Shown here: in pieces, positions 1 through 64,000 of the stretch
Layout: every line of letters starts with the position of its first letter
How positions within the stretch are numbered: position 1 is the stretch's first letter
Source of the DNA: Myxococcota bacterium
GTDB lineage: Bacteria; Myxococcota_A; Polyangia; Nannocystales; Nannocystaceae
Assembly: GCA_039028615.1 (NCBI GenBank)
Contig: JBCCHT010000014.1
Location: 179,710 to 243,709, forward strand
Length of the DNA stretch: 64,000 nucleotides
Reading direction: 5' to 3'
The notes under the pieces: model-generated
Told to the model about the DNA's origin: nothing
Databases searched by the model: none
What the model saw: only the letters and a program-made list of their open reading frames with translations
Program-made: the position numbers and the translations under genes

Positions 1-494
1 CTGTGACCGCACTGGGTGCACGAGGAGCCGCCCTCGGTGGGATCGGGGCCGCCCCAGCCCGCCGCGCGGACCTCGTCGACGAGCACGCCGGCCTGGAACA
101 TCGAGGGCAGGACGATGTGGATCTCGTTGTCGCTGTCGGCCAGGACGTTGATCTCGACGTTGGCCGGGAACCCGATGCCGAACGCGGCCTCGAGGCTGCC
201 GCGAGGATCGGCCAGCAGCTGCGCGCGATAGTCATCGTCCGTCATGGCGCGACTGACCACCTGGGTGGTGATGTCCTGCTCCTGGTCGGTGAGGACCATG
301 GTGCGGGGGATCAACACGTAGACGGACTCGTCGTTCTCCTCGAGGACCCGCACGCTGCAGGTGTCGGAGAAGGTGACGCCGAAGTCTCGCTGAAGCACCA
401 CCTTGGGCTGGTTGACCAGCTCTTGGCGGAAGGCAGGATCCTTCGCCGCTTGGGCGAGCAACGCCGAGACGGGGATGGGGCTGTGGGTCTGCAT
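1..494 (-). CDS. Tandem NHLP-leader domain protein, probable RiPP precursor (3' end lies outside the window)
   Basis: Manual translation from ATG at 494 is open to the window edge: MQTHSPIPVSALLAQAAKDPAFRQELVNQPKVVLQRDFGVTFSDTCSVRVLEENDESVYVLIPRTMVLTDQEQDITTQVVSRAMTDDDYRAQLLADPRGSLEAAFGIGFPANVEINVLADSDNEIHIVLPSMFQAGVLVDEVRAAGWGGPDPTEGGSSCTQCGH. It has two copies of the NHLP pattern (AxxDxxF/YRxxLxxxP...G...VxVxE/D.....vLP). GGAAG lies upstream of the ATG. Confidence 0.85.
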   Translation of the reverse strand, partial: MQTHSPIPVSALLAQAAKDPAFRQELVNQPKVVLQRDFGVTFSDTCSVRVLEENDESVYVLIPRTMVLTDQEQDITTQVVSRAMTDDDYRAQLLADPRGSLEAAFGIGFPANVEINVLADSDNEIHIVLPSMFQAGVLVDEVRAAGWGGPDPTEGGSSCTQCGH

Positions 495-965
495 GGGTAT
501 CGTTCTTCCGTTCGTATTGGGGGAGCGCCCACGGCCCTACGAACACGGGGTCGCGAGCGAGGGCATGCAGGCGACCGTGGAGACACCACGCGTCGGCTCA
601 TGCTCTCGTTCGGGGTAGAGAACGCGGGTACCGCTCGGATCACGAGTTTTTGAAAAAATCTGCCAGTGCACGTCGCGGCGGCCCACGGGCGCGAAACCGA
701 AACGGCAATTGTCGCTCCCGGAATGATGGATTCCATCGAGCCATCGCCGCTCCCAACGCCGCGGAATTGCGAAGGGTCGTGCACGCTTCCGTGAAAGCGG
801 TGTCACGGTTGCAGCGCACAATCATGTGACCTCCAACACCGCAGAGATCGCCGCCGGTCGTTGTGACGAATCGGAGACAAACCAGGGGCGGCCCCGGCTA
901 GTCCTTCGTGCGAGGCTCCGCCGGAACGTTGTCGCCGGGGGGCGTCAGCGATCTGGGGAGTCTTC

Positions 966-2573
966 ATGAGCGACCATGGACTGGGATGGTGCGAGGGTCC
1001 GACCCCTCCTGCCTTCACCGCCGAGACCATCACCGCCGCGGTGCATGATTTCCGGCGCGAGACCTTCGTCGTCCGTCATCCGCACGATGGTTCGATCGGT
1101 GTTGCCCAGGGGGGTGGACTGGGCCCGGGGGGCGGCACCGCGCGGACCTGGCCCGTGCTGGGCATGCTGGCGCCGCTTTTTCCCGAGTGGCTGGGTGACC
1201 GCAGCTTCGCCGAGATCCACGGCGTTCGGTTCCCCTACGTCAGCGGGGCCATGGCCAACGGCATCGCCACCACCGAGCTGGTGACGGCGATGGGCCGGGC
1301 CGGCTTCCTCGGGTTCTTCGGCGCGGCCGGTCTGGGCTTTTCTCGCGTCGAGCAGGCCGTGGCCACCCTGCGCCAGCAGCTGGGCGACCAGGCGCCGTGG
1401 GGCTGCAACCTCATTCACTCGCCGCAAGAGCCTCGCCTCGAAGAGGCGGTGGCGCAGCTGTACCTCGAGCAAGGCGTGCGGCGCGTCTCGGCCGCGGCCT
1501 ATATGCGGCTGACCCCGGCCATCGTCCGCTACGCGGCGAGCGGCCTGAGCACGGGGCCGCAGGGGCAGATCCTGCGGCGCAATGCGGTGTTCGCCAAGAT
1601 TTCCCGCCCCGAGACGGCGCGGCGCTTCATGGAACCGGCTCCTGCCGCCATGCTCGACGCGCTCGTCCAAAAGGGGCAACTCACCGCCGACGAGGCCGCG
1701 CTCGCCCGCCACGTGCCGGTCGCGGAGGACATCACCGTCGAGTCGGACTCGGGCGGCCACACCGACAACCGGCCGCTCGGGGCCCTATTGCCGCTCATCA
1801 TCTCCGAGCGCGACACCATCGCCGCCGCCCGCGGCTACACCCGCCCCATCCGCGTGGGTGCGGCGGGAGGCATGGGCGCCCCCCGCTCGGTCGCGGCCGC
1901 GTTCGCGATGGGAGCGGCCTACGTGCTCACCGGCTCCGTCAACCAGGCCTGCGTGGAGTCCGGGCTCGATGCCAGCGGACGCCAGATGCTGGCCGAGGCC
2001 GGGGTCGCCGACGTGATGATGGCCCCTGCCGCCGACATGTTCGAGCTCGGCGTGGACGTGCAGGTCCTGCGTCGCGGCACCATGTTCGCGGTCCGGGCTC
2101 GACAGCTGTACTCGCTGTATCGCGCCCACCAAAGCTGGGACGAGATCGCCGCGGACGAGCGCAGCAAGGTCGAAGACCAGCTGCTGCGCTGCTCCTTCGC
2201 CGACGCCTGGGACTCCACGCGCCGCTTCTGGGAAGAGCGCGACCCCACGCAGATCGAGCGCGCCGACGCCGATCCCCGCCACCGCATGGCGCTGGTCTTC
2301 CGCTCCTATCTCGGCCGCTCGAGCCGCTGGGCCATCGACGGCCAGCTCGATCGCCGCGCCGACTATCAGATCTGGTGTGGCCCCGCGATGGGTGCCTTCA
2401 ACGACTGGGTCCGCGACAGCTTCCTCGCCGCCCCGCCGAAGCGCACCGTGGTGCAGGTCGCCCGCAACCTCATGGAAGGCGCGGCCGTGGTCACCCGCGC
2501 GCAACAACTTCGCTCCTACGGGGTCGCCGTGCCCCCGACCGCCTTCGACTTCCGCCCCCGTCCCTTGGGTTAG
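966..2573 (+). CDS. pfa1: PUFA synthase enoyl reductase (PfaD/Pfa1 family)
   Basis: Motifs YVSGAMANGI, FAKISRPE, ESDSGGHTDNRP, GAAGG, TGSVNQ, MAPAADMFELGVDVQVL and YQIWCGPAMGAFN are typical of PfaD. GGGGAG RBS upstream. Confidence 0.95.
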   Translation: MSDHGLGWCEGPTPPAFTAETITAAVHDFRRETFVVRHPHDGSIGVAQGGGLGPGGGTARTWPVLGMLAPLFPEWLGDRSFAEIHGVRFPYVSGAMANGIATTELVTAMGRAGFLGFFGAAGLGFSRVEQAVATLRQQLGDQAPWGCNLIHSPQEPRLEEAVAQLYLEQGVRRVSAAAYMRLTPAIVRYAASGLSTGPQGQILRRNAVFAKISRPETARRFMEPAPAAMLDALVQKGQLTADEAALARHVPVAEDITVESDSGGHTDNRPLGALLPLIISERDTIAAARGYTRPIRVGAAGGMGAPRSVAAAFAMGAAYVLTGSVNQACVESGLDASGRQMLAEAGVADVMMAPAADMFELGVDVQVLRRGTMFAVRARQLYSLYRAHQSWDEIAADERSKVEDQLLRCSFADAWDSTRRFWEERDPTQIERADADPRHRMALVFRSYLGRSSRWAIDGQLDRRADYQIWCGPAMGAFNDWVRDSFLAAPPKRTVVQVARNLMEGAAVVTRAQQLRSYGVAVPPTAFDFRPRPLG

Positions 2574-2576
2574 GTC

Positions 2577-5500
2577 ATGACCGATTCCAAACGACCTCCT
2601 TTGGCCATCGTCGGTGCTTCGGCACTGTTCCCCGGTTCCCCGGATGCCACCGGGTTCTGGCACGACATCCTGCGCGGCCAGGACCTGCTCACCGAGATCC
2701 CGAAGAGTCACTGGCTCATCGAGGACTACTACGACCCCGACCCCAAGGCGCGCGACAAGACCTATGCCCGTCGCGGTGGGTTCATCGACCCGGTGGACTT
2801 CGATGCCGTCACCTGGGGCGTGCCGCCGGCCATCATCAAGGCCACGGACACCTCGCAGCTGCTGGGGCTCATCGTCGCCGAGCAGGTGCTGCGCGACGCC
2901 GCGCGCGAGCGCTTCGAGACCATCGACCGCTCGCGCATGTCGGTGATCTTGGGGGTGACCTCGGCCCAGGAGCTGCTCGCCGCGATGGTCAGCCGGCTGC
3001 AGCGCCCCGTATGGGTGAAGTCGCTGCGCGAGCAGGGCCTGCCCGAAGACGAGGTCCAGGCCGCCTGCGACCGCATCGCCGACCACTACGTCGAGTGGGA
3101 AGAGAGCAGCTTCCCCGGCTTGCTCGGCAACGTGGTGGCGGGTCGCATCGCCAACCGGCTCGATCTCGGCGGCACCAACTGCGTGACCGATGCCGCCTGC
3201 GCCTCGACCTTCTCCGCGCTGTCGATGGCCGCGCAGGAGCTCTACCTCGGGGACTCTGATCTCGTGATCACCGGAGGGGTCGACACCCTCAACGAGATCT
3301 TCATGTTCATGTGTTTCAGCAAGACCCCGGCGCTGTCGCTGTCGGGGGACTGCCGGCCCTTCTCCGACCAAGCCGACGGCACGATGCTCGGCGAGGGTCT
3401 GGGCATGGTGGCCCTGCGTCGCCTCGAAGACGCCGAGCGCGACGGAGACCGCATCTACGCCGTGATTCGGGGCATCGGCGCGTCGTCGGACGGTCGCAGC
3501 AAGAGCGTGTACGCGCCCGTGTCCGCCGGTCAGGCCAAGGCCCTGTCGCGCGCCTACGAGCACGCGGGCTACGAGCCGAGCACGGTCGAGCTGGTCGAGG
3601 CCCACGGCACGGGCACCAAGGCCGGCGATGCGGCCGAGCTGGGCGGGCTGCGGCTCGTGTTCGACACCGAGGGCACCGATCGCCGTCAGTGGTGTGGCCT
3701 CGGCTCGGTGAAGTCGCAGATCGGGCACACCAAGGCAGCCGCGGGCGCGGCGGGCCTGTTCAAGGCGGTGATGGCCCTGCACCACAAGGTGCTGCCGCCC
3801 ACGATCAAGGTGGACACGCCCAACCCCAAGCTCTCGCTCGAGGACTCGGCGTTTTACGTCAACACCCAGGCCCGCCCGTGGGTCCGCAGCAGCGACCACC
3901 CGCGCCGCGCCAGCGTGAGCGCCTTCGGCTTCGGCGGATCCAACTTCCACATCACGCTCGAGGAGTACGACGGGCCCGCCCCGCGAGCCGAGCGACTGCG
4001 AACCTGGCCGAGCGAGCTGGTCGTGCTGTGCGGCGACGATGTCGTGGCGCAGGCCCGGCAGTGGGCCGAGCGCGCCGACGAGACCGAGCTTCTGCCCTTC
4101 GCCGCCTGGACGACCCAGCGCAGCTACGACGCCACCGCCAAGCGACGGCTGGCGGTCGTCGCCTCCACGGGCGACGAGCTGCGCACCCGGCTGCTCGCCG
4201 CCGCCAAGCGGATCGAGGCCGCGCCCGACGATGGGTTCGAACTGCCCGATGGCACCCGCTACGGCGTCGGAGAAGTGAGCGGCGGCGTGGCCCTGCTCTT
4301 CCCGGGGCAAGGCAGCCAATACGTCGGCATGGGGGCGGACCTGGCCATGGGTCTGGACCGAGCCCGCGCCGCGTGGGACCGCGTCGCCGAGCACCCCATG
4401 GACGGGGCGCGGCTCGACCACCAGGTGTTTCCCATCCCCCGCTTCAACGATGCCGATCGCGAGGCGGACACCCAGCGACTGCGGGCGACGCAGTGGGCCC
4501 AGCCGGCCATCGGCTGCACCAGCGCCTCGATGCTCGCCGTCGTGAAGAGCCTCGGCATCGAGGCCCAGGCGGTCGCCGGGCACAGCTTCGGTGAGATCAC
4601 CGCCCTGCACGCCGCGGGTGCGCTGGATGCCGACGCCCTGGTCGCGGTGGCCCGTCGCCGCGGCGAGCTGATGGCCGATGCCAAGGAGCCCGGAGCGATG
4701 GTCGCCGTCTCGGCCCCCGTCGACGACGTGCGCCCGATTCTGCAAGCCCACCCCGACGTGGTGCTGGCCAATCACAACGCACCGCGCCAGGCCGTCCTCA
4801 GCGGACCCGTCGACGCGATCGAGCGCGCCGAAGCGGCGATCAAAGCCGCGGGCTTGCGGGCGACCCAGCTCCCCGTGTCCTCCGCGTTTCACTCCCCGGT
4901 CGTGGCCGGCTGCGTGGCGCCCTTTGGCGAGTTCTTGGCCGGCATCGAGTTCGAGCGGCCGGGGCTGCCCGTGTACTCGGCCGAGTCCGCGGCGCCCTAC
5001 GAGCCCGACGCGGCCGCGATCCGAGCCCGCCTCGGCCGTCAGATCGCCGAGCCCGTGCGCTTCGTGGACACCATCGAGGCCATGGCCGCATCGGGTGCAC
5101 ACACCTTCATCGAGGTCGGCCCCGGCTCGGTCCTCAGCGGCTTGGTCGGTCGCATCCTGAAGGGGCGCCCGCACGCCGCGGTGTCCATCGATCGCAAGGG
5201 TCGCAACGGCCTCGAGTCTCTGAACCTCGCACTGGCCCAGCTCGTCGCGCTCGGCGTGCCGATGCAGCTGGCGCCGCTGTGGGATGGCCATCGCGAGCCC
5301 CTCGATCCGGCATCGCGGCCCAAGCCCAAGCTGGCCATCCCTCTCACCGGTACCAACTACGGAAAGCTCTACCCGCCGCCGGGTGGCGCTGCCGATCTTC
5401 CCGCTCCCAATCCCCCGCGTGCTGCCATGTCTCGAGAAGCGAATCGTCCATCGAACCCCGCCCCGAGCTCCACGCCCACCATCGTGCCGGCCGAGACGCC

Positions 5501-8500
5501 GACGCCCGCCGCGGCTCCCCCTGCGGCCGCCCTGCCCGCGCCCACGCCCATGGTGGCGGCCCCCGTCGCGCCTGCGTCCGCTCCGTTCGTGGCGGCCCCC
5601 GCCCCCGCGGCGCCCCTGGTGACCCCCGCGGCACAGGCCCCCGCGGGATGGCTCGCGGCCTGGCAGCAGGCGCAAGAGCAGACCGCTCAGACCCACGCGC
5701 TCTTTCAGCAGACCATGGCGCAGTCCCACGCGGCGTTCCTGCGCACGGCGGAGGCGAGCCTGATGGGATTGGCCGCGATGGCGGGTGCTCCGGCGACGGC
5801 CGGGATGAACGCGTCCGTCGCCGTGCAGCCGGCCGTGCCCGCCCCCGCTCCGATGCCCGCCGCGGCTCCGCCTGCATGGGCGCCCGCTCCCGCTGCGCCG
5901 GCACCGATGGCGGCTCCGCCTGCGATGCCGGTCGCCCCCCCGAGCCCGGTTGCCGCCGCCCCGGCGCCCACTCCCGTGGCTCCTGCACCCGCCGTGCAAG
6001 CGGCTCCGCCCGTCGCCGCGGCAGCGAAGCCCGCGATCGACCTCGAAGCGGTGATGCTCGAGGTGGTCTCCGACAAGACCGGCTATCCGCAGGACATGCT
6101 CGAGCTGTCCATGGACATGGAGGCCCAGCTCGGCATCGACTCCATCAAGCGCGTCGAGATCCTCGCCGCCGTCCAGGAGCGCGCCCCGGGCATGCCCGAG
6201 GTCGATGCCTCCCACATGTCCAGCCTCACCACCCTCGGCCAGATCGTCGACTACATGCGTGACCTGATGGGTGAGGCGGCGCCCGCTGCCGCCCCGGCCA
6301 GCAGCGCGGCCCCGGCCAGCCCCTCCGTCGATCTGGAGCGCCTCATGCTCGAGGTGGTCGCCGACAAGACCGGCTATCCGCAGGACATGCTCGAGCTGTC
6401 CATGGACATGGAGGCCCAGCTCGGCATCGACTCCATCAAGCGCGTCGAGATCCTCGCCGCCGTGCAGGAGCGCGCCCCGGGCATGCCCGAGGTCGACGCC
6501 TCCCACATGTCCAGCCTCACCACCCTCGGGCAGATCGTCGACTACATGCGTGGTTTGCTCGGTGCGGCGGCCCCCGCTGCGGCGCCCACCAACGCGCCCG
6601 CGGCCAGCCCCGCCGTCGACCTCGAGCGCCTGATGCTCGAGGTGGTCGCCGACAAGACCGGCTACCCCCAGGACATGCTCGAGCTGTCCATGGACATGGA
6701 AGCGCAGCTCGGCATCGACTCCATCAAGCGCGTCGAGATCCTCGCCGCCGTGCAGGAGCAGGCCCCGGGCATGCCCGAGGTCGATGCCTCCCACATGTCG
6801 AGCCTCACCACCCTGGGGCAGATCGTCGACTACATGCGCGGCCTGCTGGGCAGCACCGCCCAAGCCGCTGCCCCGGCCGACGTGGCTGCAGCGGCTCCCG
6901 CGGTGGACCTCGAGGCGCTCATGCTCGAAGTGGTCGCCGACAAGACCGGCTATCCGCAGGACATGCTCGAGCTGTCCATGGACATGGAAGCTCAGCTGGG
7001 CATCGACTCCATCAAGCGCGTCGAGATCCTCGCTGCCGTCCAGGAACGTGCCCCGGGCATGCCCGAGGTCGATGCCTCCCACATGTCCAGCCTCGCCACG
7101 CTGGGGCAGATCGTCGACTACATGCGCGGCCTGCTCGGCGGCGCCCCGCAGCCGATTCCCACCGCTGGCACCGCCCCCTCCGAAGGCTCGAGCCCGGACA
7201 TCGAAGGTCCCCCGCTCGGTCGCTTCGCCCTCGAGCTCCGAGACGCGCCCGCGGTCGGACTGGCGCAGCCGGGCCTGTTCGGAGACGACGGCGTCGTAGT
7301 CAGCTCCGATGGTGGACCCGTCGCCGCCGCGCTGGTGGCCGAGCTGACGCGTCGTGGCGTGCCCGCACGCGAGGCCGAGGTCACCGACACCACCACCGCC
7401 GCCATCTTCCTCGGCGGCCTCCGGGCGGTGCAGACGGCCGATGACGCGGTCGCCGTGCAGCGCGAGGCCTTCACCACCGCTCGCACGCTGGCCCCGCGCC
7501 TGAGCACCACGGGCGGCCTGTGGGTCACCGTGCAGGACACCGGGGGCGGCTTTGGCCTCGAGCCCTGCCCGCCTGTGCGCGCGTACCTGGGGGGCATCCC
7601 GGCCCTGGTCAAGACGGCCCGCCAAGAGTGGCCCCACGCTAGCCTCAAGTCGATCGACATCGACGTCGGAGGCCGCAGTGCGGAGCAGATCGCCAACGCC
7701 CTCGCCGACGAGTTGCTCGGCGGTGGTGGTGAGATCGAGGTCGCGCTGTCGACCGACGGCACTCGTCGCACGCTGCGGTCCTTCGCGGCCGAGGTGGAGC
7801 CCGCCGCGTCGGTGGTGGGGCCACAGGACGTCATCGTGGTCTCCGGCGGCGCCCGAGGGGTGACCTCCGCCTGTGTCCGCGAGTGGGCGGCCGACAGCGG
7901 TGCGCGCTTCGTGCTGCTGGGCCGGACCCCGCTCACCGACGAGCCCGCCGGGCTCCAGGGCGACGAAGACGACGCCGCGCTCAAGCGAGTGCTGCTCCAG
8001 CAGGCCCGCGACCGCGGCGAGCGACCCTCCCCCGTCGAGCTGTCGCGCCAGACCTCGGCCATCCTCTCCGGCCGCGAGATCCGAGCCACGCTGTCCGCCC
8101 TACAGGGCATCGGGGTGAAGGCGCGCTACGAGGCGGTCGACGTCACCAATGCCGACGCCCTGGCCTCCACGCTGGCCGAGGTACGTACGCAGTGGGGCCC
8201 GATCACGGGGCTGGTGCACGGCGCGGGCGTCCTCGCCGACAAGCCCATCGCCGCGCTCGACGACGCCTCGTTCAACCGGGTCTTCGACACCAAGGTCACC
8301 GGCCTCCGAGCGCTGCTGCACGCCACCCGCGACGACTCGCTCAAGGTGCTGGCGATGTTCAGCTCCGTCTCCGCCCGCTGCGGCAACAACGGCCAGAGCG
8401 CGTACGCGATGGCCAACGAGGTGCTCAACAAGGTCGCCCAGGCCGAGGCACGCGCCCGGGGTCCGCAGGTCCGCGTCCGCTCGCTGGGCTGGGGCCCGTG

Positions 8501-9500
8501 GGAGGGCGGCATGGTCAACCCGGCCCTACGCAAGCGCTTCGCCGAGCTGGGCGTCCCGATGATCCCGCTGGACGTCGGGGCCCGCATGCTGGCCGACGAG
8601 CTGCGAGCCCCGCACGCCGAGTCGGTAGAGCTGGTGCTGGGCGGTGAGCCCCGAGCCGAGGCTCTTTTGGTCAAGGGCAGCGAAGATCGACGGCTCGAGC
8701 TGGAGGTCCACGTCGGCCAAGGCACGCATGGCTATCTCGCCGACCACTCCATCGGTGGTGCCGCGGTCGTCCCCGTCGTGCTCGCCATGGAGTGGATGAC
8801 CCGCCTCGCCCGCGCCTTCCGGCCCGACCTCGAGCTGCGCTCCATCGACAAGCTTCGGGTGCTGCGGGGCATCAAGCTGTCCGGCTTCGACGGCGGCGGC
8901 GACCGCTTCACCTTGCGCGCCCGCACGCTCCGCAACGGCCACGGGGCGATCCTCGAGCTCGAGGTCCTCGGCTCGGATGGAACGCCGCACTACCGCTCCG
9001 AGGCCACGATGGCCGCCAAGGAGGACCCGGCGCCGCCCTCGTCGTCGCCCTCTTCGCCCCGGCTCGAAGCGTGGAGCGGCAGCTCCATCTACGGCGACGT
9101 GCTCTTCCACGGCGACAAGTTCCAGGTCATCGAGTCGCTCGAGGGCGTGGGCGCTGATGGCATCGCCGGCACGCTCAAGGGCGTGGACCGAGCGGGCTGG
9201 ACCTGGGAGAGCTGGCAGACCGACGCCGCCGCGCACGACGGTGGCCTCCAGCTCGCCGTGCTGTGGGCACGTCACCAGCTGGGCCGCGCCATGCTGCCCA
9301 TGGGAATCGAAGCGCTGAAGCTCTCGGGCCAACCGGTGGTCGAAGGGCCCCTGCGCTGCTTTGCCCGATGCCGCGAAACCGACGCGTCGCGAGTGACGGC
9401 CGACCTGGCCTTCGTCGACGCCGAGGGCCGCGTGATCAGTGAGCTGCGGGGGGCCGAGCTGGTCGCCCGTCCCGACATGCCGTCGATCGCCCGGGGCTGA
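2577..9500 (+). CDS. pfa2: PUFA synthase subunit: KS-MAT-4xACP-KR-PKS-type DH (PfaA/Pfa2 family)
   Basis: KS: DAACAS, EAHGTGT, GHTKAAAG. AT: FPGQGSQ, GHSFG, SSAFHS. Four ACPs: LGIDSIKRVEIL. KR: SGGARGVT, HGAGVLAD, YAMAN. DH: LADHSIGGAAVVP. Confidence 0.95.
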   Translation: MTDSKRPPLAIVGASALFPGSPDATGFWHDILRGQDLLTEIPKSHWLIEDYYDPDPKARDKTYARRGGFIDPVDFDAVTWGVPPAIIKATDTSQLLGLIVAEQVLRDAARERFETIDRSRMSVILGVTSAQELLAAMVSRLQRPVWVKSLREQGLPEDEVQAACDRIADHYVEWEESSFPGLLGNVVAGRIANRLDLGGTNCVTDAACASTFSALSMAAQELYLGDSDLVITGGVDTLNEIFMFMCFSKTPALSLSGDCRPFSDQADGTMLGEGLGMVALRRLEDAERDGDRIYAVIRGIGASSDGRSKSVYAPVSAGQAKALSRAYEHAGYEPSTVELVEAHGTGTKAGDAAELGGLRLVFDTEGTDRRQWCGLGSVKSQIGHTKAAAGAAGLFKAVMALHHKVLPPTIKVDTPNPKLSLEDSAFYVNTQARPWVRSSDHPRRASVSAFGFGGSNFHITLEEYDGPAPRAERLRTWPSELVVLCGDDVVAQARQWAERADETELLPFAAWTTQRSYDATAKRRLAVVASTGDELRTRLLAAAKRIEAAPDDGFELPDGTRYGVGEVSGGVALLFPGQGSQYVGMGADLAMGLDRARAAWDRVAEHPMDGARLDHQVFPIPRFNDADREADTQRLRATQWAQPAIGCTSASMLAVVKSLGIEAQAVAGHSFGEITALHAAGALDADALVAVARRRGELMADAKEPGAMVAVSAPVDDVRPILQAHPDVVLANHNAPRQAVLSGPVDAIERAEAAIKAAGLRATQLPVSSAFHSPVVAGCVAPFGEFLAGIEFERPGLPVYSAESAAPYEPDAAAIRARLGRQIAEPVRFVDTIEAMAASGAHTFIEVGPGSVLSGLVGRILKGRPHAAVSIDRKGRNGLESLNLALAQLVALGVPMQLAPLWDGHREPLDPASRPKPKLAIPLTGTNYGKLYPPPGGAADLPAPNPPRAAMSREANRPSNPAPSSTPTIVPAETPTPAAAPPAAALPAPTPMVAAPVAPASAPFVAAPAPAAPLVTPAAQAPAGWLAAWQQAQEQTAQTHALFQQTMAQSHAAFLRTAEASLMGLAAMAGAPATAGMNASVAVQPAVPAPAPMPAAAPPAWAPAPAAPAPMAAPPAMPVAPPSPVAAAPAPTPVAPAPAVQAAPPVAAAAKPAIDLEAVMLEVVSDKTGYPQDMLELSMDMEAQLGIDSIKRVEILAAVQERAPGMPEVDASHMSSLTTLGQIVDYMRDLMGEAAPAAAPASSAAPASPSVDLERLMLEVVADKTGYPQDMLELSMDMEAQLGIDSIKRVEILAAVQERAPGMPEVDASHMSSLTTLGQIVDYMRGLLGAAAPAAAPTNAPAASPAVDLERLMLEVVADKTGYPQDMLELSMDMEAQLGIDSIKRVEILAAVQEQAPGMPEVDASHMSSLTTLGQIVDYMRGLLGSTAQAAAPADVAAAAPAVDLEALMLEVVADKTGYPQDMLELSMDMEAQLGIDSIKRVEILAAVQERAPGMPEVDASHMSSLATLGQIVDYMRGLLGGAPQPIPTAGTAPSEGSSPDIEGPPLGRFALELRDAPAVGLAQPGLFGDDGVVVSSDGGPVAAALVAELTRRGVPAREAEVTDTTTAAIFLGGLRAVQTADDAVAVQREAFTTARTLAPRLSTTGGLWVTVQDTGGGFGLEPCPPVRAYLGGIPALVKTARQEWPHASLKSIDIDVGGRSAEQIANALADELLGGGGEIEVALSTDGTRRTLRSFAAEVEPAASVVGPQDVIVVSGGARGVTSACVREWAADSGARFVLLGRTPLTDEPAGLQGDEDDAALKRVLLQQARDRGERPSPVELSRQTSAILSGREIRATLSALQGIGVKARYEAVDVTNADALASTLAEVRTQWGPITGLVHGAGVLADKPIAALDDASFNRVFDTKVTGLRALLHATRDDSLKVLAMFSSVSARCGNNGQSAYAMANEVLNKVAQAEARARGPQVRVRSLGWGPWEGGMVNPALRKRFAELGVPMIPLDVGARMLADELRAPHAESVELVLGGEPRAEALLVKGSEDRRLELEVHVGQGTHGYLADHSIGGAAVVPVVLAMEWMTRLARAFRPDLELRSIDKLRVLRGIKLSGFDGGGDRFTLRARTLRNGHGAILELEVLGSDGTPHYRSEATMAAKEDPAPPSSSPSSPRLEAWSGSSIYGDVLFHGDKFQVIESLEGVGADGIAGTLKGVDRAGWTWESWQTDAAAHDGGLQLAVLWARHQLGRAMLPMGIEALKLSGQPVVEGPLRCFARCRETDASRVTADLAFVDAEGRVISELRGAELVARPDMPSIARG
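6036..7140 (+). repeat. Four near-identical tandem ACP-coding repeats (unit about 290 bp) inside pfa2
   Basis: GACAAGACCGGCTA..CAGGACATGCTCGAGCTGTCCATGGACATGGA..GGCATCGACTCCATCAAGCGCGTCGAGATCCTCGC occurs four times, separated by variable Ala/Pro linkers. Confidence 0.95.
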
Positions 9501-9504
9501 GCCC

Positions 9505-12500
9505 ATGACCATGCCGCCCATCGCGATCGTGGGCCGGGCCTGCGTGGTGCCCGGTGCTCTGAGTCCGCAACAACTGTGGGACGCGGTCCGTGAACGCCGC
9601 TACCACGTGAGCGCGGCCGACCCGGGCGCATGGCGAACCGGGGCCGACGACGTCGTGCGGGGCCCCGGGCAAGACCCGACCAACGGCACGTGGCACGACC
9701 GCGGGGGCTATGTCCGCGGCTTCGATCGAGTGTGGGACCCCGAGGGTTTCGGGGTCCCGGCGGCCTCGCTCGCGGGGCTCGATCCGTTGTTCACCTGGGT
9801 CCTGCACTGCGCCCGGCAAGCGCTGCGTGACGCGGGAGACGACCGCACGGGGGCCATCGCCCGCCCCCGCGTTCGCGCCGTACTCGGCAACCTCGGCTTC
9901 CCCACTGCGGGGATGAACCGCTACGCCGAGTCCGTGTGGTCGCCCCAGCCCGGGGAGACCGCGCCCGATCCTCGCAACCGCTTCATGTCGAGAGGCCCGG
10001 CGGCGCTGCTCGAGCAGGCCCTGGGCCTGGCCCCGGGTGCGTTCTGCCTCGATGGCGCCTGCGCCAGCTCGCTCTACGCCATCGCCATGGGCTGCGCCCA
10101 GCTCAACGACGGCGACGCGGACCTCGTGCTCGCGGGCGCCGTCAATCGTGCCGACGACCTGTTCCTGCACGTGGGCTTCTGCGCCCTCAAGGCCCTCAGC
10201 CCCAGCGGCCACAGCCGCCCCTTCGACGCCGACGCCGATGGCCTGATCCCGGGCGAAGGCGCGGGCGTGGTGGCGCTCAAGCGGCTGGCCGATGCGCGGC
10301 GAGACGGCGACACGATCCACGGCATCATCCGTGGCGTCGGCCTGTCCAACGACGGCCGCGGTCGAGGCTTCCTCGCCCCCTCCGAAGAAGGCCAGCGTCG
10401 GGCGCTCGAGGCCGCCTATCGCAACGCGGGGGTCGACCCGTCCGAGGTCTCCCTGCTCGAGTGCCATGCCACCGGCACCGTGCTCGGCGACGCCACCGAG
10501 CTTCGCAGCACGGGCACCGTATTCGAGGACTGCGAAGGCGTCCCCATCGGCTCGCTCAAGTCCAACCTCGGACACCTCATCACCGCCGCGGGCGTAGCCG
10601 GGCTCATCAAGGTGCTCGAGGCCATGCGCCACCGCCAGCGACCGGCGACGGTGCAGGTGCGCACGCCCAACCCCGCGCTCGACACGGGGCCCTTTCGGCT
10701 GCTCACCGAGCAAGAAGACTGGCCGGCGTCGTCCCCTCGCCTCGCGGGCGTCTCCGCGTTCGGCTTCGGAGGCAACAACGCACACCTGGTCGTCAGCGAG
10801 GACGACCCGACCCTCGACGCGCCGACCGAGGTTCGTCCGCCCGCAGCCGCACCGCTGGCCATCGTGGGCGTGGGCGCGGTGGTGGGCTCGGTCTCGAATG
10901 CCGAAGACTTCGCCGCCGCGATCGTCAGTCGCCGCTCGCTGCTGCAACCCGGGGACGAAGGAAAACCCGCGGGGGCTCGCATCGACGAGCTCGCGCTCGG
11001 CCTCGAGGGCCTGTGTTTTCCGCCCCGGGACCTGCAGCGCACGCTCGCGCAGCAGCTCGCCGTGCTGCAGGCAGCGCGCGAAGCCACGGCCGACGCACCC
11101 GAGCTACCGCGCGACCGCACCGGGGTCTACGTGGCGATGGAGGCCGATCCCGAGGTCTGCCGCTATGGGCTGCGCTGGCGCCTGCGAGAGCGCCTGCGCC
11201 AAGCGGGGGCCACATCGCCCGAGTCGGCATCGGGCCTGAGTTCGCTCGAGGAGACCATCGCCCCTCCGCTGGGGGCCGAGGAAGTCGTGGGCACCATGCC
11301 CAACATCCCCGCCAACCGTCTCAATCGGCAGCTCGACCTCGGCGGGCCCAGCTTCACCGTGTCCGCGGGCGAAGCGTCGGGACGGGTCGCGCTCGAGTTG
11401 GCGGCGCGAGCCCTGCGAACGGGGCAGCTCGATGCCGCGGTGGTCGGTGCGGCCGACCTCTCGTGTCAGGCCGTGCACTTGGCCGCGCTTTCGGCCCGGG
11501 GTGATGCATCGCCGCCGCCCGGAGATGCGGCCACCGTGGTCGTGCTGCGCCGACTCACCGATGCGGTGCGCGAAGGCGAAGCAGTCCTCGCCGTGCTCGA
11601 GACCGAGGCAGACGCCCCATCCCCCGCCCAGGAATCGATCGACGCGCTCGGATTGCGATCGACGATGGGGCACTGCTGGGCCGCGGGCGACCTCCGCGAC
11701 GTCACAGCGGCCGCCCTGCTCGCCCGCGACCAACCGGGTACGACGACCCAGATTCCCGCTCGCCCCGGAGGTCACGCGGTGCGGGTGCGAAGTGCCGGGC
11801 CGCAGCTGTTCCGGTTCGCGGGAGCCGATCGCTCGGCGCTGGAACGACGACTCCAAACGGGTGAGCCGGGCGGTGAAGGTCCGTGTCGAGCGGCGATCAT
11901 CGCGTCCACGCCCGCCCAGCTCGAGCAACGCCGTGCCCAGGCCGGAGCCCATCTGTCCAAGGGCACCGCCGTGGGGCCCGGCGTGTTCGTACGGTCGCGT
12001 CCCATGGACGGCAGCCTGGCGCTCGTCTTCTCCGGTGCAGGTGCGGCGTACCCCGGCATGGGCACCCCCCTGCAACGAGCCCTGCCCGAGCTCGACCAGG
12101 CGCTGCGAAGCCGCAGCCCGGTGCTCGCTCGCCACTTCGATGCCCCCTGGGACGACGACGGCCACGCGCCCCCCTTGCAGCGCCTGTGGAGTTCGTCCTA
12201 CCTGACCCAGCTGCACGCCGAGCTCACTCGTTCGTGGCTCGAGCTCGAGGCCGACGCGGTCATCGGCTACTCCTCCGGTGAGAGCAACTCGTTGTTCGCG
12301 ACGGGCATCTGGAACGACCACGACGACATGGTCGAGCAGTGCCGCCGCTCCGGCTTGTTCACCGAGCAGATCGGCGGCCGCTTCGAGGCCGTCGCCCGGG
12401 CTTGGGGCCAGCCCGCCCAATGGGAGACCTGGACGGTGGTCGCCCCGGTCGACGAGGTCATCGCGCTCGTCGGCTCGATACCCAGGGTCCACGTGTCGAT

Positions 12501-15500
12501 CATTCACCACGACGGCGAGTGTGTGGTGGCGGGCGATCCGAGCGGCTGCGCTCAGCTGCGGGAGCGCGTGGGCGCCAAGCGCTGCCATCGGCTGCGCTAC
12601 GACCTCGCAGTGCACGTGCCCGAGCTGCAGCAGGTGGCGGCGCCGTGGCGCGAGCTTCATCGACGCCCGGTCACCCCGCCGCGCTCGGGCCTGTCCGTGT
12701 ACTCGGGCGCCACGAGCCAGGCCTACACCCCGAGCGAGGACGCGTGCGCCGAGGCCATTCTCGGCCAGGCCAACCGTCGCCTGGACTACCGCCGGGTCAT
12801 CGAGCGGGCCTACGCCGATGGCGTGCGCGTGTTCGTGGAGCACGGCCCGCGGCGCAGCTGCAGCGGGTGGATCCAGCAGATTCTGGGCGATCGAGACGCC
12901 GTGGTGGTGGCGCTCGACCGCAAGGGCGGCGGGCTCCTTCCCGTGCTCGAGACGGTCGCGGCGTTGTGGTCCGCCTCGGTTCCCGTGCGCCTCGATCCTC
13001 GCATCGAAGGCCTCGGCCCTCACGCTCGGCCAGCCCCGCCGCAGCGGTCGAGCAGCCCGCGCATGCAGTTCGCGGCTCGCCCTCGCCCTCTTCGCATGCC
13101 GCCCTTGTCGACCATGCTCTCCTCGACCGATCGCGAAACGCCCGAGGCCCCGACGCTTCAACCCATGCCCCCCGCGCCGACGCTGCCGCCAGTGGGCTCG
13201 GTACCGCCAGACCTGCCGACGGCCGCCCCGCCCCGGCCTGCACCCACGCAGCCTGCCCCCGCGGCCACGGTCGCTCCGCCGCCCACCGTGCCTCCGGTCG
13301 CCACCGCGCTGCCACCGACGGACACCGCGTCGCGCGTGGCCGCAGTGATGCAAGCTCAGCTCGCGACGCTAGGCGATCGGCAGCGAGCGTTCGTGCAGGA
13401 GCAGGCCGCACTGCATCAACAGTTCTTGGCGGTCCGCGCCCAAGCCAACGCGATGCTCGTGGGCGCGATGCAGGGTGGCGCGGTGCAGACGCCCGCCGCG
13501 ACACCGACCGCTCCGGTCCCGACGCCGGCCCCCGCCATCACGAACCCGGTTGCCCCCATAGCTGCGACTTCGCAAGCTCCGGTAGCCGCCAAACCTGCTC
13601 CCGCCCCGCTCGCAGCCCGTCCTGCGCCCAAGCCCGCGGCGACGACCAACCGGCCGAGCGCGAAGCCGGTCCCTGCGAAGTCCACCGGACCGCGGCCTCC
13701 CTGCGGTCCGACCTTCGATCGCGCCGCGCTCGAGGTTCACGCGGGCGGCAACATCTCCGAGATCTACGGCCCTCAGTTCGCCGGCCAGGACCGCTTCGAC
13801 CGTCAGGTCCGAATGCCCTTGCCGCCCCTGCTGCTCGCCGACCGCGTCACCGGACTCGACGCGGAGCCCATGGCGATGAAGCTGGGCACGATCTGGACGG
13901 AGACCGACGTCACCGAGAACGCCTGGTACCTGCACGCCGGGCGCATGCCCCCCGGGATCATGATCGAGTCGGGTCAAGCCGACCTCATGCTCATCAGCTA
14001 CCTGGGCGTCGACGCCGAGAACCAGGGCGAGCGGGTCTATCGGCTGCTCGGATGCACGCTGACCTTCCACGGCAGCCCGCCCGAGGTCGGCGAGACCTTG
14101 TGCTTCGACATCCACCTCGACGGGCACGCCAAGCAGGGCAAGTCCCGCCTGATGTTCTTCCACTACGACTGCCACATCGACGACCAGGTGCGGCTATCGG
14201 TACGACAGGGCCAGGCCGGTTTCTTCACCGACAAGGAGCTCGCCGAGTCCGACGGTTGCCTGTGGAGCCCGCAGGAGCAGTCGATCGTCGACGACCCGCA
14301 GCTCGACGCCCCGGCGATGGAGACGGCCTCCTCGTTCACCGCCGCCCAGGTCCAGGCCTTTGCCGAAGGACGCCCCTGGGATTGCTTCGGTGACGGGGCT
14401 CTACCGACCCGGTGCCACACCCGTACCCCGCGGATCCAATCCGGCCGCATGCAGCTGCTGCATCGCGTCGACGAGTTCGCCCCGCGCGGCGGCCCCTGGG
14501 GCCGGGGGTACCTGCGCGCCGAGACCCCCATCACGCCCGACGATTGGTTCTTCGAGGGACACTTCCTCAACGACCCCTGCATGCCGGGGACGCTGATGTT
14601 CGAGGGCTGCCTGCAGGCGCTCGCGTTCCACCTCGCGGCCATGGGCTACACCCTCGATCGCGACGGCTGGCGCTTCGAGCCCGTGCCCGAGCACGCCATG
14701 ACCCTGAGCTGCCGCGGCCAGGTCACCCCCCAGGCCAAATCGCTGACCTACGAGGTCTTCGTCGAGGAAATCTCCGCCGGGCCCGAGCCCACCGTCTACG
14801 CCGACCTGCTGTGCACCGTCGATGGCCTCAAGGCCTTCCATGCGCGCCGCGTCGGCCTGCGCCTGGTCCCCGCGTGGCCGCTGGACGAAGGCCACGTACT
14901 GCTCGATCGAAGCGAGTCCGACGAGGGCCACACCATCGCGCGCAGCGGTGGCTTCGCGTACGACTACCGCTCGATGCTCGCCTGCGCCCACGGGCGACCG
15001 ACGGAGGCGTTCGGGCCCATCTACGCCCGCTTCGACGGCACCCAGCCCGTCGCTCGCCTGCCGAACCCGCCCTATCACTTCATCTCCCGCGCCACCTCGA
15101 TCACGGGCGAAGCGGGCGCGATGGAGTCCGGCGTCGAGGTGCAGGTCGAGTTCGATGTCGACCCGAACGCCTGGTACTTCGCCGACAACGGCAACCGCAG
15201 CATGCCCTTTGCGGTGCTGCTCGAGGCCGCCTTGCAGCCCTGCGGGTGGCTGGCGAGCTTCATGGGGTGCGCCCTCGCGGTCGACATTCCCCTGAAGTTC
15301 CGCAACCTCGATGGCCACGGCACCGTGCACCGCGAGGTCGGGCCCGACGATGGCGTCCTGCGGACCCGCGTCCGCAACACCCAGCTGTCGATCACCGCGT
15401 CGATGATCATCGTGGGCTTCGACGTCGAGTGCCGGGTCGAAGACGCGCTCGTCTACGAGATGAGCACCGTGTTCGGGTTCTTCCCCGCATCGGCGTTCGA

Positions 15501-18084
15501 GGACCAGGCAGGGCTTCCCGCCGCCCCTGCCCACCAAGCGCTCCTCGAGGCCAGCGGCCAAGAGCCTCGCGCCATCGAAGCCGCCCGCGAAGGCCAGGCC
15601 CGGCTCGCCGCGCCGATGCTGATGATGCTCGACCGCGTGGCGCACTTCGATCCTACCGGGGGCGCAGCGGGCCTCGGGTGTGCTCGCGCCGAGAAAGACG
15701 TGGACCCCGGCGAGTGGTTCTTCGCCGCGCACTTCTTCCAAGACCCCGTGCAGCCGGGCTCGCTCGGGATCGAAGCCATGCTCCAGCTGCTGCAGTGGTG
15801 CATGCGCGAGCTGGGGCTCGACGCCGACCTCGCACAGCCTCGCTTCGAGCCGCTGGGACTCGGCCAGACGCTGACCTGGAAGTATCGGGGTCAGGTCGTG
15901 CCCACCAACCATCGAATCTGCACCACGCTCGAGATCACCGAGCGCGGTACGGACGAGCGCGGCGCCCATGCGATCGCCGATGCGTGGCTGTGGGTCGACG
16001 GCAAGCCGATCTACAAGGCCACGGGCATCGGCATGCGCATCGTGAGCGGTGACGACGACTACGGTCGTACCGTCCCCCTGAGCCTCGAGGCGATGCCCGA
16101 GCTGTCCGACCATCGGCCGACCTGGACGGTGCCCGCCGTGCCCATGATGTCCATGGTCGACCTGCTGGCCAGCGCCGCGCGAGCGGACGAGCACGTCGTC
16201 GGCCTGCGTGACGTACGGGTCAAGGGATGGCTGACCGTGCCCGAGGGGTTCGAGGGCCGACTCCGCATCGAGCGGGAGGGGGAGACCGTCACCCTCGTCG
16301 AGGAGCGCGGCACCGAGTCCCCGCGTCCGGTCGCCACCGGTCGGCTCCTCGTCGGGCGCCCCGGCGACCGCCCCGATCCATGGCCCGCGCTCTCCGGCGA
16401 GCCACGCCCCCTGCCCTACGAAGACGGCTCACTGTTCCACGGCCCCGCCTTCGCTCGTCTGCAGAGCCTCGCGCGTGGCGACCGAGGAGCGTCCTCCGTG
16501 CTGCGGGTCGACGGCAGCACCGATGCCCGTGGTCTCGCGCCGATCCTGCTCGACGCCGCGACCCATGGCATCCCCCATGACGCCCTGCACCAGTGGGACG
16601 CACGCATCCCGGCCGACAGCGTCGCCTACCCGGCTTGGATCCCGCAGCTGGACGTCTACGGCCCCACGCCCACCGCGGGCACCGTGCGTTGCGAAGCTCG
16701 CTACCGCGGCCCCATGGGCAGCAGCGAGTTCCCCTCCTTCGCGATCCAGCTCATCGGCGACCACGGCGTGTGGTGCCAATTCGTGCTCGTGGAGGCCTGC
16801 TTCCCCAAGGGCCGATTGGGAACCGCTGCGCCCGTCGATCGTCGTGCCTTCTTGCGCGACCGGGTCGCCGTGCCCGGCCTGTCGCTGTCCCGCCACGAGG
16901 GCGGCACCACCCGGTTGACTTCGACCGAGGTCGACGGCAGCAACTGGCTTCCCGGCACCGTGCAGGCCATCTACGGCACCGAGGACGTCGCCGCGATCGC
17001 CCGCAAGGAACACACCGCCGCGGCGCACGAACTCCATCCCCGCCATCTTCCCGAGGCCCTCCCCCTCACCCGCCTCTCACTGCAGACGCAGCAAAAGGGT
17101 GACGAGATCACCGTCACGGGTGATGCCCAGGGAACGTTCGATATCTCCCTCGTGCGCGACTTCTGGACGAAGTGGTTCGGCCGCGAAGGGTGGCCCGTCG
17201 AGGACCTCTACTACGGCCTGCTCGAGCGATTCGTCCGACGCGTCGTCGTCACCGATCCCGAGGCCTTCGCCCAGTATCGCGGACGCAGCGTGCTGTACCT
17301 GGCCAACCACCAGGTCGGCATCGAATCGCTGCTGTTCTCCATCGTCGCGTCCGCGCTGGGCGAGGTCCCCACCGTGACCCTCGCCAAAGCCGAACACCGC
17401 GAGACCTGGCTCGGCCGGCTCATCGAGCACTGCTTCGCCTATCCCGAGATTCGCGACCCGGGGCTCATCACCTTCTTCGACCGCAACGACCCCGCCTCGC
17501 TGACCAAGATGCTGCCGCAGCTGGTCGGGCGCATGCGCGACGAAGGCCGCTCCATGATGGTGCACGTCGAGGGCACCCGCTCCCGCTCCTGTGCCGAGCC
17601 CGTGCAAGCGCTCAGCGGAGCCTTCGTCGACCTGGCACTGGCCCTCGACGCGCCGATCGTCCCCGTGAAGTTCTCCGGTGGATTGCCGCGAACGGCCCTC
17701 GAAGAGCGCCTCGAGTTCCCCCTCGGCATGGGTAAGCAGGACATGTGGTTCGGCGCTCCGATCTCCGCGCCGACGCTCGCTGCCGCCAGCTATGGGGAGC
17801 GTCGGCAGAGAGTGCTCGATGCGATCAACGGTCTCGGACCCAGCCACGAAGTCGAGCAGCCGCTGGCCGGCGATCCGGGGTTCGAGGCGGCCGTTGGAGC
17901 GTGGGCACGGCAGCAAGGCGTGAGCCCGGCCTACGCCGCGCTTCATCGGGTGCTCACCGAGCGCGCGGAGCCCTGCGAGCAGACCCGGACGCTGCTGAAG
18001 GCGACCGACGCGACCGCACTGGCGGCCGACACTTCGGCCGAGGGCCGCTGGCTCCACCAGCTCGCCCAGTGGCTGCTGGGCTAG
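9505..18084 (+). CDS. pfa3: PUFA synthase subunit: KS-CLF-AT-DH'-DH-DH'-DH-(PKS-type DH)-acylglycerolphosphate acyltransferase (Pfa3 family)
   Basis: Start placed at ATG 9505, 4 nt after the pfa2 stop. KS: DGACASS, ECHATGT, GHLITAAG. Cys-less CLF (SAGEASG). AT: GYSSGE. FabA-like DHs: WFFEGHFLNDPCMPG and WFFAAHFFQDPVQPG, plus two His-less partners. C-terminal PlsC-like motifs LANHQ, FFDR, HVEGTRS, PIVPV. Confidence 0.93.
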   Translation: MTMPPIAIVGRACVVPGALSPQQLWDAVRERRYHVSAADPGAWRTGADDVVRGPGQDPTNGTWHDRGGYVRGFDRVWDPEGFGVPAASLAGLDPLFTWVLHCARQALRDAGDDRTGAIARPRVRAVLGNLGFPTAGMNRYAESVWSPQPGETAPDPRNRFMSRGPAALLEQALGLAPGAFCLDGACASSLYAIAMGCAQLNDGDADLVLAGAVNRADDLFLHVGFCALKALSPSGHSRPFDADADGLIPGEGAGVVALKRLADARRDGDTIHGIIRGVGLSNDGRGRGFLAPSEEGQRRALEAAYRNAGVDPSEVSLLECHATGTVLGDATELRSTGTVFEDCEGVPIGSLKSNLGHLITAAGVAGLIKVLEAMRHRQRPATVQVRTPNPALDTGPFRLLTEQEDWPASSPRLAGVSAFGFGGNNAHLVVSEDDPTLDAPTEVRPPAAAPLAIVGVGAVVGSVSNAEDFAAAIVSRRSLLQPGDEGKPAGARIDELALGLEGLCFPPRDLQRTLAQQLAVLQAAREATADAPELPRDRTGVYVAMEADPEVCRYGLRWRLRERLRQAGATSPESASGLSSLEETIAPPLGAEEVVGTMPNIPANRLNRQLDLGGPSFTVSAGEASGRVALELAARALRTGQLDAAVVGAADLSCQAVHLAALSARGDASPPPGDAATVVVLRRLTDAVREGEAVLAVLETEADAPSPAQESIDALGLRSTMGHCWAAGDLRDVTAAALLARDQPGTTTQIPARPGGHAVRVRSAGPQLFRFAGADRSALERRLQTGEPGGEGPCRAAIIASTPAQLEQRRAQAGAHLSKGTAVGPGVFVRSRPMDGSLALVFSGAGAAYPGMGTPLQRALPELDQALRSRSPVLARHFDAPWDDDGHAPPLQRLWSSSYLTQLHAELTRSWLELEADAVIGYSSGESNSLFATGIWNDHDDMVEQCRRSGLFTEQIGGRFEAVARAWGQPAQWETWTVVAPVDEVIALVGSIPRVHVSIIHHDGECVVAGDPSGCAQLRERVGAKRCHRLRYDLAVHVPELQQVAAPWRELHRRPVTPPRSGLSVYSGATSQAYTPSEDACAEAILGQANRRLDYRRVIERAYADGVRVFVEHGPRRSCSGWIQQILGDRDAVVVALDRKGGGLLPVLETVAALWSASVPVRLDPRIEGLGPHARPAPPQRSSSPRMQFAARPRPLRMPPLSTMLSSTDRETPEAPTLQPMPPAPTLPPVGSVPPDLPTAAPPRPAPTQPAPAATVAPPPTVPPVATALPPTDTASRVAAVMQAQLATLGDRQRAFVQEQAALHQQFLAVRAQANAMLVGAMQGGAVQTPAATPTAPVPTPAPAITNPVAPIAATSQAPVAAKPAPAPLAARPAPKPAATTNRPSAKPVPAKSTGPRPPCGPTFDRAALEVHAGGNISEIYGPQFAGQDRFDRQVRMPLPPLLLADRVTGLDAEPMAMKLGTIWTETDVTENAWYLHAGRMPPGIMIESGQADLMLISYLGVDAENQGERVYRLLGCTLTFHGSPPEVGETLCFDIHLDGHAKQGKSRLMFFHYDCHIDDQVRLSVRQGQAGFFTDKELAESDGCLWSPQEQSIVDDPQLDAPAMETASSFTAAQVQAFAEGRPWDCFGDGALPTRCHTRTPRIQSGRMQLLHRVDEFAPRGGPWGRGYLRAETPITPDDWFFEGHFLNDPCMPGTLMFEGCLQALAFHLAAMGYTLDRDGWRFEPVPEHAMTLSCRGQVTPQAKSLTYEVFVEEISAGPEPTVYADLLCTVDGLKAFHARRVGLRLVPAWPLDEGHVLLDRSESDEGHTIARSGGFAYDYRSMLACAHGRPTEAFGPIYARFDGTQPVARLPNPPYHFISRATSITGEAGAMESGVEVQVEFDVDPNAWYFADNGNRSMPFAVLLEAALQPCGWLASFMGCALAVDIPLKFRNLDGHGTVHREVGPDDGVLRTRVRNTQLSITASMIIVGFDVECRVEDALVYEMSTVFGFFPASAFEDQAGLPAAPAHQALLEASGQEPRAIEAAREGQARLAAPMLMMLDRVAHFDPTGGAAGLGCARAEKDVDPGEWFFAAHFFQDPVQPGSLGIEAMLQLLQWCMRELGLDADLAQPRFEPLGLGQTLTWKYRGQVVPTNHRICTTLEITERGTDERGAHAIADAWLWVDGKPIYKATGIGMRIVSGDDDYGRTVPLSLEAMPELSDHRPTWTVPAVPMMSMVDLLASAARADEHVVGLRDVRVKGWLTVPEGFEGRLRIEREGETVTLVEERGTESPRPVATGRLLVGRPGDRPDPWPALSGEPRPLPYEDGSLFHGPAFARLQSLARGDRGASSVLRVDGSTDARGLAPILLDAATHGIPHDALHQWDARIPADSVAYPAWIPQLDVYGPTPTAGTVRCEARYRGPMGSSEFPSFAIQLIGDHGVWCQFVLVEACFPKGRLGTAAPVDRRAFLRDRVAVPGLSLSRHEGGTTRLTSTEVDGSNWLPGTVQAIYGTEDVAAIARKEHTAAAHELHPRHLPEALPLTRLSLQTQQKGDEITVTGDAQGTFDISLVRDFWTKWFGREGWPVEDLYYGLLERFVRRVVVTDPEAFAQYRGRSVLYLANHQVGIESLLFSIVASALGEVPTVTLAKAEHRETWLGRLIEHCFAYPEIRDPGLITFFDRNDPASLTKMLPQLVGRMRDEGRSMMVHVEGTRSRSCAEPVQALSGAFVDLALALDAPIVPVKFSGGLPRTALEERLEFPLGMGKQDMWFGAPISAPTLAAASYGERRQRVLDAINGLGPSHEVEQPLAGDPGFEAAVGAWARQQGVSPAYAALHRVLTERAEPCEQTRTLLKATDATALAADTSAEGRWLHQLAQWLLG

Positions 18085-18122
18085 TCGTCCGAGTTCAGCA
18101 GCAATGTTCATCGAAGCAGGGG

Positions 18123-18140
18123 CCCCTCGTCTTCGAGGGG
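18123..18140 (+). terminator. Short hairpin after pfa3, possible terminator or mRNA-stabilising stem
   Basis: CCCCTCG-TCTT-CGAGGGG; no U-tract follows. Confidence 0.25.
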
Positions 18141-18243
18141 TGATGCAAGGCGGCGGCAGCACGGGTCGCTGAGCCCCATCCCGTCGATTCGTGGCCACGT
18201 CGCAATCCGACAGGTGGGCTCGTGGACCTTCCTCGACGAGACG

Positions 18244-21200
18244 ATGAACGGAACTCGACGCACAACCTCCATCAAGCCTCTCGTTGCCCTCGCGGGCCTA
18301 TGCAGCCTGCTCGCGGTGGGAGCCTGCGGGGCGGAGTCGGACGACATCCTGCTGGTCGACCGAGACTCGACCGACCCCACCATGCCGCCGCCGCAGGTCC
18401 ATCCGTGCTTCGACGAGCTGTCGGAGTTCGATGGGCACCTCAAGCCGAAGAGCAATCAGCGGGAACCGGGCACCGCGGGATCCATCGACCCCGCGCAGGC
18501 CGGCACTGCCTCCATTCGGCAGGACCACCGCTTCGAGCTGGAGCCCACGGGCACCACGGGCACCACGGGAGAGCATGCCGCGACCGTCTATGTAGACATC
18601 GACGCGACGACCGGCCCGATTGCGGTGATGGGCTCGAATTCTGGCAACTGGAGCATCCAGGCGTTCGAGGGATCGACGGGCCTGCCCCTGCCGATCACGG
18701 AGCAACGTAGCTCGGACGAGCCAAACCTGGTCGCGCTCGAGCTTCCCGATGACGTGCAGGGCGAGGTACAGCTCGAGATCACGGGCACCGAAGTGGGCCG
18801 AGGCATGGTCGTCGCGCCGCAGACGGGCGTGGGCATCTACGGCTATGCCTCCGATCCTTCCCAGCTCGTCGCGGGGCAGACGGTCGACTATGTGCTGTAC
18901 CCGTTTGCGGGCGAGGTGGTCCCCGGTGAGGCTCCAGCGGTCGCAGGCACGATCATCGAGGCCGACATCACCACCGTGGATCCGACGACGGGTCGTGAGA
19001 CCTCGCTGCCCGTGACCGTCGACACCGAAGGCCGCGCCCACGTGTCCGTCCCCGTGACCGCGGGCTTCAACGACGTCCTCATGAACGTGCGAAGCGAGGT
19101 CGACGGCCAGAGTTTCACCGTCACGCCGCCGTTTCCGTCCCTCGTTCCCGAGCGCACGCTCCAGGGCATCACGGGGGTCCAGACGAGCTACGACACCGCG
19201 GACGAGGAGCTGGTGTTCGAACTCGGGCTCGATGTGACCCCCGGGGCGGCCGCTCCCGAAGCGCTCGTCGGCTCGGCCACGGTAGAGGCTATGGACTCGG
19301 CCGGGTCTTGGACCCCAGTGGTCGAGATCAGCGCGATGCTGGTCGTCGACGACGGCGCGGCGCAGATGCGAATGAACCCCGCCTGGCTGGATCGCGCCGG
19401 GTTCGACCCGAGCGAAGGCATCACGCTGCGGCTGTCGGACCTCAAACTGGCGACGACCGACGCGATGAGCGTGCCTCAGGTGGTGGAGCCCGAGTCCCCC
19501 ACCCGCTTCGATCCCATCCCGGGTACATCGTTCCCCTCCTACACGGGCTCGGTGACCCCGGAGATGAAGGAGGGACGACGTCCGCAGTGCCTAGACTACG
19601 ACGGCCCCATCGCCCACGGAGTGGAGCTGGTCCACGGGTTCTGCGAGCGCCCCAACACCTGGCCGGGCCCGGACGCGGACCTCGAGTACCCTGGCGACTT
19701 CACGCCGGACATCCAGTTCTGGTTCGACCGCCCGGGCGGCGATGACGACGGGTTCTTCCGCGTCTTCGACGGGTTCAAGGGCACCTGGGACGGCGAAGAG
19801 GTCCCCTGGGCCACCGCGACCAGCAACGACAAATTCGCCCGGGCCCTGCACAAACACGCGTGGTTCGAGGAAGGGCTGCTCTCGTTCTCGGGCGTCGGCC
19901 ACAGCCAGGGCGGCCTGGCCCTGCTGCACCTGTGGCACTTTTACTGGTCGGGCCTCGACGTCGACAAACAGGACGACTTCAAGCACGGCGGCAACGGCTT
20001 CACGGTGCAGATGCTCGCCACACCGATCTGGGGCTCGACCTTGGCCGACACGGGCGAAGTCTTGGACATGTTCACGGGGGAGACCCTCGAGGGCGTCACC
20101 TGCATGTTCAACACGGTCAACGACCTCAAGACCAGCAACGCGATCAGCAACTACCTCGAGCACTACGCCGAGCCCGGGAACGACGCGGCCTACTACGGGT
20201 CCTTCAAGAACGAGAAGGACGCCGACGATGGTGTGTTCCAGAAGTACTGCAACCCGCTGACCGCCTTCCTGATGGGGTTTCGCCTCAACGACGGCGTGGT
20301 CAAGGTCAGCGAGGTCATGGGGGGCACCAGCTGGCTCGGCGGTGAGTCCCAGGGACTCTGCGACGACCCCGAGATTCCCGGGCAGTGCTACGGGGTCTCC
20401 GAAGGCGCGGGCCAGTGCCACGTGACGGACAGGAACTTCAAGTTCACCAACAACCCCGATCCCGACGGCGCCCTGCCCTTCAACATGACGGGCCCTCCGC
20501 AGACCTTCAACGACGTGCGCAACAACGCCCTGTATTGCAGCGCGGCCATGCTCGGGGACACGCTGTGCTGGGACCCGCCCAAGCCCACGCCCGGATGCCA
20601 CGACGAAGGCTGCGGCTATGTCGAGGGCTACGAGTGTGCGCCCGCGGGCTGGGAGCTACAGCCCAACAAGCACTACAACCACCCCGATGGCGACTTCGCT
20701 CTCGACCAGCACTGCTTCGATCACGACTACTACGCCGAGGTCTACGACGAGCTGGTGAACGAGGACGACCCCGACGACACCACGCTGATCCCGGTCGAGC
20801 GCGACCTGGTGTGCGTTCGCCAGGGCTACCCGGAGTACACGAGCACGGTGGGAATCTGCCGCATCTGCGAGGGCCCCGAGGGCAAGATGTGGCCGGGCTG
20901 CGAGTGCGAATTCCAAGACGGCAACCAAGACGGGCAGGACGACAACGAAGCGTGCGGCGTGGGCAACCCCGGGCTGTCGTGCGTGGCGTCCACCACCCAT
21001 CGCATCGATGGTCTCGGCGGCAAGTGCTGGCCCGATGCCCAGCCGCCCGAGTTCGAGTGCGAGACCGACTGTCGCGACATCTACGGCGACTACGGGTACT
21101 GCTATCACGGGCAAGACGGCGGCGAGGCGATGTGCGCCGACTGGACGGGTCCCCTGGATGGCAAGGAGTGCGCCTGGCAGGGCCTGGCCTACGACTCGGA

Positions 21201-21330
21201 CAGCGACCAGTGCGTGCCCGAGTGCGGCGTGGACACGCAGATCCAGGCCGAAGCGGACGCGCAGTGCCACGCCCGCGGCTACACGGCCAACTTCTACTGC
21301 GACATGCCGTCGAAGCGCTGTCGCGTGTAG
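18244..21330 (+). CDS. Lipoprotein with a conditioned-medium-factor (CMF)-like alpha/beta-hydrolase domain and a Cys-rich C-terminus
   Basis: Signal peptide and lipobox LLAVGAC from ATG 18244. Ordered motifs EMKEGRRP, LVHGFC, GHSQGG, LHLWHFYWSGLD, ATPIWG, YCNPLT, NDGVV, GQCH, PQTFNDVRN. About 24 Cys in the last ~265 aa. Confidence 0.7.
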   Translation: MNGTRRTTSIKPLVALAGLCSLLAVGACGAESDDILLVDRDSTDPTMPPPQVHPCFDELSEFDGHLKPKSNQREPGTAGSIDPAQAGTASIRQDHRFELEPTGTTGTTGEHAATVYVDIDATTGPIAVMGSNSGNWSIQAFEGSTGLPLPITEQRSSDEPNLVALELPDDVQGEVQLEITGTEVGRGMVVAPQTGVGIYGYASDPSQLVAGQTVDYVLYPFAGEVVPGEAPAVAGTIIEADITTVDPTTGRETSLPVTVDTEGRAHVSVPVTAGFNDVLMNVRSEVDGQSFTVTPPFPSLVPERTLQGITGVQTSYDTADEELVFELGLDVTPGAAAPEALVGSATVEAMDSAGSWTPVVEISAMLVVDDGAAQMRMNPAWLDRAGFDPSEGITLRLSDLKLATTDAMSVPQVVEPESPTRFDPIPGTSFPSYTGSVTPEMKEGRRPQCLDYDGPIAHGVELVHGFCERPNTWPGPDADLEYPGDFTPDIQFWFDRPGGDDDGFFRVFDGFKGTWDGEEVPWATATSNDKFARALHKHAWFEEGLLSFSGVGHSQGGLALLHLWHFYWSGLDVDKQDDFKHGGNGFTVQMLATPIWGSTLADTGEVLDMFTGETLEGVTCMFNTVNDLKTSNAISNYLEHYAEPGNDAAYYGSFKNEKDADDGVFQKYCNPLTAFLMGFRLNDGVVKVSEVMGGTSWLGGESQGLCDDPEIPGQCYGVSEGAGQCHVTDRNFKFTNNPDPDGALPFNMTGPPQTFNDVRNNALYCSAAMLGDTLCWDPPKPTPGCHDEGCGYVEGYECAPAGWELQPNKHYNHPDGDFALDQHCFDHDYYAEVYDELVNEDDPDDTTLIPVERDLVCVRQGYPEYTSTVGICRICEGPEGKMWPGCECEFQDGNQDGQDDNEACGVGNPGLSCVASTTHRIDGLGGKCWPDAQPPEFECETDCRDIYGDYGYCYHGQDGGEAMCADWTGPLDGKECAWQGLAYDSDSDQCVPECGVDTQIQAEADAQCHARGYTANFYCDMPSKRCRV

Positions 21331-21348
21331 TCGGCGGGGACGGTCCCC

Positions 21349-22158
21349 TCAGGGCTCGTTGATTCCGTCGAGCAGGCCTCGCAGCGCGGCGGCGGGGTCT
21401 TCCGCCGACATCAGCGAGCTGCCGATCAACACCGCGTCGACCTCGGCGTCCCGCAGGCGCTTGAGGTCGTCGACCGTCGAGATGCCGCTCTCGGCGACGT
21501 ACGTGAAGCTCGTGCGCGGCACGAAGCTCCGCAGCTTCACGTGCAGATCGGGGTCGACCTCGAAGGTCCGCAAGTCGCGAGCGTTGACCCCCACGATCTT
21601 GGCGCCCGCACTCATGGCGCGGTCGACTTCGTGAGCATCGTGGGCCTCGCACAGCACGGCGAGATCGATGGCGTGGGCGAACTCGATGAGCTGCCGCAGC
21701 GTGGGAGGCGGCAGCGCAGCCACGATGAGCAGCGCAGCGTCGGCCCCCGCGCGGCGGGCATCGAGCAGCTGCATGCGATCGAGGATGAAGTCCTTGCACA
21801 GCAGCGGGATCGGGCTGACTTCGCGCGCGCGGCTGAGGTCTTCGAGGCTGCCCTGGAAGTGAGCATCGGTGAGGATGCTGGACGCGGCCGCGCCGGCTTG
21901 GGCGTAGCCGGGCACGATCTCGGTGACCGAGGCGCCCTCGCGAATGGGACCCTTGGACGGCGAGGCTCGCTTGAACTCGGCGATGACCCGCGGACCCGGG
22001 CCCGCACGCAGTGCCTCGGCGAAGTCGCGCGTGGGGGCGAGGCCCGCGAGCGCATCTTCGATGCGCCGATCGGTGAGCCGCTCGTGTCGGTGTTGCGCCA
22101 GATCGGCCCGCTTCGCGGCCAGGATCCGATCGAGATGAGAGGTCTGTGGCTCGCTCAT
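21349..22158 (-). CDS. trpC: Indole-3-glycerol phosphate synthase
   Basis: IAEFKRASPSKG, KDFILD, GADAALLI, VGVNARDL, VAESGI. Start taken as MSEPQ (ATG 22158). Confidence 0.95.
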   Translation of the reverse strand: MSEPQTSHLDRILAAKRADLAQHRHERLTDRRIEDALAGLAPTRDFAEALRAGPGPRVIAEFKRASPSKGPIREGASVTEIVPGYAQAGAAASSILTDAHFQGSLEDLSRAREVSPIPLLCKDFILDRMQLLDARRAGADAALLIVAALPPPTLRQLIEFAHAIDLAVLCEAHDAHEVDRAMSAGAKIVGVNARDLRTFEVDPDLHVKLRSFVPRTSFTYVAESGISTVDDLKRLRDAEVDAVLIGSSLMSAEDPAAALRGLLDGINEP

Positions 22159-22292
22159 GCCCAGGATTCGCCGCGCCAAGCGTAGCCCAATCGGTGCGAA
22201 CGCGCTTCTTCGCCAGGCCGTCCGACAACCGGAGGCGGACTCACGCCGACCGCGGGTCCCGGCTGCGCGCCCGCACGACTAAGCCAATGAAC

Positions 22293-23402
22293 TCATTGCT
22301 CTTTTTCGCTCGTCTCGGCCGGCTCGTGGCTGACCCGCACGAGGTCGTCGAGGACGGCCCGAACCTTGCCTTCGTCGATCGCTCGACCGATCGTCTCGGC
22401 CAATTCGGGCAGCGCCGACAGCTCGCCGTGACCGGCCGCCACCAGGGCCACTGCGCCGCTGTACTGCACCGCGACCCGGTAGGCCGAGGGCTCCCCGTCC
22501 ACGAGGCGCCGCAGTGCGTCCGCGTTTTCGGCCGCCGACCCCCCCGCGATGTCCTCGAAGGAGTGCGCGGGCAAGCCGGCATCCTGGGGCCGCAGCACGA
22601 GGGTCTCGAGCTGGCCGTCGCGCCACTGCACCACGAGCGACTCGCCCTCGGGGCTGAGGTCGTCGATGCCCCGCGGCGACCGGGGGGAAGCCTCGTGTCC
22701 GGCCCGGAACCCGTGCACGACCATGACGTGGCGGCTGCCCAGCGCCCCGAGGGCCCGTGCCACGTCCTCGCAGCGCGCCGGATCGAACACGCCCAGCAGC
22801 TGGCGATTGGCCCCCGCGGGGTTGGTCAGCGGCCCCAGCAGGTTGAACAGCGTGCGCACGCCCAAGGCCCGGCGGGGGCCCATGGCGTGCTTCATCGCCG
22901 GGTGCAGCCGCGCCGCGAACAAAAAGCCCACGCCCACCTCGTCGAGACAGCGCTGCACCTGGGCCGGGGTGGCCTCGATGTTGAGCCCGAGCGCCTCGAG
23001 CACGTCGGCGCTGCCGCTGCGGCTGCTGGCGGCTCGATTGCCGTGCTTGGCCACGGGCACGCCGCATGCGGCCACCGCCAGTGCGACCGCAGTGGAGACG
23101 TTGCGCCGGGGGATCCCGCTGCCTCCGGTGCCGCAGGTGTCGAGCAAGTCCGTGTGGCGGCTGGCGATGCGATGCACGGCCCGGCGCATGGCCGCCGCCG
23201 CCCCTGCGATCTGCTCGGTGGTCTCCCCCCGAATCGCCAGCCCCATCAGCAGGCCGCCGATCTGCGCCGGGTCGCAGGCCCCGACCATGATCTCGTCGAA
23301 GATGGTCTCGATTTCCTGCCGCCCCAGGGTCTGGGCCGCGGCAAGCTTGGCGAGCCCCGCCCGCATGGCGGGGGCATTGTCGGCGGACTTGGGAGCGTTC
23401 AT
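22293..23402 (-). CDS. trpD: Anthranilate phosphoribosyltransferase
   Basis: DTCGTGGSG, NVST, KHGNRAASSRSGSADVLEALG, HPAMK, RTLFNLLGPLTNPA. Confidence 0.95.
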   Translation of the reverse strand: MNAPKSADNAPAMRAGLAKLAAAQTLGRQEIETIFDEIMVGACDPAQIGGLLMGLAIRGETTEQIAGAAAAMRRAVHRIASRHTDLLDTCGTGGSGIPRRNVSTAVALAVAACGVPVAKHGNRAASSRSGSADVLEALGLNIEATPAQVQRCLDEVGVGFLFAARLHPAMKHAMGPRRALGVRTLFNLLGPLTNPAGANRQLLGVFDPARCEDVARALGALGSRHVMVVHGFRAGHEASPRSPRGIDDLSPEGESLVVQWRDGQLETLVLRPQDAGLPAHSFEDIAGGSAAENADALRRLVDGEPSAYRVAVQYSGAVALVAAGHGELSALPELAETIGRAIDEGKVRAVLDDLVRVSHEPAETSEKEQ

Positions 23403-23435
23403 GGGGGTCGTCGCGATCGGTCGAAAGGGATGAGC

Positions 23436-24104
23436 TCAGGCCCGTAGGGCGGCGTCGAGGGCATCCGCGTGATCGGCATGCACGCCCAAGAAGCTGGCCA
23501 GCAAGCGGTGCCCGTGGTCGCTGAGGATCGACTCGGGATGAAACTGCACCCCGTGGATCGGCCGGTCGCGATGCCGCACCGCCATCAGCTCCCCTTCGGC
23601 CGTACGCGCGGTGGCGACCAGGAAGGACGGCAGCGTGTCCTCTTCCACGATGAGGCTGTGGTAGCGGGTCACCGTCATCGGCGAGGGCAGCCCGGTGAGC
23701 AGCCCGGTGCCGTCGTGAATCACGGGGGAGACCTTGCCGTGCATGATTCGCGGAGCCCCGTGCACCGTGGCGCCGTGGACCTCGCACAGGGTCTGGTGCC
23801 CGAGGCAGACCCCCAGGGTGGGAATGGGCGCATCGGAGCAGACCCGCTCGCACAGCGACTGGCACACGCCGCTGTCGCTCGGCCGCCCCGGACCCGGTGA
23901 GAGCACCAGGTGGGTCGGCCGCATGGCGATGACCTGATCGGCATCGATGGCGTCGTTGCGATAGACGTCGACCACCGCGCCCAGCTCGAGCAGGTACTGC
24001 ACGAGGTTGAACGTGAACGAGTCGTAGTTGTCGATCATCACCACGCGCGGGCCCGAGGCCTGCGGCGGTAGGTAGCGGTTGCCGCCCGGTCGTGGTTCCT
24101 TCAT
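23436..24104 (-). CDS. trpG: Anthranilate synthase glutamine amidotransferase subunit
   Basis: IDNYDSFTFNL, SPGPG, LGVCLGHQ, RYHSL, GVQFHPES. ATG 24104 overlaps the trpE stop (ATGA). Confidence 0.93.
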   Translation of the reverse strand: MKEPRPGGNRYLPPQASGPRVVMIDNYDSFTFNLVQYLLELGAVVDVYRNDAIDADQVIAMRPTHLVLSPGPGRPSDSGVCQSLCERVCSDAPIPTLGVCLGHQTLCEVHGATVHGAPRIMHGKVSPVIHDGTGLLTGLPSPMTVTRYHSLIVEEDTLPSFLVATARTAEGELMAVRHRDRPIHGVQFHPESILSDHGHRLLASFLGVHADHADALDAALRA

Positions 24105-25627
24105 GTGCCCTTCCCCTTGGCCATGGCGATGGCTCGAAGCACCGCGGCGGCCTTGTTGCGACACTCGGTGTCCTCGGTCTCGGGATCGGAGTCGAAGACG
24201 ATGCCCGCCCCCGCCTGCACGCGATAGCGATCGGGCAGGGCCAGCGCACTGCGGATGCAGATGGCAAAGTCGGCGCCGCCGTCGAAGCTCACGTAGCCCA
24301 CCGCGCCGCCATACCAGCCTCGCTCGGCCGGTTCGAGCGCGTCGATGATTTCCAGCGCCCGCACCTTCGGAGCGCCGCTGAGCGTGCCCTGCGGAAACGT
24401 CGCTCGCAGTGCGTCCATCGCGTCGAGGCCGGGCGCCAGCGTGCCCGTGACCTCGGAGACGATGTGCATAACCTGGCTGTAGCGCTCGATGGCGAAGCTG
24501 TCGCCCATCTTCACCGTGCCGCCCACCGCCACCCGGCCGACGTCGTTGCGGCCGAGATCGATGAGCATGAGGTGCTCGGCGCGTTCCTTGGGATCGGCGA
24601 GCAGCTCTTTTTCCAGCGCGAGGTCTTCGTCTTCGGTGCGACCGCGCGGGCGGGTGCCGGCGATCGGCCGCACCGTGATTCGTCGGGTCTCGCGATCGAA
24701 GCGCACCAGGACCTCGGGCGACGCCCCGGCCAGCCCGGCCGTGCTCAGCTCGAGCAGCACCATGTACGGCGCCGGGTTGGTCATGCGCAGGATTCGATAG
24801 ACATCGAGCACATCGGTGTCGCCCCGCGGGACCTCGAAGCCCTGCGCGAGCACGACCTGAAAGACGTCGCCCGCGACCACGTGCTCCTTGGCCTTGCGCA
24901 CCGAGGCGAGATAGCCATCGCGGGTCCAGGGAGCCGCGGGCTCGCAGGCAAAATCGACCCCTTCGTCGGGCTCGAGCGGACCGAGCTTGGGCGGCGCCTC
25001 GAACAGCGCCTTGCGTACCCGAGCCAGCCGCTCGCAGGCCGCGTCGTAGGCCGCCTCGGCCCCGCCGTCGTCTTCGGCGTGCGTGCCCGTCACCAGCCGC
25101 ACCCGCTGGGTCAGCGTGTCGAACACCACCACCGTGTCGGTGACGATGAGATCGACTGCGGCAACCCCGGAGGGCGTGCGCCCCGAGGGCGGCGGCAGAT
25201 GCTCGAAGCACCGCACGAGATCGTGTCCCCATGCGCCTACGAGTCCACCCCACAGCGGCGGTTGGTCGGGGTGGACCGCCGCTCGGTAGTGCTCGAAGAC
25301 GCGGCGGAGACACTCGATCCCCTGCCCTTTTCGCAGCGACTCGGGCACGTGGAAGCCTTCGCCCGCGGTGACCTCGACCTGAAGGGATCCTTCCTGCCAG
25401 CGCCCGACCACGCGCGCGCGCGCGCCGACCATCACGAAGCTGTAGCGGGCCCAGCGCTCACCACCGACCACGCTCTCGAGCAAACCAGACGCTCCGTGGG
25501 CCCGCAGACGGGCAAACGCGGCAACGGGGGTCTCGCCATCGTCGAGCACCTCGCACCACACGGGTTGAACCGGAGGACCTTCGAGGGTCTGCGCCACGAA
25601 GGCCTCGCGGGTGGGACACACCTGCAC
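24101..25627 (-). CDS. trpE: Anthranilate synthase component I
   Basis: LLESVVGGERWARYS, GDVFQVVL, NPAPYM, GASPE, PIAGTRPRG, KERAEHLMLIDLGRND, GTLSGAPK. Start probably GTG 25627 (MQVCPTREAF). Confidence 0.93.
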   Translation of the reverse strand: MQVCPTREAFVAQTLEGPPVQPVWCEVLDDGETPVAAFARLRAHGASGLLESVVGGERWARYSFVMVGARARVVGRWQEGSLQVEVTAGEGFHVPESLRKGQGIECLRRVFEHYRAAVHPDQPPLWGGLVGAWGHDLVRCFEHLPPPSGRTPSGVAAVDLIVTDTVVVFDTLTQRVRLVTGTHAEDDGGAEAAYDAACERLARVRKALFEAPPKLGPLEPDEGVDFACEPAAPWTRDGYLASVRKAKEHVVAGDVFQVVLAQGFEVPRGDTDVLDVYRILRMTNPAPYMVLLELSTAGLAGASPEVLVRFDRETRRITVRPIAGTRPRGRTEDEDLALEKELLADPKERAEHLMLIDLGRNDVGRVAVGGTVKMGDSFAIERYSQVMHIVSEVTGTLAPGLDAMDALRATFPQGTLSGAPKVRALEIIDALEPAERGWYGGAVGYVSFDGGADFAICIRSALALPDRYRVQAGAGIVFDSDPETEDTECRNKAAAVLRAIAMAKGKGT

Positions 25628-25634
25628 GGCGAGG

Positions 25635-25640
25635 ATGGTA
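25635..25640 (-). promoter_or_regulatory. Putative -10 box for trpE (leaderless-type spacing)
   Basis: TACCAT lies 7 nt before the GTG, with no SD sequence between. Confidence 0.45.
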
Positions 25641-25730
25641 GCGAAAGCCGGCACGCACGGCGCCCCGGTCGGCGACATTTTGCCGCCTTTCGCCACGTAG
25701 GGCGCACCCCGCCCCCGCGTCTACTTTGGT

Positions 25731-25759
25731 TTGACATCGCGTGGCTGCCCCGCCACAAC
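25731..25759 (+). promoter_or_regulatory. Putative sigma70 promoter of glyA
   Basis: Perfect TTGACA, 17-nt spacer, weak CACAAC, then 7 nt to ATG 25767. Confidence 0.45.
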
Positions 25760-25766
25760 AGCGGTC

Positions 25767-27050
25767 ATGAGCGACGCGCAACGCGATCCAGCGCTTTGTG
25801 ACACTGACCCCGAGGTTTTTCGCCTGATTCGCGGTGAAGACCGACGTCAGCGCGAGAGCCTTCGGCTCATTGCGAGCGAGAACTACGCCTCGCGAGCGGT
25901 GCTCGAAGCCACCGCGGCCAGCCTCACCAACAAGTACGCCGAGGGCTACCCCGGCCGTCGCTACTACGAGGGCATGGCCTTCATCGACCCGCTCGAGGCC
26001 TTGGCCATCGATCGGGCGAAGAAGCTGTTCGGGTGCGAGCACGCGAACGTGCAGCCCTATAGTGGCTCGCCGGCCAACCTCGCGGTGCTGCTCGCCCTGT
26101 GCTCGCCGGGCGACACCATCATGGGTCTGTCGCTGCCCGCGGGCGGCCACCTCACCCACGGGTGGAAGGTCAGCGCGACCGGCATCTACTACAACGCCGT
26201 GCAGTACGGCGTGCGCGAGACGGACCACCTCATCGATTTCGATCAGGTGCGCAGCCTCGCCAAGGAGCACCAGCCCAAGCTCATCTGGTGCGGGCACTCG
26301 GCCTACCCGCGGACCCTCGACTTCGCCGCCTTCGCGGAGATCGCCAACGAGGTCGGAGCCCACCTGGTGGCCGACATCGCCCACATCGCGGGGCTCGTCG
26401 CTGGCGGGGCGCACCCGAGCCCCGTGCCGCACTGCGCCGCGGTGACCACCACGACCCACAAGACCCTCCGGGGACCGCGGGGCGGGCTCATCATGTCGCG
26501 CCAAGACCACGCCAAGGCGATCGACAAGGCGGTGTTCCCCGGGCTACAGGGCGGGCCGCACAACCACAGCACCGCCGCCAAGGCGGTCGCGTTCGCCGAA
26601 GCCTCCACCAAGGAGTTCTCGGCCTACGCCCACGCGGTGGTCGCCAACGCCAAGGCCCTCGCCGAGCAGCTCATCGCCCGCGGCCACGAGCTCATCACGG
26701 GCGGCACCGACAACCACCTCATGCTGGTCGACCTGACCAAGCACGGCATCTCGGGACGCAAGGCGGGCATCGCCCTCAACCGCTGCGGCATCGAGCTCAA
26801 CGGCAACTCGATTCCCTTCGATCCGCGCAAGCCCTTCGACCCCTCGGGCATTCGCATCGGCCTCGCCTCGCTCACCTCGCGCGGCCTGGCCACCGAGCAC
26901 ATGGACAAGGTGGCCGAGTTCATCGATCGCGGGGTTCGGGGCGCCGCCGAAAAAGACGGCGAGCCCGACGACGCGTTCTGCAGCGGGCTGTCGGCCGAGG
27001 TGGCCGAGTTCCTCAAGGCCTTCCCCGCTCCGGGGCTCGGCGAGGCATGA
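25767..27050 (+). CDS. glyA: Serine hydroxymethyltransferase
   Basis: LIASENY, NKYAEGYPGRRYY, GGHLTHG, TTTTHKTLRGPRGG, FPGLQGGP, GGTDNH. Confidence 0.97.
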   Translation: MSDAQRDPALCDTDPEVFRLIRGEDRRQRESLRLIASENYASRAVLEATAASLTNKYAEGYPGRRYYEGMAFIDPLEALAIDRAKKLFGCEHANVQPYSGSPANLAVLLALCSPGDTIMGLSLPAGGHLTHGWKVSATGIYYNAVQYGVRETDHLIDFDQVRSLAKEHQPKLIWCGHSAYPRTLDFAAFAEIANEVGAHLVADIAHIAGLVAGGAHPSPVPHCAAVTTTTHKTLRGPRGGLIMSRQDHAKAIDKAVFPGLQGGPHNHSTAAKAVAFAEASTKEFSAYAHAVVANAKALAEQLIARGHELITGGTDNHLMLVDLTKHGISGRKAGIALNRCGIELNGNSIPFDPRKPFDPSGIRIGLASLTSRGLATEHMDKVAEFIDRGVRGAAEKDGEPDDAFCSGLSAEVAEFLKAFPAPGLGEA

Positions 27051-28729
27051 GACGCCCGGCGGCGTGGCGTTGGGGGGCAGCCCTGCTGATGGCAGGGCTC
27101 ACGGTGGGGTGCCCAGACCCTCCCAAGGACCCCCCGCCCGCCGCCGAAGACAAGCCCTCCGAGTCGGGCACCACCCCCTTCGACGAGCGCGACGGGTTCG
27201 TCCGCGACGCGCACGTCAAAGCCCTGGGCGCCTTGCGCACCGAGGCCCTGCCCGCGCTGCGGCTCATCGATCCCGTCGCCGCCGCCCAGGCCGAGGACAC
27301 CCCGCTGCGACCGCCCGACTTCGGGCCCGCGCTGCGCGTCCCGCTGCGCAAGCCGCTGGAGAGTGCGCGACGTGAGGCGGCCGGCATCGATCACAGCTGG
27401 CTGCCGCCCGAAGACGGCGTGGTGCTGCGAACGATGCAGACCGGCCTGACCCAGGGCTTCCAACAAATCGGCCGGCCCATGTGGCGCGACGATCCCAGCG
27501 CGGTGCTCTACACCCTGGGTCCGTATCTCGACGCACTGTTCCGCGATGCCGCGGCGGGCAAGTGCGACGAAGGCTGTGGCATCGAAGCGCTCGCGTCTTC
27601 GCTGGAAGCGGGCTTCAACGCGGTGGGCTCCGCCAGCCTGTCCACCACGCAAACGGCTCATGGCGAACTTCATGCGCTGCGGGTGCGTCTGCAGAGTCTC
27701 GCCCGTGGCCCCGGGCCCGACGACACGCGAGCACCCACCCATCCGCTGGCCCGGGCGCAGGAAGAACTCCGCGCAGCCATCGCTCGCATCGATGCCAACC
27801 TGGCCAAGGCCGAGGCCACACTGCCCACCGCCGAGGAAGTGCCGTGGTCGTCGGTGCTGCCCCGTGCGGACGCGGACGCGTGGAAACGCCGCCCCGAGTC
27901 GTGGGGCGCCGACCGCCTGCGCGAGTGGCTGACCATCCACGAGGCCTACGGTCACGATGCCCAAGAGCTCTTCGAGCGTGCGTTGGCCACGGTGGCCCGA
28001 CTCGAGGCGATACGGGACCGGGACGCGGGCGCGCCCGACGAGAGCCCACCGCTGGCCCGCCCCTTCGACACGGCCGCGTGCGAGCAGGCCTTTGCTCCCA
28101 TCGACGCATGGGCCAAGGCCCAGCCCACCCACCTGCAGGTGGCGCTCGACTGCGAGGCCATCGTGCGCGAGCTCGGGCCCGAGCCCCGCAGCGACGCGGA
28201 GCTGCTGCTCGCGATCATCGATCGGGCGATCATCGATCCGACGCGACTGGCCCAGATCAAAGCCACTGGGGTCGACATCGCGCTCGTGCGGGGCCGCGCC
28301 GCGGCTGTGGCCCAGCGCTCGACCCTACAGGTGGCGGTTGCTGCCGCCACGAAGCACCGCGCGGCCGAGCTGCTGGCGCTGTCGCGGGCGCACCAGCGAA
28401 TCTGCGAGGCCGCCTCCGCCCTGTGGGTGCACGCGCAGCTCGGCTCCACCGAGGACCTGGGGACCAAGCTCGCGCCGTACGATTGCGGCGCTCCGACGGA
28501 CCTGGTCGCCGTGGCCAAGGCCAATCCGCTGGCCGCGCTCGAAGGCCTCGGCATGATGCTGCTGGGCCTGGGCCCCGCCGACGCCGCCGCCCTCGATCGC
28601 TACTGGTGGGCGCCGATGGGCCTCGTGCGCGACCTGGCCATACCGCCCGCCCCCAAGGTCGATGTGCCGCCCAACATGCGGGTGGAAGAGCTGACGCCCG
28701 AATCGATCCAAAAGGGCGCCGAGGGCTGA
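27047..28729 (+). CDS. Lipoprotein, possibly a degenerate DUF885-like protein
   Basis: ATG overlaps the glyA stop. Lipobox LTVGC, helical Ala/Leu-rich body. PDFGP, WRDDP and WGADRL...QELFE are reminiscent of DUF885. Confidence 0.6.
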   Translation: MRRPAAWRWGAALLMAGLTVGCPDPPKDPPPAAEDKPSESGTTPFDERDGFVRDAHVKALGALRTEALPALRLIDPVAAAQAEDTPLRPPDFGPALRVPLRKPLESARREAAGIDHSWLPPEDGVVLRTMQTGLTQGFQQIGRPMWRDDPSAVLYTLGPYLDALFRDAAAGKCDEGCGIEALASSLEAGFNAVGSASLSTTQTAHGELHALRVRLQSLARGPGPDDTRAPTHPLARAQEELRAAIARIDANLAKAEATLPTAEEVPWSSVLPRADADAWKRRPESWGADRLREWLTIHEAYGHDAQELFERALATVARLEAIRDRDAGAPDESPPLARPFDTAACEQAFAPIDAWAKAQPTHLQVALDCEAIVRELGPEPRSDAELLLAIIDRAIIDPTRLAQIKATGVDIALVRGRAAAVAQRSTLQVAVAAATKHRAAELLALSRAHQRICEAASALWVHAQLGSTEDLGTKLAPYDCGAPTDLVAVAKANPLAALEGLGMMLLGLGPADAAALDRYWWAPMGLVRDLAIPPAPKVDVPPNMRVEELTPESIQKGAEG

Positions 28730-28804
28730 GGCCTGTTCTCGAAAAATCCGTCCCTCGGGTGACCGACGCGTGATCGTTGGGCCCGCGGGGGGCACTACCG
28801 GTCG

Positions 28805-29299
28805 ATGAAACTACGAACCTTGGCCTTGCTGTCCGCCGTGCCGCTATTGGGCGCGCTCGCCTGCGAGCAGGTGTTGTCGTGCACCGACGCCGGCTGCGGC
28901 ACGCTGCTATCCATATCGATCGAAGGCCCCGCGCGGGACTTGGCGGCCGCCGTCTATGACCTCGAGCTCATCGTCGACGGCGAGACCCTCGACGCCAGCT
29001 GCGAGCTCGTCGATGGCGACTTCGCCTGCGATCCCTTCGACAACCCGAACCCCACCGGGCTGCGAGCCGAGGGCGTCCGGGGCGAAAACGACGCTCGCTT
29101 CATCCTGATCCGCACCTCCTTCGACGACCACGAAGAGGACGAGCGCCCGAGCACCCTGCAGCTTTCGGTGTGGCGCGACGGCGACCTCGTGGCCGAGCGC
29201 ATGCTCGAGCCCACCTATGAGACCTACTATCCCAACGGCGAACAGTGCGGCCCCGAGTGCGAGCGCACCGAGGAGCTGATGCCGGTCGTCGTCCCCTGA
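28805..29299 (+). CDS. Small lipoprotein, hypothetical
   Basis: MKLR start, hydrophobic stretch and ALAC lipobox. Paired Cys: CTDAGC and YPNGEQCGPEC. Confidence 0.75.
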   Translation: MKLRTLALLSAVPLLGALACEQVLSCTDAGCGTLLSISIEGPARDLAAAVYDLELIVDGETLDASCELVDGDFACDPFDNPNPTGLRAEGVRGENDARFILIRTSFDDHEEDERPSTLQLSVWRDGDLVAERMLEPTYETYYPNGEQCGPECERTEELMPVVVP

Positions 29300-29392
29300 A
29301 TCGCCGCTACGGGCCCGAACGCGGGCGTCTGGGACCGTCGGGCCGCCGCCGTCGAGCATGCCGACGCTCAGTTCGGGCATACTGCGACCGCC

Positions 29393-31219
29393 ATGCGTCC
29401 GCCTCCGTCCGAACTCGGCGTGCTCGACGACTCCGAGCGAGCACGCCTGGCCGCTGGCGAGCACGAGAGCCTGGCCACCGCACTGTCCGAGCAAGGCCGC
29501 AACGGCCTCGCGGGCTGGGTTCGGGAGCAGATCTGGGACTTCGAGGGCGCGGGCGCGGACTACCGCAAGGCCGAGCGATGGGTCGATGCCCTGCGCATGG
29601 CTCTCGAAGCGGGCGTCGCTCCGGCTCTCGATGCCCTGCTGCGCGACATCGAAGGCGCCCCCGAAGCCGAGTTCGAAGCGGCGGTGGCCCTGCTTCGCAA
29701 GCGGCGTCGCGACATGGAAGTGGCGCGGCTTCTGGCGAGCCGAGAAGCACCCCCCGAAGACCAGGCCGATGCGCTGCTGCGGGCGGGCAACCGACTGGGC
29801 GCGGCCCAGGCCCTGGCCGAAGGCGGCCGCCCCCGCGATGCCCTCGAGGCCCTGGCGCTCGGCGAACGAGACGGCACCGCCGAGGCGCTGGCCCTGGCCG
29901 CCCGGCTGTCGTGGGACCTGGGAGACGCTGAAGGAGCCGCTCGCCACGCCCAAGCCGCCCTGCACGCGGGCCTTCGCTCGCAGGAGCTGGCCGCTCTGCT
30001 CGCGCGTGCCCTGGGCTCGTTGGGCCATGACCTCGCCGCGCAGCTGGTGCTGCAGCGCCATGGCGCCCGGCCGAGCGACGATGCGGTGCCGGGCCGCTAC
30101 CGCGTGACCGGGCTGCTCACCGCCATCCTCGCGGGCGCGGCCTATGTGGGCGTCGACCGGCTGACCTTGCAGGAGGTCGAAATCCACCTGCTGCTCGCCG
30201 ATCAACCGGAGCCCATCGACCCGCGCATCGCCACCGCGATCGATCGGTTCATCGCCACCGCCCAGGCCGCGTCCGAAGTGGGGCACCCCGCCATTCGTCC
30301 CGTGCTGCGCACCGAGCCCGAGGCCGGCCTGCTGGTGCTGGCGCGGGCCGAGGCGCCGCCGCTGCGCGAGCTCATCCACCCTCCTGGACTCCGCGAGATT
30401 GCGCCCCGGGCCCGCGCCCTCGTGGCGTTCTTGCTCGAAGGCCTCGCCGCCGCGCACGACCGGGGCTTGGTGCACGGCTCCATCTTGCCCAGCCTGGTCG
30501 TGACCGATGCTCTCGGCCGCCCGCAGCTGGGCCCCTTCGGTGCGCACAACCTGGCTGGCTTGGCCGCGACCCACACCGGGGCCCTCGAGGAGCTCATGCT
30601 GATGACCGCGCCCGAGCTGCGCCGCGGCGGAGCCCCCCATGCCGCCAGCGACATCTATGCGGTGGGCATGCTGCTGCACGCGATGCTCGTGGGGAAGCTG
30701 GAGGCACCGGGCAACGACGAGCTGCTGGGAGACATCGAGCGCGACCTCATCGCGGAGATGACCGCCGAAGACCCCGCCGCTCGTCCGCCCGCCCGCGAGC
30801 TGCTCAGCCGACTCCGCGCCCCGGTGGCCGACCTGCGCACGCTCAGCGGGCAAACGGGAGCCTCCGCCTCGCGCTCTACCACCGAGGGGCTCGTGCGCAT
30901 GCAGGCGGGCGTCGAGATCGAGGCCGCCGACAGCTGGGCCCCCGAGGAGCTCGACGCCCTGTGTGCCGCCGAGAACCCGTGGCTCCAGTCGATCCTCGAC
31001 CGCTACGACCGCACGCTGGTGCTCGCCCCCTGGCCTGAGGACGCCCGCGTGCTCGACGAGACGGTGGCCGGCTGGCGCGGCCTCGTGCCCGTGCCTGCCC
31101 TGGCCTTCGAAGACCCTCTGCGCCGAGCCATCGAGTCCCGCCTCCGCCCCTCGTCCGTGGTGGTCGTGGGGGCCTCCGGCTCGCGCATGCTGGCCCTCGA
31201 CGATCTGCTGTCACGCTGA
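29393..31219 (+). CDS. TPR/helical-repeat protein with a degenerate Ser/Thr kinase (pseudokinase) domain
   Basis: GRYRV, HPAI, LVHGSILPSLV (HRD lost), LGPFG (DFG lost), MTAPE, SDIYAVG, DPAARP. Confidence 0.75.
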   Translation: MRPPPSELGVLDDSERARLAAGEHESLATALSEQGRNGLAGWVREQIWDFEGAGADYRKAERWVDALRMALEAGVAPALDALLRDIEGAPEAEFEAAVALLRKRRRDMEVARLLASREAPPEDQADALLRAGNRLGAAQALAEGGRPRDALEALALGERDGTAEALALAARLSWDLGDAEGAARHAQAALHAGLRSQELAALLARALGSLGHDLAAQLVLQRHGARPSDDAVPGRYRVTGLLTAILAGAAYVGVDRLTLQEVEIHLLLADQPEPIDPRIATAIDRFIATAQAASEVGHPAIRPVLRTEPEAGLLVLARAEAPPLRELIHPPGLREIAPRARALVAFLLEGLAAAHDRGLVHGSILPSLVVTDALGRPQLGPFGAHNLAGLAATHTGALEELMLMTAPELRRGGAPHAASDIYAVGMLLHAMLVGKLEAPGNDELLGDIERDLIAEMTAEDPAARPPARELLSRLRAPVADLRTLSGQTGASASRSTTEGLVRMQAGVEIEAADSWAPEELDALCAAENPWLQSILDRYDRTLVLAPWPEDARVLDETVAGWRGLVPVPALAFEDPLRRAIESRLRPSSVVVVGASGSRMLALDDLLSR

Positions 31220-31233
31220 CCCGGCGGGCGACC

Positions 31234-33018
31234 ATGACCGACGCTCCCTCCTCGCCGCCCGCCTGGCAACAGCGACTGCCCGTCGCCGGGCTGGCCCTGT
31301 TGCTGCTCGGCCTGGCGGCGATGGCCATCCCCGATCACATCCAGGCGGGCGACGCGGGGGAGTTCGCCACCGTCATGCTCGAAGGCGGCGTCCCCCACCC
31401 CTCCGGCTACCCGTGGATGCGCCTTTTGGGGTGGCCGGCCCGAGCCCTCGCCGCCCTCGGCATGCCGCCCACGCGCGCCGCCGCCTGGCCCTGTGCCCTG
31501 GCGGGCGTGGCCGCGTGGCTGCTGCTGTGGCCGGTCGTCGCTCGCTGGTCGAGCCGTGGAGCGGCCACCGTCTCCATCGCCGTGCTCGCCACCGCTTCGC
31601 CCGTACTGCTGCACGTCAACGACAGCGAGGTCTGGGGCCTGCACCTGCTCGGCTGCGCCGCGATCATCCGCGTGGCCTGCCGCGAGGACGTACGACCGTG
31701 GCAGCTCGGGCTCGTGTTCGGCCTCGCGGTCAGCCATCACCTCAGCGCCGTGCTCATGCTGCCGCTGGTGGTGGGCGCCGCCCTGCCCCGCCCCTTCGGC
31801 GGGCGCGCGCTGCTGTTGGCCGGAGCCCAGGGCGTGGCTTCCGGGGTCGCAGGCCTGTTGCCCTACGCCACCTTGATGCTCGGCTCCGGCGGGCCGTGGC
31901 GCTGGGGTGACACGGCGTCGGCGAGCGGCCTCGTCCATCACGTCTCGCGGGCGGACTACGGCGTCTTCCAGCTCAGCCTGCACGAAGAGACCCCCGCGGT
32001 GTGGTCGCAGTGGACCCGCGTGTTCGAGACGGTGGGCAATGCGGTCAGCGGCGGTCTCGCCAGCGGCGTCTGGGTCTCGCTGGCGCTCCTGGTGGTCGTC
32101 GCCGTGCTGGCGATCCGACGCCCGGCCAACGCCCGCCCCGCGGTGTGGTGGGGGCTGTGGGGCTCGCTCGCCGCCAGCACCCTGGCCTTTCCCGCCGCGC
32201 ACAACATCGATCCCACGAGCCCCTTCGGGGCGTGGATCCTCGAGCGCTTCGACCTGCTGACGATCCTGCTGTGGTCGGTGCCCTGGGCCGTGGCCGTGTC
32301 ACGAATAGCCGAGCGCCTGGATCACCGGGCGTCCCGCATCGTGCTCGTCGTCGCGGCCGTCGTCCTGCTCGCGACCCAAGTCGCCCGCAGCGTCGCCCGG
32401 GGCCTGCCCTCGAGCGACGCCGGGGTCGAGCGCTACGCCACCGACCTGCTGAAGACCCCCGCCCCCGGACAGCGAGCGTTGATCTTCGGCACCGACGACC
32501 ACCGCATCTTCCCGATCTTGTTCGCCCAGCACGTGCGTGGCGTCGGCGAAGACGTGCTGTACATCGACGCTTCGTTGCTCTCGCAGCGGTGGTACCGCGA
32601 GCATCTTCGCGCTCGCTGGCCACAGCTGCCCGAAGTCGAGATGCCGCTGAAGATGATGGGCGCGCTCTGGAGCAACCCGCAGACTCGCGACACACCCATC
32701 TACTTGGCCAACATGTTTTCGCGCCCCGCGACCCAACTGCCCATCGTTCCGCAGGGTGTGTTGTGGCGCGTCGTCCCCCCGGGCTCGCCCCCCATAACGC
32801 CACAAGCGGTCGTGGAGGAGCATTTGGCGGCCATCGAGCGCTACGGCCCGCCTCCGGTCGCGGAACGGTCCGACGCGCACCCGTGGACCCAGGACCTCTA
32901 CGCCGCCTACAATGAGGGAACCCGGCGGCTGCTGGCCGCCTTACACGCCGAGGGACGCGAGGCAGATGCCCGCGCGCTGCTCGACGATCTGGGCCCATGG
33001 GCACCCCCCCCTCGATGA
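31234..33018 (+). CDS. DUF2723/TMEM260-like GT-C membrane glycosyltransferase
   Basis: GDAGEF...GVPHPSGYP, SEVWGL, GLAVSHH and many transmembrane segments followed by a soluble C-terminal domain. Confidence 0.75.
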   Translation: MTDAPSSPPAWQQRLPVAGLALLLLGLAAMAIPDHIQAGDAGEFATVMLEGGVPHPSGYPWMRLLGWPARALAALGMPPTRAAAWPCALAGVAAWLLLWPVVARWSSRGAATVSIAVLATASPVLLHVNDSEVWGLHLLGCAAIIRVACREDVRPWQLGLVFGLAVSHHLSAVLMLPLVVGAALPRPFGGRALLLAGAQGVASGVAGLLPYATLMLGSGGPWRWGDTASASGLVHHVSRADYGVFQLSLHEETPAVWSQWTRVFETVGNAVSGGLASGVWVSLALLVVVAVLAIRRPANARPAVWWGLWGSLAASTLAFPAAHNIDPTSPFGAWILERFDLLTILLWSVPWAVAVSRIAERLDHRASRIVLVVAAVVLLATQVARSVARGLPSSDAGVERYATDLLKTPAPGQRALIFGTDDHRIFPILFAQHVRGVGEDVLYIDASLLSQRWYREHLRARWPQLPEVEMPLKMMGALWSNPQTRDTPIYLANMFSRPATQLPIVPQGVLWRVVPPGSPPITPQAVVEEHLAAIERYGPPPVAERSDAHPWTQDLYAAYNEGTRRLLAALHAEGREADARALLDDLGPWAPPPR

Positions 33019-33863
33019 CCGCACTGCAAGCGGAGCTGGACTTCATCCTCGACCTGGCCAACGACTGCGCCGAGGTCTCGATGCATTATTGGCGTCGAGG
33101 GATCAAAGTCCTCGGGCTGCGGGAAAAGCCGATGGGCGGCGGGTCCATCACCGTGGCCGACACGGAGATCAACGATCGCATCGTCGCCGCCCTGCGCTCG
33201 CGATTCCCCGACGACGGGGTCTTGGCCGAGGAGAGCGCCGACGACGGGCAATGGCGCGGCCGCCCCCGCTGCTGGTACGTCGACCCCATCGACGGCACCC
33301 GCGAGTTCGCCCTCGGACGGCCCTTCTGGACGATCCAGATCGGCCTGTGCGTCGCTGGGACCCCCACCCTGGGCGTCGTGTTCGAGCCCGCCTCGGGCCA
33401 TCGCAGCTGGGCCGTGCACTCCGACGCGCTGCGCGTCGCTCGACACATCGGACCCGACGGCGACGAGACCGACCTGACCCCCGAGACCGCCCCCCTCGAG
33501 GACATTCGCCTGATCGGCGGCTACCTGTTTCCCGGCTGTCGGCAGCTGGCGATCCGCAAGGCGCTGGACGTCGAGCCCGAGCGAGCCAAGGCCGTCGGCA
33601 GCGTGGGCGTGCGCGTGGCTTCCGTGGCGCGGGGCGACGCCCATCTTTACGTCCAGGCGCCGGGGCACACGAAGATGTGGGACACCTGCGCTCCCGCTGC
33701 GCTCGTGCTCGCGGCGGGAGGACGGATCACCGATCTCCGCGGGCAGCCGCTGGACTACGACGCCGAGGCAGTCACCCATCCCTGCGGTGTCCTCGCCAGC
33801 CAGGGCGGACTCCACGACGAGATCGTGCGGCGCATCGACCCCTTGCTCGAAGACTGGCGCTGA
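33015..33863 (+). CDS. Inositol monophosphatase / CysQ family phosphatase
   Basis: TVADTE, LAEES, WYVDPIDGTREF, WDTCA. ATG 33015 overlaps the upstream stop (ATGA). Confidence 0.9.
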   Translation: MTALQAELDFILDLANDCAEVSMHYWRRGIKVLGLREKPMGGGSITVADTEINDRIVAALRSRFPDDGVLAEESADDGQWRGRPRCWYVDPIDGTREFALGRPFWTIQIGLCVAGTPTLGVVFEPASGHRSWAVHSDALRVARHIGPDGDETDLTPETAPLEDIRLIGGYLFPGCRQLAIRKALDVEPERAKAVGSVGVRVASVARGDAHLYVQAPGHTKMWDTCAPAALVLAAGGRITDLRGQPLDYDAEAVTHPCGVLASQGGLHDEIVRRIDPLLEDWR

Positions 33864-33966
33864 GCCCCCGCCTCGCCCGGGTGAGCCGCAACATCGGCGC
33901 TCGGAGGGCATGTTCGACGTTCCACGCGGCTGCCGCGTCTTTTCCGCCCCATCTCGAATCAATTTA

Positions 33967-33980
33967 CTTGCCTAGGCAAG
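33967..33980. promoter_or_regulatory. Perfect 14-bp palindrome, probable MarR operator overlapping the -35 box
   Basis: CTTGCCTAGGCAAG. It overlaps TTGCCT(33968)-17nt-CAGACT(33991)-6nt-ATG 34003. Confidence 0.7.
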
Positions 33981-34002
33981 CACCTCCTCTCAGACTCACC
34001 GC

Positions 34003-34503
34003 ATGACGCCCCATGCCGGCTACCAGCCCTCGCGCTCGCCCCTGCTCGCCGCCCAACGGCGCATCGGCCAGTGGAGCGTGGGCCGAAAGCTCATCTCGCG
34101 AGTCGTGTGCCACAAGGCGCCGTACTTCAGCAGCATCGCGCCCACGTTCACCGTGCTCGAGCCGGGCCACGTCGAAGCCACCATTCGCAACCGACGCCGC
34201 GTGCAGAACCACATCGGCTCGGTCCACGCGATCGCCATGTGCAACCTCGCCGAGTTCGTCGGCGGCACCACCATGGAGCTGTCGCTCGATGCCCGCCTGC
34301 GGTGGATCCCGGTGGGCATGCAGGTGAAGTATCAGTCGATCGCCCGCTCCGATCTGCGAGCCGTGTGCAAGCTGCCGCGGTACGACTGGGACGAGCCGCA
34401 GGACGTCGTCGCCCCGGTGGTGGTACTCGACGACGAGGGTACCGAGGTCTTCGTGGCCGACATCGACATGCGCATCTCGCTGCGGAAGCGGAAGAGCGCT
34501 TGA
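34003..34503 (+). CDS. Hotdog-fold protein (DUF4442/PaaI thioesterase-like)
   Basis: KAPYFSSIAP, VQNHIGSVHAIAMCNLAE, WIPVGMQVKY. Confidence 0.85.
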   Translation: MTPHAGYQPSRSPLLAAQRRIGQWSVGRKLISRVVCHKAPYFSSIAPTFTVLEPGHVEATIRNRRRVQNHIGSVHAIAMCNLAEFVGGTTMELSLDARLRWIPVGMQVKYQSIARSDLRAVCKLPRYDWDEPQDVVAPVVVLDDEGTEVFVADIDMRISLRKRKSA

Positions 34504-34940
34504 GCAAGCGCGCCGGACCGCGGCTGTTCTTCTTGCTGAACCGGGCGCGGCAGTCGTTGTTCGGGCGGCTGAACCGAGAGACCACCGCGCGACTCGACGT
34601 GACCGTGTCGCAGCTGTCGGCCCTGTTCGCGCTGGGCTCGGGGGCGATGCCCACCGGAGCGCTGGCGCGACGGCTCGAGCTGGACGCGGGCGCCACGACC
34701 CGCGCGGTGGCGAGGCTGACCGCCAAGGGCCTGGTCGAGTCCCGGCCCGATCCCTCCGACGGCCGCCGTCGCGTGGTGCAGCTGACCGAAGCGGGGGCGA
34801 AGCGCCGAGAGCAAGGCGTCCACGAGCTGACGCGGGCGAATGCCCTGCTCCACGAGGGCTTCTCCGAGGCCGAGATCGAGGTCGTGGCGCGCTTTTTGGA
34901 GCACGTCGCGACGCTCGGCCAGTCGGACGACGACGACTAG
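34500..34940 (+). CDS. MarR-family transcriptional regulator
   Basis: TTG start overlaps the upstream stop. LARRLELDAGATTRAVARLTAKGLV...DGRRRVVQLTEAG winged helix-turn-helix. Confidence 0.9.
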   Translation: MSKRAGPRLFFLLNRARQSLFGRLNRETTARLDVTVSQLSALFALGSGAMPTGALARRLELDAGATTRAVARLTAKGLVESRPDPSDGRRRVVQLTEAGAKRREQGVHELTRANALLHEGFSEAEIEVVARFLEHVATLGQSDDDD

Positions 34941-37186
34941 CGCCAGCGGGTGAGCACCAGGTCGGTGCCCACCGTATGCGCCACGTGGTCGGGCCCCACC
35001 GCCGCCACCGGACCCGCGCCGCCCGACCACAGCACCGCGCCCGTGTAGATGTCGTAGATCGCGGGAGGATCGGGCAGCAGCACCTCGGTGCTCGAGATCC
35101 GCTGGAAGTTCGCCGGGTCGGGCATGGGTGATGCGGCGACCACCAGCCCCGCCGTGTCGACGATGTCGACGCCGGCCAACAAGTCGCACTGGCCCGGGCT
35201 CCACGTGGTGATGGGGCACGCGGGGTCCTCCTCGTAGTGCGCCACCAGCATGGTGTTGTCGTCCACGAAGCCCCAGGTCACCCCATCGAAGATGCCGAGC
35301 AGGCCGCTGCCGTCGTGGATGTAGCTCAGCGCCCCTTCGAAGGTCGCGCCGAACCCATGGCTCGAGTCTCCGCGTACCGCCAGCGTGCCGTTGGGCGCCA
35401 CCGCGGGCGTGGGTGTCCAGTTCCCGCCCGACCAGGTATCCCAGCCGGGATGCACGTAGACGAGGCTGTTGTGGGCGGCCGTGTTGAATGAGGACACGCC
35501 GATGATCCCCGCGGTGTCGGAGACGTGCAGGCCGACGGGTGAGCTCGTGCTCAAGCCATAGACCGCGCTGTCGAAGATGGTCCAGGTCGCCACGTCGTAG
35601 AGGTTGATCGCCAGCTGCGGCGTGTTGCCCACCGACACCAGCGTCTGACCATCGCCCGAGAACGCGGCGGGTCGACGGGCGCGTTCGAAGCTGCCCAGGC
35701 CGGACAGCTCGCAGGCGGGCGTGACCTCCCACGCGGTGGTGATGCCGATGGACGACGACGCGGCGATGCGCCCGGAGACGGAGCCGAAGATTTCCTCGAC
35801 CAGCCCCGCCGCGAGCCGGTCGCCGTCGTCGTCGTAGACCTCGCCTTCGTTGCCCGCCAGCAGCCAGCGATCGTCGGCCCACCCGAAGGAGTAGTTCCCG
35901 AAATCGTCCACGCAGCACTCGGCCAACACCAGCTGAGTCGTGAGCGCCGGGTCGTCCAGGCGCACGATTTCGGCCTGGTCTCCCGAGCCGTTGCCGATCA
36001 TCGCCGGGCCCGAGATCTGGATGTCGGACATCGCCAAAAGTGGCGTGTCGACGGCAGTGACGTCCACGATCTCGGCGCCGGAGAACCCCGGTCCGTCCAC
36101 CACCATGCGATCACCGTACCCATAGGCGGGCGTCCCCACGGCGAAGGCCAGCTGGGTGCCATCGGTGTCGTAGAGGCGATACGCGTCGCCTTGGGTCGTC
36201 CAGTGGCGGGCGACGTCGTGGAACCAGCCGCCGAAGGTGCCCTGGACCGAAGTCACCGTGGTGGCTTCGGTGACCGCGTCGATGTGCTCGATGTCGGTGC
36301 CCAAGCCGGGCGCCCAGACGTGAAGGGCTCCAGCCAGCGGCAGCACGCTCGCGCCCGAATAGTCGCCCGACCGATCCCAGCGAAGGGTGCCGTCGAGCTC
36401 GTAGATCCGCACCGCGCTCCCGTCCGCGCTCCACAGATAGTCACCGTCGCGGGACAGGCCCCAGGTGCCCGTCCCGGCGGGAATCGTGGCCAGCTCGGCC
36501 ACCGTGGCCGAATCCCGCACCGAGAGCACGAAGCCCTGCTGCACGACAAAGACATCGCCCGCGAGCTCGGCTGCCTCGACGCCGTCGAAGCGGGCCAGCA
36601 GCGCATCATCGACCACCCTCCACAGGATCGCCCGGCCGCCCTCGTCCAGCGCGAGCCGGGCGTCGGACGTGTGCCACAGCGTCGGCAGCCCATCCAGGGG
36701 CGCCACGAGGATCTCGTCGCACCCGGTGGCACACATCGCTTCGCAGCCGGCATCGGGAGGCTCGGGGTCTCCTCCCGTGTCGGTCCCGGACTCCTCGCCG
36801 CTCTCCGTCCCGGAGTCTTCCGTCGAAGAATCCGTGTCCATGTCCGAGGTGCTCGATCCGGTCTCCGTGCCCGTCGTCGAGGTGCTGGAGTCGGTCTCCG
36901 TGCCCCCCGAGCTGGTGCTGCTCGTGGTGCTCCCGGTCTCACCGACCGACAGTGCGTCATCGGTATCCCCGGCCGTATCCGCTTGGGGACCGCTCGTCCC
37001 GGGCCCCACCGTCGAGGTCATCGACAGCGAGTCCGAGCCCGATTCCATGGCCGGATCGGTATCTGCGGGCAGCGGGGGAAGGACGCAAGCGGACAGCGCG
37101 AGGGCACCGAGCACGGCGAGCAGGCGACGCGAGGGCTCGACCATGGCGATCACCCGCGCGCCCTGGATAGGACGAAACGTAGGCAT
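34937..37186 (-). CDS. Lipoprotein with a Ser/Thr/Asp-rich linker and a probable beta-propeller domain
   Basis: GGAG RBS before ATG 37186 (37144 is an alternative start). Lipobox ALSAC, a ~110-aa S/T/G/D stalk, and WD/PQQ-like strands (GLSRDG, AFSGDG, AVAPNG). Confidence 0.7.
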   Translation of the reverse strand: MPTFRPIQGARVIAMVEPSRRLLAVLGALALSACVLPPLPADTDPAMESGSDSLSMTSTVGPGTSGPQADTAGDTDDALSVGETGSTTSSTSSGGTETDSSTSTTGTETGSSTSDMDTDSSTEDSGTESGEESGTDTGGDPEPPDAGCEAMCATGCDEILVAPLDGLPTLWHTSDARLALDEGGRAILWRVVDDALLARFDGVEAAELAGDVFVVQQGFVLSVRDSATVAELATIPAGTGTWGLSRDGDYLWSADGSAVRIYELDGTLRWDRSGDYSGASVLPLAGALHVWAPGLGTDIEHIDAVTEATTVTSVQGTFGGWFHDVARHWTTQGDAYRLYDTDGTQLAFAVGTPAYGYGDRMVVDGPGFSGAEIVDVTAVDTPLLAMSDIQISGPAMIGNGSGDQAEIVRLDDPALTTQLVLAECCVDDFGNYSFGWADDRWLLAGNEGEVYDDDGDRLAAGLVEEIFGSVSGRIAASSSIGITTAWEVTPACELSGLGSFERARRPAAFSGDGQTLVSVGNTPQLAINLYDVATWTIFDSAVYGLSTSSPVGLHVSDTAGIIGVSSFNTAAHNSLVYVHPGWDTWSGGNWTPTPAVAPNGTLAVRGDSSHGFGATFEGALSYIHDGSGLLGIFDGVTWGFVDDNTMLVAHYEEDPACPITTWSPGQCDLLAGVDIVDTAGLVVAASPMPDPANFQRISSTEVLLPDPPAIYDIYTGAVLWSGGAGPVAAVGPDHVAHTVGTDLVLTRWR

Positions 37187-37372
37187 GGGGGACTCCTGAC
37201 CGCACACCGATCACATACGGGGCGCGCAGCTGACCGCTACAACGCGCAGCGCGGCCGCCGGTTGCCTCCACTGCCCCACCGAAGTTTTTCGGGACACCGA
37301 AAGTGCCACCGCCACGGTCGATTTTCGTCCCCGACCGGACATATCCCTGCGTCCCCCTCGGTTACCCCCTGC

Positions 37373-38458
37373 ATGTCCCCGTTGTCCCCGCTTCACGAGT
37401 GGGCGCCGCGCGGGTCGCAGGCCAGAACAACGCCGCTCGTATCGACGCTGACCCGAGACCCTACCGACTCCCGAGCCCTTCGATCGCTCTACGACAACTA
37501 CAACTACGCCGGCCAGGTCGATCGGGCCTGCAGCGTGGTCGAGATGTTGACCGTGCTGGGCAAGAACACACCGGGTCAGCACGTGTATCTCGGGCGCCAT
37601 CGCCCCGCCGAGCCCCTGGCCGCCCGAGCCCCGCTCACCGAGGCGCTGCTGCGCGATCACGTGGCGCATCCCGACGAGGACCCCTACCTCACCGCCATCA
37701 TGTCGCTCGTCGCTCCCGCGTTGGCGGCATGGCGAGCCCCCATTCAGCCCCCCTGCCTCGACGAGCGCGATCGCATCGACCCGGCCACGCATCAGAGCGA
37801 TGCGGCGCGCATGGTCAAGTACGCGGCGCGGGTGCTGAACGTGATGACGCCCGACCTGTTCCTTCACCCCAAGGAGCGCGGTGACTTCAGCCTGCTCAAC
37901 GTGACGCGAGCCGGTCGACTCCATCCTGCGCTGGTGCTCTACGATCGGCTGCTGGCTCGCGCCAACGAAGCCGAGCTGGCGTTCGGCGTGAGCCGAGCGA
38001 TGGCCAAGCTGCTCGTGCCGCACTACGCCGTGGTCGCGCTCGATCACTCGCCCGGGGCCGTGCGCCAGGTGCTGCGGGCGCTGCTGCGGGCCGACGGCCA
38101 TGTCGTCCACCACGGCGACGCCGATGCCCATCGCGAGATCGCAGCCGCGATCCACATCCGCATGCAGCCGGCCGCGCGCGAGTGCCTACGGCAGGTCGTG
38201 CGGCAGGTCGCCGAGCGAGGCCACGAGCTGGACGCCGAGACATGGGCCAACGCGGTCGAGTACACCGAGGCCCGGGTGGCGCTATTGCTCAGCGGAGACA
38301 TCCGCATCGCCGCCAAGGGGCTCGCGGCCGAGCCCACCCCGCTGAGCGCCGCCTGTGATGTCACGGCCAAGGACCGCCTCCACGACCTGTTCCGCTACGC
38401 CTTGAGCGACGACTACTTCATCGTCCGCAAGGCGCTCGGCATCGACATCTCCGAGTAG
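37373..38458 (+). CDS. Hypothetical protein resembling the C-terminal domain of large myxobacterial TPR proteins
   Basis: DPTDSRALRSLY, VAHPDED, PDLFL, ELAFGV, EYTEARVALLLSGD, DLFRYALSDDYF..RKALG. Coding-like codon usage; start uncertain. Confidence 0.6.
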   Translation: MSPLSPLHEWAPRGSQARTTPLVSTLTRDPTDSRALRSLYDNYNYAGQVDRACSVVEMLTVLGKNTPGQHVYLGRHRPAEPLAARAPLTEALLRDHVAHPDEDPYLTAIMSLVAPALAAWRAPIQPPCLDERDRIDPATHQSDAARMVKYAARVLNVMTPDLFLHPKERGDFSLLNVTRAGRLHPALVLYDRLLARANEAELAFGVSRAMAKLLVPHYAVVALDHSPGAVRQVLRALLRADGHVVHHGDADAHREIAAAIHIRMQPAARECLRQVVRQVAERGHELDAETWANAVEYTEARVALLLSGDIRIAAKGLAAEPTPLSAACDVTAKDRLHDLFRYALSDDYFIVRKALGIDISE

Positions 38459-38466
38459 ACGATCCG

Positions 38467-38510
38467 CGCGCGGATCGAGGCTCCCACCTCGATCCGCCGC
38501 GTTTTCTTTT
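38467..38510 (+). terminator. Rho-independent terminator
   Basis: GCGGATCGAGG-CTCCCA-CCTCGATCCGC 11-bp stem followed shortly by TTTTCTTTT, between convergent genes. Confidence 0.75.
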
Positions 38511-38523
38511 CGAAGGCGCTCGC

Positions 38524-39899
38524 TCAGCTACCCGCGACGGTCATCTCGTCGACGCGGAAGCTGGGCGACGCGATGCTCGTCTTGAGCTCGAGGTCGTTGG
38601 CGACCTTGTCGATGCCCTTGAGCAGGTCGTCGAGGTTCCGGGACACGGTCACCTCGCCGACGGGCTGCGTCAGCTCGCCGTTTTCGATCAAGAAGCCCTC
38701 GGCCCCCCGGCTGAAGTTGCCCGTGGTGGGGTCGAAGCCGAAGCCCATCATCCGAGTGACATAAAGGCCCCGCTTGATGCCCTTGAGCAGGCCCTCGGGG
38801 GCGCCGCGGCCCGGCACGAGGTAGAAGTTGCTGCTGCTGGAGTGCGGCACGCCGCCTCCGCCGCTGCCGCTCCCAGTGGGCTTGAGGCCGAGCTTGCGCG
38901 CGCTGTAGGTGTCGAGCAAGTAGCTGCGGAGCTCGCCCCGCCGGACCACCGAGATCTTCTTCACCTTGCGGCCTTCGCCGTCGTAGGGGCGCGAGCCGGG
39001 AGCACGGGGCACCAGCGGATCGTCGACCAAGGTGACCTTGGTGCTGGCGATGGCGCTGCCCAGGCGTCCGGCGAGATAACTGCGCTGCCGGTAGACCGAG
39101 TCGCCCATGACACAGCTGGCCACGAGCCCCACGATGGCCCGCGCGGCGTTCTTGTCGAACACCACCGGGTACTTGCCGGTCTCGATCTTGCTCGCGCCGA
39201 GCTGGTCCACCGCCCGCTTGGCGGCTTCCTTGCCGATGGCCGAGGCGGACTCGAGGTCGGAGAAGAACCGCCCTCCCGTCCAGTGCACGCCCTTGCGCTT
39301 CTTACCGCCCTCGTCGTCGGCCACCGCCTGCACGACCAGCGACTGGTAGGTGCCGGCGTTGCGCCCCAAAAACCCGCCCGAGGTGGCCAGCACGGAGCAA
39401 CCGCTGCTGCGCGCGAAGCTGCCGCCCTCGGAAGTGGTGATGCGCTTGTCGGCCCGCAGCGCCGCTCGCTCGCCGGCCGTGGCCAGCTTGATCGCCCGGG
39501 CCGCACCGATGCGGTCGGTCTTGCGATCGAAGAGATCGAGGTCGGGCCACTGCTTGACAAGCTCGCGCGGTAGCGGAGGCGCCGACAGCTCGTCGGGCTC
39601 GCTGACCTGGGCCATCTCGACGGCGCGCGCCAGGAAGGCCGACAGCGCGTCCTCGCGGAAGTCGGTGGTGGAGCTGGTGGCGACGCGGCCGTCCTGGACG
39701 ACCCGCACGCTCAGGCCCGAGCTGCCCGCTTCCTTGACGAGCTCGACCTCGCCCTGGCGTACGGTGACCTCGAGCTCACGCCCGGTGCCCACGGCGACCT
39801 CGGCGTGGTCGACCCCCAAGCTGCGCAGCTGCTCGAGCGAGCGCTCGGCGATGCCGCTGAGGCGGTCGAGGTTCTTTTCGATGGCGCGAGGTCGAGTCA

Positions 39900-39900
<1 letters not shown>
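38524..39900 (-). CDS. pmbA: PmbA/TldE, non-catalytic partner of TldD
   Basis: MTRPRAIEK start overlaps the tldD stop. VTLVDDP, RPYDGEG, YLLDTYSARKLG, TGNFSRGAEGF.IENG. No HExxH. Confidence 0.88.
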
Positions 39901-41369
<1,469 letters not shown>

Positions 41370-41374
41370 TGGGC

Positions 41375-41632
41375 TCAGGCCTTGGCCTTCTTGCGGCTCG
41401 CGTAGCGCCGACGGAAGCGGTCGATACGACCCTCGGCATCGACCTCGCGGGCCTGACCGGTCCAGAAGGGATGGCTGTGCGCCGAGATTTCGAGCCGGAT
41501 GACGGGGAGTTCCTCGCCTTCGACCTCTTTCTTCTCGTTGCTGCTCAGCGTGGAGAACGAGGTCCACTCGTCGCCCGTCGACGTGTCGAGGAACAGGACC
41601 TTGTGATACTCGGGATGGACGCCCATCTTCAT
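41375..41632 (-). CDS. rpmE2: 50S ribosomal protein L31, type B (Cys-free)
   Basis: MKMGVHPEY...EISAHSHPFWTG...GRIDRFRRRY; 85 aa with no Cys. Confidence 0.92.
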   Translation of the reverse strand: MKMGVHPEYHKVLFLDTSTGDEWTSFSTLSSNEKKEVEGEELPVIRLEISAHSHPFWTGQAREVDAEGRIDRFRRRYASRKKAKA

Positions 41633-41651
41633 GATTGCGGCCTCCTTCTCG

Positions 41652-41957
41652 TTACCAGCTGGACTTGGTCACGCCGGGCAGATCGCCACGCAGCGCGAGG
41701 TCGCGGAGCACGACGCGACACAGACCGAACTTGCGATAGACCGCCTTGCTACGACCGGTCAGCATGCAGCGACGGGTCTTGCGGGCGGGGCAGGAATTGC
41801 GCGGAAGCTTGCCCAGCGCGGCCATGACCTCGAACTTCTCGTCCGGGTCGACCTCGGGGTCCTTGAGCTTCTTGCGGAGCTCAGCGCGCTGGCTCGCGTA
41901 TTTTTCGATGAGCTTGTCGCGCTTTTCGTCGCGCAGAATCTGAGAAAGCTTGGCCAT
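41652..41957 (-). CDS. rpsN: 30S ribosomal protein S14, long (101-aa) form
   Basis: MAKLS...LPRNS...[37 protein letters not shown]. Confidence 0.95.
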
Positions 41958-42041
41958 CTTCTGGACCTCTCGTTGCCTATCGAGGGCTTGGTACCTCGCG
42001 CGCGAAGAGTCCAAATGAGGACCGGCCTTCGCGGGAGCGGG

Positions 42042-42070
42042 AAGCTACATGGTTGCGCGGGTCCTCGCAA
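42042..42070 (-). promoter_or_regulatory. Putative sigma70 promoter of rpsN-rpmE2-tldD-pmbA
   Basis: TTGCGA-17nt-TAGCTT on the minus strand. Confidence 0.5.
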
Positions 42071-42103
42071 GGGCCCGCTGGGGTGGATTGCGCGAGTTGT
42101 TCA

Positions 42104-42961
42104 TCACGAACCGCGGGGCCCGCGGGGCCGCTTGGGACGCTTGGACGCGGTGCCCGCCAGCTGCCGCAAGCGCGCGACCTCGTCCTCGCGCAGAGCACGC
42201 CAATGCCCTTCTCGCAGCCCATCGGCGGTGACTTCGGCAAAAGCGACTCGAATCAGCTTGAGCACGGGATGCCCCACGGCATCGCCCATGCGCCGCACCT
42301 GGCGATACAGGCCCTGCATCAGGGTCAGCTGCGCCCAGGTGTTGGTCTGGGTCTCCTTGACCACCGAGATCTCGACCAGCGGCTGCGTCCGGGTGCCGTC
42401 CTCGAGGGTCACCCCCTGCAGCAGGGACTGGAGCGCCTCGTTGCCCAGCTGGCCCTGGAACTTCACGTGATAGGTCTTCGGGACCTTGTGGCGGGGGTGG
42501 GTGAGCTTGGCCGCGAGATCGCCGTCGTTGGTGAGCAGCAGCACGCCTCGGGTGTGATAGTCGAGGCGGCCCACGGGATACACGCGTTCCGCGATCCCCT
42601 GGACCAGGGAGACCACCGTGGGGCGCCCCCGCTCGTCCTGGTCGGGCTCGGCCGAGCACACCACCCCGTCGGGCTTGTTCATCACCAGGTAGACCGGGGA
42701 CTCCATCTGGATGACCCGGCCGTCCACCGCCACCTGGTCGGCGACGGGATCGACGCGAACGCCCAGCTCGCTGACCACGCGCCCGTTGACCGTGACCCGG
42801 CCCGCGGTGATGAACGCCTCGCCGCCGCGGCGGGAGGAGACCCCCGCGCGCGCCAGGATCTTCTGCAGGCGGACCCCGGTGGGGGCCTCACCCTCGGCCC
42901 GGGGCTCGGCGGAGTCCGGGCGCTTGGACCGGGAACGGGATCGGGGTCCTCGACCGCTCAT
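42104..42961 (-). CDS. rluB: 23S rRNA pseudouridine synthase, RluB/RsuA family
   Basis: S4 domain RLQKILARAGVSSRR, NKPDG, YPVGRLDYHTRGVLLLTNDG. Lies downstream of scpB. Confidence 0.88.
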   Translation of the reverse strand: MSGRGPRSRSRSKRPDSAEPRAEGEAPTGVRLQKILARAGVSSRRGGEAFITAGRVTVNGRVVSELGVRVDPVADQVAVDGRVIQMESPVYLVMNKPDGVVCSAEPDQDERGRPTVVSLVQGIAERVYPVGRLDYHTRGVLLLTNDGDLAAKLTHPRHKVPKTYHVKFQGQLGNEALQSLLQGVTLEDGTRTQPLVEISVVKETQTNTWAQLTLMQGLYRQVRRMGDAVGHPVLKLIRVAFAEVTADGLREGHWRALREDEVARLRQLAGTASKRPKRPRGPRGS

Positions 42962-44532
42962 GGGGTGTCCTCTTCGGCTTCCTCCGCAGGCGCCTCGGGC
43001 TCGGCGTCGGATGTCTCTGGTGCGGCCTGAGCCACCTCGTCGGACGCGACGTGCACGTCCTCGGGCGTCTCGTCCTGCCCGCTCGGCTCGGATGCGGCCC
43101 GGGGCTGTGCCTCGGCCTCGCTGGCGTCCGCGCCGTGTTCGGCCGCCTCGGGGACGGCCTCATCGGAATCCACCTCTGCGGACTCGGTCTCGCTGGCGCC
43201 CGCCGCTTCCTCGGGCGGGTCCTCGTCGGCGGTCGCCTCGTCGTCCGCGATGGACTCCTGCTCGGGCTCGTCGCTGGAATCGGCCTGCGAGGTGTCGGCT
43301 TCAGCGGAGTCGGACTCCTGCGCCTCGTCTTGGGAGGTCCCGGAGTCGCCGCTCGACTCGGCCTGCGCCTCGTCCTGCGAGGCCTGGGACTCATCGCTCG
43401 AGTCGGACTGAGCCTCGTTCTGCGGCGGCTCGGCGCCCTCCGACGTCTCACCGCCGGGCTCGGCCTGGGCCGCATCCTCCGAGGCCTCCGAGGCCTCCGC
43501 ATCACCGTCTGCCGCGGCCGACTCGTCGCCCGAGGCTGCAGCATCGCCCTCGGGTGTCTCCCCCGATTCGGCGCCTTCGCCCTCCTGGCCGTCGAAGCTC
43601 ATGACTTCCTGCCCGAGCACCTCGGCCTCGACCTCCTCGGGGGCGTCGCCCAGCTCGTCGCGCAGGGTCGCGCGGCTCTCGTCGGTCAGCTCGCGGAACT
43701 CGTGCAGGTCCGGCATGTCCCGGAGGCTGCGCAGGTTGAAGAACTCGAGGAATTCGACGGTGGTGCCGTACAGATGCGGGCGCCCCGGCTCTTCCTTGCG
43801 TCCCACGATCCGGGCGAGGTCGCGCTCGAGCAGGACCCGCAGCACCGCGCCACAGTCGACGCCACGGACGTGGTCGATCTCGGCCTTGGTGATGGGCTGG
43901 CGATACGCGATGACCGCCAAGGCCTCGAGCTGGGACCGGGACAGCCGCGCGGGCTTGCCCGCGAGCATCTTCTGAACCCAGCGGGCGTTGTTGGGGTTGG
44001 TGCGAAGACGGAAGCCGCCCGCGACCTGCCCCAGCACCACGCCACGCTGCTGGGTGTCGGCCTGGAGCTGCTTGAGGGCCAGCTGGACCTGCCGCACCGT
44101 GGGCTCCTTGAGCACGCGCCGGATGTCTCGCACCGTCAGCGGCCGGCTGGCGGCAAACAGCAGGCTCTCCACCACCGACACCAAGCGGGGCGACGCGCGA
44201 CCGCGCACCCGGCTGATGTCGTCCTCGGGCGCCATCGGCAGCGTGTCGCTGAGCTCGACGCCATCGGCTCGGGCCTCGGACTCGGCCCCGGGCTCCGGGG
44301 CGGGAGGCGCAGGCAAGTCCTGGCTCGGATCGTCCTTGTAGCCCTCGAGGCCCAGGCCTTCGGGATCGACGGGCTGGGCGGCAGCGGGAGCTTCGGCGGA
44401 GGCGTCCTCGCCCTTTTCGAGAGCCGCGACCAGCTCGCCGACGCTCGCTTCGCGCTCGGGGGCAGTCTCGGTCGGGGCCTTACGAGCCTTCGACCGTTTC
44501 AGCTTCCCCGTTCTCGCCGTGCTCCTCGTCAT
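42958..44532 (-). CDS. scpB: SMC-ScpAB subunit ScpB with an N-terminal extension and an acidic C-terminal tail
   Basis: VESLLFAA, VAGGFRLRT, LEALAVIAYRQPITKAEIDHVRGV, GRKEEPGRPHLYGTT.EFL. Start uncertain. Confidence 0.9.
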   Translation of the reverse strand: MTRSTARTGKLKRSKARKAPTETAPEREASVGELVAALEKGEDASAEAPAAAQPVDPEGLGLEGYKDDPSQDLPAPPAPEPGAESEARADGVELSDTLPMAPEDDISRVRGRASPRLVSVVESLLFAASRPLTVRDIRRVLKEPTVRQVQLALKQLQADTQQRGVVLGQVAGGFRLRTNPNNARWVQKMLAGKPARLSRSQLEALAVIAYRQPITKAEIDHVRGVDCGAVLRVLLERDLARIVGRKEEPGRPHLYGTTVEFLEFFNLRSLRDMPDLHEFRELTDESRATLRDELGDAPEEVEAEVLGQEVMSFDGQEGEGAESGETPEGDAAASGDESAAADGDAEASEASEDAAQAEPGGETSEGAEPPQNEAQSDSSDESQASQDEAQAESSGDSGTSQDEAQESDSAEADTSQADSSDEPEQESIADDEATADEDPPEEAAGASETESAEVDSDEAVPEAAEHGADASEAEAQPRAASEPSGQDETPEDVHVASDEVAQAAPETSDAEPEAPAEEAEEDTP

Positions 44533-46888
44533 CGCCGTCCGTGGATCCCGTGGCCTCGTCCCCGCGCATTCCGTCGGCGACCGCCGACGATGGGGGCGAT
44601 TCGGATACACCGGATCGGTCGGACGCGCCAGCGCTCGAGCCGAGGGTCTCATTGGGGTCGGTAGAACCCGCGGCCGGCGGGTCTGCATCGGCGTCCCCGC
44701 CCTGCTCGCTCGCCTCCGGCCCTCGCGCAGCCGTCTCCGGCTCCGGGTCGCCCGCGACCGTGGGAGCAGCGAGCGGCTCGCTCGGGTCAGCCGGCTCCGC
44801 GGCGGGCTCGGCTACAACGCTGGATTCCACTACGGGTGCCGCGGGCTCGGTCGGAGCCGAGTCGATGGCGTCCACGGTGGACGGCTCTGCGACCGCGACG
44901 TCGTCCACGACGTCGGCCGTTGCGAGCGGAGCCGAGGCAGACTGCTCGAACTCGGGGCGTGGGTCCGCGGGCAGTTCGGGCTCCAGCGCGTCGCTGCTCA
45001 CCACCTCGATCGCGTCGTCATTCGCGACCCACTCGGGTTCGTCCGCCTCGCTGTCACCCGCGTCCGGCTCCGCCTGAGCCACTTCGCCGTTTTCGGCCTC
45101 GACCGCGTCGTCGACATGCGGCGCCGCCTGAACGACCTCGTCGCTGCCTGCCTCGGCCGCAAACTCGTCGGCATCCGGCTCGGCCGCAGCGACCTGGTGA
45201 GGCTGGGCCACTGGCGCTTCGTCGGCATTTGATGCTGCCGGGGCGACCTCGTCGCTGCCTGCCTCCCCCGCGACCTCGTCGGCATCCGACTCGACTCGGG
45301 CAACCTCGTCGACATCCAGGTCGGCCTCAGCGACCGCCTCGCGGTCTGCCTTTGCCGCCCGTTCGTCGGCGTCCGGCTCGTTGGGAGCGACGTCCTCGTC
45401 GCCTGCCTCTGCCGCCACTTCGTCGGCAATCGGCTCGGCCTCAGCCGCCTCGTCGCGGCCTGCCTCGGCCGAGACATCGTCGGCGTCTCGGTCTGTATCT
45501 GTATCGGCGAACTCGTTGCTGCCCGCGTCGAGCGGCGTCTGCTCGACGGCCGCATGCTCGTCCTCCGACGAATCCGGCACCAGGACCTCGTCGCTCGCCG
45601 CCTCGACGCGGCCCGACAGTACCGCCTCGAGCTCGCGAGCCGCCTCGGCCACCGCTCCGTCACTGTCCGGCGTCGAGAGTCCGGACAGCGCCTCGGCGAC
45701 CCCTTCGACCTCGCGACTGGCGGGTGCCTCGTCTCCGGTGGGCTCGAGCGAGAAATCGCCGTCATCCGCGGTGCGCAGGGGCTCGCCACCGACGTCGTTG
45801 GCCGCCTCGGCGCTCATCTCCTCGGGCTCGAGCGCCGCATCGACGACCTCGGACATCGGCTCCGGCTGGGACTCCGCGGCGGCAGCCTCTTCGGAGTCGC
45901 CCTGCCCCTCGCCCTCGCCCTCACCCTCGTCCTTGCCCTCACCCTCACCCTTGGACTTGGCAGTGCCGAAGCTGGCCGCCTCGTCGTAGTCGGCCAGCGC
46001 AGCCTTGGCCGCATCGGCTTCCGCCACGCGCTCGACGATGATGGCGTCCTTGCCCAGATCCTGGCGAACGCTGGCGATGCCCATGCGCACCAGCTCGAGC
46101 ACGGACATCAGGGTCACCACGAGCATGGAGCGCAGCTCGCCCTCGCTGCTCCACTTGTGCTCGAGGAAGATGTTCTCGAAGTCGAAGCGACCGCGCTCGA
46201 TGAGCATGCTGGTCAGCTGATTCATGCGGGCAGCCACGGAGATGGTCTCCATGACCACCTCGTGGCTCTTGTGGATGCGCGCCCGGTCGAGGACCCGCTG
46301 GTAGGCATCGGCGAGCCGGAACAGGGTGATCGGCGCGAGGCCGGCGTCGACGGGCGGCAGCTCGACCTCTTGGCCGCGGCCGAAGGTGTCGCGCCCGGAC
46401 ATGGGGCGGTTGTCGAGCTGCTGGGCGGCGTCCTTGAACTTCTGGAACTCGAGCAGGCGCGCGATGAGCTGCTCGCGAGGATCGGGGCCGTCTTCTTCGA
46501 CCCCGGGCTCGGCCTCTTCCTCGTGCTGCGGCACGAGCTCGCGGCTCTTGAGATAGGCCAGGGTCGCAGCCATGACGAGGTAGTCACCCGCGACCTCGAG
46601 CTCCATCGCCCGCATGAACTCGATGTACTCGAGGTACTTCTCGCAGACGAACGCGATGGGGATGTCGAGGATGTCCAGCTCATGCCGCCGCACCAGGTGC
46701 AGCAGCAGGTCGAGCGGGCCCTCGAACTCGTCGAGGGAGACCTCGCAGACGCGCGCGGGCTCGGCCGTCTCATCGGTCGCGGGCGCGCCGAGATTCAGCC
46801 CGGCCACGGATCCGACCGCGGAGGTCGTGCCCTCGGCACCGTCGGCAGGCGCGGGCGTGCCCGCGGGATCCTGTTGGCCCTCGCTCAT
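44480..46888 (-). CDS. scpA: SMC-ScpAB kleisin ScpA with a ~500-aa acidic tail
   Basis: FEGPLDLLLHLV, DIPIA, AGDYLVMAATLAYLKSRELVP, DPREQLIARLLE, VVTLMSVLELVR. Confidence 0.92.
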   Translation of the reverse strand: MSEGQQDPAGTPAPADGAEGTTSAVGSVAGLNLGAPATDETAEPARVCEVSLDEFEGPLDLLLHLVRRHELDILDIPIAFVCEKYLEYIEFMRAMELEVAGDYLVMAATLAYLKSRELVPQHEEEAEPGVEEDGPDPREQLIARLLEFQKFKDAAQQLDNRPMSGRDTFGRGQEVELPPVDAGLAPITLFRLADAYQRVLDRARIHKSHEVVMETISVAARMNQLTSMLIERGRFDFENIFLEHKWSSEGELRSMLVVTLMSVLELVRMGIASVRQDLGKDAIIVERVAEADAAKAALADYDEAASFGTAKSKGEGEGKDEGEGEGEGQGDSEEAAAAESQPEPMSEVVDAALEPEEMSAEAANDVGGEPLRTADDGDFSLEPTGDEAPASREVEGVAEALSGLSTPDSDGAVAEAARELEAVLSGRVEAASDEVLVPDSSEDEHAAVEQTPLDAGSNEFADTDTDRDADDVSAEAGRDEAAEAEPIADEVAAEAGDEDVAPNEPDADERAAKADREAVAEADLDVDEVARVESDADEVAGEAGSDEVAPAASNADEAPVAQPHQVAAAEPDADEFAAEAGSDEVVQAAPHVDDAVEAENGEVAQAEPDAGDSEADEPEWVANDDAIEVVSSDALEPELPADPRPEFEQSASAPLATADVVDDVAVAEPSTVDAIDSAPTEPAAPVVESSVVAEPAAEPADPSEPLAAPTVAGDPEPETAARGPEASEQGGDADADPPAAGSTDPNETLGSSAGASDRSGVSESPPSSAVADGMRGDEATGSTDGDDEEHGENGEAETVEGS
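45050..45500 (-). repeat. Degenerate acidic peptide repeats in the ScpA tail
   Basis: Recurring E(P/S)DADE(V/F)AAEAG(S/R)DEVA-type units. Confidence 0.6.
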
Positions 46889-46916
46889 GAAGACGCGTAT
46901 CGAGACGACCGAACGC

Positions 46917-47648
46917 TCAGGTCAGCACGGCGCCCAGGGCCCACTGCCCTGCGGCAAAGAACGGGCTGAAGAGCGTCTGCAGCACGCCGGGCAGCGCGAA
47001 CACCAGCACCAAGAGGATGACGAAGCCGTAGCGGGAGAGGAAGTCGTCGACGTGCTCGTACTTGGGGCCGAGGATCCACGCCAAGACCTTGCCGCCGTCG
47101 AGCGGGTGCAGGGGCAGCAGGTTGAACGCGAAGAGCAGGATGTTGAGGAGGTAGAAGACCAGCAGCGGGTGCTCGAGCCGGCCACCGAGGAGCGAAGAGG
47201 AATCGATGACGCCGCCCGCGGTGAGCCCGAAGATGAGCCCGAGGGACAACAGCGCCAGCAGCAGGTTCGACAGCGGTCCCGCGAAGGCCACCAGCGCCAT
47301 GCCGCCCCGCATGGTGATCTTGCGGGTGTAGTGGCGCGGGTTGGTGTTCACCGGGCGCCCCCAACCAAAGATCATGCCCGTCGCCCACAACCCGAGCACC
47401 AGTGGCAGCGCGAGGGTGCCGATGGGATCCATGTGCGCGATGGGGTTGAGCGTGAGCCGCCCTTGCCCCTCGGGGGTCGGATCGCCGAGCCGATGGGCAG
47501 CGTACGCGTGGGAGAACTCGTGCACGCCGATCGCCAGGATCATGCAGATGACGAAGATGCCCGCGCGCCGCATGTCGGACGCAGTGAGCCCAGCGGCGAT
47601 GAGCCCTGGGCTGGTCAGGATGAAGGCGCTGAAAAGGACGTTCGCCAC
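46917..47648 (-). CDS. Site-2 protease (M50 family) membrane metalloprotease
   Basis: VHEFSHA, LGDPT...GRLTLNPIAH, AGPLSN, FNLLPLHPLDGG. Start is GTG 47648 or ATG 47573. Confidence 0.9.
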   Translation of the reverse strand: MANVLFSAFILTSPGLIAAGLTASDMRRAGIFVICMILAIGVHEFSHAYAAHRLGDPTPEGQGRLTLNPIAHMDPIGTLALPLVLGLWATGMIFGWGRPVNTNPRHYTRKITMRGGMALVAFAGPLSNLLLALLSLGLIFGLTAGGVIDSSSLLGGRLEHPLLVFYLLNILLFAFNLLPLHPLDGGKVLAWILGPKYEHVDDFLSRYGFVILLVLVFALPGVLQTLFSPFFAAGQWALGAVLT

Positions 47649-47902
47649 GGGTACCGGACGCTCGACGACGCGAGCGATGCCCTGAAGTTTGGAGAGCCCG
47701 TCCAAGATGAGCAAGGGCCAACGCCCCCCTGGACCAGACGCGGGTCGACCGCACGGGCGCTCGTGCCCCCCAGCGGGCCCCAGAGGCCACCCGCGCCAAA
47801 GCGCGGGGCCTCCGACGACCGATTTCGCCTCGGGGTTCCCCTCGCCCCGCGCTCTCCGCGGCCTCGGGAGGGGGGCACAAAACACGTTCGGGCCGCGCAC
47901 GC

Positions 47903-47944
47903 AAAAAAGGAGCGCCCCGGTCTCCCGGGAACGCTCCCCTTTTT
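47903..47944. terminator. Rho-independent terminator, potentially bidirectional
   Basis: On the minus strand GGAGCGTTCCCGG-GAGA-CCGGGGCGCTCC-TTTTTT; a T-tract is also present on the plus strand. Confidence 0.85.
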
Positions 47945-47971
47945 CGACATCTGTCGAACCGCCAGAGCGGC

Positions 47972-48799
47972 TCAGCAGCTGTTGTCGTTGGCCTGGGTGG
48001 ACCAGCTATCGGGCGGGACGGCCGGCATCACGATGCCCGCGCCCACGCAGTCGACGCTGCTGATGCACAGCATCGGGTTGGCCGTGATGGCCAGGACGCC
48101 ACCGACCACTCGCAGCCCGCCGAGACCGTCGATGTTCTGCAGCACCGGGTTGGTCTGGATGGTCAGGTTCCCGTTGACGCCGACCAGGCTGTGGAAGCCG
48201 GTGATCCGACCCAGCGTGTCGTTGTTCTTCATGATGATGTTGTTCCCGACCTGCTGGATGAGCGGCAGGCCGTTGAACTCGATCACCGCGGGGTTCTCGC
48301 TGAAGATGAAGTCGGTGCCGATCTCGGTGAGGCTGTAGAGCCCGGAGACGTCCGTCAGCTGCTCATTGCCGAAGATCGTGACCTCGCCGCCCACGGACTG
48401 CACGCAGGCCATGAAGTCCAGGTCGGTGACCGCGGCCCGGTTGACCTGGATCGATCCGGTGACGGTGCCGATGCCGTCGAGGATCGAGGGGTCGTCGCCG
48501 CCGTCCTCGATGATCGCGCTGCCCTCCAGGGTGCCGGTCGCCGCCGAGCAGTCGACGGGCGGGGGCGGAACCTCTTGGTCCTCTTGACAGTTGCCCGGAG
48601 GCTCGGTCGCCGAGTCCTCGCTGGCCGTGTCGTCCTCCAAGGAGGTGGCTCCGGTGGCGACGGGGTCCTCGGTGGTGGCCGGGTCGTCCGTCGTGGTGCT
48701 GCCAGCCGCCCCGGTGTCGCCGGAGTCATCGCCCGGACAACCGGTCAGGGCCAGCGGCGCGACCAGCAATGCGCTCATCGTGAAGTGTGAAAGTTTCAA
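47972..48799 (-). CDS. Lipoprotein with receptor L-domain-like repeats, paralog 1
   Basis: GGAGG RBS and TTG start. Lipobox LTGC, T/D-rich stalk, repeats L..l.Gl..L..v.G.l.I..N ending in NPMLC. Confidence 0.8.
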   Translation of the reverse strand: MKLSHFTMSALLVAPLALTGCPGDDSGDTGAAGSTTTDDPATTEDPVATGATSLEDDTASEDSATEPPGNCQEDQEVPPPPVDCSAATGTLEGSAIIEDGGDDPSILDGIGTVTGSIQVNRAAVTDLDFMACVQSVGGEVTIFGNEQLTDVSGLYSLTEIGTDFIFSENPAVIEFNGLPLIQQVGNNIIMKNNDTLGRITGFHSLVGVNGNLTIQTNPVLQNIDGLGGLRVVGGVLAITANPMLCISSVDCVGAGIVMPAVPPDSWSTQANDNSC

Positions 48800-48837
48800 T
48801 GTGTGCCCTCCTGCCAGCCTAGCCGGCTGACCGACCC

Positions 48838-48867
48838 AACTTAGAACCGGCCCTCGCACCGAAGCAA
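48838..48867 (-). promoter_or_regulatory. Putative promoter of L-domain paralog 1
   Basis: TTGCTT-18nt-TAAGTT followed by GGGTC; same layout as upstream of paralog 2. Confidence 0.5.
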
Positions 48868-49062
48868 GCCAAGGAACGCGTTTTGGCGTGCGCAAGCCCG
48901 CATTGACCTACCTACGCTCCATGTCGCAACCGTGCACTCGCCCACCATCGAGTCACCGACCGAACCAACGAAGACGCCGCCGAGGCGTTGGCCCCAGCGG
49001 CGCTGGCAGATGCCCGGGTGCGGTGACCTAGGCGCGATGCTCGTATTCCGAAGCGAGCAGAT

Positions 49063-49887
49063 TCAGCAGCCTTCGTTGTTGGCGGCCGTGCTCCACTCCG
49101 GCGGGAACGAGGGAGGAATCGTGATTCCGTCGCCCACACAGTTGACGCTGGAGATGCACAGCATGGGGTTACCCGTGATCGCCAGGACGCCGCCCACCAC
49201 CGCCAGGCCCTTGAGGCCGTCGACGTGAGTCAGTGCTCCGTTGTCGCGAATGGTGATGTTCCCCTCGATTCCAATGAGGCTGTCGAAGCCGGCGATCTCG
49301 GTCAGCCCATCGTTCTTGTTCATGCTCATGCTGCCCGAGATGCGCGGCAGCATCTGAAGGCCGTTGAAGCTCGTGACCGCGTGGTTCTCCGAGAAGATGA
49401 ACGAGCCACCGACCTCCCCCACGTTGACCAGGCCGTCGACGTTGGCGAGCTGAGCGTTGCCGAAGATCTGAAGGTCTTCGCCCACGGACGTCACGCACCC
49501 CATGAAGTCGAGGTCGGTCACGTCGGTGTCGTTGATCACCAGCGCGCGCGTGATGACGCTGATGCCTTCGAGCTGGGCCAGGTCTTCGGGAGTCTCGATG
49601 AGGATGTTGCCCTCGTGGATCCCGTCGACGCCGTCGCAGTCGAACTCGGGCCACGGCTCGGGGGGCGGCTCTTCGGTGGATTCGTCCGCGCCCGTGGTCT
49701 CGGTGGTGGTGGTGCCGGGATCGGTGCTCGTGCTCCCGTCGGCGCTGGTGGTGGTGGTCGCCGCCGTCGGGGTGCCCGTGCTGGCGTCGCCGCCCCCGGT
49801 CTCGTTCATTCCGCCGTCGTCACCGCAACCGGCGACTACGAGCGAAGCCACGGCCACGAGGCTCTTCGTAAGGTTTGCGAGTTTCAA
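49063..49887 (-). CDS. Lipoprotein with receptor L-domain-like repeats, paralog 2
   Basis: GGAGG RBS and TTG start. Lipobox VAGC, Thr-rich stalk. Shares VTDLDFM.CV..VG, IFGN and VVGGVLAIT.NPMLCISSV.CVG with paralog 1. Confidence 0.8.
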   Translation of the reverse strand: MKLANLTKSLVAVASLVVAGCGDDGGMNETGGGDASTGTPTAATTTTSADGSTSTDPGTTTTETTGADESTEEPPPEPWPEFDCDGVDGIHEGNILIETPEDLAQLEGISVITRALVINDTDVTDLDFMGCVTSVGEDLQIFGNAQLANVDGLVNVGEVGGSFIFSENHAVTSFNGLQMLPRISGSMSMNKNDGLTEIAGFDSLIGIEGNITIRDNGALTHVDGLKGLAVVGGVLAITGNPMLCISSVNCVGDGITIPPSFPPEWSTAANNEGC

Positions 49888-49930
49888 AGTGCCCTCCAAT
49901 TGCCGGCTCGAGGGTCGAACCAGCGGACCC

Positions 49931-49960
49931 ACCGTAATCCTGCCCCTGCGTGCCAGGCAA
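49931..49960 (-). promoter_or_regulatory. Putative promoter of L-domain paralog 2
   Basis: TTGCCT-18nt-TACGGT followed by GGGTC. Confidence 0.5.
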
Positions 49961-50035
49961 GCATTCTCCGGCGTACGCGCCGGTCGCGAGGAGTCCGATC
50001 CGAACCCACCCCGGCCGACGCGCTCGGGCGAACGC

Positions 50036-51052
50036 TCAGGCGCGGGGGTGGTGCCGCTCGTACGCGTCTCGCACGTGGCGCTCGCTCACGTGCGTGTAGA
50101 TCTGGGTCGTGGAGATGTCCGCGTGCCCCAACAACGTCTGTACGGAACGTAGGTCGGCTCCACCTTCGATCAGGTGCGTGGCGAAGCTGTGTCGGAGCTT
50201 GTGGGGCGAGATCGCACGGTCGATGCCGGCCGATTCGGCATGCGTGCGCAGCCGCTGCCACCACCCCTGCCGACTCAGTCGACCGCCGCGTTGATTGAGG
50301 AAGACCCACTGCTCCCGCGGAGCCTTTCGAGCGCGGCGGAGCAACGCGCTGCGCCCTTCGTCGAGCCAGCGCACCAGCGCCTGCTGAGCGGGCACGCCCA
50401 AGGGCACCATGCGCTCCTTGTTGCCCTTGCCGACCAAGCGCACCAGCGCCTCGTCGAGCACGAGCCGGTCGATGCACAGGTCGAGCGCCTCGGAGACGCG
50501 GCACCCGGTGGCGTACATCAGCTCGAGCAAGGCCGTGTCGCGCAGACCTCCCGGGGTGTCCGTGCCCGGGGCGGCGAGCAGCGCTTCGACCTCGGCCCGG
50601 GTCAGCAGCTCGGGCAGCCGCGCCGAGAACTTGGGCAGGGTGACCGCCTGCATCGGGTCGTGAGGCACGACCGACTCGCGCCGCAGGTACCGGAACAGCC
50701 CCCGCAGCGAGACCAGCCTGCGCGCCTGAGACCGCGCGGAGTGCCCCTGCCGGGCTTGGTCGCTCGCGTACGCCAGCACCAGCGGTGGGTCGACGGCGTC
50801 GGCCGTGGTGCAGCCGCGCTCGGCCGCGAACTCGCAAAAGCGCGTCAGGTCGTCGCCGTAGGCCGCCAGCGTGTTGTCGGCCAGGCCCCGCTCCACCCGA
50901 AGGTGCTGCAAGAAATCGTCGACCGCGACCTCGAGCGGCGGTCCATCGCCTGCACTCGGACCCGCGGACACGGGCGCAGGCGGACCCGCGGGCGCAGCCC
51001 CGCGACGTCGTGCGCCCGGGCCGGCCTTGGATGCTCCACCGCGACGCGCCAC
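50036..51052 (-). CDS. xerD: Tyrosine recombinase XerD
   Basis: LRVERGLADNTLAAY, RDTALLELMYATGCRVSE, GKGNKERMVP, SPHKLRHSFATHL, VQTLLGHADISTTQIYTHV, HHPRA. Confidence 0.95.
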   Translation of the reverse strand: MARRGGASKAGPGARRRGAAPAGPPAPVSAGPSAGDGPPLEVAVDDFLQHLRVERGLADNTLAAYGDDLTRFCEFAAERGCTTADAVDPPLVLAYASDQARQGHSARSQARRLVSLRGLFRYLRRESVVPHDPMQAVTLPKFSARLPELLTRAEVEALLAAPGTDTPGGLRDTALLELMYATGCRVSEALDLCIDRLVLDEALVRLVGKGNKERMVPLGVPAQQALVRWLDEGRSALLRRARKAPREQWVFLNQRGGRLSRQGWWQRLRTHAESAGIDRAISPHKLRHSFATHLIEGGADLRSVQTLLGHADISTTQIYTHVSERHVRDAYERHHPRA

Positions 51053-51059
51053 GGTACCG

Positions 51060-51470
51060 CTAGCCCGGAAGCCCCAGCGTCTCGCGAACCATCGCGATCA
51101 CCTGAGGCGCCTGGATGGGCTTGGTGATGTACGCGTTGGCCCCCAGAGCCAGCGCCCGTTGACGGTCTTCTTCGGCGCCTTCGGTCGTGATGATGATGAT
51201 CGGGACATCCTTGTAGTTCTCGTCGGCCCGCAAGCGCTTGACGAGCTTGAGGCCGTCGAGAATCGGCATGTTGATGTCCGTGATGATGATGTCGAAGCGG
51301 GTCGACGCGAGCCGCCGCAAGGCGTCGACTCCATCGTCGGCTTCGGTCACCGAGAGTTCGCGGATCCGGGAAAGCGCGAACACGATCATCTTTCGCATCG
51401 GCGGGCTGTCTTCGACCACCAATGCGTTCATGCGCCCGCCGGCGTTGGTCTGATCACTCGAACGTGTCAT
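51060..51470 (-). CDS. cheY: Single-domain response regulator (CheY-like)
   Basis: LVVEDS, IITDINMP.LDG, IITT, YITKP. ATG 51470 overlaps the upstream stop (alternative start 51431). Confidence 0.9.
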   Translation of the reverse strand: MTRSSDQTNAGGRMNALVVEDSPPMRKMIVFALSRIRELSVTEADDGVDALRRLASTRFDIIITDINMPILDGLKLVKRLRADENYKDVPIIIITTEGAEEDRQRALALGANAYITKPIQAPQVIAMVRETLGLPG

Positions 51471-52288
51471 CCACCCACCAATTGCTCGATTGCCTGCCGC
51501 TCGACGGGCTTGGCTTTGGCATGCTCGCGAATCCACGCGTTTTCGATGCCGATGCCGGAGTGCCCAGAGATGAGCTCGAACAGGCCATAGTCACTTTCGG
51601 AGAAGTCGCTCTTTTGCGGCAAGAAGCTCTCGATGCGGATCATGCCCACCAGGTTGGTCCCCGCATAAAGCGGCAGGTGCATCAGTCCGTCATCGGTTGC
51701 GCCCATCGCGTCCCCGGTCCGCCAAGGGCGTCCGATGGACAGGGCGTCGGCCAAGGGGCCTTCGGTCGGTCGGGGGAGTTCGGGTCGATCCGCCGGGTCG
51801 CCGCCCTCCCGCCACAGCGGGAACAGCACGCCTCGCGACGGGTCGTGAACGAACAGCGTAAACGCCGCGACGCCGACGAAGTTGAGCAGGATCTCGGTGA
51901 CCGTGCGCAACACTTCGTCGACGGTGGCCGCCGCGTGGAACTGGCCCGATGCCACGTACATGGCGGCCAGGTTGTAGTGCTCGTCTTCCAGCGACTGCAG
52001 GCGGTCGCGGTAGCTCGCGTCGTCCTGGACGTTGCCCGCGATGCGGCGAATCTCGGCCGCTTCGTGCTCGAGCTCTTCGACCTGACGCATCAGCCGACCG
52101 ACCATCTCCACCGACGTGGGGGACAGCGTGCTGGCGCTCTGCGCAGCATCGGGCGCCATCGACTTACGGAGACGCTCGTTCTCCTCGATGAGCTCCCGAA
52201 TGAGTTCCTGGCCCTTGACGAAGAATTCGTGAAGGAAGGCCTGCGTCTGGTCCCGTAGCGACGGGGACTCGGCGTCGTCCCGACTCAC
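51467..52288 (-). CDS. Coiled-coil plus GAF-domain protein
   Basis: N-terminal coiled coil (ELIEENERLR, LEDEHYNLAAMYVAS), then GAF-like VTEILLNFVG...HLPLYAG..LVGMI...FELISGHSGIGIEN. GTG start. Confidence 0.75.
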   Translation of the reverse strand: MSRDDAESPSLRDQTQAFLHEFFVKGQELIRELIEENERLRKSMAPDAAQSASTLSPTSVEMVGRLMRQVEELEHEAAEIRRIAGNVQDDASYRDRLQSLEDEHYNLAAMYVASGQFHAAATVDEVLRTVTEILLNFVGVAAFTLFVHDPSRGVLFPLWREGGDPADRPELPRPTEGPLADALSIGRPWRTGDAMGATDDGLMHLPLYAGTNLVGMIRIESFLPQKSDFSESDYGLFELISGHSGIGIENAWIREHAKAKPVERQAIEQLVGG

Positions 52289-52294
52289 CGCCGC

Positions 52295-52303
52295 ACCATA
52301 CCA
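52295..52303 (-). promoter_or_regulatory. Extended -10 box (TGnTATGGT), 6 nt before the GAF gene start
   Basis: TGGTATGGT-gcggcg-GTG, with no SD sequence. Confidence 0.55.
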
Positions 52304-52352
52304 CAGCCCGTCGCGATCCCCGTGGAATGCACCTGCGAAGGCATGGCCACGC

Positions 52353-53474
52353 TCAGGAGTTCGAGATCCCGCGCTGCTGCTGCACGAAGCGGTTGATGGC
52401 CTCGACGATGTTCTCCACGGGAAGCACTTCGTCCACCAGCCCGGCCTCGATGACCGAGTACGGCATCCCCGGCATGACCGCGGTCTCCGGATCCTCGGCG
52501 ATGACCCGGGCGCCGGCCCGCTTGGCGTCGCGGGCCCCTTCCCGGCCATCGGAGCCCATGCCCGTGAGCACCACCGTCAGTAGGCGGTGACCGTATTGAG
52601 CGGCCAAGGACTTGAACAAATGGTCCGCGGAGGGGGTGAGCACCGGGCCCGAGCGCAGGGGGTTGGGCGGCACGACTCGCACCCGCGGGGCTTCGCGTCC
52701 GCCTTGGGGCCGCTCGATTTCCATGTTGGCGGAGCCCGGCGCGATGTAGACGGTGCCGCTGCACAGCTCGTGACCGTCGACGGCCTCGACCACGTGGTAG
52801 TCGATGAGTCGGTCGAGCCGGCTGGCGAAGGCCCGGGTAAAACGGGCCGGCATGTGCTGGGCGACCAGCACCGCCATCGGCAGCTGCGGGTCGAGAGCGC
52901 AGAGGATCTGCTGCACGGCCGGGGGCCCACCCGTCGACGACGCGATGCCGACCACCAGCGAAGGCGGCGGGCCCGAGGGGGCACGCGGAGCCGGCTTGGC
53001 CGAGCTCGACGGCTTGGGCCGATCCATCGCGGCCAGCGACTTGGCGCGGTTGTACAGGCGCACCGCGTGCAGTCGCTTGACGGTGGCGATCTTGGAGACG
53101 AGCTCGTCGCGAATCGTCTTGAGGTCGGGCGAGATCTCGCGACTGGGCTTGGCGATGAAGTCCAGCGCCCCCAGCTCGAGAGCACGGAACACGTTCTCTC
53201 GCTGCGAGTAGCCGGACACCACCAACACCGGGGTGGGCCGCCGGGCCATCAACAGCCGCAGGAACGCGAAGCCATCCATCTCCGGCATCTCGAGGTCGAG
53301 CGTGATCGCATCGGGCTCGAGATCGAAGGCCAGCTGCAGCGCCTCCTTGCCGTTCATGGCCCGACCCACGACCTCGATGTCGGGGAGCGACTCGAGCATC
53401 GCCGTGATCGTCTGGCGGTTGTACGCGGAGTCGTCGACGACGAGCACGCGGAGCTTTTGAGCGTCGGAAGCCAT
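52353..53474 (-). CDS. cheB: Chemotaxis methylesterase CheB
   Basis: Receiver domain (VVDDS, TLDLEMP, FIAKP) plus catalytic ASSTGG, QHMP and TGMGSDG. Confidence 0.95.
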   Translation of the reverse strand: MASDAQKLRVLVVDDSAYNRQTITAMLESLPDIEVVGRAMNGKEALQLAFDLEPDAITLDLEMPEMDGFAFLRLLMARRPTPVLVVSGYSQRENVFRALELGALDFIAKPSREISPDLKTIRDELVSKIATVKRLHAVRLYNRAKSLAAMDRPKPSSSAKPAPRAPSGPPPSLVVGIASSTGGPPAVQQILCALDPQLPMAVLVAQHMPARFTRAFASRLDRLIDYHVVEAVDGHELCSGTVYIAPGSANMEIERPQGGREAPRVRVVPPNPLRSGPVLTPSADHLFKSLAAQYGHRLLTVVLTGMGSDGREGARDAKRAGARVIAEDPETAVMPGMPYSVIEAGLVDEVLPVENIVEAINRFVQQQRGISNS

Positions 53475-53521
53475 CGAGGGATCGAGGAGGGAGCGGGCGG
53501 TGAAGGCGACGAGGCGTCGCC

Positions 53522-54394
53522 TCAGTCGGACGGTTTACGGTAGACCAGATCCTTGGACAGATGCACGAGATCGAAGCGAGTCGTGACGTTCAGCAGACTC
53601 TCGGAGTGCCCCAGCAGCAGGTACCCGCCCGGGTTGAGGGTGTCGTAAAAGGCCTCCACGATGCGATGCCGGGCTTCCCCCGACAGGTACATCAGCACGT
53701 TGCGGCAGAAAATCACGTCGCAGCGGCCCAGAACGTCGAATCGCTCCGTGCTCAGCAGGTTGAGCTGCCCGAATGAGCACATCGCGCGGATGTCTTCGCG
53801 GACGTAGAACTTGCCGTCCTGCTCGCGGAAGAACTTCTTTTGAAAATACCCCTCGGTCGTCCGGAAACTGTTGTGGCCGTAGGCACCCCGGCGCGCGTGG
53901 GACACGACCTGACGGCTGATGTCGGAACCGACCACGCGCAGGACCCAGTCGTCGAGCAGCCCCGACTCCCGCATCAAGATCGCGATGGTGTAGACCTCTT
54001 CGCCCGTCGAGCAGCCCGCGCTCCACACGAGCAGGCGTTTGCGGTGCCGATGCCGCCGCGTCAGCTCGGGGAGAATCTCCTCGCGGAAGGCCTCGAGCTG
54101 GTACTCCTCGCGGAACAGGTAGGTCTCGTGGGTGGTGATGCGCTCGATGACGTCTTCGAGCTCGCGCTCCCCACCCGGGTCGTAGCGCAGGTAGTGGTAG
54201 TACTCGCGATAGCTGGCCAAGCCCAGCGCCTCGAGACGCGGCCCCAGCCGCCGCTCGAGGAAGAAGGTCGAGTCCAGCCCGTGCGATAAACCGCAGTACT
54301 CGTGGATGATTTCTTGGAGCAGGCGAGCCTCCTCCTCGGTCATCCGCGCTCGGGCTCCGCCGAGGACGTCGTAGGGACCGGTGGTGCGACTCAC
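53522..54394 (-). CDS. cheR: Chemotaxis methyltransferase CheR
   Basis: TTHETYLFRE, WSAGCSTGEE, IFCRNVLMY, GGYLLLGHSE. Confidence 0.95.
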   Translation of the reverse strand: MSRTTGPYDVLGGARARMTEEEARLLQEIIHEYCGLSHGLDSTFFLERRLGPRLEALGLASYREYYHYLRYDPGGERELEDVIERITTHETYLFREEYQLEAFREEILPELTRRHRHRKRLLVWSAGCSTGEEVYTIAILMRESGLLDDWVLRVVGSDISRQVVSHARRGAYGHNSFRTTEGYFQKKFFREQDGKFYVREDIRAMCSFGQLNLLSTERFDVLGRCDVIFCRNVLMYLSGEARHRIVEAFYDTLNPGGYLLLGHSESLLNVTTRFDLVHLSKDLVYRKPSD

Positions 54395-56397
54395 TCGCCC
54401 GCTCCCTTCCCCGCCATGCCGTCCAGCTGGGCGATGGCGTCTTCGAGCACCTGACGCACCAACCGGTCGCTCTCACGCTCGGCACTTTGCCGCAACGGGC
54501 CCAACGCGGTGGCGTCTTTTCGGGCCGCCAGCACCTCGGCCGCGGCCCACCGCACGTCCCAACGATCGTGGGTCAGCAGGCCCAGCAGCGCCGCCGTGGC
54601 GCGATGGGCCGAAAATGCGATCAGCGCCCGTGCCGCGGCCTTGACCACCTCGTGGTCAGCCGAGGTGCACAGGCTCATCAACATGGTGAGGTCTTGATCG
54701 AGCCCCGTCTTGCCCAGGCCCGCGATCGCCTGCACGACCACCGTGGGCACCGGATCCTCGGCGATGATCGCCCGCAGCCGGGCCAATGCCACCGGATTGT
54801 CGAGCGCGACCAAGGCGGTGACCGCAGCCGCGCGCACGAGCGGCGACGGGTCGGTGGTTGCGCTCATCAACGATTGCACCGCGTAGCTGGCCCCCAGCTG
54901 ACCCAGGCTACGACACGCGGCGCCGCGCACCTGCGGCTCCTCGTCGGCCAGGGCGAACGAAAGCGCGCTCACCCCCTCGTGCTCGCCCGGGATCTGGCCG
55001 ACCGCCGTGGCCGCGGCCACCCGAACCCCGACGTCCGGGGAACCGAGCAGCGAGACCAAATGCGGCACGTGATGTGGCGACCGAATTTTTCCGGCAACTC
55101 GGGAGAGGTTGCGCGCCAAGGGGCCCGTTTGGGGCCAGGCGGCGCCGGCCAGCAGATCGAGATCCGCCTGCCCCGCTCCGTCGCTGCGCTGCATGATCGA
55201 CGCGACCGCGTCGGCAGCCGTCTCTCCGAGCCGACCCTCGCTGCCCATCATGCGATAGAGCCCGCCGAGTCCGGCGCGATTGCCCGCTTGCTTGAGTGCC
55301 TCGGCCGCCGCCAGGGCGATTTCTTCCGCGGGATCGTCGAGCGCGGCCACGAGCTGCGCGAGCAAGGGCTCGGTCACCGCGGCCGACGGCATCGCGGTGA
55401 TCATGCGGAACAGGTGCTCGCGACGAGCGGTGTGCAGGTCGGCCGCGGCCTGAGCGAGCACGGGTCCCGCTGCCGCCCCGAGCTCGGCCACGAGGGCGAG
55501 AGCCCGCTCGTGCAGCAGCGGGTCGTCCATGACGTCGAGCACGGGCAGCACCGCTTCGGCGTCGCCCGCCAGCCCGGCCAGGTGAATGGACGCGCCTCGG
55601 ACCTCCCGCTCTTCGTGCCCGATGAGCTCGCGAATGTGCTCTCGAGTGGTGGCGCTGACTCGCCGCACCGCCGCCCGAACCAGACCGGTGCGACCGCGCT
55701 CGGCCAGGCCCTCGTCGAGCTCGACCAGCGAGCGCGCCGCCTCGGCTCGAACCCCGGCCATGGGATCGTCGAGCAGCGGCAACAAGATGGGCAGAGCGCC
55801 CGCCTCGGTGGACAGGCCGAGCAACGCGGCCGCGCCCTTGCGGGTGAAGGCCGGCTCCACCAGCGGCTCGACCAGCTCGATCGGCACCACCGCTTTGCCG
55901 GCCCGCAACGCATCGAGGGCATAGACCCGGAGCATCTCCGAGCCGTCTTCGAGCAGGCGACGCAGGGCGACCTCGGCCTCGGCCCCCCCGATGCGCCCCA
56001 GGCCCGCCGCCGCCGATGCGCGCAGGTTGGGGTCGGCCGCGGGGTCGTCCATGATGTCGACCAGCTGCGACACGTGGCGGCGGTCGCCGATCTGCCCCAG
56101 CAGATCGACGAGCAGGCGCCGCGGCGGCCCGCTGGGCGTGGCGTCGAGTCGCCGATGCAGCACCCGCAGGCAGCGGTCGCCCATGGTGACCAGCACCTCG
56201 TGGCTCGCCGCCCGGGCGTTGATCTGGTCCCCCATCAGCAGGTCGAACAGGCGCTCGGCCAGCAGCCCGATGACCTTGGGATCGCCCTCCCCTCGCACGT
56301 AGCTGTGCAGCCGCTCGATGGCCGCCTTGCGCTCGCGCCAGACGTCGGCGGACAGCTCACCGAGCGCATCTTCCAGCAACCGGGGCAGCTCGCTCAC
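54391..56397 (-). CDS. HEAT-repeat protein
   Basis: Many D....VR.AA..AL units. Translationally coupled within the che cluster. Confidence 0.88.
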   Translation of the reverse strand: MSELPRLLEDALGELSADVWRERKAAIERLHSYVRGEGDPKVIGLLAERLFDLLMGDQINARAASHEVLVTMGDRCLRVLHRRLDATPSGPPRRLLVDLLGQIGDRRHVSQLVDIMDDPAADPNLRASAAAGLGRIGGAEAEVALRRLLEDGSEMLRVYALDALRAGKAVVPIELVEPLVEPAFTRKGAAALLGLSTEAGALPILLPLLDDPMAGVRAEAARSLVELDEGLAERGRTGLVRAAVRRVSATTREHIRELIGHEEREVRGASIHLAGLAGDAEAVLPVLDVMDDPLLHERALALVAELGAAAGPVLAQAAADLHTARREHLFRMITAMPSAAVTEPLLAQLVAALDDPAEEIALAAAEALKQAGNRAGLGGLYRMMGSEGRLGETAADAVASIMQRSDGAGQADLDLLAGAAWPQTGPLARNLSRVAGKIRSPHHVPHLVSLLGSPDVGVRVAAATAVGQIPGEHEGVSALSFALADEEPQVRGAACRSLGQLGASYAVQSLMSATTDPSPLVRAAAVTALVALDNPVALARLRAIIAEDPVPTVVVQAIAGLGKTGLDQDLTMLMSLCTSADHEVVKAAARALIAFSAHRATAALLGLLTHDRWDVRWAAAEVLAARKDATALGPLRQSAERESDRLVRQVLEDAIAQLDGMAGKGAGE

Positions 56398-57095
56398 TGG
56401 TCCCCCCGTCCGAACGAGTGCATGAGCGTGGTGAAGGCCTCACCGATGGGGTCGCCGGGCATCTGACCGCCCTCGGACTTCACGACCGCGGAGAACAGCT
56501 CCCGCGCGATGTCGAGGTCGGGGCCGACCGCCGCCTGGGCGCCGGCCAGGTCGCGCGCGGCATGAATCGCGTCGCCGTTGTAGAGCACCATGTCGGCCAC
56601 GATGAGCGAGGCCAGCCGGAGGTGGTCGGCCTCGAGCTCTTCGAGCCGGGTGTCCCCTTCCACGCGCAGCGCCTCGCGGGCCTCGGCCTCGGTGGTCTCG
56701 GCCGCGGGCACGCCAGGCAGCCCCAGGTGCTCGTAGAGCTTGCGCGGCAGGCTGTCGCACAGGTGGTGAATCTCGACGTAGTCGTTGGCGCCATAAAGCC
56801 GCGTCGGGCGGCGCTTGTAGCTGGTGCGCCGATAGACCGAAGCCACCAGCACCACCACCTGGGCCCCTGCGGAGGGACCGGCCGTCTGCGCCAGCTCGAC
56901 CAGCTCGTAGCCGGCCACGCCGGGCAGCGCGACGTCGACCACCAGGCCGTCCCAGCGCTCGGCCGCCAGCCGAGCCCGGCACGTGTCGCCGTGCGCCACG
57001 TACTCGTACTCGAACCCCTCGCGCACCAAGACTCGCTCGACCGCGCGGGCGACCCCGCGGCGCTCGTGCGCGAACAGGATCCGGGGGCCACTCAT
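56394..57095 (-). CDS. Atypical receiver-domain protein
   Basis: RILFAHE (acidic pocket reduced), VVDVALPGVAG, YKRRPTRLYGANDYVEIHH (no conserved Lys). Helical C-terminal domain. Confidence 0.75.
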   Translation of the reverse strand: MSGPRILFAHERRGVARAVERVLVREGFEYEYVAHGDTCRARLAAERWDGLVVDVALPGVAGYELVELAQTAGPSAGAQVVVLVASVYRRTSYKRRPTRLYGANDYVEIHHLCDSLPRKLYEHLGLPGVPAAETTEAEAREALRVEGDTRLEELEADHLRLASLIVADMVLYNGDAIHAARDLAGAQAAVGPDLDIARELFSAVVKSEGGQMPGDPIGEAFTTLMHSFGRGDQ

Positions 57096-57721
57096 GAAGA
57101 GTGCTCCTCCACGGGCGGTGCGGGCGTGGGCCGAGCCGGTCGACGCATGCCGCGAGTGGGATCGATGACCGTCTCGAGGTTGACCACGAACACCATGTCC
57201 GCGCCCACCCGGCAGACGCCGCTGAAGAAGTCCTCTTCCACGTCACCGTCGCCCGCCCGGAGCATGGAGGGCGCGGGCCGCAGCGCGCCCGCGGGCACCC
57301 GCAGCTCGCCGAGGATCTTGTCGACCTTGAGGCCGATGATCCGCCCGCGAACGCTGACGATGATGAGCTTGTTGATGCGCTCCGCGTCGTCCTCGATCGT
57401 GGCGCGGAAGCGCTTGCGCAGATCGATGACGGGGATGACCACGCCGCGCAGCTGGATGACCCCCTCGACGATGGCGGGCGCGTGCGGCACGGGACGAATC
57501 GGATACGGACGGGCCTGGATGACCTCCTTGATCCGCATGATGTCGATGCCGTACAGCGCCCCGCCGACGTAGAAGCCGGCCAGCTTCAGGTCGTCGTGGT
57601 CGCCCTCTTCGCGCTCGTCGTCGAAGGCCCGGCCGTCCGCGCCCGTGCCCACCATGCCGCGCAGGCGACGACCCAACGCGCCTCGCGACCCACTCCCGCC
57701 GCCGTCCTTGGCTCGGTTCAT
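57092..57721 (-). CDS. cheW: CheW adaptor protein
   Basis: YGIDIMRIKEVI, VPHAP..VEGVIQLRG.VIPVIDLRKRF, GLKVD. Confidence 0.92.
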   Translation of the reverse strand: MNRAKDGGGSGSRGALGRRLRGMVGTGADGRAFDDEREEGDHDDLKLAGFYVGGALYGIDIMRIKEVIQARPYPIRPVPHAPAIVEGVIQLRGVVIPVIDLRKRFRATIEDDAERINKLIIVSVRGRIIGLKVDKILGELRVPAGALRPAPSMLRAGDGDVEEDFFSGVCRVGADMVFVVNLETVIDPTRGMRRPARPTPAPPVEEHSS

Positions 57722-58317
57722 GCTCCACCCCCTCCGACGCCGCCGGTGGTGACCTTCCTGGCCCGCCCGCGCAGCTCGGCTTTGACGAAGTCTCGCGAGT
57801 CCAACACCGTGCCCAGCTCGAGCACGATGAGGATGTCGTCCTCGAGCCGCGTCAGCGCCCGGATGTACTCGCCGCGCGCCCCCGCGATGGCCCCGGGGGC
57901 ATCCTCGAGGTCCTCGGGCGCGATGGTGACCACGTACAGGACCTCGTCGACGACCAACCCGTACAGGTCGTCTTCGTGGTGCACGATGAGCACCCGGGAC
58001 TCGCGCCCCTTGGCGTGTGCCTCGAGCCGCAGCCGCTTGGCCAGGTCGACGATGGGGATGACCCGACCACGCACGTTGCCGATGCCGATCACGAAGTCGG
58101 CCGTGCGGGGCACGGGCGTGGTGTCGAAGGTCTTCGAGATTTCGCTGATCTGGTCGATCGACAGCCCGTAGTTCTCCCCCGAGACCCGGAAGGCCACGTA
58201 CTGCTGCAGATCGACTCGAACCTCGCGCTTGTAGCCGTGCTCGTAGTCCTCCTCGGTCGCGACCGATTCGCCACTACGCGCCAGCGCGTTCCACAGGTCA
58301 CCGCCTTCACGGGCCAT
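57718..58317 (-). CDS. cheW: CheW adaptor protein
   Basis: FRVSGENYG, TPVP, GIGNVRGRVIPIVDL, GLVVDEV. Confidence 0.92.
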   Translation of the reverse strand: MAREGGDLWNALARSGESVATEEDYEHGYKREVRVDLQQYVAFRVSGENYGLSIDQISEISKTFDTTPVPRTADFVIGIGNVRGRVIPIVDLAKRLRLEAHAKGRESRVLIVHHEDDLYGLVVDEVLYVVTIAPEDLEDAPGAIAGARGEYIRALTRLEDDILIVLELGTVLDSRDFVKAELRGRARKVTTGGVGGGGA

Positions 58318-60535
58318 CGTGTCTCACCTCCCGGGCCCCCGCCCCCTCCGCACCCGGCACCACCGAGTTACCCACGGCCGTCAGCTCGTTGCGGGTCAGC
58401 GCCTCGTCGACCAGGGTCGCCACGTCGAGCAGCAACACGGTGCGGTTCGCCCCCAGCTCGGTGGCTCCGGCAATGCCGGGCACCGAGCGTAACGCCGCGC
58501 CGAGCGGCTTGATGACCACGTCCTGCTGTCCGACCAGCTCGTCGACCACCAGGCCGACGCGGTGCTGGGCCAGGCCCACGATGACCACGTAGACCCGCTC
58601 GGGGTCGAAGAAGCGGGTCTCCTCGGTCAGGTCGAACATCCGCGAAAGGTGCAGCAGCGGCAGCGTGCGGCCGCGCAGCGAGATGACCTCGTGCCCCTCG
58701 ACGGTGACGATGTCCGCCTCGCGCACCATGATCGACTCGAGCACCGAGTTGAGCGGGATGCAGAAGGTCTGGGCGCAGGTCTCGATGACCAGCGCCTGGA
58801 TGATGGCCAGGGTGACCGGCAAGGTGATGGAGAACTTGGTGCCCCGCCCCGGCTCGGTGTCGACGTCGATCATCCCCGACAGTCGCGAGATGTTCGTCTT
58901 GACGACGTCCATGCCCACCCCGCGACCGCTGATGGAGGTGGCGACCTCGCGGGTGGTGAAGCCGGGCATGAAGATGAAGTCGATGACCTCGTTCATGCCC
59001 ATCTCGGCCGCCTCTTCGCGGGAGACCAGGCCGCGACGGATGGCCATCTCCTGGATCTTGCGCCACTCCATGCCGCGGCCGTCGTCTTCGACCTCGATGA
59101 CGACGCGGTTGCCGCGCTGGAAGGCACGAAGCTCGATGCGACCGGCCGCCTGCTTGCCCGCCTCGATCCGGTCCTCGCGGGTCTCGATGCCGTGATCGAT
59201 GCAGTTGCGGATCATGTGCATCAGCGGGTCGCTGAGTTCCTCGACGATGAGCTTGTCGAGCTCGGTCTGCGCCCCGGAGATGGTCAGGCGAATCTCTTTG
59301 CCCGACTCGCGCCCGAGCTTGCGGACCACCCGGGCGAGCTTGTCGAAGACCTGGCCCAGCGGGACCATGCGGACGTCGAGCAGGCCCTGCTGGAGCAGCG
59401 AGAGCTTGCGCGCCATGGTGCGCAGGTGCCCCTGGAGGTCGCGGACCATGTCCCCCGCCCCCTCGCGCATGCGCAGCAGGTCGAGGGTGCCGCCGAGGTT
59501 GGCCTGCACCACCCCCAGCTCACCGATGAGGTTCATCAGCAGGTCGAGTCGCGACAGGTCGACCCGGACGGTCTGGCTGAGGCTGCGGAGGCTGATCGCC
59601 TCGGAATCGTGCTCGTCGTCGAGGTCGCGCGGCGGGTGCTGCTCGGGCGGGGGCGCGGCCGGCTCGTCCTCTTCTTCGATGGGCTCGACCGTGACCCGGG
59701 GCGCCCGCACCGAGCTGGGCTCGGGCGTCGGCGTGGGTGCCGTGGCGGGAGGCGGGGTCGGAGCCGGCGGCGTGGTGGGAGCCGCCACCGCCCCGCTGGG
59801 CGACAGCTCGTAGACGGTGACGCCGTCCTCGGCCACCCCGGCCGCGATCTCGGCCAAGGGCCGCTCGGAGCCTACCAAAATGTCGAGATCGATGCGGTCG
59901 TCGGACGACGCGTCGGCGCTGGGCAGGTACGTGATGACCTCGCCGAACGCCTTCATCTTGCTCTTGAGCGCCTCGATTCCGACGTCGATGGCGAGCAAGT
60001 CGAAGGAGGCGTGCACCCGGAACAGCCGCCGCCCCATGCGGATGTTCTCCCGCAGGCGGTGCTCTTCGTACTCGGTCAGGACCCCGAGGATGGAGTCGTC
60101 GAGCCCGGCGAGGCTGGTGGCGGGCTCCTCTTCGTCGTCGCCCCCGGACAGCGCCAGGATGCGGCCGAGCAGCGGGTCGATGTCGACGGTGCCCGTCTTC
60201 TCGTCGCCGAACCCGGCCAGCATGCGCTGGAAGGTCTCGACCGCCTCGAAGAGCACGTCGAGCGCCTTCTGCTCGAGCTCGAGCTTGCCCAGCCGCAGCG
60301 CGTCGAGGGTGCTCTCGAGGCTGTGGCTCAGCTTGGCGATGGAATTGGCGTTGAACAGCGCGGCCAGCCCCTTGAGGCTGTGCACCGCCCGAAACGCGGC
60401 GTTGAGGAGGTCCGGGTCGTATTGCTGCCCCGCGCGCTGTTGAGAGTCGAGCTCGAGGAGGTTGCGTGACAGCTCCTCGATGACATCTTGCGCTTCGGAC
60501 AGGAACTCGTTGGACGGGCGATCGCGTCCCGTCAT
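58307..60535 (-). CDS. cheA: Chemotaxis histidine kinase CheA
   Basis: Hpt FRAVHSLKG, TVRVD..RLD.LMNLIGEL, DPLMHMIRNCIDHGIE, DDGRG, SGRGVGMDVV and a C-terminal CheW-like domain. Confidence 0.96.
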   Translation of the reverse strand: MTGRDRPSNEFLSEAQDVIEELSRNLLELDSQQRAGQQYDPDLLNAAFRAVHSLKGLAALFNANSIAKLSHSLESTLDALRLGKLELEQKALDVLFEAVETFQRMLAGFGDEKTGTVDIDPLLGRILALSGGDDEEEPATSLAGLDDSILGVLTEYEEHRLRENIRMGRRLFRVHASFDLLAIDVGIEALKSKMKAFGEVITYLPSADASSDDRIDLDILVGSERPLAEIAAGVAEDGVTVYELSPSGAVAAPTTPPAPTPPPATAPTPTPEPSSVRAPRVTVEPIEEEDEPAAPPPEQHPPRDLDDEHDSEAISLRSLSQTVRVDLSRLDLLMNLIGELGVVQANLGGTLDLLRMREGAGDMVRDLQGHLRTMARKLSLLQQGLLDVRMVPLGQVFDKLARVVRKLGRESGKEIRLTISGAQTELDKLIVEELSDPLMHMIRNCIDHGIETREDRIEAGKQAAGRIELRAFQRGNRVVIEVEDDGRGMEWRKIQEMAIRRGLVSREEAAEMGMNEVIDFIFMPGFTTREVATSISGRGVGMDVVKTNISRLSGMIDVDTEPGRGTKFSITLPVTLAIIQALVIETCAQTFCIPLNSVLESIMVREADIVTVEGHEVISLRGRTLPLLHLSRMFDLTEETRFFDPERVYVVIVGLAQHRVGLVVDELVGQQDVVIKPLGAALRSVPGIAGATELGANRTVLLLDVATLVDEALTRNELTAVGNSVVPGAEGAGAREVRHDGP

Positions 60536-60921
60536 GCGTCGTTACCCTGCGCCTTCGCCCGCGCGTCTTCGATCACCTTGATCAAGTCCTCGGGCGTGAA
60601 GGGTTTGGCCAAGAACGCGGCAGCCCCGGCATCCATCGCGCGTGCGAGATCGGTGCTGGAGCTGTCGGTGCTGATGACGATGACCGGGGTCTCGCTGTAC
60701 TTGGCGTTGCTGCGGACGAACTTGGTGAGCTCGATTCCGCTGACGTCCGGCATGTTCACATCGGTGACGATGACCGCGAAGTCACCGCGAGGCAGGGCAC
60801 GGAGGGCATCGAAGCCATTGGTGACCTCTTGCACCGAGTACTGCCCGGTGGCCTCGAGGATCGAGCTCACGAAGAACCGCATCGCTCGCGAGTCTTCGAC
60901 GACGAGCACCTTGTCGGGCAT
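60532..60921 (-). CDS. cheY: Single-domain response regulator (CheY-like)
   Basis: MPDKVLVVEDS, VTDVNMP, VIST, FLAKPF. Confidence 0.9.
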   Translation of the reverse strand: MPDKVLVVEDSRAMRFFVSSILEATGQYSVQEVTNGFDALRALPRGDFAVIVTDVNMPDVSGIELTKFVRSNAKYSETPVIVISTDSSSTDLARAMDAGAAAFLAKPFTPEDLIKVIEDARAKAQGNDA

Positions 60922-60928
60922 TGCGCGG

Positions 60929-60934
60929 AGTATA
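60929..60934 (-). promoter_or_regulatory. -10 box 7 nt before the cheY start (che operon promoter, leaderless-type spacing)
   Basis: TATACT-ccgcgca-ATG. Confidence 0.55.
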
Positions 60935-60985
60935 CACCCGGCGGCGGCCGCTCTCGTCTCGGTCGCCCCCGGGGACGGCCGCGAC

Positions 60986-61825
60986 CTACAGGTCGGTTTG
61001 GGCGGCCCGAGGTGGACCCTCGAGTAGACGGCGTAGACGGGCCTCGTGGCGAGGATCGGCGACCACCCAGTAGCGTCGTCGACCGGGCTCGTCCGTCTCC
61101 TCGGAGGTCTCGGGCGGACCGCCACGGGACACCTCGTCCGAGGCATCTCGTGGCTCGGGGGCTCCCCCACCGAGGACCTCGACCGGCGACCCTGAGCCCT
61201 CGGAGGGCTCGTCGGAGTCCTGCTCGGGGGCGAGCACGGGCCCACGACCCGGTTCGGGCTTGGAGGGCGAGGAGGACTCGGCCTCTCCGTCCACCGCGAC
61301 CGACCCTCCGGTCTCGTCGCCCACGGCCAGGGCGGCCGGGCGCACTGCCGCTTCGGCATGGGGGCCATCGAGCGCCCGGGTGAGACCGTTGAACACCGCC
61401 TCGACCACCGTGCGATCCGCGACCCGGCCGGGCATCGCCACCATCACGTCGGTGGGCCCGATCCCCTCGATCATCGCCACCATGCGCTCGCCCAGGGCTT
61501 CGGCCGCGCTGCGATCGAACGCGTCGGAGGGCCCGAGGCCGAGCACGACCACGCGTTGCATCGGCAGGATGCGTCCGGCGGGCATCAGCACCGTCTCGCC
61601 GGCCTTGCCCGTACAAAAACCGTCGCGCACCAGCGTGGAGACGCGCCCGCCGAGCCGCCAGTCGATGAGCCCGGCGAGGCCTTGGAGCGGCCGCTCGTCC
61701 TCGAAGCAGGGCAACACCACGAGATCCACGGTGTGGGCGGTCTCGCCCGCCTCGTCGTCGACGCCGTCGAGCAGCGCGCGGGTCAGCGGCCGCACCACGA
61801 TGTCGACGAGCCGCGGATCAGCCAT
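60986..61825 (-). CDS. Protein with only the M17 (leucyl aminopeptidase) N-terminal domain
   Basis: FEDERPLQGLAGLIDWRL.G, GKAGE, RVVVLGLG. No catalytic GKG/NTDAEGRL motifs. ATG 61825 overlaps the nusB end. Confidence 0.7.
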   Translation of the reverse strand: MADPRLVDIVVRPLTRALLDGVDDEAGETAHTVDLVVLPCFEDERPLQGLAGLIDWRLGGRVSTLVRDGFCTGKAGETVLMPAGRILPMQRVVVLGLGPSDAFDRSAAEALGERMVAMIEGIGPTDVMVAMPGRVADRTVVEAVFNGLTRALDGPHAEAAVRPAALAVGDETGGSVAVDGEAESSSPSKPEPGRGPVLAPEQDSDEPSEGSGSPVEVLGGGAPEPRDASDEVSRGGPPETSEETDEPGRRRYWVVADPRHEARLRRLLEGPPRAAQTDL

Positions 61826-62357
61826 CCGCACCCGCCTTGGCCGGCTTGGACGCCCCGCCGCCGCGAAGTCGTCGGGCCAGCGCCTCGGCCACGCCATTGA
61901 CGAAGGTCGGGCTGCGCTCGCTGCCGTAGCGCCGGGCCAGGCGGACCGCCTCGGCCAGCACGACCGGTCGCGGCGTGTTGGGGCGGTGCCCCAGCTCGTA
62001 GGCGGCCAGCCGCAAGACGTTGCGATCGACCTGGGCCATGCGCTCGAGCCTCCAGCGGCGGGAAGTCTCGGAGATCGTCCCGTCGACCTCGGTCCACTTG
62101 GCGATGAGCCCCAGGGCCAGGCCATCGGCGCGCCGCCGGACCTCGTCGTTGGCCACCATCTTGGAGAAGGCGCGGCCGCGCGGGTCGTCGCCCCGGGGCG
62201 CGCTGCGCCACAAGAGGGCCAGCGCCTCCTCGTACTCCTCGGGCGGATACGACTCGAGGTGACACAGCGCCAGCAGGGCGAGCTCTCGCCCCTGGGACCT
62301 CGGGTCGCGCGGGTCGGTGTCCTCCGACCGCCCGCTCTTTGGCGATGCGGAGCTCAC
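61818..62357 (-). CDS. nusB: Transcription antitermination factor NusB
   Basis: RELALLAL, WRLERMAQVDRNVLRLAAYEL, EAVRLARRYG, FVNGV. Confidence 0.93.
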   Translation of the reverse strand: MSSASPKSGRSEDTDPRDPRSQGRELALLALCHLESYPPEEYEEALALLWRSAPRGDDPRGRAFSKMVANDEVRRRADGLALGLIAKWTEVDGTISETSRRWRLERMAQVDRNVLRLAAYELGHRPNTPRPVVLAEAVRLARRYGSERSPTFVNGVAEALARRLRGGGASKPAKAGADG

Positions 62358-62857
62358 CCCTTTTGGGCCTGCTCGATGGCGCGATAGAGGCTGAGCTGCT
62401 CGACGGCGGCCATGGCCGCCTCGGCTCCCTTGTTGCCGTACTTGGCCCCGGCCCGATGCACCGCCTGCTCGAGCGAGTCGGTGGTCAGCACACCGAAGCC
62501 GACGGGGAGGCCCGTGGCCACGCCCAGGGCGCTGAGCCCCTTGGTCGCCTCCGACGCGATCAGGTCGAAGTGGATGGTGTCACCGCGCATCAGGCAGCCC
62601 AGGGCGATGAGCGCGTCGTAGCCGTGCTCACCTTCCAGCAGCTTGCTCGCCACCTGGGGCAGCTCGAACGCACCGGGCACGCGCACCACGGTGATGTCCG
62701 AGGCCTTCGCACCATGGCGAACCAGGGCATCGACCGCACCTTCGAGCAGTCGCTCCGTGATGAACGCGTTGAAGCGGCTCACCAGGATGCAAAACCGCGC
62801 TCCCGTTGCGTCGAGGTTACCTTCTAGGCTGCGCACGTCGTCCATCGGCCCCGCCAT
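62354..62857 (-). CDS. ribH: 6,7-dimethyl-8-ribityllumazine synthase
   Basis: SRFNAFIT..LLEGA, VPGAFELP, LGCLMRGDTIHF, FGVLT, RAG.K.GNKG.EAA. Start ATG 62857 or 62845. Confidence 0.95.
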   Translation of the reverse strand: MAGPMDDVRSLEGNLDATGARFCILVSRFNAFITERLLEGAVDALVRHGAKASDITVVRVPGAFELPQVASKLLEGEHGYDALIALGCLMRGDTIHFDLIASEATKGLSALGVATGLPVGFGVLTTDSLEQAVHRAGAKYGNKGAEAAMAAVEQLSLYRAIEQAQKG

Positions 62858-62972
62858 GTCCGCCCCAGATACCCCGCGGACGCGGCCGCGATCAACCCAC
62901 CCAGCGCCGTTCGGCGCGAAATCGAGGGCGCGTGCCGCTGGTGGGCCGTGACGGCCAACGCTTCGAAACGAC

Positions 62973-63030
62973 GACGACCCCGGCCCGCGGGGCCGAGGTC
63001 GTCTGAGCGGGGCCGGAGTCAGCCGGCCCC
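62973..63030 (-). terminator. Twin GC-rich hairpins after rpsA
   Basis: On the minus strand GGGGCCGG-6nt-CCGGCCCC, then GACGACCTCGGCCC-3nt-GGGCCGGGGTCGTC; only a weak U-tract. Confidence 0.45.
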
Positions 63031-63046
63031 CCGAAGGCACAGAGGC

Positions 63047-64000
63047 TTACTCGCCGCTGTTGCCCTCGCCGCCCTCGCCGCTTTCCGCGCCCGTTCCGGC
63101 CTGCAGAAGCTGAGAGGACATCAGGTCGCCCAGGGTGGCGCCAGCTTGGCTGGCGTTCTGGAAGCCCTGCGCGTCGGCCAGGTCGTCCTGGCGACGGGCG
63201 CTCTTCACCGACAGACCGATGCGTCGCTCGGCGGCATCCATCTGGATGACCTCGGCGCGCTGGGTCTGACCCGGCTCGAGCACCTGACCCGGATCCTCGA
63301 TCCGCTCGTCGGTGATCTCCGAGATGTGGATGAGACCCTCGATGCCCGGCTCGATCTCGGCGAACGCACCGAAGTCGGCCAGCTTGAGGATCTTGACCTC
63401 GATGATCTTCCCGATCGGGTAGTCGTAGGGGATCCGATCCCAGGGGTCCTGCTGCAGCTGCTTGATGCCCAGGCTGATCTTGGGCTTCTCGCCGCTGTTG
63501 TCGATGTTGAGGACCATGGCCTGGACCTCATCACCCTTCTTGAACAGCTCGGAGGGGTGACGCACGCGCTGGGTCCACGACAGGTCGGTGATGTGCACCA
63601 GACCGTCGATGCCCGGCTCGAGCTCCACGAACACACCGAAGTCGGCGATGTTGCGGATGACACCCGCGACGACGGTGCCGGGCGGGTACTTCTCGACGAC
63701 CTTCTCGTACGGGTTCTCCTCGAGCTGCTTCATGCCCAGGGAGATGCGGTTCTGCGACACGTCGATGTCGAGAACGACCGCCTTGACCTCGTCGCCGATC
63801 TTGAGGATCTGCTTGGGGTTCTTGATCTGGCGGGTCCACGACATCTCGGACACGTGCACCAGGCCCTCGATGCCCTCTTCGAGCTCGATGAAGGCGCCGT
63901 AGTCCTTGATGCTGACCACCTTGCCCTGAACGACCGTACCGGGGATGTACTTCTCCTCGGCGTTGATCCACGGGTCGGGGGTGATCTGCTTGAGGCCCAG
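63047..64000 (-). CDS. rpsA: 30S ribosomal protein S1 (5' part outside the window)
   Basis: Tandem S1 domains: YGAFIELEEGIEGLVHVSEMSW, RISLGMKQ, GIDGLVHITDLSW, FGAFAE, RIGLSVK. Confidence 0.96.
   Translation of the reverse strand: MGLKQITPDPWINAEEKYIPGTVVQGKVVSIKDYGAFIELEEGIEGLVHVSEMSWTRQIKNPKQILKIGDEVKAVVLDIDVSQNRISLGMKQLEENPYEKVVEKYPPGTVVAGVIRNIADFGVFVELEPGIDGLVHITDLSWTQRVRHPSELFKKGDEVQAMVLNIDNSGEKPKISLGIKQLQQDPWDRIPYDYPIGKIIEVKILKLADFGAFAEIEPGIEGLIHISEITDERIEDPGQVLEPGQTQRAEVIQMDAAERRIGLSVKSARRQDDLADAQGFQNASQAGATLGDLMSSQLLQAGTGAESGEGGEGNSGE

Follow-up and report, generated by a model that had tools for sequence, protein, structure and literature searches.

In the mpp cluster of Moorena producens PAL, the prenyltransferase MppC is reported to geranylate a Trp of the LanM-cyclised core, a reaction that needs the leader and prefers the cyclised core; the precursor MppE is described there as a single Nif11-type leader, its tail an acidic L(X)4L motif, joined to a core of 7 aa (PMC12715784). 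NctPC is described as an ABBA-barrel prenyltransferase-cyclase that geranylgeranylates Trp and has low similarity to the cyanobactin prenyltransferases (PMC13290415). For NHLP leaders, the DprE/DprM and OspA/OspM systems are described as pairing a single module with a Gly-Gly end, hydrophobic residues at positions -4/-7/-12 and a C39 transporter (PMC12537861), and different enzymes are reported to use different NHLP surfaces (PMC12455567). The NHLP-Burk family is described as fused gene pairs near cyclodehydratases (PMC2887384).

Here we describe a precursor gene at the left edge of a 64,000-nucleotide stretch of the Myxococcota genome G000 (C14:179710-243709), the whole of which is referred to below as the window. 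By HMM the precursor belongs to the NHLP leader clan, but two things that usually go with such leaders are missing: the motif-2/Gly-Gly ending and a C39 transporter. The doubled leader is genuine, rare and conserved, a variation on a known lanthipeptide class. Within our literature search, which covered few subscription papers, no title or abstract start dealt with a two-module NHLP leader accompanied by LanM and prenyltransferase, or with the export of native lanthipeptide precursors through Tat; the supplement of PMC12715784 shows further prenyltransferase-lanthipeptide clusters that could already contain two-module precursors.

The precursor gene and its two leader modules

The precursor starts with an ATG at position 494 of the window, on the minus strand, and a Shine-Dalgarno-like GGAAG, read directly from the sequence at 509-505 on the same strand and 10 nt 5' of the ATG, presumably functions as such. 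The full frame encodes 197 aa (C14:180203-179610) and stops 100 nt past the left edge of the window; the part inside (1..494) encodes aa 1-164, so that of the 51 residues of the core no more than 18 could be read from the window. Because the frame crosses this edge, the gene is absent as an ordinary entry from the window's ORF list, where it appears as '3open', a frame that leaves the window. The initial annotation had called it unannotated, an effect of this edge: the 197-aa protein is present in the gene-called protein collection. The frame does not continue into a large enzyme domain, a prospect that had been raised against the reading as a precursor.

The two consecutive NHLP domains initially annotated were recovered in the HMM search: TIGR03793 matches the precursor protein (P0001) over two stretches at 95.8 bits, against a cut-off of 50.9. 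Module 1 (279..464, minus strand; E 3.8e-12 in the genome scan) and module 2 (93..281, minus strand; E 1.7e-12) are each predicted to consist of three helices and a beta-hairpin, with AlphaFold2 pLDDT values of about 90 and about 92, respectively. The same TIGR03793-based scan found no other NHLP match in the 12.3-Mb genome and none in 14 control genomes. P0001 also passes the Pfam DurB-like model (36.8 against a cut-off of 26.6) and scores 28.5 bits, below the cut-off of 35, with NF033431, the model for cinnamycin/duramycin-type precursors. Sequence identity between the modules is 23%, and a direct BLASTP comparison gave no alignment; judged by their sequences they are old duplicates. An assembly duplication was ruled out by this divergence and by the existence of tandem homologues.

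The AlphaFold2 model of the precursor, which was built on a 16-row alignment and may reflect the program's memory of nitrile hydratase (NHase) alpha, contains two three-helix, two-strand modules (pLDDT about 90) and a disordered core, with a pTM of 0.58. Residues 5-147 superpose on NHase alpha with a Z of 9.0 (rmsd 3.6, 123 residues aligned). The single-module DprE2 aligns through 57 residues spread over model residues 1-135 (Z 4.1), and this spread over both modules hints at intertwined packing. Most likely, as far as the model can be trusted, both modules are packed against each other as a single compact body, in the manner of the NHase alpha internal repeat, and such packing bears on the relation of NHLP leaders to NHase. 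The suggestion in the initial annotation of an intramolecular NHLP dimer fits loosely at best: the model resembles the NHase alpha internal repeat, whereas Os1348, the one NHLP-clan homodimer found for comparison, is all-alpha in the crystal and described as unlike NHase (PMC7726476).

It is exceedingly improbable that the ORF is itself an NHase alpha subunit, whether complete or decayed. PF02979 scores above its cut-off and the best PDB matches, by sequence and by fold, are NHase-family alpha chains, but TIGR01323 gives 41.1 bits against a cut-off of 249.85, the linker between the repeats is free of the metal-binding Cys cluster found in true NHase alpha at L073 and L080, and the neighbours are a LanM and a prenyltransferase-like gene, with no beta-subunit-like gene seen adjacent. 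We rejected the remnant reading on the TIGR01323 score, the Cys-free linker and these neighbours.

The leader tail (57..92, minus strand) ends in VRAAG, and a regular-expression search of P0001 found neither motif 2 (ELSDxxL..VAGG) nor a double-Gly end. With the motif defined as in Table 3 of PMC2887384, ELSDxxL occurs in 18 of 23 single-module relatives, which belong mostly to distant subfamilies, and in 1 of 16 tandem precursors, P0009. The proposed core runs from W147 to G197 (51 aa), with its start at 1..56 on the minus strand of the window, and holds five Cys (159, 162, 167, 171 and 179) and 13 Ser/Thr; W147 is the sole Trp in the protein. We place the putative cut between G146 and W147 by analogy with those single-module relatives in which the core begins GG|W, although W147 could fall in the leader if the cut follows WGG. 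The W147 column is invariant across the 16 rows of alignment A5, of which the P0008 row is doubtful, and Tyr stands in place of Trp in the actinomycete-binned precursor (L049).

The junction and core start quoted in the initial annotation match the sequence, and the pattern of conserved leaders and variable cores that it anticipated among homologues is present: the leaders align, and the cores are conserved within precursor subgroups and differ between them. The ORF is supported as a RiPP precursor whose NHLP leader is doubled.

Maturation genes beyond the window edge

The maturation genes had been expected to lie left of the window, and a LanM, a prenyltransferase-like gene and an ABC exporter were found there. 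The order is precursor, ABBA-fold prenyltransferase-like gene (P0005, 365 aa; C14:178437-179534), LanM (1070 aa; C14:175218-178430) and exporter without C39 (609 aa; C14:173385-175214), all on the minus strand with gaps of 75, 6 and 3 nt, the last three genes lying outside the window. Between the precursor and P0005 is a stem-loop with a U-rich tail (C14:179564-179600, minus strand, z -2.6); no sigma-70-type promoter match was found. The genome yielded no second precursor, second LanM or second prenyltransferase of this kind.

The LanM matches TIGR03897 at 793.8 bits and aligns to LicM2 over residues 180-1061, with the kinase, elimination and cyclase motifs and the CCG zinc site kept. The LanM is intact, and thioether rings are the likely chemistry, in line with the initial annotation. 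The other chemistries named there, azole and radical-SAM maturation, were rejected: a Pfam/NCBIfam scan found no YcaO or radical SAM gene inside the four-gene unit. Of the neighbours that it named as worth looking for, a LanM and an ABC transporter are present, and no YcaO, radical SAM or C39 domain was found in the unit. A Pfam domain search found no Peptidase_C39 in the G000 or G005 transporters; G063 has a C39-peptidase transporter about 3 kb beyond its LanM, which may belong to another cluster.

Divergent from the precursor, the window carries pfaD and then a pfaA-like multi-ACP polyunsaturated fatty acid synthase (966-9500, plus strand). A link between the precursor unit and this cluster was rejected: two same-genus genomes with pfaD matches differ in their upstream genes, and the remaining tandem loci have different neighbours.

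P0005 has no Pfam or NCBIfam match and no significant match in the PDB by sequence; at E 1e-10, a search of representatives clustered at 50% identity gave 845 matches for its family. All 19 structural matches of its AlphaFold2 model (pLDDT 90.9) at Z >= 11 are ABBA prenyltransferases, the best being MpnD (Z 16.8, rmsd 4.3, 293 residues aligned) and CymD (Z 16.7), and the next unrelated fold follows at Z 6.7. Foldseek agrees. The model identifies P0005 as ABBA-fold prenyltransferase-like; the protein stands alone, and its family had no hit in Pfam or in PDB sequence searches here. E52, D120, R204, K337, K349 and Y351 are invariant across 111 rows of the family. Among the 29 longer homologues scanned, a squalene-cyclase-like domain was present in 16, a methyltransferase in 5, a sulfotransferase in 2 and a 2OG oxygenase in 1, while the remaining 5 gave no further domain. 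P0042, P0055 and P0076 are among the fusions of the prenyltransferase-family domain to methyltransferase, sulfotransferase and 2OG-Fe(II) oxygenase domains.

The predicted complex of P0005 with the leader was weakly supported, scoring 0.47 against 0.25 for the best control. In calibration, 116 of 157 solved pairs attained this mark, as did 2 of 215 mismatched pairs, and those that attained it at 0.60 or below comprise only 18 solved pairs and both mismatches. The runs gave at least 59% contact agreement and a partner pLDDT of at least 78, and no interface.

Tandem-module relatives and the neighbours of leaders and prenyltransferases

Three protein searches and locus scans gave 16 tandem-module precursors with a core. 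Usable flanking DNA exists for five of them, namely G000, G005, G063, G071 and L049, an Actinomycetes-binned contig (L048 duplicates L018, so the two were taken as a single locus, L046 and L047 break off too early, and 11 precursors are without context). The order precursor, prenyltransferase, LanM is found at all five loci, which are related and non-independent; in G005 and L049 the prenyltransferase or LanM frames are broken by frameshifts, possibly assembly errors. NHLP matches were present in 7 of 73 genomes in the family scan (four tandem with a core, two tandem without a core and one single-module) and in 42 of 401 genomes in the phylum scan. A metagenome scan with alignment A1 gave 0 confirmed relatives among 419 pattern matches.

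The duplication might be near-neutral or stabilising and of repeated origin, with module 2 docking and module 1 carried along as a passenger; we consider this unlikely. Four loci, which represent three genera of Nannocystaceae, and the actinomycete-binned contig have all retained the two modules, and among close relatives module 1 is as well conserved to P0001 (79% and 75%) as module 2 (73% and 55%). A passenger module would, on the other hand, suit P0009, in which two 98% identical modules and an intact canonical ELSD tail look like a recent, independent duplication. It would also suit the tandem modules without core or maturase at L020 and L021, and fused NHLP-Burk pairs are known (PMC2887384). 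The module tree, calculated on 57 columns, leaves 18 of 53 inner branches open and does not separate one origin from several.

The coreless tandem NHLP-like modules (L020:8532-9170 in G051 and L021:1224-1727 in G024) have basic tails and lie directly downstream of a 1600-aa protein, with LamG-like domains in the L020 copy. No prenyltransferase or LanM was seen near either.

A subset of tandem precursors has a different N-terminus. In P0183-P0190, SRR is invariant in 8/8 and is followed by a hydrophobic stretch and an Ala-rich end; TIGR01409 (Tat) scores 13.1-15.7 bits in 4/8, below its cut-off of 16.7, and has no match in the other 4/8. These precursors (among them L018:9699-10451 and L019:8264-9022) combine the Tat-like signal with a GMRGPExG linker and a CxC...CC core. 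P0001 has no twin-arginine signal. Neither Tat-type locus with flanks has an ABC exporter directly after LanM, whereas in G000 and G005, which are without the Tat-like signal, the exporter directly follows LanM; L049 has neither the signal nor a matching exporter after LanM, and these few loci do not establish a rule. In G071, LanM is directly followed by a gene (L018:4502-5695, minus strand) whose product has a lipoprotein-like start, motifs that look protease-like and no Pfam match; it is a candidate leader peptidase.

We asked how far prenyltransferase and doubled leader go together by taking 20 NHLP places from the phylum scan, most NHase-pair-like ones being left out, and adding the family loci. 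A prenyltransferase-family gene stood beside 0 of 16 single-module loci, a weak contrast in view of the many distant subfamilies among them and of some short contigs, and beside 0 of 4 loci with only the hairpin duplicated and 0 of 2 coreless tandem loci. Two control loci hold true NHase alpha. Conversely, among 33 prenyltransferase loci from the family and phylum scans, NHLP or LanM lies within 1.5 kb only at four tandem loci, and because the other 29 have neither nearby, the P0005 family probably also acts outside such clusters.

Several of the loci sampled have features of their own. The prenyltransferase-family genes of L027-L033, L035-L043 and L045, with no nearby NHLP or LanM, often follow a gene for 130-190 aa and a protease-like or repeat-domain gene. 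The leaders with only the beta-hairpin part duplicated (L069-L072, in G149, G254 and G303, and P0018 and P0020) precede long cores rich in Thr, Val and Ala; the genome copies have a Gly-Gly end, and G149 holds at least five of them. L062-L067 are single-module NHLP-like peptides from six genomes, all with a conserved D-x-N-[P/A]-G-F tail.

Outside Myxococcota, the link between prenyltransferase and tandem leader breaks. Three of the four plasmid matches of P0005 were examined, and in all three the prenyltransferase homologue adjoins single-module leaders, twice with a LanM. In Nostoc UHCC 0926 and Pseudanabaena CCNP1313, the single leaders beside the prenyltransferase and LanM are of the NHLP or Nif11 type. 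Plasmid pAB510a of Azospirillum sp. B510 (L089:10322-19406) encodes eight precursors with one NHLP module each, seven of which have Trp as their last residue, next to a fused protein whose C-terminal half contains a prenyltransferase-family domain. Trp-ending cores accompany the prenyltransferase in two of the three plasmid loci; the Nostoc cores that were displayed have no Trp. Since prenyltransferase homologues lie beside single-module leaders, doubling is not needed to pair a prenyltransferase with a LanM.

These observations bear on the proposal in the initial annotation that two leaders recruit two enzymes, which is possible but not required, as a single Nif11-type leader is reported to serve both enzymes (PMC12715784) and single leaders adjoin members of this prenyltransferase family at the plasmid loci. 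That LanM and prenyltransferase each have a module of their own, bound simultaneously or in order, we hold unlikely. LanMs and lanthipeptide prenyltransferases are both reported to dock into the hydrophobic nucleus of a folded leader, which DprM enters with Trp203/Trp207 (PMC12537861) and MppC with Phe340 (PMC12715784), and the tandem-plus-core loci have both enzymes in 5/5 cases, against a prenyltransferase at 0/16 single-module loci. The modules are, moreover, 18-33% identical in 14 of the 16 core-bearing precursors, each being position-conserved within subgroups. Against separate docking stand the one Nif11 leader reported to serve both MppM and MppC (PMC12715784), the single-module leaders of the three plasmid loci, the AlphaFold2 model, which packs the modules together, and the module tree, on which the module 1 copies of different subgroups do not cluster, although its deep forks are open.

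A broader version, in which a distinct architecture has evolved, the folded two-module domain replacing the double-Gly export signal, each module docking one maturase and, in the twin-arginine relatives, the folded leader letting the modified precursor leave by Tat instead of a peptidase ABC transporter, seems to us rather improbable. Were the Tat-like signals functional, they would provide a different export route for lanthipeptides.

Proposed pathway and comparison with known systems

We favour the reading that the four-gene unit makes a Trp-prenylated class II lanthipeptide, with the two modules forming one packed docking domain, and think it probable. By family resemblance, LanM would bind the folded leader, dehydrate some of the 13 core Ser/Thr and close up to five (methyl)lanthionine rings. 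P0005, with its ABBA fold, would then add an isoprenoid to Trp147 before the leader is removed, and since P0005 has no cyclase domain the prenyl group should be linear. A protease encoded elsewhere would cut near AG|W, and the ABC transporter would export the product. The packed modules may offer the enzymes a single, larger surface to dock on, in precursors whose lineage no longer has the acidic ELSDxxL..GG motif that single-module leaders use in their tail.

The rival readings overlap partly with this one, differing over the reason for two modules and over whether prenylation occurs. On the latter point, the lanthipeptide might go unprenylated, or P0005 might prenylate a small molecule or another residue or be only a binding partner. 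A fold match by itself shows no function, 29 of 33 prenyltransferase loci are without NHLP or LanM within 1.5 kb, and L049 has Tyr instead of Trp. We nevertheless judge this improbable in view of the fixed position of the prenyltransferase between precursor and LanM at 5/5 loci, the invariant basic and KxY residues in P0005, and the Trp-ending cores beside prenyltransferase homologues.

If the favoured reading is right, the cluster predicts a multi-ring, N-terminally Trp-prenylated myxobacterial lipopeptide. Two diverged nuclei beside these two enzymes also make the assignment of modules to enzymes directly testable, and such an assignment, if true, would offer orthogonal docking tags for RiPP engineering.

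Compared with described systems, the pathway of precursor, LanM and prenyltransferase is likely to resemble that of MppE/MppM/MppC. As in the mpp cluster, a LanM and a soluble ABBA-type prenyltransferase accompany a core that probably contains the Trp and a long leader, predicted to be folded, of the kind reported to be engaged by the enzymes (PMC12715784); unlike MppE, the precursor has a pair of NHLP modules, lacks the ELSDxxL tail, and has a putative core of 51 aa that would carry five Cys and start with its Trp, and the likeness of P0005 to MppC is one of description. NctPC, compared by architecture and fold, shares its prenyltransferase-cyclase architecture (PMC13290415) with 16 of the 29 longer P0005 homologues, whereas P0005 itself stands alone.

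With DprE/DprM and OspA/OspM, the locus shares the three-helix and two-strand module, the three-Cys zinc LanM and a Cys/Ser/Thr core (PMC12537861), and it departs from them in its two modules, its AG|W junction and its lack of a C39 domain. NHLP-Burk (TIGR03795) offers a precedent for tandem NHLP-like units, fused in Delftia acidovorans and Acidovorax avenae (PMC2887384), but P0001 scores 33.4 bits with that model, below the cut-off of 41, and has one long LanM-type core. NHase alpha, finally, has two internal repeats of the same module, seen as two matched stretches, and superposes across both modules of the P0001 model (Z 9.0), from which it differs by the metal-binding Cys loop between its repeats, P0001 scoring far below the family cut-off.
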